From: Eledone cirrhosa
Lineage: Eukaryota
Direction of reading: 5' to 3'
DNA: 64,000 nt
Assembly: GCA_964016885.1 (NCBI GenBank)
Contig: OZ024740.1
Location: forward strand, 349,618,001-349,682,000
In this document: positions 1 to 64,000 of the stretch, in pieces
Numbering within the stretch: the first letter of the stretch is position 1
Layout of the letters: every line of letters starts with the position of its first letter
Translations under genes and position numbers: made by a program
The notes under the pieces: model-generated
The model's database searches: none
What the model was told of the DNA's origin: nothing
Seen by the model: the letters and a program-made list of their open reading frames with translations, nothing else

Positions 1-853
1 TGTCCTACTTTCCAAGAGCTAACCTACTTTCTGATGAGAGTTTCACTGGCAGTGTATATACAATGAGGGAGGAGAAGGAGGAGGAAAGAAAGGAGAGAGG
101 GCGATGGTAAGAAATATGTGAACGAGTGAGGGGAAGAGGAGATGGAAAGACGAGGAGTGAAAGAAGAGAGGCCAGAGGAGTAGTAATAGTGATGGGGAAG
201 AAGTGAGTTGTCAGCAAAGTTCACAGAAATACAATTAAGCATTTCGTGCAGTCTAAATGCATGCAAAGAGACGCAGAAAGCTAGTAACAAGGGTGAAGTG
301 AGAGGGGGAATTCCCAAACATTACACATACTCATTCATACGTAATGCAAACGGGTACAAATAAAAGCACGCACATTACTCACACAATAATAATAATATAT
401 ATATAAAACACACACAATAAATATATATATATATATAAATGAAAGGTATAGAAAACATTGTAGCAAAAAACCATATTTATATATATATATTGTAATCCTG
501 TGTAGCCACATATTGGTATGTTATTATACATTCATAAAAGATTATCAAATATAGAACACCATGCGATGTGTAGAGTCAAGATATATATAACGCGCAAAAG
601 AAAAATCACTATCAAAAACAGGAGACAATACGAAACATCGATACTGTCTCTTCAGATGCCCCTGGATGGATTAGTGCGATTTCAACGCGAAGGACAGCGC
701 TACCGATATCCAGTGTGTCAGAAATTGTGAATAAATAACACGCTACTGATATCAATATATAAAATAGCTGAGCTAAAGGAAATAATTCAAGTGGGTCAAT
801 AACATAAATTTGGATAATTAAATTATGAGGTGCTGAACTAAAAGGTGCGTGCG

Positions 854-888
<35 letters not shown>

Positions 889-1391
889 TGAATTAATTGA
901 GGTTTCTTTCTTAGATTGAGATATAAAACAAAACCTAGCGATATGTAAAAAAAGGGAGTAACGGAATTTCAAGAAATTAAAAATTAATTTCATAAAACTG
1001 ATTTACATGCCTAAGGGCGAAATTTGAGCTTTGTTTCTGCAAATCATACACAAACTTATTAAACAAGGAAGGGGCGGACATTAGATATTGTATTCCAAAG
1101 ATGGAATAGTTACGGTTAGAATACCTTCGATCGCAAACATGTTCGACAGCGGTAATCTGTGATTGAACAACAACAAACAAGAAAAATAGTTCACAAAGGG
1201 AGAGCGATGCTCATGGCATTCACAGACACTATCGAATTGGAGAACTTAACGTGGTTGATATTGAATCTCGATCTTTGCCGCTTTCGTGCAAGGGAACATT
1301 TCTAGGGAAATGTAGCTATGGTAGGAAGCACTGCGAACAATTAGAGGTTCGTAGGCGAGACACAATAGGAGTGACGAGAGAACCAAATGTA

Positions 1392-2535
1392 GGGCAAACG
1401 GTGGTATTAAGCCCCAGGGGGAAATTAAGCACCACCACACTACAAATGCATTATAGTTATACTTGGCACATCAGCCAAGAACCAATCAGAATGTGTTTTT
1501 CTTGAAAAGGAAATTATACGAAGACCAATGAATTGAAGCGTTAGTTTCTATCAAAATTTGAATCTGCAGCTCTTCGTTGTATTTACAAAGTGTCAGATCT
1601 TCTTTGTCTTTGGTGTTCAGTTATATCCACAACTGATGTTTTCACCATTTCACTGTTTACAGATTTTAAAAAAATTGTCAGTAGTCTGTTAAAGTACTAA
1701 GGTAACTTCTTATACCTTGAGTACATGTCTGATTTATCTAAATAATAGACTCATGGGTAAGGGTAGTGTTTGTCTAATTAGATTTAATTAGGGATAAAGA
1801 AAAAAATGGCCGCCGTGGTAGTGATATTTTTTAGAATCCCAAAATCAGAAAATATACATGGTGGTTGTTATATGGGCATTGTTTTATGGGGTCGGTGGGT
1901 AATTTCTATAGCCTGACATGAATGTCATTTGAAAATGTCTGGTATCTAATGCTCATAAGAGATTTCTTTTTGTCACAAATGTTGTCTCTAGCTGTCCCAA
2001 ACATTAAGGCAAAATTGGATTGTGGGACATTTATACCTATATACAAGGAAAGAAGCGTTCTTTGCTTGGTTTATTTAGTTTTTATTGTGTAAATAAACAA
2101 CTGAGCTCAGCTAGGCGCTGTGCACAGATCCTGAGGTTGTTAGGGCCTGGTTTGATTTATTAGACAAGGAACTTTCACGGGCAGGTGTGAAGGTTTGCCT
2201 GAACAAATATTCAATGAACTGTGTTGGCCTCTATTGCACTTCAAAGGAAATTGAAGGCGGAATAGATGTGCGATAACTGCACCCAGTAGACCTAAATTGG
2301 AACTAAAACATCATGAACTCGAGACTGGGGTCTAATGCCCCGCACGTGTGGGTAATAGACTCCACTTTAAAGGTCACTGTTTTAAAATAAACGATGTATT
2401 TTTTTTTTCAATAAATTTGCTGAAATTTATTGACAATTTATTTATTTGTTCAGATTAGTTTTATGTTTAGCTTTCCCTCCTAAGGCTTAAAAAAAATTAA
2501 TCGAAAAGTGTGGAGCTTAATGCCCCCATTTCCCC
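1392..2535. mobile_element. Putative non-autonomous TIR DNA transposon (Tc1/mariner-pogo type, TA target)
   Basis: Left end TA|GGGCAAACGGTGGTATTAAGCCCC resembles the reverse complement of the right end GGAGCTTAATGCCCCCATTTCCCC|TA. TA flanks both ends. Subterminal repeats lie near 1416-1435 and 2327-2342. No transposase ORF. Confidence 0.5.
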
Positions 2536-3829
2536 TAAGTGTATTGAATTGACATATATACACACATACAAACACATCGCGCCTCCAATTTACACACATT
2601 TACAGCATACTATATATTTTGAATTGAAGATTTGTAGGTCCAGTAGATATGCCGAATGCTGTTTTTTCCCCCGCGCTCTATATTCGTAAAGAAAAGCACA
2701 AATTATACGTCAGTATACACAGGGCTGGCGAGGTAGATAGATAGGAAATACAAACTAGATAACTCTTCGGTAGATGCAGTTCCTCACTGCGTGCAATCGC
2801 TCAGGCAACAAAGAGCTCAATGGGGAATAGGGTCATTGACGTGGGCCAATGGCTAATATTGTCATATGAGGGATATTTGGCTGCTATTTCTAGCTGATCA
2901 AGCAACTACATAGAAACTCCCCGGTTTCGATTATAATGAGAGACAGAAAAGAGACACCACGCCTGTAAGCTGGGTAATGGTTATAGAGTGTTGATGAGTG
3001 TGAATCTTTGCCAAATGGCCGGATGGCCTATTTTTGTTTTTGATGCGGTGAATGTCCTAATCGATATCCGCTATATGGTCACATATTCAGCTAGAGTAGC
3101 CTACAGATATAAAGCCCACTGATACCTCAGGAATGAAGAACATAAGGCTGATAAAAATATAACCTATTATTATATGAAATCATGATAGAGCATATGAATT
3201 TAGACCATTTTGCGTTATGTAAATATGTTTTCCCCATATACATTATTCAGTAATCCATATACCATATAGTGTATCTTATATCTCCATTGGCAATTTGTCA
3301 TGCTAGCATATATTAAAATAAATTCATATGCTGTATATTGGGTTCCCTAATTATCTTCTTTCACATTTTGCTATGCCTGCTGCATATACATATTTTATTC
3401 TATTTTTGTTGTTTACATATACAAAATTTATTCAATCAAATGATATACAATGTTTCCAACGGTTAATTATCCCTGTTGGCTTTCCGTCATATTTACACCT
3501 ACAGAACATGTTAATTCTTATTCTGTTTGCTGCTTCCTATAATTATACCCTTCTACTGTTTGTACAACCAATGCTGGAAGAGAACATAATTATTATAAAA
3601 TGTGTATCTCTGACTGAGATAACAAGTAAGTCAGCAATACCAAGAATTGCAAAGATCATAACCAAAAACGAAACTGCAATTATCTTATTACTAATGAACT
3701 GTTCTCGTGTTACATTTTATTTTTATTTTAATATTATTTTCAATTCACAGTTACTTCTTCATAATTAGGCGTAATATAATTTGCATACACAGCAATGAAT
3801 CAACTAGTCAATATATACACGGACGTTTC

Positions 3830-3995
3830 ATATTGCTAGAAATCTGAGGCAAATTTGCCATAAATCATACCACATAAATCACAAAAACAATATAGACAAT
3901 ATAGAAAATAAAGTGATCGTCACGACTGGACTGGAAAGCTATTCATCCATAAATTTGCTTAATGAAGGCTGATCAGGAGTTAAACAATAACAATG
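3830..3995 (+). repeat. Interspersed retroposon-like repeat, family D (GCTAGAAATAGCAGCCAAATCTCCCTCAAATCAC core, (AAC)n tail)
   Basis: Related copies at about 5010-5175 (+), 41670-41820 (+), 2867-2925 (-), 8780-8905 (-), 37345-37550 (-), 37655-37800 (-), 40700-40745 (-) and 49730-49885 (-). Confidence 0.55.
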
Positions 3996-4269
3996 TGCTG
4001 ATCTTAAAAATTAGATTAGTTGACTACTCAGACAAATTTGTTCTTTCTTAAAGCCAGTATATCGATTTCTTTGAATTTCTAATTCTTTAACATTGAAATA
4101 CTGGATCGATAAATGTTGCCCAAATGTATTCAATTAAGACATTTGTGCGTACTGTTGTCACAATATATTGTCAGAATCGCACTCCAATCCCAAAGGCAAT
4201 GACTGATTAAGAAAACTTCGATTACACTGCATACAACTACTAACCCGAAGATGAGGAGCCAGCGTATGT

Positions 4270-4560
4270 TGGACCTTCGTCGATTGCGACCTCGAGTGTT
4301 CCAGCTGAACAATCTACTTATGAAATTAACGTGCAAATGGTTCAGCATCCCACAGACATGTGTAGCCTTAACGTAGTTCTCGGGGAGATTCAGCGTGATA
4401 GCGTGTGACAAAACTGTTCCTTGGAATTACAGGTATAATTCATTTTTGCCAGCTGAGTGGACTGGAGCAACTTGAAATAAAGTGTCTTGCTAAAGAAAAA
4501 AACCCATCACCTGGAATCGAACTCACGACCTAACGATCGTGAGCCGAACGTAGTAATCAA
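4270..4560 (-). mobile_element. tRNA-derived SINE family B (CORE-like central block)
   Basis: The minus strand reads a box B-like GAGTTCGATTCC followed by AGCAAGACACTTTATTTC. Matches copies at 7071-7200 (+), 51308-51423 (-) and 56850-56992 (-). Confidence 0.75.
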
Positions 4561-6884
4561 GGAACTTTAAAGCCACCTACTAATTTTGAGGTCTTTAAGT
4601 GCAGCATTCTTTGAATGTAATCAACAAAAGTTGTATTACATGTATTCATAATATATCAATGTTTCGCCTTATGGGTATTTACAACAGCATACAATAGATG
4701 GTGGTTTCTTCCATTGATTACCCTAATATATATTTGCTTCCACAAATCAAGAATCACTGCAGTTGCTAATACAATATCAATGCAAAACACTTTTTTGTAG
4801 ATAGTGCGTTTGCTCTAATGTATGAATGAATAATGTCATTTTAAAAAATGTTTACATTTTTATTTTTTACTTGAATAAATATATAATTACATTTTTGCAG
4901 TTTACATAATTACATATTTCTGTAATTTCAATAAAATGCTCTTTAATAAAGTCTTATTAGATTATAATATTTGACTCAAGCGAACCCATGAGAGCCAATG
5001 CGTGATGGCACAACAGCTAGAAATAGCAAGCTAATCTCCCTCAAATCACATCAGACAGTCTCAAATAAACAAAGGATGCGCAATAGATAACGTAGCTCTA
5101 CTAAAAAAAAAAAAAAGGTGTGAAAACTACAGCTGGAATGCGTCTGCTAGATCAGTGTTAATGTGGTTTTAAAGAACAGTTAATTCAATGCGGCTTTCAA
5201 ATATAGTCTAAATACTGAAACTTCTGCACTCTTGCAGTATCACTCTTCTTCCTTCCTTCCTTCCTTCCTTCCTTCCATCATCATCATCATCAACAACAAC
5301 AACCTCTCGGACCGATATGTAATTACCGTCACCTAAAACCCACCCGGTGTATCTGAAAATTTTACATCATTCCTCCATGTAGGCAACACTCCGTAACAGG
5401 CTTCGTAGCTACGCTATCCTCTCCACACGCCCCGACAAGGCAATCTCAGAGTTCATGTTCCATTGTAAACATAACAATAAGGGAGTGCTTATACATCCTG
5501 CTACGGCGGCGTTGAGCAAGGCAACTGATGCATAACTCATGTAACCCCAACATTAATCTTAATTCGGTGTTATCTTCGACTAAACCTAAAGGGAACTAGG
5601 CAAACAATAGCTAAAGAAAAACATAAATATAGAATAGAAAATACAAAGACTATTCAAAATGTAGGTCATAAGAAATAAATTAAGGGAATGGTGACTACTA
5701 TTCCCCTCACCATTTTTACCATGGACACGTAAACTTTCATTAACCTCGTATTGATAGGGGAGAATGGATTTGATTGAGTAGCCCTTGATTCTCGTGACCT
5801 ATCTGGCAGCAGCTCTGTCTTAAGACGGCGAAAAATAGATTGGAAAGTGTGTGACACCATAAGACGATAGAGGTAGGGAGGGAAGAGAAGAAATAGAAAA
5901 AAGAAGGTTGGTGAGATGGCACGGGGAAGAAAAGGTGAGATGAGGTCAGCAAAAAATGGCGGGGGCTTAGTAAGCTACTATGTTCGTTCAGCTCAGAAAA
6001 TATATTCTGTCCCTGATGTTTCTGACAACCACGAGCTCCCTAGTGAAATGTCACACCACAAATGGAAATGTGAGTCAACAAGACCTACACGATCGCACAA
6101 CTTGCAGCTAAATATTCCTTTAGCCCAGGGTTTCCCAACCTGGGCGATTTCAACTGTGGGTGGCTGATTAGCAACAGAACAAAAAATGGTGGGCGATTGG
6201 AACTTTTCAAATAGTTCTTCGGAAGAATTAACATCTTTTTTTTTTCTCGGATATAAATCAGATAAGGAAAGACCAAGATCAACTTTGCCAATAAAATTAA
6301 ACTCACCAGCGCCCCAACACCGATAGATCACACAGCTTGAAAGACGGATGAGAGTGGCGATCATGATCCAAGTCAACGGGTCGGCTCTAAGTATGCGCCT
6401 GTAAACTGCAAGACAGCTAGGAGGGGGCACTTTTTGTGGCTTTTCTCCAAGAGTGACACTCAGAAATATACCCCCTATCTGGGAATTTATTTTTTTTTAT
6501 TTTTTTAATTTTACATGTTTTTGTAATATATTTTTACACGAAAAAAATAAAATAAATCCCACACTATCGTCTTGAACCATCATTAAACTTTGTGGTTAAT
6601 AAAGAAATTATTATTTAAATTCATCAACATAGTCGTAATTTACATCTTCGGAAACATATCTCTGCAGGATTATATTTTAAAATGTTCGTTAATAAGGAAA
6701 TCAAGAGGAAACGAGTCCAGAGAGTGTCATTTAATTGTTGTTATACTGATAGTAAAAGATGAATATTCAGCGATCAGGAGGAAATGCAGTGGTTTCTCTT
6801 AAAAGAATGTCTGTGTTCAGCAGGAACACCATTACATGGGGAAAAGTCTTGAAGTTATTTAGCGATTATATCGATGCTAACACG

Positions 6885-7010
6885 TATTTCCTGAGTTCAA
6901 ATCCCGCCGGGGTTAACTTTGCCTTTCCTCCTTAGGGGGTCGATAAAATAAAGTACCAGTAATACACTGAGATAATTGCTGGCCTTGTGCAAAAAGTAGA
7001 AACAATTATT
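6885..7010 (+). mobile_element. SINE family A, 5'-truncated
   Basis: GAGTTCAAATCC box B, AACTTTGCCTTTC...GGGGTCGATAAAATAAAGTACCAG core and GCTGGCCTTGTGC...AGAAACAATTA tail. Confidence 0.8.
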
Positions 7011-7070
7011 TGATGAACTACTACGTTACGGGACAGTAACCAAGACCATACACATACAATATAAGTATAT

Positions 7071-7200
7071 GAAGGCGCGTGGCTTAGTGGTTAGAGTTGG
7101 ATTCGCAATCGTGAGGTTGCGAGTTCAATTCTCGGATCGGGTGATGCGTTGTGTCCTTGAGCAAGACACTTTATTTCATGTTGCTTCTTCCATCAGTTGC
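7071..7200 (+). mobile_element. SINE family B, 5' half
   Basis: Box A TGGCTTAGTGG, box B GAGTTCAATTC, then GTGTCCTTGAGCAAGACACTT. Confidence 0.75.
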
Positions 7201-7417
7201 GACCGGTAGATAGTATCAGCAATGGAAAGACCAATGGTCCGATTTGACGTGGTCCACCTCAGTCGGAAAGCGAATGAGGTCTGGTATCTTGTTGATCGAT
7301 CAGAGCGATATGTATGCAGAATTGCAATTACTATTTTCCAAGCGATTGTCTACTCATTGAGTCATTTCTCGGGCAGTGTAATATATATATATGTGTGTGT
7401 ATATATATGTGTGTGTG

Positions 7418-7451
<34 letters not shown>

Positions 7452-7523
7452 AACGGTTCAATCGGGGGGTAACCACAGTATGTAAGGTACTCAATACATA
7501 GCAATATTGAATATAGAAATGGC

Positions 7524-7617
7524 TTCTACAGGACTAGAACTGTTTCATCCGAATGAAATCACCAGGAAATTTTTCCTAGTGATTTCCTTTGAATGAAACA
7601 GTTTTAGTCCTGTAGAA
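7524..7617. repeat. Imperfect palindrome (about 45-bp arms) built from a degenerate hammerhead-like PLE end
   Basis: TTCTACAGGACTAGAACTGTTTCAT...AGGAAA pairs with TTTCCT...ATGAAACAGTTTTAGTCCTGTAGAA. Confidence 0.8.
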
Positions 7618-8264
7618 AGAAGCCATTGAGAGAGAGAGAGAGAGAGTGTGTGTGTAACATGTAAGGTTAAAACATTTGCTGACTAACTCCTTGATTTATC
7701 TCTTTAATCTATTGGCAGATTTTTGTTTGTTTGTTATTTTTTTTAATAGAAGTTATTTATAGTCATAGGTCAATCTTAATTAGCAGTTGTACTCTTACAA
7801 CTTTCTATTCATTATTTGTTTTATAGTTATGTCATTGTTGTTGCTTTACCTACTCCCCACCACCACCACCACCCAACGTATACATATTACCAATTTACAT
7901 TTGTTTATGTAGTACCTTTCACCTGTTCTTAGAATCAACATATGTCCTACAATCCAACCACCTTGCCATCTTGGCAGTTCCCAAATAAACACACCATAGA
8001 TCTTATTACAAGACGACTGAGGAATAAATCTTTTCATAAAATCATTGTTTATTTAAAAAGTGCATAATTAGCGTTCTGTTGGGACATTGTTCGCGTTATA
8101 GCAATATGGAACACTGCAAATGTGAGAATCACAAACGCATAAAATAACTGTAATAACAGTTGGTCGCTATAGATAAAAGCTGAGAAAATCGAGTAAACTG
8201 CCTCTAGAGATGGGGGTGGGGGTAACCAGATGCGCCTATGAAGAATCGAACCTCGTATCTCTCG

Positions 8265-8357
<93 letters not shown>

Positions 8358-8949
8358 CAGTTTTGACAGCTAACAGATGACAATATTCACAGTAGGGTTC
8401 TATTCAACTTCAGTCACGTTAGTACCACGGGCTAAGTGTAGTCAAATTTCGGATGCATGCAATGGCTGAATGGTTAAAAAGTTTACTTCGGAATCATTAA
8501 GTTTCAGGGTTGATCCCACAACATAGGATATATGGCAAGTGTCTTTATTATAGTCTCGAATGTAAGAGAAATTGAATCAGCTGAAACAATGGAAGTCCAT
8601 CAGGTAGATTTGAACATGCAATTCAAAGATCCACGCTGATTGGGCTTAGAATTACGTTCAGAGTACATATGCCACTGAAATACTGAACCTCTTCTTCATG
8701 AGTTGTAAGTTCAGTTGGTCAGACAACCGAATGTTCATCGTAGAAACTGACGAAAGATCCATTATCATCAGTTAAATGTTGTTTGTTGGATAGTTGGGTT
8801 AACACCAGGTCAGCCAAAAAACATCGTGTCTGTTCAGATACAGTTTATCTTTTAAACAGTCGACAGGGTGTGCTTTGAGGGAAACTTGGCTCCTGTTTCT
8901 TGTCAAATTACATAAATCGAATCAAATTATATAAATTTGTGTTAAACGA

Positions 8950-9210
8950 ATTTGTTCTGAACGAATGGCTCGGTGGTCGTTGGGTGATCATCGGTCACTC
9001 GGTTTTAACACCACCACCTGTCTTTGGGCAGAGACCAATCTGTTGCCAATATACAAGCCATGTGTCTCCAGTTTGAAGATATCTTCCTCCAGTTTGAGCA
9101 TATCTTCCTCCCTTCTTCGCACCAGTCTCTACAATTTATATAAAAAAAAGTACTGAACATGTATGCACACATGTCATCGTCTGTATTCGTCCACAACAAT
9201 GTGAGAAATT
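8950..9210 (-). pseudogene. Decayed RTE-like LINE C-terminal fragment
   Basis: The minus strand gives broken CAYMFS..Y.CRDW..REED..KLE, resembling the RTE post-RT motif (V...LLYG.ETW...D...LE). Confidence 0.4.
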
Positions 9211-9214
9211 GTTA

Positions 9215-9634
9215 TCTATATTACTAAAACAGAGAATGTCTGTCTGTCTGTCTGTTCAATCACTAAAACTCGAGAACCGCACAACCGATTGTTTTCAAAC
9301 TTTACACATGTAATACTTACGGTCCTATTGAGTATTCTGAGCAAAACAAAATTCAAATTTTCAATGCCCTAGAGACCGCATTAGGCGATCTCTTTCTCTC
9401 TCTTAGTCTTTCTCTTTTTAGATAGATACATAGATATTACGTTGCGCCCTTATAATATCTGTCTGTATGCCTGGCTGTCTGAATTACGTCATTATGACGC
9501 GGTGTGCGTATGTGTGTATGTAGTGTGTAACGTGTTTCGAAATATTTACTTCTGCGTTCACAGATTTATTATTTTAGTTTCAGAAGATCCCGTTAAGGGT
9601 GAAAGCACCGATTCTTTGCTTAAACTTTAATCTG

Positions 9635-9727
<93 letters not shown>

Positions 9728-10045
9728 GTGTACAGATATTTTTGTATACACATATAAACCAAAGTATTTATTTCGCGATAATGTATTGATTTTCTTCGAA
9801 CGGAAAAAGACCCTGGTAATGTACGACGAACTTTTTTTTATAAGCATAAAATGTAGACACCAACCCGAGGCCGAGGTATTCCGTACTTCTCTGTACTGTT
9901 ATTTATATATTCGTGTACAGATATTTTTGCATGCACAATAACAAAATATAAACAAACGTATTTACTTCACGAGGCTCGAAAAGGATATATCAAATATATA
10001 AGAACCGTAGAGCAAATCCCGAGCAACGCCGGGACATTCTGCTAG
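9215..10045 (+). mobile_element. Non-autonomous Helitron
   Basis: 5' end A|TCTATATTACTAAAA followed by (CTGT)n. 3' hairpin TCCCG...CGGGA (10017-10034), then CTAG|T. A/T insertion site and no evident TSD. Confidence 0.75.
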
Positions 10046-10164
10046 TTGTTATCTAAATTGACTTAGCCTTTCATCCTTACGGGGTCGATAAAATAAAGTA
10101 CCAGTAATACACTGAATATTGCTGGCCTTGTGCCTAAAGTAGAAACAGTTATCTAAAATAATAA

Positions 10165-10360
10165 GGGCGAGAAATTGACAGGATCATTAAGTGTCCGAAA
10201 AAAATCCTTGTATATCCTCGCTCTTTATCATGCGGTGGTTAACTTTGCCTGTTATCCTTCCGGTATCAATAAAATAAAGTTCCAGTCACGTACTGGGATT
10301 GATATGATCGACTTTCCCCTTACCACAAATTTCTGGTTGTGTGCCTAAATTAGAAATCAT
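10165..10360 (+). mobile_element. SINE family A, diverged long form (partial copy also at 10060-10152)
   Basis: The core AACTTTGCC..TATCCTTCCGG..ATAAAATAAAGT.CCAGTCACG and the tail match the family. Confidence 0.7.
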
Positions 10361-10682
10361 CGTTACTGTTGTTGATGTTGTCACAACGTGTATTAAGAAG
10401 CTACACTATAAACAACCTTAGCTAAGTAGCGAAATCTAACACAATAAACCAACATTATCAATATCTACAAAATTATGCATCGGGCTAGAAAAAACAGAGA
10501 GCGGGGCGTATATATATATATATATATATTTAGCAAAATAACAGATTAAAGTTTAAGCAAAGAATCGCTGCTTTCACCCTTAACGGGATCTTCTGAAACT
10601 AAAACAAAAATCAATCTGTAAACGCAGAAGTAAATATTTCGAAAAACGTTGCAACCGAAGGAAGACAGGAAGACGATACTTT

Positions 10683-11170
10683 GGTTCGTGGAAACGTTCC
10701 CTGGCAAAGAACGGAAAGAAAACGAAGATAATACGTCATTATTTGTAGCGAGATAACAATTACACGCAAAGACAAAACCACGTTTATGGTATAAATGAAG
10801 TCGTAGACTGATATTCTATTAGGTGGTTCGTGGAGACGTTCTCTGGCAATGAACGGAAAAAACGAAGATAATGGCGGTGGATTGGCAGTATCGGTAGAGA
10901 GTCGGACGCCATGCTTTGACGCATAGAGTTACGGCCCTTGTCATTCTGAGTTCAAATCCTGCCGAGGTTTACTTTGCCTTTCATCCTTATGGGGTCGATA
11001 AAATAAAGTACCAGTCACGCACTGGGGTCGATTTAATCGACTTTCCCCTCCCCCCAAATTACTGGCCTTGTGCCTATATAAGAAACCATTATGTGGAGCG
11101 TCGAGAACAATTGCACGCAAAGACAAAACCACAGTTATGGTATAACTGAAGTCGTAGACTAAAATTCTAT
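10683..11170 (+). repeat. Direct tandem duplication of about 140 bp, second copy split by a SINE
   Basis: 10683-10820 matches 10825-10872 joined to about 11092-11170. Confidence 0.8.
10873..11091 (+). mobile_element. SINE family A, full-length long form
   Basis: Box A TGGCAGTATCGG, box B GAGTTCAAATCC, core GCCTTTCATCC...GGGGTCGATAAAA, and AGAAACCATTA tail. Confidence 0.9.
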
Positions 11171-11437
11171 TTAGGAAACCGAATGATTCTTGGCTTCAGA
11201 GTTAAGACTAATGTCAATAAATTACAGAGGTAATTGAAATCAACAAAAATTAAATATATACATGCACGCATCCATATATACGTACATACACATGCATACG
11301 CGAAAACACCCGCCATGGATATGCAAAATCAAGCACGTACACACAAAAAAAATACGCACGCACATACAGAACCCACGCAACACCTGTACCCGCACACATA
11401 CGAACGTATGCACCAAATACACACAAAAATATATATG

Positions 11438-11493
<56 letters not shown>

Positions 11494-11899
11494 CGTGCAT
11501 ATAATTATATAAATGTATATAAATATACACACATAAATATGTATATAACGCACGCACACACATACCTACATATAAATACACATATGTTCGCTAAACGTAC
11601 GTCAACCAAAACACAAAGTACACATATACACACACCCTACATACGCACGAACCCGCATGCTCACACAGACGCAGAACTCACGTATACACATAACCATATG
11701 CACATGTACCAGTATATATAATATAATATATACGCCTATAACATATACAATCAAATATACGTACGAGAAAGTATACGTACCTTCACAAAACATACAGGTA
11801 ATATATACTTACCAATACAAATAAGTAATGGTATAACCATAACATATACTTAGCTACCACATCAAGACGTAAAATATCCGCGTATAGTTCGTACTATCC

Positions 11900-13135
11900 A
11901 TTAGGGTATTATGTGGGGCTGTAATACAGGAAAGTTTTGTGCAATTTATGTTTACAAGCCGAAATTGCCTCAGATTTTTTGTTTAAGATGTGGTCTTTGG
12001 CGTAGAGTATTTCCATGGCTTCAGCGGCGCAGAGGTCACGGTCTTTTATTTCCGTTATACGATCTAGCCTTAGCTAGGATCTCCCAGTGTAACTTATATT
12101 GGGTGTGGTTGTCTTTTAGACTCCAGATATAAGCTGAAAGTGACGTCATATTCCTTCTTAAAGGGTAACGAAAAGAATGGGTATGCATGTAAAGACGCTG
12201 CTTGAATCTATTGGCGGTTAACCCTATGTAGGCCCTACGGGACGTGGGTGTTTCAACCTTACATTTGTAGACAATGTTACTAGAGAGGCATTTCCCGGAT
12301 AGGGGGCAGTCAACCCGATTCCTACAATTACAGTTCGTACTAGCTACAGGGTTGCACGTGTTCCTACGGCTAGGTAATTTAGCTAAATTTGAAGCTGTGA
12401 TGTTATGTGCACGGTTAGGAGTCGTAGAGTAAGAAATTTTAATGGTATTTCTATTAAAAATCTTACTATATTTATGTGTAGGGGGAAATGCTTCATAATA
12501 AGGGAGAGAAAGATCTTAGCTAATGGTGTGGCCCCCTCCATATTATATGGTGGGTTATACCATATAATGCGTCGGGATCTATTTTTCCTAGGTCTATTCT
12601 CATACTCCATATATGCTACCTTATCGACAAATCCACTCCGAGCAAGAGCTTCATTGTAATATGTGGAATGGTCGGTGAAAATATGCTCGTTTGTAGATAG
12701 ACGAGAAAGTCTCAAAGAAACGTTTCTTACCAGGTTCTTGGTTATGCTGGCAGGATGGTTAGAATGCTTACTTATGTAATTAAGCGTATCATTCGGCTTT
12801 CTATACGGGTAGTGCAAGCCATTCGACAAATTGAGGGTAACGTCGAGGTAATTAACGACCGAGAGGTTGGCCTTAACCTGTATGGAGAGGTTGAAGCCTT
12901 TAAAGAAGCTGTGAGTTCTTTTCTGAACCTGTCGCAAGCACGTGAGCCGCACTTTATCATGGTCAAAAGACCGTCATCATGGTACAAACCACCGCCCACG
13001 TTGGGGAATTCTTCCTTAATAGAGAAAAGAAGGAAAAGGCCGATAAGATCAGTAACCTTCGCAGAATCGCTGACGCCCATACTCACGTCGAATGGGGTAC
13101 TATTAGATTTTTTAATTCAAACAGAGTATATATAG
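11900..13135 (-). mobile_element. Penelope-like element, RT C-terminal half plus GIY-YIG endonuclease, frameshifted
   Basis: RT motifs FDVSMG..D.A...DLIGL, GLYHDDGL, VNYLDVTL..PYRKPND..SNHP and WYNPP. Manual translation of about 12340-11930 gives CNC..CPL.G.C, NIVY..YIGLT, FKQR..H, W..W, DLC..E, LNKKSE..CKH. Confidence 0.92.
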
Positions 13136-13998
13136 TATACTTGTTTTGTCGTTCAAAATCATGGTTAACATTAAAAAGTAGGAAGAACAAACCCGGTTTC
13201 TACAGACTCATACGCTTCTGTGTATACAAGTTTGAATACGTGTGTGTCTTTCCCTGAATGGCAATCCCTGTGTGTCTGTTCCCCACTTTAATTTAAAAAG
13301 ACAAAAAAAGAACTTAGAATCTGTATGTACACACAAACAACTAATATCTATCGTACCCTTCGTTTTTCAATTAATCTTTTGACTTGTAGTTATACATTTT
13401 TCTCATAATTTTCGGCGGAATTTCGAACACAAAACTTTGTTTAGTTCCCCCATCCTCGCTCCGAAAATTTCGTCGGGTTTTCTATATTTTAAACTTATGA
13501 GATTACGATTCATAAAAAAAAAAAACATATTTCAAAAATCGTTTTCAAAATTCCCTACTCTTCACACACAGAAACAAGCTAAGTGCACTACGTATATACG
13601 CGTGTATCTGGTGTATATTTTGAATACTTCAGCATAGTTTTACGTCCGTGTGTATATATATATATGGTGTGTGTGTGTGTGTGTGTCTGTGTCTGTGTCT
13701 GTGTCTGTGTGTGTGTGTGTGTGATTTGTTTATATACACGAGAGTGTAACATGAAGTTTTTAGAATAAAGAAACTTCAAAGGTAGCTTTAGAAAGAGGTT
13801 AGAGTACCAATGGGATGTGAAGATACTGGTAAGAAGTTTGGTGGGGATTGAAAGTAAACGAGGGGTAAGTAAAGTTCAAAGATGAAAAATGACTGAATAA
13901 CGAAAAAAACAGAAAGTAGAAAGAGAATAAAGTGTATTTATGTTTGGAAAACTAAATAGAGAACAAAAGAATAGAAAAACGAAGAACAGGGAAAATTG

Positions 13999-14029
<31 letters not shown>

Positions 14030-14156
14030 AATCTATTAAAAAGTAAACGAAACTGGTAGAAAGAAATCTGCGTAGGATCGGAAACTGAAGGGGAAAATAG
14101 AAAGGAAAAATAAACAGAAAGATAGGAGGGAAAAAAAAAGAAATTAAAATATAAAT

Positions 14157-14540
<384 letters not shown>

Positions 14541-14541
<1 letters not shown>

Positions 14542-14843
14542 TGTATACGTACATACATATATGCATACAGATGTACAGTAGTATGTATATATATATATAT
14601 ACATACATGCACACATATATATATGTACGTATGGATTCACCGAACATTTATTGTAATGCTCGGTGTGTTTGTAAACAAACATCCCGTATTAAGCCATAGT
14701 CACTGACAAAGGAACGCTGTACTAGTAGCCTAATTTGCATATCGAGTGGGTTAATTACAATAAATGTTCGGTGAATCCATACGTACATATATATATATGT
14801 GTGCATGTATGTATATATACATACTACTCTACGTCTGTACGCA

Positions 14844-14851
<8 letters not shown>
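14541..14851. repeat. Inverted repeat with arms of about 100-115 bp and a spacer of about 95 bp
   Basis: GTACGTATGGATTCACCGAACATTTATTGTAAT (ending 14657) is the reverse complement of ATTACAATAAATGTTCGGTGAATCCATACGTAC (starting 14754). Pairing continues outward. Confidence 0.9.
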
Positions 14852-16709
<1,858 letters not shown>

Positions 16710-16779
16710 AAAACAAATAACGAAACGAAATTAAATTTCGTTTCGTTTGTAACTCACTTTTGTATGACTGACGCTTAAA

Positions 16780-17244
16780 CAATATTCCTTGTCTGGCTTT
16801 CTGGAGAATAGAGGAAAGGTGTTTCCTCAAAAACCAGTATGACTCTAAAAACCGGTTTGTCTGTGTGTTTACATACAGAATAGCTGGCCACTCACAGTAA
16901 AGTGACCAGTGAAAAAAACTTGGTACATCTACATATGTATACGTGTGTGTATTCATATACATACTAGTATTTCAGTATACATATATGGATGTACATCTTT
17001 AACTTAATTGTTTCAATATTCCTTGTCTGGCTTTCTGGAGAATAGAGGAAAGGTGTTTCCTCAAAAACCAGTATGACTCTAAAAACCGGTTTGTCTGTGT
17101 GTTTACATACAGAATAGCTGGCCACTCACAGTAAAGTGACCAGTGAAAAAAACTTGGTACATCTACATATGTATACGTGTGTGTATTCATATACATACTA
17201 GTATTTCAGTATACATATATGGATGTACATCTTTAACTTAATTG

Positions 17245-17245
<1 letters not shown>
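16780..17245. repeat. Apparently exact tandem duplication of a 232-bp unit (period 234)
   Basis: 16780-17011 matches 17014-17245. The ORF track shows identical peptides starting at 16962 and 17196. Confidence 0.92.
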
Positions 17246-20133
<2,888 letters not shown>

Positions 20134-20344
20134 AAGAAAACAACTTTAATAATAATTTTACTGCTTTTGGCACGGATCCAGCGACTGGTCCAGCGCATCA
20201 CTGGTACTCTCTTTTGTTGACTCCGTGGAGAGCCATAACTCTATGCTGTAAAGCAATACTGGACTGTAATACGATCGGCTTCAACTATACAAACTCTTGA
20301 AAGTCAACAGTTGACATAATCTTGTAATCTTGTATCAGTAATGA

Positions 20345-21932
20345 CGGTCGGAAATCGGGGTGATCGGCAACTTACTGAAAGAATACGAAACGCTGACGGG
20401 AGCAAAACTAAACCCAGACAAGTCTGTCGGTTTGCAACTCGGTACGTGGAGAGGCAAACCGATGACATCCGACAGCGTCGTTGGACCCTGGACGGACGGA
20501 CCGGTGAAATTGCTCGGGGTCTGGTTCGGTCCAGACCTCCAGGTGGAGAAAAACTGGAACGAGGTCACGGCCAAGGTGTTTGCACTCACTAAGAAGTGGG
20601 CAGAGTGCAAACTGTCCTTGAAAGGTCGAGCGGAGGTGGCGAACACTTTCATAGCGTCCGTCATCTACTACCGCTTGACTGTCGTGCCTTGTCCCCGTGA
20701 ACACCTCGCCAAGATGGAACGCATGCTCTTCCAGTTTCTGTGGAAGAAGCAGGCTCCGCTGGTGAGGAGATCCGTCTGCTGTCAGCACCCTTCCAACGGA
20801 GGGCTGGGAATGCCGTGGCTGATGATGCGCAAACATGCGCTGAGGCTGCGGCATCTCCAGGTATTCCTCACCGACCCCCAACCGGTGTGGGCACCGTTTG
20901 TGAGACAGGCTTTCCCACAGCTCGTCTCGCTAACGGAGCTGCAGTCCTGGGTGAAGAAAAGACCGAAAACGATGGGCGCCTGGCACATTGAATGCGCTCA
21001 GGCGCTCACAGTCCTCTGGCAAGCGGGCGCAGCAATCAGTGGATACTCCACTTCGACATTCTATAGAGGGATTGTACGTTACAAGGGCGACGACGTGCTC
21101 GGAGAGACTCTGGGCGTCGAAGACGATGAGCTCACCAGTATGTTTGGTAGGACTTTCCGCCCGGGACCTATGGACAACTTCCAGAGGTCCCTGGCCTGGC
21201 AGTGCTACCGAGGAGCTCTACCGGTTCGTGACAAGATCTACAGGCACGGACGCCCTGGCAGGGATCCTTCCAAGAGGACGTGTCCAAGATGTGCGCAGGA
21301 CATTGAAACAGTTCTGCACGCAATTGTACACTGCCCGGGCGTAAGCGACCTGTGGAACTATGCAGAACAACTGCTGTCGCGTATGGGACAAATACAGTTG
21401 ACTGCCGAATCCATAGTAAGGATCAAACCGCCAGACTCTTTCAAAAACGAAAGAGAGGCGGTTTTCCTCTGTACGGTGGCTATGGTGAAAGAAGTTATAT
21501 GGTGGACGAGGTTGAGAGGACTGAGGACAGATGCCTTTCTCTCCGGACAACAATTGATTCCATTCTTTAAGTATCACTTTAGAAGGAGAATCAGGGTGGA
21601 GAGAGAGGCACTGCACCCCAGTAAATTTACTGAAAGGTGGGTGAATGAAGCGAAAATGGCCCGAGTGATTGGGCCTTCTCTGTTTATAAGCCTGTAGGTT
21701 GAGGAAGAGAGCAAAAGGAAGAAAGGAGCACTTGCACAACACGCTCCTTGAGTTGAGGGTTGTTCTATCGACGGGGTATTAAACAACCCATTTGTGGCGC
21801 CTCCCCCCTATTGGGGATTTCGATTGTTGAAATTGTTTGTTTTTATATTTTTTACACGACTGTATGTAAAATCCCCGGCATGTCTTTGTATTGTCCCCTT
21901 TCTTGTTGCGCCCTTGTGGCTAATAAAGAAAT

Positions 21933-21935
<3 letters not shown>
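20345..21935 (+). mobile_element. 5'-truncated Tx1/L1-clade LINE; open ORF2 C-terminus at 20360-21697
   Basis: YE..TGAKLN.DKS, VKLLGVWFG, W...LSLKGR, GGLG.P, and the zinc-finger motif CPRC..ETVLHAIVHC. The 3' UTR ends AATAAAGAAATCAA directly followed by (TA)n. No stops in 445 codons. Confidence 0.92.
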
Positions 21936-22004
<69 letters not shown>

Positions 22005-22150
22005 CTGTGTGTGCGTGTAAGTGAGTAGAGTAGCGTGTGTGTGTGTTTGTTGTATATATGAGAGTTGCTGTGTGCGCGCATATGTATCCGTGTGTGTGTA
22101 TGCCGTACGTATAAGTGTCAAGAAGTGATTTTTTTTTTATTTTTTTTTTT

Positions 22151-26658
<4,508 letters not shown>

Positions 26659-26704
26659 GAAATGACAGGAGGCTGGATTTGTGTAAATCCCTGAAAGGTT
26701 TATT

Positions 26705-26762
26705 ATACTATGATCATTTCAATGACCGGGTTCCGTATGAATCCGGTGATATCATCAGGTAT
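26705..26762 (-). ncRNA. Type I minimal hammerhead ribozyme
   Basis: Minus strand: stem I AUAC, CUGAUGA, stem II (ACCGG/CCGGU, UUC/GAA), GAAA, palindromic UGAUCA, UA cleavage, GUAU. Confidence 0.75.
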
Positions 26763-26826
26763 TCGAAATATAATACGTGAATGTAATAGGTAAAATCCAT
26801 GGGGCTGAAAATCGAGAATAACCTAA

Positions 26827-27810
<984 letters not shown>

Positions 27811-29497
27811 GTCGAAAACGACCTGTACTACCCATACAGGAAACCTAATGACAATCTGCACTACATCCACCGCCGATCAAACCATCCTAGGAACATCACA
27901 AACAACCTGGTCAAAAACATCTCCCTCCGCATATCCCGTTTGTCAGCTAATGAGCGGATATTCGATGAACATGCGCCTTATTACAACCAGGCCCTCAAGC
28001 GGAGTGGTTTCCGGGAGGAAATATCCTACTGTCCAGCTCCCATTAGCGGAACCAGCAGGAGACACCGCCGCTCACGCAATGTAACATGGTTCAATCCTCC
28101 CCACAACGCAGAGGTGGCTACTCCCATCGGGAAACTATTCTTTAGGCTCATTGAAAAACACTTCCCATTACAACACCGCTACCACAACATAATTAACAAA
28201 AATACCATCAAACTCTCTTACAGCACTACACCAAACTTCGCACAAAACATCGTCTCCTCTAACAACAAAAAACTCAACCCCGATGGCAGAAATAACCGAA
28301 ATAGCAGTGGAGAACCGACCAGGAGGTGTAACTGCCCGGATAGATCTATTTGCCCACTCGACAATAGATGCAGAGACCGTAATGTGATCTACCAGTGCAA
28401 CGTGAGGACGGATACCTCCAACAAAGCCTATATAGGACTTACCGCATGTGACTTCAAGACCCGGCTATACCAACATAGACATACCTTCCGAAACCCGGCC
28501 CGGCGTCACGCCACTACACTTTCGGGCCACATATGGGACCTCAAGGACAACAACATCACCTATGATCTTACTTGGAGATTACTGTCCAGAGCCAATTCTT
28601 ACACGGGAGGACGCCGTCCGTGCAATTTATGCTCGGAGGAAACTTTACAAATGCTGTTTTCGACGGACCAACTCCGAAACAAGAAAGATGAACTGGTTAC
28701 TGCATGTAAACATAGATTGCGTAGGACTTACCTCGCCCTCAAACCCCATAATGACCCGGGGGGGGGGGGGGTAGACTAGGGCTATAACACCCCACTTGCC
28801 GATTTTGCAATGGGTAACCCCTGCTTGCCAAGGAAGACGTAAGATCTTCTTTGTATTCTTTTATCGCTTCCTTTATTTCCTTCCCCCCTCTCTCCTTTGT
28901 CCTTCTACCCCAGCTCTTCTCCTTTGTCGGCGTCTTTTCTCGCCCACCCGAGACTGCCCTTTGGCCCCATGTAGCCTTAGTACCCCCACCACCCCCTCCC
29001 CTAGTGTATGATAGATTTGGCGGACTCCGCCCTTTATAGCAGTTGGCTTAGACCCCGGATACTTGCCCCCTTTTTCCGACCGCTCCCACTATTCTCTGTG
29101 CCCTCTATATTTCTTAGTGGCACTTATGCCTTATTTTTTCGTTTCAGTATCTCTTGCTTCGCTTTTCTTCTGGGCGGGGTGGATTCTGAATTTATTTCTC
29201 CGTTTTCTACCTTTATTTCGTACGAACTTTCATGTAGCTTGTCTTAGATCTTTTAGCATTTAGAGTTAGCATTAGTATATATTTTTCTCGGGACTCAGAA
29301 TTACTATCTCGTACAAGTTCACTTTGCTGCACTGGGTCGTTGCTGGCCCGGGATGGAAACCTTTATTGTGTATTTCGTGGTAGTCTCTTTAGTATTTTGG
29401 CCCCTTTTGTTGACCCGTCACCGTATCATTTACGTACTTATACCTCTTAAAAGGGTCCTTGCCTATTCCGTCCCACCTAGTTCTTTTACTTTTTTCG

Positions 29498-29532
<35 letters not shown>

Positions 29533-29981
29533 CTTCTTTCTTTCTTTCTTTATTTTATTCTAGCCTAACAATAGCCTGACACCTAGGTCGTAGAATTTAA
29601 TTTACTTTACTTTTTTCTTTACACTTATTTGCTTTTCTATATATTTCTACCCCCCATTGTTCTACCTACCGTTCCGACTTCCTCCCCTCCCCCTCCCCTG
29701 TATCTTCTTTGACCTCATGCCCAGCTGTAGCAGGCACTACCAACGCTTGATTGGGTCTACTCCACCCCCTCCCCTCTTTCTCCTACTGGCAGGTTTAGCC
29801 ACCATCTCCCCTACTAATTTGCAACCACAGAATTACTACTGATTTTTGACAATCACTTTGACCATATATGGAATTACCCCTTGAGAAGATCGGCTATTTA
29901 AATACCAGGATAAATTTTCATTTAGTCCAGAATTAGCCGTCGAAACGGCTTGAGCTCAGCTGTCGGGGTCCTACTGGTTCC
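27811..29981 (+). mobile_element. 5'-truncated Penelope-like element (RT thumb, GIY-YIG, 3' region with hammerhead)
   Basis: Frame of ORF 27940-28779 with upstream [53 protein letters not shown]. Pyrimidine-rich 3' region ending at (TA)n. Confidence 0.93.
29876..29969 (+). ncRNA. Type I hammerhead ribozyme with U3-A8 core variant
   Basis: ACCCC, UUGAGAA, stem II GA(U)CGGCUA/UAGCCGUC, GAAA, stem III ACGGCU/AGCUGU with loop UGAGCUC, GUC cleavage after 29964, GGGGU. Confidence 0.8.
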
Positions 29982-30361
<380 letters not shown>

Positions 30362-30364
<3 letters not shown>

Positions 30365-30790
30365 AGATTTGAATGGATACAGTTTAGTTGAAAGGAATTT
30401 ATTGACACGTGTTTCTATAACAGTTACATAACCTAAAACAGCTATCTACAAACTTTTAGTTATGCAGACATTCAATATTTCAATGTTATTATTTACTGTC
30501 ATTTCATCAGAATAATATTACTGAGGACCTATTTAGTTTTTATAGAGAATATTAGGAGGGAGGGGTGAAGTTGTTAGAAGAATAGTTGAAGGAGTGGTTT
30601 TTCGATAGCAGTGAGAATTCTTGGTGGCAGTGAGTAATTAGATTCCCATCTGTTGTTTTGACATTTTTTATAGAATATATTATTGGTTATTTTTCTAAAT
30701 CTATAGAAGGATTAGAGATAGTAAAGATATGCGTGGTTGGTTTTGTGTTTGCACTTAATTAACATTCAGACTTAAATTTTTCTTTCAAGT
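30362..30790 (-). mobile_element. PLE 3' end remnant
   Basis: The minus strand near 30780-30740 reads KSE.LIKCKHK with a frameshift (GIY-YIG C-terminus). A same-strand hammerhead lies downstream. Confidence 0.6.
30399..30515 (-). ncRNA. Type I minimal hammerhead ribozyme with long stem-loop II
   Basis: Minus strand: UUAUU, CUGAUGA, stem II AUGACAGU/ACUGUUAU, GAAA, palindromic CACGUG, UC cleavage, AAUAA. Confidence 0.75.
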
Positions 30791-31075
30791 GTACGTATCC
30801 TTTCACCCACGCATTCACACACAAATATATTTGCACACCTCTACAAAATACATATACTCACAATTCACATATTCATACTTACATATATATACACATGCAT
30901 ACACATATATATACACACATGTATTCATATACATACATACGCGCTCATGTGTATACATTTTCATACTCAACTTATCTTTATATACACACGTATAGACACA
31001 CTCATATATACATACATACTCTAGTCCATGTGTACACACATACTTACACATCCATATACACATATATACATACAT

Positions 31076-31127
<52 letters not shown>

Positions 31128-31279
31128 ATACATATATACATACACATACATATATACATACATATATATATATAAGCACTTTAATACATGAATACACTTA
31201 CATCTAACTATACACATCAAACATATATATATATTTACTTATTTATATACATTTTCACATATATATACATACTTATGGA

Positions 31280-31697
31280 CGTTTTTAGACACATTCATTA
31301 TCGCATATTTGTACCTATTCTCATCAGCATATCTTTTCATTATTAGTATGGTAATTTAAGGTTATTAATATATGTTGAGAAGAGATTGTTTTTATATTTT
31401 TCTAACTAGATTAAGGTTTATATAGTTGGGGGATGTCCCTCTTTTATGTAATATTCGGCTTGTAGTGGGAAAAAAGGGTTTTAGTTCTGTGACGGCAGAA
31501 TAATGTTCGTTCAATTCTGTTATTCAGCAGTTTCTTCTTGTGTGTGATTATGTAATAAATCTCAAGATTACACAATTTGCAGAAATTTTGGCTCCTGGAA
31601 AAGCTTTGGGTTTTAGCTAATTTTTCCCATTTTAGGGTAAACTTTTGGTCGCTATCCCTGAGCTAATATTTATATTACAACACAACGGAAAATACTG
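31280..31697 (-). mobile_element. PLE GIY-YIG C-terminal remnant with degenerate hammerhead
   Basis: Manual translation gives [58 protein letters not shown] at 31327-31321 on the minus strand, with GAAA changed to GATA. Confidence 0.8.
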
Positions 31698-35451
<3,754 letters not shown>

Positions 35452-35508
35452 GAAACAAAATGGCGTAGGACAGAACAAAGGAGAGGCACAAAAAGAAAAG
35501 AATCCCCA

Positions 35509-35551
35509 GTCACTGAAGAGGTCACAGAATGTGTGACGAAAGAACTTTGAC
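35509..35551 (+). ncRNA. Minimal hammerhead-like motif
   Basis: GUCA, CUGAAGA plus an extra G, GUCACA/UGUGAC, GAAA, GAACUU, UGAC. Near-palindromic AAAG-AA-CUUU stem III. Lies in an island of about 250 bp between TA runs. Confidence 0.6.
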
Positions 35552-35701
35552 AATATATAAACAACTATCTGGTTGTGGAACCAACCAACCAACCAGAAAT
35601 TTATAAATTCCTAAATTTATAAATTTATTATAATAAATTGAAGTGAAATCAACTGGTGCGTGTGTTTCTTATTGGCAACATGGCCCTCCCAAAGTATAAC
35701 A

Positions 35702-35744
<43 letters not shown>

Positions 35745-36557
35745 AGTTAACAGAATTAAATAGTAAAATGGAAAATAGCGATATTTAAATATTGTAAATA
35801 TCATTATATTATACTAAGGAAGTAGAATTTTTTTTCGAACTCATACACTCACACTAAAAAAAAAAAAAAGTTAAATGAATAAGGATGAGAGTAGACGAAA
35901 CTGATACGGAGATGAATAAAATGATAGGTAAAGAATGAAGAAAACAAAACAGAAAGAATTCCTATTTTTTGCTAAATAACTTTTTTTTAATGACACGATC
36001 CAATAAAAGAAAAATTATGGTAAACGAAAAAAAAAAAACCTAGGGAGCAAATGTGAAAAAAATAGTGAAAGAAAGAAAACATGGAAGGAGAAAGAAGGAA
36101 CTATAAAAATCAAAACAGTTCAGAAAAATCAAAGAAGTAACAAAAAAGAAAAGGGTAACAAAACAAAAATAAAATATGAACGAAACGGAAAAAAAGAGTG
36201 AGATATATAAATGGATAGATGGAGAGAAAGAGTGAGAATGATGGAAGAGATAATTTAAGAATGAAAAACAACTACAATAGAAACTAAATGAGGTAAAATG
36301 ATTATATTCTTTTTAATAATTTTATATATATAGGCGAAGGAAGTGAAGCGGAAACGAAAACACAATATCCACAAAATAAAAAATTAATAATAAAAATGAA
36401 ATCAAACAAAAATAGACAAAGAACTAGGTACAAAAAGGTGAAGTTTTTTTTTTCTTTTTGAAAAAACGTAAAAAGAGAGGAAAAGGGAAACGAAGAGAAT
36501 TTTTTTAAGAGGAGGAAATATAGAAATAACAAAGGAAAACAAAGAGAAGTGGAGAAA

Positions 36558-36562
<5 letters not shown>

Positions 36563-36640
<78 letters not shown>
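36563..36640. repeat. (GA)n microsatellite (others at 8270-8354, 44204-44262, 51629-51674)
   Basis: Direct reading. Confidence 0.95.
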
Positions 36641-36642
<2 letters not shown>

Positions 36643-37914
36643 AATATCAGTGGAGTGAAAGAGTAAGAAAAGTGCTAGAAGAGAAGGGAGAGAGGGGAGG
36701 GGGATGTAAAAGTAGGTCATCAGTGAAAATTGGGTGTAAGGGAGGCTGGCTAGCTTAGCAAAAGTTTAACCTATATTTCGCCTAAGCAAAGCAGTTCCAA
36801 TAGTTTCTTCACTGAAACAACACACGCCGCCGCCACCACCATTATTACTATATCTCTGCTACTACTACTGCTGCTGCTGCTGCTGTTGTTGTTATTGAGG
36901 CTGATTACAACTTGCACACGCTTACATCTGACAAAAGTCAGCTTACGTAACACACACTATGTTGTAATATAATATAATAGACGTTTCTGTACATATACTT
37001 ACGTGCTACTGCACTCTATAATTGCCACTCTGTCTTTTTCTCCCTTTCTCTCTATGATTTACTTTTCCCCCTCTGCCAATTTGTAAGATGGAGATCGGAG
37101 AGAAACGTCTTACTATTAACACAATCGATCTTATTTTTGTTTTGTCATGTAATTAATTGGTACTTTGGCAGATATAATAATCATGAGAATTAGGCAAGAA
37201 ATAGATATATTTTAGCTGCTTGTGTCAGCAATTACTAAATGGAAGTGAGATGGAGTCAACTGAACCGATCTACATTCATAACTGGTACTTTCTGCTAACT
37301 GAGCCAATTAGATATAATTTTTACCAACTTCATTAGATCTAATCGGATTGTTGTTGTTTGACACCAAGACACTTAGCAAACCTATGACCGAAGGCGGTCA
37401 AGCTTATTAAAAAAATTATTTTACGTTTGTTTATAGTATACTCTTATCAGCATTATCAAATTCCTCCTTTATATAAAGACGGTGTTATAGTTTGGGAGAG
37501 ATTTGGCTGTTATTTCTAATAAATCGAGTGACCACGAAAATTCTCCCTCGCCGGTTCATTTCATCACGTGAAATTGAGAACGTTAATAGATGCTGTAGTG
37601 TCAGCGAGACAAAGACAATTCAGTTAGTAAAAAGCATAAAATTAAAGTGTATTATTTGTTGTTTAGCAGAACTGTGACCAAAGACATTCCAGGCATGACG
37701 ATCACATATTTTGTCTTAGTGTATCTATCTACATTATTCTATTTTAAGACAGAAGGCTGCGGATATGAGTTGGGGATAATTTGGCTGCCATTTCTAGCAG
37801 GTACACTCACAGAGACAGACTGCCTTGTCTGCAGGTAGTCCTGAATGTGTGTACGAAATTTCCTTGTGATATCCCCGGGGTGCAAATTGTCCTAATCTTG
37901 GGACTGCTATATGA

Positions 37915-38075
37915 TCATGCATAGTTGTAAGGCTAAGAAGTTCGCAGCTCAACAACATGATACTCGGTTCAAGCTCATGGCGTGACATTTTGGGCAATCT
38001 CTTCTTCCAAGCCTCGGGTTAATCAAAACCTTGTTGAGTGGAATTGGATGGACAGAAAGTGTGAGAGGAATTCCG

Positions 38076-38080
<5 letters not shown>
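37915..38080 (+). mobile_element. tRNA-derived SINE family C (diverged; also about 8457-8600 and 46710-46830)
   Basis: GGTTCAA box B-like sequence, TTGGGCAA, shared AGCCTCGGGTT..CCTTGT..GTG.A.TTGG block. This copy ends at a (TA)n run. Confidence 0.6.
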
Positions 38081-38120
<40 letters not shown>

Positions 38121-38637
38121 GTTTAATCTAATATTTCACATTTAGCACAATAAAAGAGATTAGAGGAAACTATTGTTGGCCAACGCTTAGAGCATCAGTT
38201 GACCTTAATCTGTCTCTCTCATATATCGGCGTCATGTATCTGCTCATTTAATTAATAAACACCAAATCTTCCATTGTTTCTGAATTAAGCCAATGGATAC
38301 GACGTGCTTTTAGCGGCCGATGGACAGGATTTAACCTTTGCATCGGCGAACAAGGCTCGCTACTCTTTACTGCTCGGGTGAAATGACTGTAAAACAATGG
38401 ATAAATAAATCACGTACTTCTGTTATTATTTCACGCACAAGTGTGTGTGTGTGTCCTTTATATGCATCATCAAAACTTGGAAACTAAATCGAGAAAAGCG
38501 AAATTTCTTGAAACCATTGTTTTGCAGTGTTGCAGTTATTTCCTTAACACCAGAAATACAGTGAACCAGTGATTGGCCCGTCGGGCACCTATAACCAAGA
38601 ACTCTTTTGTTCACAAATTGCTACATAAAATAAATAA

Positions 38638-38851
38638 ATAATTATTTCTACTATAGACACAAAGCCAGAAATTTTAGGGGAGGGGGAAAGTCGATTAAAT
38701 TGACCCCAGTGCGTTAACTGGCACTTACGATTCCGAAAGGATGAAAGGTAGAGCTAACCATGATAGAATTTGAACTCAGAGCGTAAAGGGCCACAACCAT
38801 GCGGCAAAGCATATTGTCCGACGCTCTACCGATTCTGCCAATCTACCGCCC
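38638..38851 (-). mobile_element. SINE family A, full-length diverged
   Basis: Reverse complement of head, box B and core. Confidence 0.85.
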
Positions 38852-39509
38852 ATAAAATGAATAAATAATGAATACATAAAGAAAGAAATAAACAAATCGG
38901 GCCGGAAATATTTGCAGGAGATGTGATGTTTAGTTCCAAATCAAATCTACTCCAGTTGGAACCATTCCGTCTTTTAGGGGTATCTACGACTATATATCTA
39001 ATGATCTTTCTTTATATAAAAGGAAGGACATACACAAAAATTGGGCTGCTACTTCTAACAGTATGAAACATCATTTTGATGTTTATGTTTAGTCCAAGGT
39101 CAACCTTCGTCCAACATAAAATCAAAGGCATTCCAACCGCTGCCAGTGACAATACATGTTTATGGGAATACAACACATTCGTAGAAATCAGACTGGTTGA
39201 AATATATTCCTTAGAAGGTGTGTTCCTAAATTATACAAACAAATCTAAATTTATTATCTATTTTTAAAAAAATCAATGTAATTTTTTAAAATGTTAAAAA
39301 CAAGTTACTTTTTAAATAAAATATATTTTCAATTTATTTTCAGGCAATATGTTTTCGATTTGGTAAGAAAAATAAATCTAAATACATACACACAGAAGCT
39401 TAATCGCCACAATTGATTTGTATGTTGTATGTTCGTTACGCATAACATCTAACAATGAATATTTAAATATTCTAACTTATTCTAATTTATTTACTGGTAA
39501 TAACAATAA

Positions 39510-39655
39510 TAAATGTTTCTACTTTTGGCACAAGGCTAGCAATTACCCCAGTGTACTGGTACTTTATTTTATCGACCCCGTAAGGATGAAAGGCAAAGTT
39601 AACCTCGGCGGGATTTGAACTCAGATCATAAAGGGCCGTAACTATGCTGCAAAGT
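39510..39655 (-). mobile_element. SINE family A, partial
   Basis: CTGGTACTTTATTTTATCGACCCC...AAAGGCAAAGTTAACCTCGGCGGGATTTGAACTC. Confidence 0.85.
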
Positions 39656-39874
39656 ACCTATTAATGATTCTAACATAGACAAACGACCATATGCTTTATG
39701 AGCAGGGTAAAGTTAGTTAGATCTACCCAATAATTTCACTGAGTATGATCGAAGAAACTAAAGTGCCGTAACTTATACCATTTGACGCTCTACGAGTCCA
39801 TCGCCATGCCATCAATGGTTCTTTAACATAGGCACACAAGAACAATTCCAGGGATATTATTTATTACTTGAGAG

Positions 39875-40063
39875 GGCGGTGAATTGGCAGTATCGGTAGA
39901 GGGTCGGACGCCATGCTTTCCAGCATAGTTACGTCCCTTTACGGTCTGAGTTCAAATCCCGTCGAGGTTAACTTTGCCTTTCATCCTTACGAGGTCGATA
40001 AAATAAAGTACCAGTAATGTACTGGGTAATTTGCTGGCCTTGTGCCAAAAAGTAGAAACAATT
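39875..40063 (+). mobile_element. SINE family A, short form
   Basis: Head, box B, core and tail all present. Confidence 0.9.
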
Positions 40064-41145
40064 ATTTATTACTTGACTTGATACTTAAGAAGCCGACCTC
40101 AATTGATTATTGTGTACAGTATATCTGTACAGTATATCTTTCTCAAGGACACAAAATGATTTTGAAATGTGAATATATTCACATAGATTTTATGGTTATT
40201 GCAAATAACGTCATATTGTAAAAATCGGATAATCTGTTAATTCTGATTATTCTCACAATTTCTAGAATTTACGACTATATAACAAATGTCCAATAGATCA
40301 TGGGATTATTTTTTTTTTATATTTGCTTTTTTTTTACCCATTTCTTCAAAAAAATATTATGATCTCAAAGAATGCCTTTTCTTCGAATGTCACTATTACC
40401 GTCTTTCAGTCAATATGAATTCGACTAAACTAGAGCTCTCTAAACTTTTTCCATTAGCGGCACACTTTATAAAACTATAAAATTCCGTGGTGTATTAAGT
40501 TTTGTTAGCTACACAAAAAGAAACAATTAAATGTCACAAGTCTCTAATTATACCCATGTATACTCTAAATATACCTTCACAGCCAAATATATTTGTTAAA
40601 TTTGATCCAATTTTAGTAACATAACTAGGGGTTATCGACGAAACACAGTTTGAAAAATCTCTTGGATACATTATTCGATGAATCCTTACTTATCTAAGAT
40701 GGTAGAGATTTGTTTGGAGGACATTTTACTGCTATTTCTAGCAAGAGGAGCTCATTTGTTATATCTTGGAGAAGATGTGCAGGATGGTGCACTAAAAATG
40801 TTTGGCTATCACCGATGCAGATATAGAAACATGATATCTGTCACGTCTGATAGCAAGCTAAGAGAAATTTCACCCTGGGATAACGATGTTGTTCTTTATC
40901 TTAAAAATACAGAAATAGCCCAAAGACGTATGTACGCAAACAACATGGAAATTAAGGAAACATGTGCGATGTAATCACCACATATTGAAATAAATAATCG
41001 GCGCATGTGCACTGACAATTTTTTTAGAACGCAGTTCGTTCCATTTTGATAATGCAAATTACACGATAACGTTGAGATATCCGCCGCCGCCGCCGCAATA
41101 ACATATGCATTGGTGTATGTATATACACGTGTTGTACATGTTTGC

Positions 41146-41176
<31 letters not shown>

Positions 41177-42417
41177 GTGTGTGTGTGGTCGCAATATCAG
41201 GTAGAAGGAGCTGTGATTTGAATTCAAAACGCACTAAGCCTGATCAGATACCGCTAAGCATCTCGCCTGACTAACAATTCTGCCAAAGCATCGCCTCGGT
41301 ACTGTGTAGCGGGATTAGAATTGGCGAAAGAGGATTGAGATGGAAATATCTGAACACGGATGGCACGAAACTAGCCAGCTGCCAGAAGAGGCTACATACG
41401 ATAGAAAAGACGGTGGAAGGAGACAATGCGTTTATGGGTTAAAGCGCGCGCGCGTGTGATGCCCGAGTAGGTAAACGTATATCGATGGGTCTGGTTGCTC
41501 TTGGGTTATGAGTTCAAAATCACGGTAGGCATATATTAGCCTCAACTATTATCCTAATATCCATAATGATCGATTGTTGTTAAAGTCATTTACGTTGGGA
41601 CTACTACATTTCATATATATACATTTAAATATAAGCATAGATACATATATGAGTGTAGCCCACCTTCAACAATGTGGCTCGATGAGAGAGAGACTCAACC
41701 AGATCTCCCTTAAATTACACACCCGCCATCTTAAAAGGACAGAAGTGATCACAGCTAGAATGCTTTTTATCCTAAATCTGTTGGATCAATCTTGAACTGG
41801 GGCTAAACGACAACAATAACAATAATCTAATGAAAACAAGTTAGTCATTTTATTTTCATTTATTTATTTATTTTTACTGTATTTACATTATGCAAACATT
41901 ATATTGGGATCAAGTGAATCTTAAATGTTGATACATCGAGAGTTTATATTGATTTTTCAATTTGTTTCCTAACACTAACAATGATATTAAAAATTTATGA
42001 ATGCAAGTGGTTAACAATATTTAAGGTGAAGCGTTGTTTGATTTGAGAGAAAAGAAAGAAAAACACTATGGACAATAGAGAAATATTACTATATCGAACA
42101 TTTTCTCTCGTTCTAGAAGGGTTTCTGCTTGTTTAGATATTTATGTTGAAAGACTCTTCATTTTTACTGTTGAAATAACTAAATCTGGATTACATTCCTA
42201 AATACCACATTTTACTTCATCTTCTCTTTACTCTTCATTGATTTGAAGTATTCTCCTGTAAAATATCATTTTTCAACTTATATTTGTTTTACATTTTTAC
42301 ATTTTATCATTAAGACTTGTACACACACACACATTATATATATCAGTAGTAGTAGAGATTAAAGTTTAAGCAAAAATCGCTGTGTTCACTCTTTTACGGG
42401 ATCTTCTGAGTTTTTTT

Positions 42418-42526
<109 letters not shown>

Positions 42527-42586
42527 CCTTATCGTGCCCTCTTCGGATTTTGGTCTTCATAATTATTATTACTATATATAAACACT

Positions 42587-42772
42587 GGCGGTGGATTGGC
42601 AGTATCGATAGAGGGTCGGACGCCATGCTTTGCCGCATAGAGTTACCGCCCTTGCCATTCTGAGTTCAAATCCCGCCGAGGTTAACTTTTCCTTTCATCC
42701 TTACGGGGTCGATAAAGTACCAGTAATGTACTGGGTAATTGTTGGCCTTGTGCCAAAAAGTAGAAACAATTA
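42587..42772 (+). mobile_element. SINE family A, short form
   Basis: Head, box B, core and tail all present. Confidence 0.9.
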
Positions 42773-44199
42773 TTACTATATATACGTGTGTGTGGAGGGA
42801 GTTTTCAGACCAACGATGAATTTCTTGTTTCACTCTAGTAAAGGATCACCAGGAATCAGTTTGTAGAGCTGAAAGCCCTAAAAATTATTCTCTACAGATC
42901 AATCTCTATTAATATGAATCGCATTCTCATTTAAACTTAGCCTTCATTCATTTTCAACTAAGAAAATCCAAAAATATATATATTTTCAGTACCAGAGTAG
43001 CATCGGATAGAAAAGAGATAGCAAAAATGTCATACTGTGTCTCCAAATTGATATTGCCTGTATCTCTGTTCATTATTTGTTCGGGTTGGTTTATGATAAG
43101 GTATTTTCCAATCACACAGAAATTGCAACGTTATTTTGTGCCTGCATGTGTATATGTTGAGGCCCGAAACTCATGATATAGTCATAGGGGCACTCTCTTA
43201 ACGTAGTGTCTTGGTCAATTTAAACCTGACGGAATCAATCCTCTCACCCGAACAGTCGATTTCTTCCAGAAAAGGAGAGAGAGTGTGTGAGTGTGTGCGT
43301 GTGCGTGTGCGTGAGAGAGAGAGAAAGTGTGTGTGTGAGAGTGTGTGTGTGTGTGAGAAAGATCTCGACATAGAGAGTGTCATATGAATTCAGCAAACAG
43401 AGATCCGGAACGAATACCGCAAAGAATTCTATATGAGGTTCTAAAACCACTGCCAATTTACTGCCTTCTACATGTATTACCATACATATATACCCGTAGA
43501 CATCTACACTATTCAAAAACACGATTGCAACCAACATTTTAAACTCTCTCTCTCACGCACACACACACATACATACATACACACATATATATCTTTCACT
43601 CACTCGCTCAGACTAGGTAATATTAATACACATCCACACTAAAGTAACAGTAGTATCAATGGCCTCATTAAGAATGCCGAAGAACATAATCCAGCGTTGT
43701 GGTCATCACCTAGCGAAAATACTGCACCCCATACGATAAAGAACTGCATGTCAAGGTTATGTAGTAGGGTCATCATTTAAAGAAAATCATTGATCAACTG
43801 AAGCTCTGAATATGTAGGACACGGCTAACTGTTCAACCAACAACGTGTGTATGTGTCTATTGGTCAGTTGAATCAGACCTAAAAGGGACAGCACCACTAC
43901 AACAGCAACCGATTACACTCGTGTCCAAATGTGCTCGACTAGGAACTAACCTGGAGCCACATAACAAACCCCTTAAAAAAATAACTTTTCAAAGGTTAGA
44001 TAATTTGCTTGCAGTGACACGGTAGAATCGAGCGAGAGCAAGAGAGATGTATGTATGTATGTATGTATGTATGTATGTATGTATGTATATATATATATAT
44101 ATAAAGAGAAGGAATGTGTGCGCATGCACACATGTGAAAAAAAGAATGTCAGAGGTGTATGTTTGTGTGAAAGTGCGAAATGAAACGCGAGAAAGATGA

Positions 44200-44267
<68 letters not shown>

Positions 44268-44448
44268 TGAGAGAAGAAAGTGATGAGGCGAGGTGAGATG
44301 AAGGAGATACCGAGAAATGAGTTAATGAGTCTAACAACCCCACCTTATTTCATTTCCTGTGTAATCTTATCTCACTTATACATACGGTACAGCAACTGCT
44401 GATGAAATAAGAAGACTAATTTAAGTCTAACAATATCAAGTTATAACA

Positions 44449-44750
44449 GGCGGCAAGGTTGGAAGATTTGTTAAAGTATAGGTTCGGTCCATTAGATCAG
44501 AGTTCAAATCATACCGGGGTCAACTTTGCCTTTCATCCTTCCGGGCCAATAAAAGAAAGTACCAGTCGCATACTGAGGTCACAAGGCCAGCAAATACCCA
44601 GTGCATTACTGGTACTTTATTTTATCGACCCCGTAAGGATGAAAGGCAAAGTTAACCTCGGCGGGATTTGAACTCAGAATGGCAAAGGCGGTAACTCTAT
44701 ACGTCAAAGCATGGCCTCCGACCCTCTACCGATACTGCCAATCCACCGCC
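44449..44750. mobile_element. Two SINE A copies joined tail-to-tail (older + copy 44449-44580; younger - copy 44581-44750)
   Basis: Core present in both orientations, meeting near 44580. Confidence 0.8.
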
Positions 44751-45324
44751 ATCTATAGTCTTATAATACATCCAAGATATGAATGGGATTATAACAGAAA
44801 ATACACACAATACGTGTATAGGAGCATCCCTTCAACACACACACACATAAGCACATGTTTTTCAATAGAAGAACGGAAAGACCGCAGTTCTTAATGAGAG
44901 AGAGAGGGAGAGAGAGAGTACATAATTTATTTCAGTCAGAAATGATCTCTACACTGTTTCATTCGGTTGAAATCATCAGAAATGTCCTGATGTAGACGTC
45001 ATTTTTATGTGAAATAAATTATATCTCCTTCACCTCACCTGAAAAGCACCCCAAGCCTTCTGTTAGGCAAAGATGAGATATGAACCAGGAATAAGTACAT
45101 GCATGATTGAAATAGCCTATCACAGCATCGACTTTCGAAAACAAAACAAAACAAAAACAGCTTTTTGTTTTATTTTTTATCGTCTCTTGAATACTCCATA
45201 GCCACTGTTCTAGGCGTGCGCAGTGTAGCGAATTGCCTGTAATTAAAAGGTAAATATTTATTTCACGGCGCGAGAACGATACGAACTCGCAACGATGAGT
45301 GCACCCACAGAAATTTGTATTTAT

Positions 45325-46268
45325 TGGATTGACAGTATCGGTAGAGCGTCAGACACCATGGTTTGCTGCGTAGAGTCATGGCCCTTTACAGTCTGAGTTC
45401 AAATCCTGTCGTGGTTAACTTTGCCTTTCATCCTTACGGGGTCGACAAAATAAAGCACCAGTAATGCACTGAGGTAATTGCTGGCCTTGTGCCAAAAGTA
45501 GAAACAATTATTATATCATTATTATAGATATATGTGAGGACGGTGAATTGGCAGTATCGGTAGAGAGTCGGACGCCATGCTATGCAGTATAGAGTTACGG
45601 CCCTTTGCGGTCTGAATTCAAATCCCGCCGAGGTTAACTTTGCTTTTTATCCTTACGGGGTCGATAAAATAAAGTACCAGTCACGCACTGAGGTCGATTT
45701 AATCGACTTGCCTCTTCCCCAAAATTGCTGGCCTTGTGCCTATATAAGAAACCATTATTATAAGTATGTGAAGACGGTGGATTGACAGTATCAGTAGAGG
45801 GTCGGACGCCATGATTTGCAGCATAGAGTTACAGCCCTTTACGATCCGAGTTCAAATCACGCCGAGGTTAACTTTGCCTTCATCCTTACGGGGTTGTTAA
45901 AATAAAGTACCAGTCACGCATTGGGGTTGATTTAATCGATTTTCCTCTCCCCCAAAATTGCTGGCCTTGTGCCTAGTACCAGTAATGTACTGCATATTTA
46001 CTGGCCTTGTGCCAAAAGTAGAAACAATTATTATAGATATATGTGAGGACAGTAGATTAACAGAGTCGTTAAAGCGTCAGACAAATGGTTTTACAGTAAT
46101 TGTTCCGGCTCTTTACATTCTAAGCTCAAATACCACGGAGATCAACTTTGCCTTTCATCATTTCGTAGTGGCTAAAATAAAGTGCTAGTCAAGTGCTGAG
46201 ATCGATATAATTGACTTTTCATTCTCCTCATATTGCTGGCCATGTACTTACATTAGAAACCATTATTA
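45325..46268 (+). mobile_element. Head-to-tail cluster of four SINE A copies
   Basis: Copies at about 45325-45512, 45538-45760, 45773-46031 and 46047-46268. Confidence 0.9.
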
Positions 46269-47707
46269 ATTATACATATATGTATGAAAGAAAATCAAAG
46301 AGATTTTCATCTCATCAAACTCGCTATTTGAGCTTTGTACGTACTTGGTTGACAGCATATCGTAGTACTAAGCGATTCACTAGTCAGCAGCTGCCCTACC
46401 TACCTAACAACCTAAGTCAACTTGACACTTATTTCTTTAGCTGCTGCTTCGTGATGGCATAATTAATTTTACACTTGTGTCATCGATTTTCGTGTGGTTA
46501 TCTTTCTCGATATATCCTCTCTCTTCCACCTCTGTCTCACTGCTTGTCCGTCCATACAAACCACCATCTTCCTTCTTTCCTTTAATTTTGGTTGCAGGTG
46601 TGTGCACATACAATGAAATATATTCCCAACCATTGTGCGTATGTGTATGAGGTGGAGAGACTATGTATGTATGTATGTATGTGTGTGGGTGGGGGGGGGG
46701 GGTGTTAATAGTTGAGTGGTTACGACGTTCGTTTCGCAACCACATGGTTTGGGTTCAATCCTACAGCCTCGGGTTGACCAATGCCTTGTGCGTGAAATTT
46801 GGTGGACGATAACTATAAGGGAGACGGGTGAAGGGGCAGGTTACGTTAAGGATTAAGAGGGACAGCATACAATTATATGGGAGTGACTCCAGTGAGGGAA
46901 ACCAACACCAAGGATTTTGAATTATAGATACAAAGCGGGAGATTGGAAAAGAAAAAGAGATTAGATGAAAAATACTGGAATATGAAAAATACATTATTTA
47001 TCAATTTCCAAAGCATGTAAGACTAAGTTGACCTCGGCAGCATTTGAACCCAGAGTGCAGTGGGCCGGAACGAATACCGCAAGGCATTCGATACGACACT
47101 AACGAGTTTGCCAATTTATAACCTGCACTCATCCATTAATCATATTAGGTCGCATCGGTGACACTTGAATGCGTATGTATATCTACGCATGTGGATGTAA
47201 TTGGTGAGTGTGCGAGTACATATGTTTATGAACAGTAAACCCATCTACAGAAAGGTGACTCCGTTCAGATCTATCTTCATGATCACCACCTACGCCATAT
47301 TTCCACGATCACTTTCACTATCAAGATCAACAACAACAGTACCACAATCAGCAGCAGCATGTGGCTAAGAGAAAATACATTAGAGAGGTGTTCAGCATAC
47401 TAAATGAGATATGGTACAATATCATATACTTAATATGAGATAAAACATTCTTCTAATCAACTGCGAATACCCAAGTCATAAGTAGAAGAAAAAAAAGCAT
47501 TTAACATCTAAAGAACAAAGGGGGACAACACTAAAAAGATCAGTTGACCCACATATTTAGACAATTTAGACAATGCAGATTAGAATGGTTCTTCTCTTGA
47601 AAAGCCAACTAGTGAAACAACGAACGTGTTTCGATATTAATAAAAACTCCTCAGTGATGCATATTCTATTCGCAAGGTTAAGAAGGATATATATATATAC
47701 ATATATA

Positions 47708-47870
47708 ATGGCAAGAGCTCAGCTGTCGGGCCCTGGCTCTCTCTAATATATATATATATTAGAGAGTCAGTACCCGGCGGCTGAGTTCTTGCCGTTTCGA
47801 CAGCTAATTCGAGACTTTAGGCTGACATTAGCTGTCGAAGCAGCAACAGCTCACCCGTCGGACTCCGACT
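47708..47870. repeat. Double fold-back of a hammerhead/PLE terminus related to 29930-29981
   Basis: GGCAAGAGCTCAGCTGTCGGG (+), its inverse CCCGGCGGCTGAGTTCTTGCCGTTTCGACAGCTAA (-), then TTAGCTGTCGAAGCAGCAACAGCTCA (+). Confidence 0.75.
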
Positions 47871-48220
47871 TTAATATAGTTACACTCTACTATCCCAAAT
47901 ATTGAGTACTCTGCTGAATAAGGGTCTTACTAGCTTAAAACTGGTAAAATCCATTATATATATATATATATAAGCAAAGAGATATTTAATTTGTTGGTTA
48001 TTCAACAAATTTATTTATAACAGATCGAAGCACTCTACAAATTTCTTCTATCCAAAATGAACTTAAAACGATAAGTTCTTGTTTTGGGGATATGTCAATA
48101 TTTATAAAACAATGTTTGTATTTTATCTGATGAGTGCGTACCAAAATTTTGGTACCCTTGAAATATATATAATAAAATAAATATGGTTTTATAAAAATAG
48201 TTTCCATGTATTAATATCAT

Positions 48221-48293
<73 letters not shown>

Positions 48294-48328
48294 TACACAT
48301 ATATATATATACATATACACATATGTAT

Positions 48329-48394
<66 letters not shown>

Positions 48395-51300
48395 CACACA
48401 TATATACACACACACATATATACATATATACATATACATATGTATAAATACACATGTATAAATACACATGTATATAAATACATATATGTATAAATATGTA
48501 GGAGGTGAGTTTTATTGTAGTACAATAAAGCAATGCAGATATATATGTATATATATACATGTGTGTGTGCGCGCGCGCACTTACGCACCGAGTCTACTGG
48601 TATTTGTGAAGAGTGGATTGGAACGTTCTAATTCCAATGATGTGTGTGTGTGTGCGTGTGTGGTTAAAGTAGTGTATATTGTCATCAATATTTATGAGAC
48701 CAGCAACCACCACTTCAGACATCACCATCACCATCATAATCATCACTGTAGACATTGGTTTGTTTGATGTTAAAGAAAGCGTGGGAGGAGTTGGTTATGA
48801 AAGTAATTAAATAAATAATTGCTCTCTCTCTCTCCTGTCCGCTAAGAGTGACATGCAATGAGACGGAGTGTCAAAGCTAGGAGACCTGAAGCATACGTTA
48901 GGGTCCAGTTAACATACTTTCAATCTCTTAATGCTTTTTACAGAGGCAAAACTTCCACTGGGAATGTCGGTACAGAGATAGTGGAGGGAGGGCGTTAGTG
49001 ATGGAAGTATTTGAGAGTGGAGATAGCGACAGTGGCGGTGGTGGTTACTGTGGTAATGGTGTGTAGGAAGGGGTAAATATACGAGTGAGTAATAGATGTT
49101 GATATTGATGGAAGAGGTGTTGGCAACGGTGGTGGTGGTGGTGAGGGGGGATGGGTGTGAATGAGTAATAGATGATAGTGATGGTTATAGTAACGTTGAT
49201 TATGATGACGAAAGTAGTAATGTTAGTTGAGGTTGAGGTGTTGATGGTGGTTGGGTGTTAGAGGTAATTAAGCTGACAGTGGTGGTACTAATGGTGGCGA
49301 TGGTGATGTTAGTAGAGGTAATGAAGTTAGTAGTTGTAGTAGTAGTAGTAGTAGTAGTATGAAAGTGTGTTACAGATGATGAGGGTGACCGAGTTCTTCA
49401 TGGTGATGATCATGCTAATGATGTTAATGAGAATGATGATAGAAAAAAAGGGAATGACTCATGTATGATGATTGTGATAATTGTGGTGCCAGTGGATGTA
49501 GAAGGAAGATGGGGACGATGGTGATTATTTAACTACTGGGTGTTGTTGTTGACAGTGAGATAGAGTGGAACCTAATAACAAATGGCAGAAGTAAAAAGCA
49601 AATGGAGCAAATTGAAGTGAAACAGCCAGTTTACTCTCACGACAGTTGGTGTACACCAGTGATGTTTTAATACAACGGCGCTTAAAATACGAAGGGAACA
49701 TTAACTTTCATCCAATTTCATCTACAATCTGAGGCATTCCAGTTATGACCAGACCACCCTTTTGCTATGTGAAGGAACACCCAAGATCACATTATCTAAC
49801 GCTTCATTTTCTATGACGGTTGGGTATGATTTTAGGGAGATTTAACTACTATTCTTAGCAGATCGAGTGACCGCACGGAGGGCCTGAAATTCGCTAGTGG
49901 TTATGATGATAGAACTGGGTGATAATAGGACCAACGTTGACAGTGTTCCTATTAGCTGCACATGTCCTCAAATGTATTAATTTACTAATAAACACATTAG
50001 TAATGTGAGCCAACGGCAGTCGACCGTTTTACAACATTGAGAATTTCAACTGCTTACAGTTGCAAGATTCGGCTGGTTTGCCCATAATTCTAGAGTGCTG
50101 GTCCTTTGTGAGGTCTTTAATTGGTCGTAATGTATGTAGACCGGGTTTCCATGTCACTGAACGTCTTTTACAAATTTTCTGAAAAAAACGGGCTACAAAT
50201 TAAACTGAGATAATTAGTGATAGAGTCAAATTTAATTGCCGTTTATTGGTCAGTGTCGATCAGATCCCTAATGAGAGAAGAAATCACACCAGTCAATTTG
50301 AAATAGCTTATATCTCTTACTGGCTGCCGTAGATTGGAGTCGACACTTCTCACTTACAATGATCGACTTGTGGTGATTAACACTTTTCTCTTGCCATGGT
50401 GGGTTATAGCGGTTGACACCTCTCATTTGGAGTGATCAGCTTCTGTGAGTGAATACCTGTTTTTTGGACGCCTTTTAGCAATTGGTCTACGTTTAAATAT
50501 GTCACTCAAATGTGAAGTATAGTATCAAGAAAACAGCATCAACCATATTGTAAAAGTTGTTTTTGTTTGTATATGATTTCTGTTTTATACAACTTATTTG
50601 ACTGAACATTCAATCTTTCAACTGGTAAAACGAACTAATAGTTAATAAAATTGAATTGGTAAGTAGATAGATTGTTCAAAAGCCTAGACTCCGTGGGAAA
50701 TTACTGGGAACCACTGAGATAGCGGATAGAGAAAAATGTGAACTAGAGCACTGTGTGCGTGTGTTTGTAAAATTAGTTTGGGAAGAAAGCATAATATGTT
50801 AAGATGTATAGGAGATAAAAAGGAAAGAGGGGCAGATATGATGAAAGTGAATAAATGGGGAAAAGATACTGAATGCCGAGTGTGAAGGATGAAGAGAAAG
50901 ATATGTTGATATGAATGAGAGAAGGAAACGACAGTGGAGAGAGAGGGGGGAAGACAGTGGAGATAGAAGAAAAGACCGGGTATGGAGAAGAGGGGGAAGA
51001 AATACAGGTCAGAGTGAAAAGAAGGCAAGACCGAGTCGAGTAAGAGATGAAGAGAGTAGAATGGGAAAGAAATCAAATAAGAAGGCGGGGTTGGGTGAGA
51101 GGAGAAAAAAGAGGTTTGAGTGACGGGAGTGGCTGACAAATCAAGAGATGACCGAGTGAGAGGGAATAAAAGAAAGTCGAGTAAGAAAAAAGAAATTTAA
51201 TGAAATTTACAGATTACACCTAAGTAAAGTTTAGCTGGACTCCTACAAGGTTGCATATCAGACGTTGCTAGGGTGATAAGAGCTACAGTCCTGTCATAAA

Positions 51301-51628
51301 AAAACAAACAACGTGAAATAAAGTGTCGTGCTGATGAAGACAGCATACCACCATCCAGGAATCGAACCCATTTTTTTTTTTATTATTATCGTGAATCGAA
51401 CACCATATCCACTAGGCCACCGCAAGAAAGAAAGGCGACGTCGTAAGACTAAAGTATATATAGAAAAGGCAATGAGTAGGGGGTAAAAGGAGCTAGGGGT
51501 GAATACAATGAGAGAGAGAGAGAGAGAGAGAGAGATGTAAAATAGATAACCGCTTTAAAAGAGAAAGTTTAGAGAAATATAGTTCTTCAGAAATTAAAGA
51601 ATATATCGGAATCGGACATACACATACT

Positions 51629-51676
<48 letters not shown>

Positions 51677-52338
51677 CAATTGGACAAACGAAGAATGTGA
51701 TGGAGAATGTGTGTACAAAGGGAAGAGAGTGAAATATAGGCAAGATTATGAGGAAGATATATTATGAATGCAGGATAAGAATCTATATAGTAACGTTTAT
51801 ATGTTTATATATATATATATATATACAGAGAGAGAGTTAAATTCTTGTTATAGAGGAAAAAAGAGAAAGGGAGAGGAAACAATGTAATAAAGAAAGAAAA
51901 TGAGAAAGAAAAAACAAATGGTGAGAGTAAGAGAAACAATGAAGAAAATGGAAAGAATTTGCCGAAGTGTGTATAGGATGGAGAGAGAGAGAGATAGGGA
52001 GAGCTGTGTGGACAGGAGAGATATTATGGAAGGAGGGTGTAGAGAAAGAAAGCATCCATCATACCAACCAGTGCCGAACGCTGCAGGTTTTACAGGAATT
52101 GGGTTACCGTAGTTACAGCAGAGATATTTCTTCCCGCGGGGAGGAGGGATTCAAGGCTGTGTGTGTAGAGGAGAAATGGTGGCGGTGCGGCGTGGGGGAG
52201 AAAGGGGATAGATAGAATAAAGAGTGAGACTGTGGGTGTAAGGAGCAAGGAAGAGAGGGTACAAAGAGCAAGAGGCAGGTTGTGCGTACATATGCAAGGG
52301 TAAGATGTGTGTACACACACACACATATATATATACAT

Positions 52339-52369
<31 letters not shown>

Positions 52370-52372
52370 CAT

Positions 52373-52405
<33 letters not shown>

Positions 52406-52408
52406 CAT

Positions 52409-52443
<35 letters not shown>

Positions 52444-52522
52444 CATACACACACACACACACACACATATACATACACACACACACACACATATACATAC
52501 ACACACACACACACATATACAT

Positions 52523-52561
<39 letters not shown>

Positions 52562-52589
52562 CATACACACACACACATATATATATACA

Positions 52590-52627
<38 letters not shown>

Positions 52628-52629
<2 letters not shown>

Positions 52630-52703
52630 GGGTGTCTCCAAAAATGTATACATATATTTATTAGAATGCTGTTGAAGTGTGTATACATTTTTGGGACACC
52701 CTG
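52628..52703. mobile_element. 76-bp Tc1/mariner-type MITE
   Basis: TIRs CAGGGTGTC(T)CCAAAAATGTATACA and TGTATACATTTTTGGGACACCCTG, inside a TA/CA microsatellite. Confidence 0.75.
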
Positions 52704-52721
52704 TGTATGTATGTATGTATG

Positions 52722-52756
<35 letters not shown>

Positions 52757-53166
52757 AGAATTAGTGAGGGGCGAGTATAAGAGATATACAGGGTATGTGT
52801 GTGGTTTACGAAATAAGGGTGTGAGTGAATGTTCATATGTGAAACTGCGAGGACCTGGAAGAATGTGTAGGTGTGTGTGTGCACGTGTGTCTGTGTGTGC
52901 GCGCGAGTATATGATATTTACGAGTGCATATGTGATGGAAGAAGAAAGGAAAGAAATGATGAGAGAAACAGTCGGTGCAAGAGAGAGTGTGTGTGTGTAT
53001 GTAAGTGAGTGAGTGTGTGTATGCGCGTGTGATTGAATACCAATGTGCGTGTGTGGATGTGTGTTTATGTGCATGAATGTGCGTGTGTGAACTTTTGGTA
53101 AAAAGAGAACACGTGTGTGTAAATAAACAGGTCTGAAAATGAACGTCATGTCAGAGAAAGCAAAGA

Positions 53167-53201
<35 letters not shown>

Positions 53202-53934
53202 TTTGAATGAGAAATAAAGAAAAGCGCGCGCGTGCTGGTGTGTGTGTATGTGTGTAAGTTGTGTGTTATCATCTGTGTTAGAGAGTTTAGGCGTATGAAT
53301 ATTATGTTTATGCATATTCATGTTACAGAGAGTGGGGAAAGGTGTGTGCGTGTGTATGAATGAGAGTAGGGACATGTATCTATAAAAATGACTCGTTTTT
53401 CTGAATGCATATATGCATGAGTGTGCTACAAACCATTCATGTGATCCAGAGAAATTGCGCGCGCGCGTGTGTACGAGAGAGGATATTGGGAGGGGTTAGT
53501 TTCTATGAGTTGGGGAAAGCATTTATGAAACGACTCGTGTGTATGTTAAAATGCATTCATGTGATCGAAACAAAAGTATACATGTTGGTGAGATAGAGTG
53601 AGGCACGAGTGAATGTGTAAGTTAGTACATGTAAGTGCATGCATGCGTGAGTTTCGAGCGTGTTTGTGTGGGTTCACGGAAGTGACCTGTTATCAGAGTG
53701 CAGGTCAGGTGACCGCTTTCTTGATAGAGCAGTTACCATAGGAACTAAGCCGGCTGACATTTGCCAATAGAAAACTAATGAACAGTATGAGAAGGCAAAC
53801 TAATGAATTAATACCAAGTAGTGAGGTAGTGTGGGTATGATAGAGGAACTTAAGGGAACGTTTAAGAATGTTTGTCTACATTCAGGAGGAGCAAGCAATG
53901 GAATATGTGCTGCTGTACTTTTAACACACACACA

Positions 53935-53990
<56 letters not shown>

Positions 53991-54519
53991 GATGGGGGGG
54001 GGGGGGCGTAACTCCCTGTGGAGTCTAAAAACAGCCTTATTTCTTCCGGTGAATGAAGGAGAGCGGTATAGACAACGTGAGAAAGTGATATAGAGGAAGA
54101 ATCGACCCAATACTGTACTGGTACTTTTTTTTATCAACTTCGAAAGGATGAAAGGCAAAGTTCACCACAAGAGCCTAACCGGTATCTGGTAGATATGGGG
54201 TTCGATTCCTCATAGCGACTGATGGCAACATTTTTTTTTTGTTTTTTAAAGGTCTTCACCCTATGTTATAGCATCTCCGCGCATGAGCACATCATTCTTT
54301 ATATATGTATGTGTGTTTGTGTTTACTGACAGACAGACAAACAAACAGATAAAGATGTGACCAGTCAAGAGCATTCCTTATTCAACGGAGTAATCAATAC
54401 TCTAAAAAGTGCTGAATAGAGATATTTGATATATGTAAAACTGTCGGTCCAACTTAAACTATATTGTCAGTGGGGAGCTAAGCAAACAACCATAAACAAT
54501 GTTTGTTACCGAGCTAGGT

Positions 54520-55690
54520 AAACATCCATTCGAGACCAACAAAGCCACTTGTCCTAACAGTATCCCTTGCATTAGTTACACAATACGCCTCCAAAGCCAG
54601 CACCTATGCTCGCCAAACTCTTAAATATCTCTCACTCGCTGCAGGGACATATCATAATCTTTGGAAACAGACAATATATCCCATTCCCAAGACGAGGAAC
54701 CCTTCTGACCCCGACAACTAATGTTCTATTGCACTTATTTCCAATATCATAAAGATGATATTATTAACACAACCTTCTCAATATCTTTGAATTTTTCTCA
54801 TTCATTAATGACCCCGAGAGTGGCCTCTCGACCTTGAGAATTTTAGTAAAAGCAGTTTTGTTTCTCTTAGTACCAGCAAAGCTCTCGACTGTGACTGGCA
54901 TTCAAATCCTGTGAAAACCGCTTGTCTCTGGGTTCCACCATATCTTCTTATATGATGATAGAGCTCTCTCAGACCCACACACTAGCAATCCTGGTGTGCC
55001 GTGGGATTCAACTTTGTCCTTCACTCTATTTCTTTTATACAATGGTATACTTGCCATCAACAACAACACTTATTCCTATGCAGATAATACCACCCTTCTT
55101 AACTCCTTACTCTTCCACACCCAAGAATCATAAACTTCATACAAAACTTGCTCTGACTATATAATCACAGACCCCAAAAACATCCTCCAATGGGCTGATG
55201 CCAAAGCATAATCACTGCACATATCAAGAAAATATTATCACACCTCACCCACTTAAACACGAGCAGAATGCAAGTAGCTCTGTTGCTTTAGCTATCATTG
55301 AGGATCTGTCTTAATTGGGCAGGCACATCCTTAGTATTTCAGAGCCATCAACTTACCTTTGTCAAAGCTCAGGTGAGTCTTGCAAATGGAGTATTGCTCT
55401 CACATCTAGGATACTTTGGCTATACACACAAACAACATCTTCGATTGTATCAGAAGTCGACTGAACTGCTTGACACAAAGTCACTCAAAACCACACACGT
55501 ACACTCATCACTCTCAATCCACCCATCTCTCCTCTTCTAATCACTCTAGTCCCCCACCCAAACTCCACAACAACTACTTCATTCAGCACTTTCTTCCTAG
55601 AACATCAACTTTCTGGAATTTTCTTATCTCACATGTCTTTCCTGCAGGAGTCAGCTTACAAAAACTTATGCAGAACACTATTGGCATTAA
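54520..55690 (+). pseudogene. Highly decayed CR1/L2/Jockey-group LINE RT fragment
   Basis: Broken motifs PIPK...SDP.N(Y)..IALIS, SL..SKA.D..WH, SYAD(N)T and FLPRTSTFWN. Confidence 0.7.
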
Positions 55691-56197
55691 TTTTGCCAGT
55701 TGGTGGGAGGGGGCTATAAAGGCAGTGGTCATTGACCCATCCTCTAAACCAAATAATATGTCACCAGCTGATATTACTAAAATATTATATAAGATTGCTT
55801 ATGCAATTGCCATTGCAGCAGATGCTGAGAAGAAAGAAGAAACTGCACCTGAAAAACCAGCAGAGAAATAAGAAAATACAACTAATTTTGATTTTAGTTC
55901 AACAGCTGACTGCCCTGCAGTTAAGGAAACTGTTAAACTGCTTCCTATTGCTGCAGAAAGCACTGTAAGGTTTTATTAATTGTGTGACTATTGAAAAGGA
56001 GAGTTTAGTCTATGCTACAACTACTTGAGTTTTCAAAATTGCTATGTCCCTACTATTTCCTGTATTTAGTATTAAAAAAAATTATCATTTTCAAATATAA
56101 CTAAAAGAAAAAAAGAACCTCTTCCTCTTTTAATTTAATAGCAGCATGGTTTGCTTGGTTCTGCACTCAGATTATGATGAAAGTGATGATGATGATG

Positions 56198-56229
<32 letters not shown>

Positions 56230-56599
56230 TTAAGATTCGTTTTCACAGCTAGCAAGGGTTGGATAGATCTTCACAGACTGTTAGTATTGAAACAGAGCTA
56301 CTGACTTCCCATGCTTAACTGAATGCCTTTTATCATAGCACCAGTACTAGGGAGGTTGTTGTGGCTTTCATACAGCTGAAGTGTTCTCCCGACCCTTTGT
56401 TAGGAAGGTTTTCTATGGCCAAATGCCCTTCCTATTAGCAACCACTTTACAAAGTATACTGAGTGTTTTTACCATGTGGATCACCAACAGTAGAAAGATT
56501 ATTTGTCTTTGACATAACTAAGGGGTTCTTCCAACCCTTTGTTTGACAATCTTTCTATGGCTAGGTCTCCTTCATGTTAGGTCTCCTTTATAGTGTGTA

Positions 56600-56830
56600 A
56601 AATCATCATCATCATCGTCATTTTACGTCCGCTTTTCGCTGCTTGCAAGGGTGGGACGGGAACTGATTCTGGCTTGATTTCTACAGCTGGATACCCTTCC
56701 TAACACCAACCTCATTTACAGTGAGTGCTGGGTGCTTTTTTTTCCGTGGCGCCTACATGTTCACTTTACAGTATGGGTTGGGGGCTTTTTTGCCATGGCT
56801 CCCTCCACAACCACTTTGCAGTGGAATGAT
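56600..56830 (-). mobile_element. RTE-tail-bearing short repeat, family E (also about 56180-56590, 60325-60610, 61238-61510)
   Basis: Shared TTTCTAC.GCTGGAT.CCCTTCCTAA.ACCAACC core and (GAT)n tail on the minus strand. Confidence 0.7.
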
Positions 56831-56849
56831 AGGAACCCCTGTCCTATCA

Positions 56850-56992
56850 TCTCATTTCTACAGCTAAGTAAACTGGAGCAATGTGAAATAAAGTGTCTTG
56901 CTCAAGGAAACAACACATCACCCGGTCTGAGAATTGAACTCACAACCTTTCGATTGCAAGGCCAATGCTCTAACCACTAAACCATGTGCCTC
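56850..56992 (-). mobile_element. SINE family B
   Basis: Reverse complement of the 7071-7200 head and core. Confidence 0.8.
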
Positions 56993-57443
56993 CATATACA
57001 ACATAATCAGAAAATATTATAACAAATTCAAGCCATCAGAATACCCATATAGGAGAACAAGGGGATTATTTAGTCCTCCTTGCATAGGACCACTTCTCTA
57101 GTACCCACAGCCACTGTAGTACATGTGTATGCAACACCAAAGTTGCTGGCCAGTTTTCTCTATGGTTGTGTGTGCAAGAATATACAGACTATAATGACTT
57201 CGGGACTCAATGAAGGTTACCCATCTAAGAGAACAAAGTAATTATTTAATCCTCCTTTCATGGAACAACATCTCTAGTAGCTGTAGTATAACAGATCACA
57301 CCCATTCCACAGTGTAAGACATATGTACACCACACTAAATTTGGCTGGTTTCCTTTGTTCCATACAACAGCATGCACACCATGACAGCCTGTCCAACCCA
57401 TTTCATAATGGAAAAATGGGTATATGATGATAATATATTCTTT

Positions 57444-57513
57444 TACATTGAAATTTAAATGACATCAATTTCCATATATATATTGAAATTGATGTCATTT
57501 AAATTTCAATGTA
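57444..57513. repeat. Inverted repeat with perfect 29-bp arms centred on (AT)5
   Basis: TACATTGAAATTTAAATGACATCAATTTC pairs with GAAATTGATGTCATTTAAATTTCAATGTA. Confidence 0.9.
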
Positions 57514-57618
57514 TAAGAGCTCTACATGACCCCTACTGCATTAAGCCACAGATCAGCCTGTAAATTAGTATACCATTAATATTATAACTATAATACTATC
57601 ATATACAATAGTGTGTAT

Positions 57619-57661
<43 letters not shown>

Positions 57662-57682
57662 CACACACACACAAAACATGCT

Positions 57683-57920
57683 ACACATGAGGACCATCAA
57701 GAGTACTTTGCCTCTAACATAAAATGTAGGTTAATTAATCCCACTAAATCCAAAATTAAAATAATTAGCAAGAACATTTTAAGTAGCGTTAATAACAATA
57801 TTCAGAAACCAACTAATCTCCAACACTGGAACAATAGTAGCATTCATTAGTTAGTTTGATAATATTAATAATAGAATTAACTTCCGATTCTCACAGCCTT
57901 CTATATCTAAATCCCTATTC
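57683..57920 (+). pseudogene. PLE RT N-terminal fragment
   Basis: THEDHQEYF...CRLINPTKS...ISKNIL...QHWNN resembles the PLE RT motif (KDHK.NF..CRLINP.KS..ISK.IL..QW.N). Confidence 0.7.
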
Positions 57921-58311
57921 ATTTATAACTAGAATTTGACTGATTTATGAACCATAACATAGATTTGTGTTTGAATATTTATATATATTTAAATATATAT
58001 ATCTCTGTAACCCTTCAAAATTTACAAGCACAAATATACACACACATACAGACAATGCATTGTTTATTTCAATCATGTTGTTACAAAAGTTTGCCTTCCA
58101 ATCACAAGGTTGTGGGGTTCTAACCTGACATTTGCCCCTGTAAATAGTTATTTCTCCACGGCTACTCATACATTTAATCCTGTATGTCATGTGTACATAT
58201 ATGCTGAATGTTTATGTAATCATATCCTAGAAATAAATTAAGATATCATTCTTATCTTTAATTACTTCCGTGTGTCACTAATCAACATAAACTATATATA
58301 TATATATATAT

Positions 58312-58810
58312 CGTTAACCACAAACGGTTTCTCCCTGTGTACAAAGGACGACTGTATGACAACTGTGTGCGATGCTGCTTGGTAGTGAAACATGAACTGT
58401 GACTGAGGAGGACATGCACAAATGGGAGAGAAATGAAACAACTATCCTCCATTGGATATGCAATGGATGTGTGAAAGAGAGGTTGAGCTTGGACGAGTTG
58501 AAGGAAAAGCTGGGTTTAAGAGGAATTTGAAATGGCTTGCAGGAGAGAAAACTGCGTTGGTTTGGACATGTGATGTGGATAGACAATAATCGTTGGGTGA
58601 AGAAGTGGCAGGAAATGCCAGTGGAAGGAAGTAGCAGTAAAGGTAGACCAAGAAATACCTGAAAAGAGGGTGTGAGAGCTAACCTCAAAGCACAAACTTA
58701 CAGAGACGATGACAAAGGATTGCAACATGTGGAGAGATGCCGTGCTGAGAAGGACTCGTCCAACCCACAAAAACGTGGAAAAGTTGAGGTAAAAAAAAAA
58801 ACAATGATTT
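58312..58810 (+). pseudogene. Decayed RTE LINE 3' fragment with tail
   Basis: LLGSET(W), ERNE..L.W.C, LRWFGHV, GRP, then tail CGTCCAACCCA..CGTGGAAAAG. Confidence 0.8.
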
Positions 58811-58999
58811 TATAAATATATACAATTTACAGGTGACTAATCTAATGTTAAGTACACCAATCATAGATTAAAGGACTCGATATGAAGAAAAGAAAATGGC
58901 TAACTTTATTTTCTGCTGTCTTACTTTGAATACAAATAAAGTTATATGCATAATGCATATGACATAAAATTGCAACAAGTGGTGAGCCATTCTATCGGA

Positions 59000-59041
59000 G
59001 AAGATTTGTCCAGCATGTGCAAGCATGCTGGACAAATCTTC
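59000..59041. repeat. Perfect 18-bp inverted repeat with a 6-nt loop
   Basis: GAAGATTTGTCCAGCATG tgcaag CATGCTGGACAAATCTTC. Confidence 0.9.
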
Positions 59042-59281
59042 ATCATCATCATCATAATTGTCATCTGGAAATGTTACCCAAGATAAAGCAGCATCTTAGC
59101 CAAAGATAGATTTAACTCTCATTTAAAATTAAACACCATGAACCCAGAGCTAAGCGCCATCCTGCAACATATATAGTGAGGTTATAAGTGAAATTGATTT
59201 TTATGCAAATGTTTCATTGTGTGTTTGAGTGGATTTGTTTTATAAGCGTGTGCATTCGCACATCTCTGTGTTAATATCTGC

Positions 59282-59314
<33 letters not shown>

Positions 59315-60616
59315 CATATATTTATGAGTGTGCTTGCATGCACAGATACAATTGCAAAGCCCAACCCTTATCTCAATAAAATGCAGTTGATGGAAAACAC
59401 TGACTCATTTTCTCAGCAGGCTAAGATCTAGGCTCTGCTGAAGTCAATTAAAACCTCTATCCTGCTGATAGAATTTGTACTGGGGAGTGGGGGATAAGAA
59501 AACAAGAGTGGGGGATAAGAAAACAAAAGAAGGAAGGATGGATGAATGAATAAATGAATGAATCAATCAATGAAAAAAAAAAAAGGAATGAATGTGTTAA
59601 AAGTGAAGAGAAGTGTAGATGCACATATCTAAAATGAAGTTACATATATTACTATATTACATAGTAAGCTGGTAACCATATGAGCAATGTTTTGCTTGGA
59701 TCAGCTGACATTCCATTGTTTATGTGTGTAATATTATATATAATATATATATAGACACATATACACTTATAAATATATACACATATAAATATATATATAT
59801 ACAATTAAATATACTGTATATATTGCAAGCATGAATAAGTGGACATAAAAACAATGATGATATAAATGTATACATATTAAATATATATATATAAATATAT
59901 CATCATCATCACTGTTTAACATCCATTTTTCCACACTTGCATGGGTTAGATGGATATATATATATGTATGTATATATGTGTGTGTGTGTGTATCGACATG
60001 TACGCAAGAATATATGATTATGTATGTATTATGGTATGTATGCATCAATGTATATTTGCATGCGAATCTATGTATGTGCAGTATGTATTTTTAAATAGAC
60101 AGAGAAAGAGAGAGCCAGATATTTAATATGATTACCTTAATCCTAAGATTAAGAAGACCAGCCAAATAAAAAAAAAAAGGACAAGACACATTTAAACAGT
60201 GAGATATTCTATTAATACAAATAGCAGTTTGACACTTGTAGAAACAGTTTCAAACTAAATATTTATTTTATTTATTTATCTGAGGTTCTCGTGAGGAAAT
60301 AGGATATGTGCATTATGGATATATATCATCATCATCGTTTAACGTCTAGCATGGATTGGATGGGAATTGTCCCACTTGAGGCAAGATTGATCGTGTGACC
60401 GTGACTCACTCATATAGAACTGTATCTGGCAGGTTTTCTACGGTTAGATGCCCTTCCAAATACCAACCACATTTACAGTGTGGACTGGGAGCCTTTTTAC
60501 CATGTCTCTTACATGACCACTTTACAGAGTGGACTGGGTGATTTTTGTTGACACCTACACGACCACTTTAGTGTAGACTGGATATTCTGTGGTACCCACA
60601 TAACTTTACAGAGAAA

Positions 60617-60694
<78 letters not shown>

Positions 60695-60748
60695 ATATAT
60701 ATGTAGCAGCAAGTATGTATATAAGCATGTAGGTATATAAGTAGCAGC

Positions 60749-61165
60749 AAGTGCCCACTGAATACTAGCTCATTCCATTGCACAGATGGTTCTATAGAAA
60801 TAGTGGACACCTTCCGTTACCTGGGTGACAAAATCATACAGTGGGGGAGGGTGCTCTGAAAGTACAGTAGCTAGAGTCAGAACGGGATGGAAAAAGTTCA
60901 GAGAGCTTATACCACTATTGGTCGCTAAAGGTTTCTCCTAAAAATGAAAGGCAGCAATGTTACATGGCAGTGAGACCTGGGCATTGTGTGCAGAGGATAT
61001 ACGCAGACTGGAGAGGAACGAAGCTTGCATGCTCCGCTGGATGTGTAATAGTAATATACGTGAACGGCAAAGCATAAACGAACTGAGGGAGAAATTAGGA
61101 ATAAGAGGGATCAGATGTTGTTTACTCGAGAGAAGACTACGTTGGTACGGTCACGTGATGCGCAT
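60749..61165 (+). pseudogene. RTE LINE fragment
   Basis: [36 protein letters not shown]. Confidence 0.85.
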
Positions 61166-61176
61166 ATATGTATATT

Positions 61177-61207
<31 letters not shown>

Positions 61208-61534
61208 GTATATGTATATATATATATGTGTATATATCATCATCACCATCATCACCGTTTTACGTCCGTTCTTCCACGCTAGCATGGGTTAGACGGGTTG
61301 TCCTGTTGTGGGCAGTGTCTGGTCGGCTGACCATGCCTTGCTCATACAGGAACTGATCTGGCTTGATTTCTACAGCTGGATGCCCTTCCTAACACCAACC
61401 TCATTTACAGTGAGTGCTGGGTGCTTTTTCGTGGCGCCTACACGTCCACTTTACAGTGTGGGCTGGGTGCTTTTTTGCCGTGGCACCTCCACGACCACCT
61501 TGCGGTGGGGGGGCATATTGTTTATATGCTTCAG

Positions 61535-62262
61535 CATGTACCCATGGGAGGTCGGGTACCCTGTATTACTGCGTGACGCCAGAAGTCACGGTCGTGTGTC
61601 ATTGACTTTGAGAGGTGTAGTTGGGTAAGGTCGGCTTTTATCACCTCATCCCAAGTCATCTTGGGTCTCCCCACTCCGCGGTTTCCATCAACTTCTAGTG
61701 CTCTGCACCTTTTTATGCAGCTGTCATCCTTCATACGCATCACATGTCCATACCAGCATAACCGCCTCTCCTGCACGCAGCATTTGATTCCTCTTATGCT
61801 CAGTCTCTCTCTCAATTCCTTTATGCTTTGTCGTTCACGTATATTACTGTTACACATCCATCGGAGCATGCAGGCTTCGTTTCTCTCTAATCTACGTAAG
61901 TCTTCCACCTTCAGCGCCCAGGTCTCACTACCATGCAACATCGCTGTTCGGATGCACGCATCATACAGTCTGCCTTTCATTCTGAGGGAGAAGCCTTTTG
62001 CAGCTAGCAGTGGTAGTAGTTCCCTAAACTTCTTCCATCCCGTTCTTACCCTAGTTATTGTACTTTCTGAGCACCCACCTCCGTTGCTAATTCGGTCACC
62101 TAGGTAGCAGAAGCTGTCTACTGTTTCTACAGGGCCCTCCCAGAGATTGGTGGTACTTGTTTCCTGTGGCTGTTTGCTTGCTGTTTCAGCACAACTGCTG
62201 CATGTGAATCCTACATTCTTAATTAAGCTTCCTGAGATCCCGCTACATCTCTTGTGTACCCA
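61535..62262 (-). pseudogene. RTE LINE 3' fragment with a Cys/His finger upstream of the YLG motif
   Basis: Open frame WVHKRC...FTCSSC...FCYLGD...GWKKF...LHGSETW...WYGHV...GRPK.TW. Confidence 0.88.

Positions 62263-64000
<1,738 letters not shown>

Follow-up and report, generated by a model that had tools for sequence, protein, structure and literature searches.

The sequence at 29876..29969 of the window (the whole 64,000-nucleotide stretch of Eledone cirrhosa DNA that was analysed) is predicted to fold as a type I hammerhead, carried in the terminal repeat of an abundant Hydra-clade Penelope-like element (PLE) in which the U3-A8 core pair is family-wide. On balance we judge this hammerhead likely to be a slow or conditional ribozyme, and transcription of the element likely to start within its loop II. 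The U3-A8 core by itself is already known; less expected are that the majority of copies start in that loop, at the probable transcription start, and that a mismatched C3·A8 sublineage still spread, so that cutting is probably weak or optional.

The element and its surroundings

The features of the locus are as follows, with their basis in brackets.

27812..29984, + strand: 5'-truncated Hydra-clade PLE of the youngest subfamily, flanked by (TA)n tracts (copy comparison)
27812..28779, + strand: ORF remnant with the end of the reverse transcriptase (RT) region, linker, GIY-YIG endonuclease and stop (translation, comparison with the copy in L031)
28839..29563, + strand: 725-nt GT-AG intron with polypyrimidine tract, retained in this copy (intron-less insertion elsewhere)
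29870..29880, + strand: stem I, 5' strand (29876-80) plus extension (29870-75) (pair probabilities 0.75-0.99)
29881..29887, + strand: core box U3 U4 G5 A6 G7 A8 A9 (UUGAGAA) (sequence and genome patterns)
29888..29941, + strand: stem II (29888-96 with 29934-41) and the 37-nt loop II (folding, alignment)
29922..29927, + strand: TTAGTC, initiator-like (TYAGTY), with A29924 as candidate transcription start (conservation, arm ends)
29935..29950, + strand: predicted alternative hairpin burying the GAAA box (prediction only)
29942..29964, + strand: G12-A13-A14, stem III, loop with GAGCUC palindrome, GUC triplet (fold and conservation)
29965..29981, + strand: 3' strand of stem I, 6-nt bulge, extension strand, short 3' terminus (copy comparison)
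29982..30361, no strand: (TA)n target microsatellite (sequence)

A preliminary description of this DNA had assigned the hammerhead to a PLE, and terminal repeats with the hammerhead, inverted 5' copies and a tail all bear this out. The ORF remnant, 97.8% identical to the L031 copy, contains a CxCX5C linker (28327), VIY (28384), YIG (28429), CxxC (28621) and CxH (28705). Pfam gave no match for the remnant, nor did Pfam and PDB searches for the PLE ORF; 2,475 homologues were found at E<=1e-20 among 8,000 scored. The near-complete relative in L033 runs from hammerhead through 190 nt, ATG, RT and endonuclease to hammerhead again, its single ORF combining an RT bearing YRDD with a C-terminal GIY-YIG. 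DKT, the CxCX5C linker, CxxC, CxH, the absence of CCHH (judged from the translation) and insertion at (TA)n were all found, with RWR at the position of the Hydra RWK motif. By these motifs and its (TA)n targets the element fits the Hydra clade, as defined in the available part of PMC8557442.

The 725-nt intron is missing exactly at its GT-AG borders from one other insertion (L005-L007 and L033-L034, near 214.08 Mb of G000:C2), and therefore the RNA template of that insertion was spliced. That insertion is a near-complete copy with a symmetric inverted 5' arm and contains three repeat segments, each without the intron, which fits a spliced circular or multi-unit template. A candidate branch point and acceptor at 29813-31 was rejected, not being conserved across subfamilies. 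The 3' termini of copies fall at one of two fixed positions, located 17 and 97 nt beyond the predicted cut, which delimit the PLE tail; the present copy ends at the short 3' terminus, whereas others run on for 80 nt to the long one. In this 80-nt tail the short-end motif recurs (L013:1686-1782), and the tail is far better conserved across subfamilies than loop II; the repeated motif possibly represents twin protein-binding sites. This truncated copy is probably inert unless read through by host transcription.

Several other elements were seen alongside. A LINE that we take to be of RTE/L2 type occupies window 22400-26064 (+), with endonuclease and RT frames, a frameshift near 23900, a stop at 25098 and C2H2-like motifs at its end. 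PLE-like RT and GIY-YIG frames of different families lie beside copies of this element (L036:3962-5968, L038:6439-7110), and four J-like U3·G8 hammerheads, ~26.5 kb apart on one strand, form a large tandem array at G000:C440:38328-118060.

Hammerhead fold and the 3:8 core pair

Pair listing and sequence agree with the preliminary description in that three closing stems, GAAA (29942-45) and GUC (29962-64) are all present; three helices surround the core and the ends lie in helix I, as in type I hammerheads. Stem I comprises 5 Watson-Crick pairs (29876-80 with 29965-69), extended past a 6-nt bulge by 6 further pairs (29870-75 with 29976-81) that had been overlooked; the bulge differs among subfamilies, and no contact between loop II and stem I was identified. 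Stem II has 8 bp in all (G29888-C29941, A29889-U29940, a bulged U29890, then 6 pairs), of which A29889-U29940 characterises just the youngest subfamily and the distant J group; U·U or C·U takes its place in most of the others. Within loop II a weak hairpin is predicted (29908-28, -3.2 kcal/mol). Stem III has 6 pairs, one of them G·U (29945-50 with 29958-63), and the cut predicted from the sequence, 29964|29965, does fall 17 nt ahead of (TA)n at 29982. A second GUC (29925-27) was ruled out as a cut site because stem I cannot form 3' of it.

The hammerhead is the minimum-energy structure of 29868-29984 (-27.5 kcal/mol, ~0.18 of the ensemble), a share that drops to 0.009 with 68 nt and to 7e-6 with 168 nt of extra upstream context, and its folding z-score is unremarkable (-0.44). 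A strict hammerhead descriptor matched once in the window and never in 60 shuffles; with a loose descriptor there were 0.6 matches per shuffle, and its match with CTGATGA at window 30447-30510 (-) fails the strict test and is within the chance rate. Rfam hammerhead families gave no match at the gathering threshold nor at E<=10. The alternative hairpin 29935-29950 is predicted both in RNA from the candidate start site and in folds of D and F subfamily copies, where it hides GAAA; the predicted hammerhead share is 0.29 for subfamily A, 0.04 for one G copy, 0.002 for one D copy and 0.01 for one F copy.

A palindromic loop III of eight nucleotides, UGAGCUCA, had also been proposed, with the suggestion that it could allow dimer pairing. 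A palindrome is indeed present there, but the eight-nucleotide version takes in A29958, which is already paired as the sixth base pair in stem III. This leaves UGAGCUC as the loop, with GAGCUC (29952-57) as its conserved palindrome. The dimer itself gains support in silico, where a stem-III-swapped form is favoured (-71.5 vs -55.0 kcal/mol) and the predicted two-copy co-fold through swapped stem III retains both hammerheads. Inversions centred on the loop III GAGCTC palindrome were seen at L026:1700-1840 and L152:1-122, and the palindrome may possibly help two cDNAs to anneal too.

The core box does not read as the canonical C3UGANG8A; it reads UUGAGAA, in which U3 and A8 form a Watson-Crick 3:8 pair. 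These two bases are not private to this copy: a single pattern frame applied over the genome, with reversed controls at 0, counted 4,776 U3/A8, 1,342 C3/A8, 48 U3/G8 and 10 C3/G8 matches. The description of U3-A8 as a compensated variant holds at clade depth, because 26 of 26 published Hydra hammerhead rows in the available part of PMC8557442 are C3-G8. Within the family it does not hold: the proposed check for 3/8 covariation among copies found none, since the 10 C3/G8 matches are close to the ~12.7 expected if the positions were independent (the copies themselves not being independent). Nor is the variant new, having appeared already in PMC3088659 and, for PLEs, in PMC4209133, even in the available parts of these papers.

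When the core was left free, the 100 matches listed of 5,071 had U77/C21/G2 at position 3 and G81/T12/A7 at N7, with U4, A6, A8 and A9 in 100/100 and G5 in 98/100. The core register is supported because, among these 100, N7 varies while U4, A6, A8 and A9 are fixed; at subfamily level, variation in the free core is confined to positions 3 and 7 among the matches listed. U4, G5, A6, A9, G12, A13, A14, A15.1-U16.1 and H17 are conserved, the catalytic bases being kept in 98-100 of 100 matches listed, and those listed for the 3' half show scattered single changes alone.

Sequence comparison indicates that C3·A8 marks real subfamilies. On one loop background, C3 occurs 736 times vs 26 for U3 and 16 for a U4C control, the latter possibly undercounted because U4C creates CpG. 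C3 makes up ~68% of the depth in short-read contigs placed on one C3 copy (X1); these contigs, from four runs of one study that possibly include the assembly's own sample, argue solely against an assembly artefact. A C·A+ pair is isosteric with U·G. A shifted register for the C3 copies (N7 deleted and a base inserted after 9) is conceivable, and nearly all of them carry G7, which would fit, but shared ancestry accounts equally for this. A partial literature search, with figures and most supplements outside it, found no published report of core mismatches in PLE hammerheads or of a C3·A8 excursion.

The history of the family was approached through a tree of 49 rows with positions 3 and 8 masked; a first tree had dropped 64 of 120 rows without upstream homology, and later alignments and trees leave out 14 chimeric or fold-back loci. 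The tree is a ladder, I-H-G-F-E-D-C-B-A, in which subfamily A, that of this copy, nests in the C3·A8 group D, with supports of 93-97 at several nodes and weak ones at others. Outgroup J falls at E with support of 29-44, and many inner nodes are weak. The difference from the column majority becomes smaller, with 0.059 in I, ~0.045 in G, F and E, 0.017 in D, C and B, and 0.007 in A, on a yardstick of 120 pattern-selected copies that is inflated by heterogeneity in the old groups. This copy's subfamily thus appears, from its sequence, to be descended from C3·A8 subfamilies, and the core likely went from U-A to C·A and back to U-A. Old family I (113 matches) has 91 U3-A8, 8 U3·G8 and 1 C3-G8 among 100 matches listed, and its stem II carries a compensatory change of G-C to A-U. 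At the young end, 11 of 40 scored matches (this copy counted) are 100% identical over 203 nt.

Where copies begin and what this implies

The preliminary description had expected RNA 5' ends at 29965; the 5' ends of genomic arms map instead to 29918-29930. The genome holds 50,060 matches to the 3' half of the ribozyme vs 5,071-6,176 with the 5' core, an excess of ~8x between patterns that differ in strictness. Arms were sampled in 60 regions, covering 86 of the 100 matches listed of the 50,060 (12 of the 14 left out being known full-core copies). The 3'-half copies are for the most part head-to-head insertions of ~200 bp; about 52 of the 60 regions are head-to-head pairs, mostly with one short and one long arm. 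Among 126 arms, 97 begin 34-46 nt upstream of C17, where the cut is predicted, and the remaining starts lie further upstream (6) or further downstream (23), with 1 of the 126 at the cut; the sample needed one arm with the 3' half, and could not have detected pairs whose two arms both begin at the cut. In 31 tight pairs, 61 of 62 ends fall within the -46 to -34 zone; they cover 13 nt, with peaks at -40/-39, -36 and -34, and the junctions differ, with 0-4 nt of overlap or filler; 12 of these 62 ends reach 1-6 nt upstream of A29924.

Of 123 full copies, 120 retain A29924, against a variable loop upstream of it, and AGTY is retained in most of the distant J copies. TTAGTC fits the TYAGTY initiator of Pol II starts, in which A is +1; this consensus, given in the available part of PMC6483594, comes from Drosophila. 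Arms of old family I begin either at this A or one base beyond it (L040, L047, L081, L100, L157), and in folds of the family I loop this A is unpaired in 1 of 3 and within a 2-bp helix in the other two. Some long copies extend upstream of the candidate start (L033, L028), and therefore other or read-through transcripts exist. A partial literature search found no published report of a start site inside a PLE hammerhead, or of such short inverted elements.

Two further observations concern arms elsewhere. Window 47710-47960 contains an old, diverged J-type short head-to-head insertion, flanked by (TA)n tracts, whose arms begin in the same loop-II zone. At L094, L095 and L098 truncated arms adjoin hammerheads of a second family, which has short stems and the canonical CUGANGA box, and the idea that copies target other hammerheads at these loci was set aside as probably a search-pattern artefact.

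In the mechanism that we propose, the initiator at A29924 would yield RNA beginning with the 3' half of the ribozyme alone, and the element protein would prime reverse transcription on both target strands from the two tail sites. Reverse transcription would run off the RNA 5' end, and the joining of two cDNAs would give the ~200-bp head-to-head elements. A complete hammerhead would be present only in read-through RNA or at the 3' terminus of a unit transcript; long copies such as this one would result when priming takes place at the 3' repeat or on read-through RNA, and their cDNA would go back to RNA left uncut, or re-ligated, at C17. Because efficient cutting would strip priming sites from upstream RNA, weak activity may be tolerated or favoured, which would account for the U·G and C·A phases, and the return to U3-A8 together with fixed catalytic bases suggests some selection for activity, likely in dimeric form or aided by protein. 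Cleavage is probably weak and dimer- or protein-dependent, with templates left uncut; such a gated ribozyme fits both the low in vitro activity of PLE hammerheads and the protein-assisted, dispensable cleavage in Anolis.

A more far-reaching version, to which we give slightly less than even odds, is that one 100-nt stretch serves as ribozyme, promoter and priming platform, the RNA 5' end being half a ribozyme in an off-state hairpin; that two-strand priming and run-off are what left the ~20,000 stereotyped head-to-head insertions of 200 bp; and that the active lineage, no longer needing fast cleavage, passed from C-G through U·G, U-A and C·A back to U-A. If this is true, the four 3:8 states are a natural allelic series for testing what PLE hammerheads do, and a start inside the ribozyme accounts for the oversized loop II, the excess of half ribozymes and the copying of uncut RNA. 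The family offers dated natural core variants, one of them mismatched yet spreading, and tens of thousands of cDNA ends reporting the template's 5' end.

Stalling of the reverse transcriptase at the distal hairpin or at a bound protein could leave ends in loop II as well, with the hammerhead as described above and no start site implied. The modes at -36 and -34 do coincide with the 3' edge of the predicted hairpin 29908-28, and the 12 ends that extend past A29924 would suit it, but that hairpin is weaker than stem III (-4.9 kcal/mol), which is copied first, family I ends at the same A despite a different loop fold, and AGTY is conserved where the remainder of the loop is variable; we regard stalling as unlikely. 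Distinctly unlikely, in our judgement, is a model along the lines of the preliminary description, in which monomers or dimers of an efficient compensated ribozyme would cut at 29964|65 and the cut would shape the transposing RNA, with ligation to a circle possibly following. The single arm of 126 that begins at the cut speaks against it, as do the low activity of PLE hammerheads in vitro and the >1,300 copies left by C3·A8 subfamilies with a predicted hammerhead share of 0.002-0.01, even though all stems close in a fold that is the local minimum, catalytic bases are fixed over subfamilies, U3-A8 is reported active in vitro (as cited in the available part of PMC3088659) and the one spliced insertion, its three repeat segments all intronless, is consistent with a circular template.

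At the opposite extreme, the motif might be a catalytically dead relic whose 3' half is kept as promoter and protein-binding hairpin only. A tolerated 3:8 mismatch, the predicted alternative GAAA hairpin and the loss of G8 in nearly all copies would be expected of a relic. We nevertheless hold this to be very improbable, because catalytic bases upstream of the candidate start are fixed and U3 was regained: the 5' core keeps U4, G5, A6 and A9 while N7 varies, stem II shows a compensatory change, and the youngest subfamily recovered the 3:8 pair along with the best predicted fold (0.29). A weak, conditional ribozyme containing a probable start site remains the preferred reading.

Comparison with known systems

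The comparisons below refer to the available portions of the cited papers. The closest hammerheads are those of Schistosoma PLEs, in which Cervera and De la Pena 2014 (PMC4209133) report ~1,300 U3-A8 hits. Like the minimal hammerheads of Cercyon PLEs in S. mansoni and the PLE hammerheads with a palindromic helix III, the present one is of type I, on the sense strand and in a PLE terminal repeat, with a U3-A8 core, a long helix II and a palindromic loop III suggesting dimers. It differs from the PLE hammerheads of that paper in its 5-6 stem III pairs, by virtue of which the monomer is able to fold, in its 37-nt loop II, in the lack of an extra base between 9 and 10.1 and in its C3·A8 and U3·G8 sublineages. 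Perreault et al. 2011 (PMC3088659) described natural U3-A8 hammerheads that have this covariant pair in the core and, by their statement, are active in vitro; those cases are isolated, whereas here a series of subfamilies runs through four pairing states.

With the C-terminal GIY-YIG PLEs of the Hydra clade (Craig et al. 2021, PMC8557442) the element shares DKT, the CxCX5C linker, CxxC, CxH and the absence of CCHH, as well as (TA)n targeting, inverted 5' copies and a tail. It departs from them in having RWR for RWK, a unit of ~3.5 kb with a 725-nt intron and a tail of 80 nt in place of 30-40. All 26 Hydra hammerhead rows listed there have CUGANGA, a loop II of 3-10 nt and a stem III of 3-4 bp, unlike the present family, and the function of PLE hammerheads is called unclear in that paper.

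The Poseidon element PAc of Anolis (Frangieh et al. 2024, PMC11167929) offers a parallel for insertion: two internal RT start sites give a tail, both strands are primed at AT-rich targets, and the hammerhead lies upstream of the RT start sites. Two-strand priming from two sites was shown in vitro for PAc, whose hammerhead depends on protein and can be dispensed with for insertion in vitro, no reads having mapped to its cut. The PAc core is C3-G8 and overlaps the ORF start, whereas here the ATG lies 190 nt past the cut; a start site in loop II, as proposed here, is not described for PAc in the portion of that paper referred to. Penelope of Drosophila virilis (Schostak et al. 2008, PMC2377424) has an internal, TATA-less promoter with an initiator, as is proposed here, and likewise an intron in the repeat. 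In that element the order is start, intron, hammerhead (PMC4209133), whereas in the present one the candidate start would lie inside the hammerhead, after the intron.
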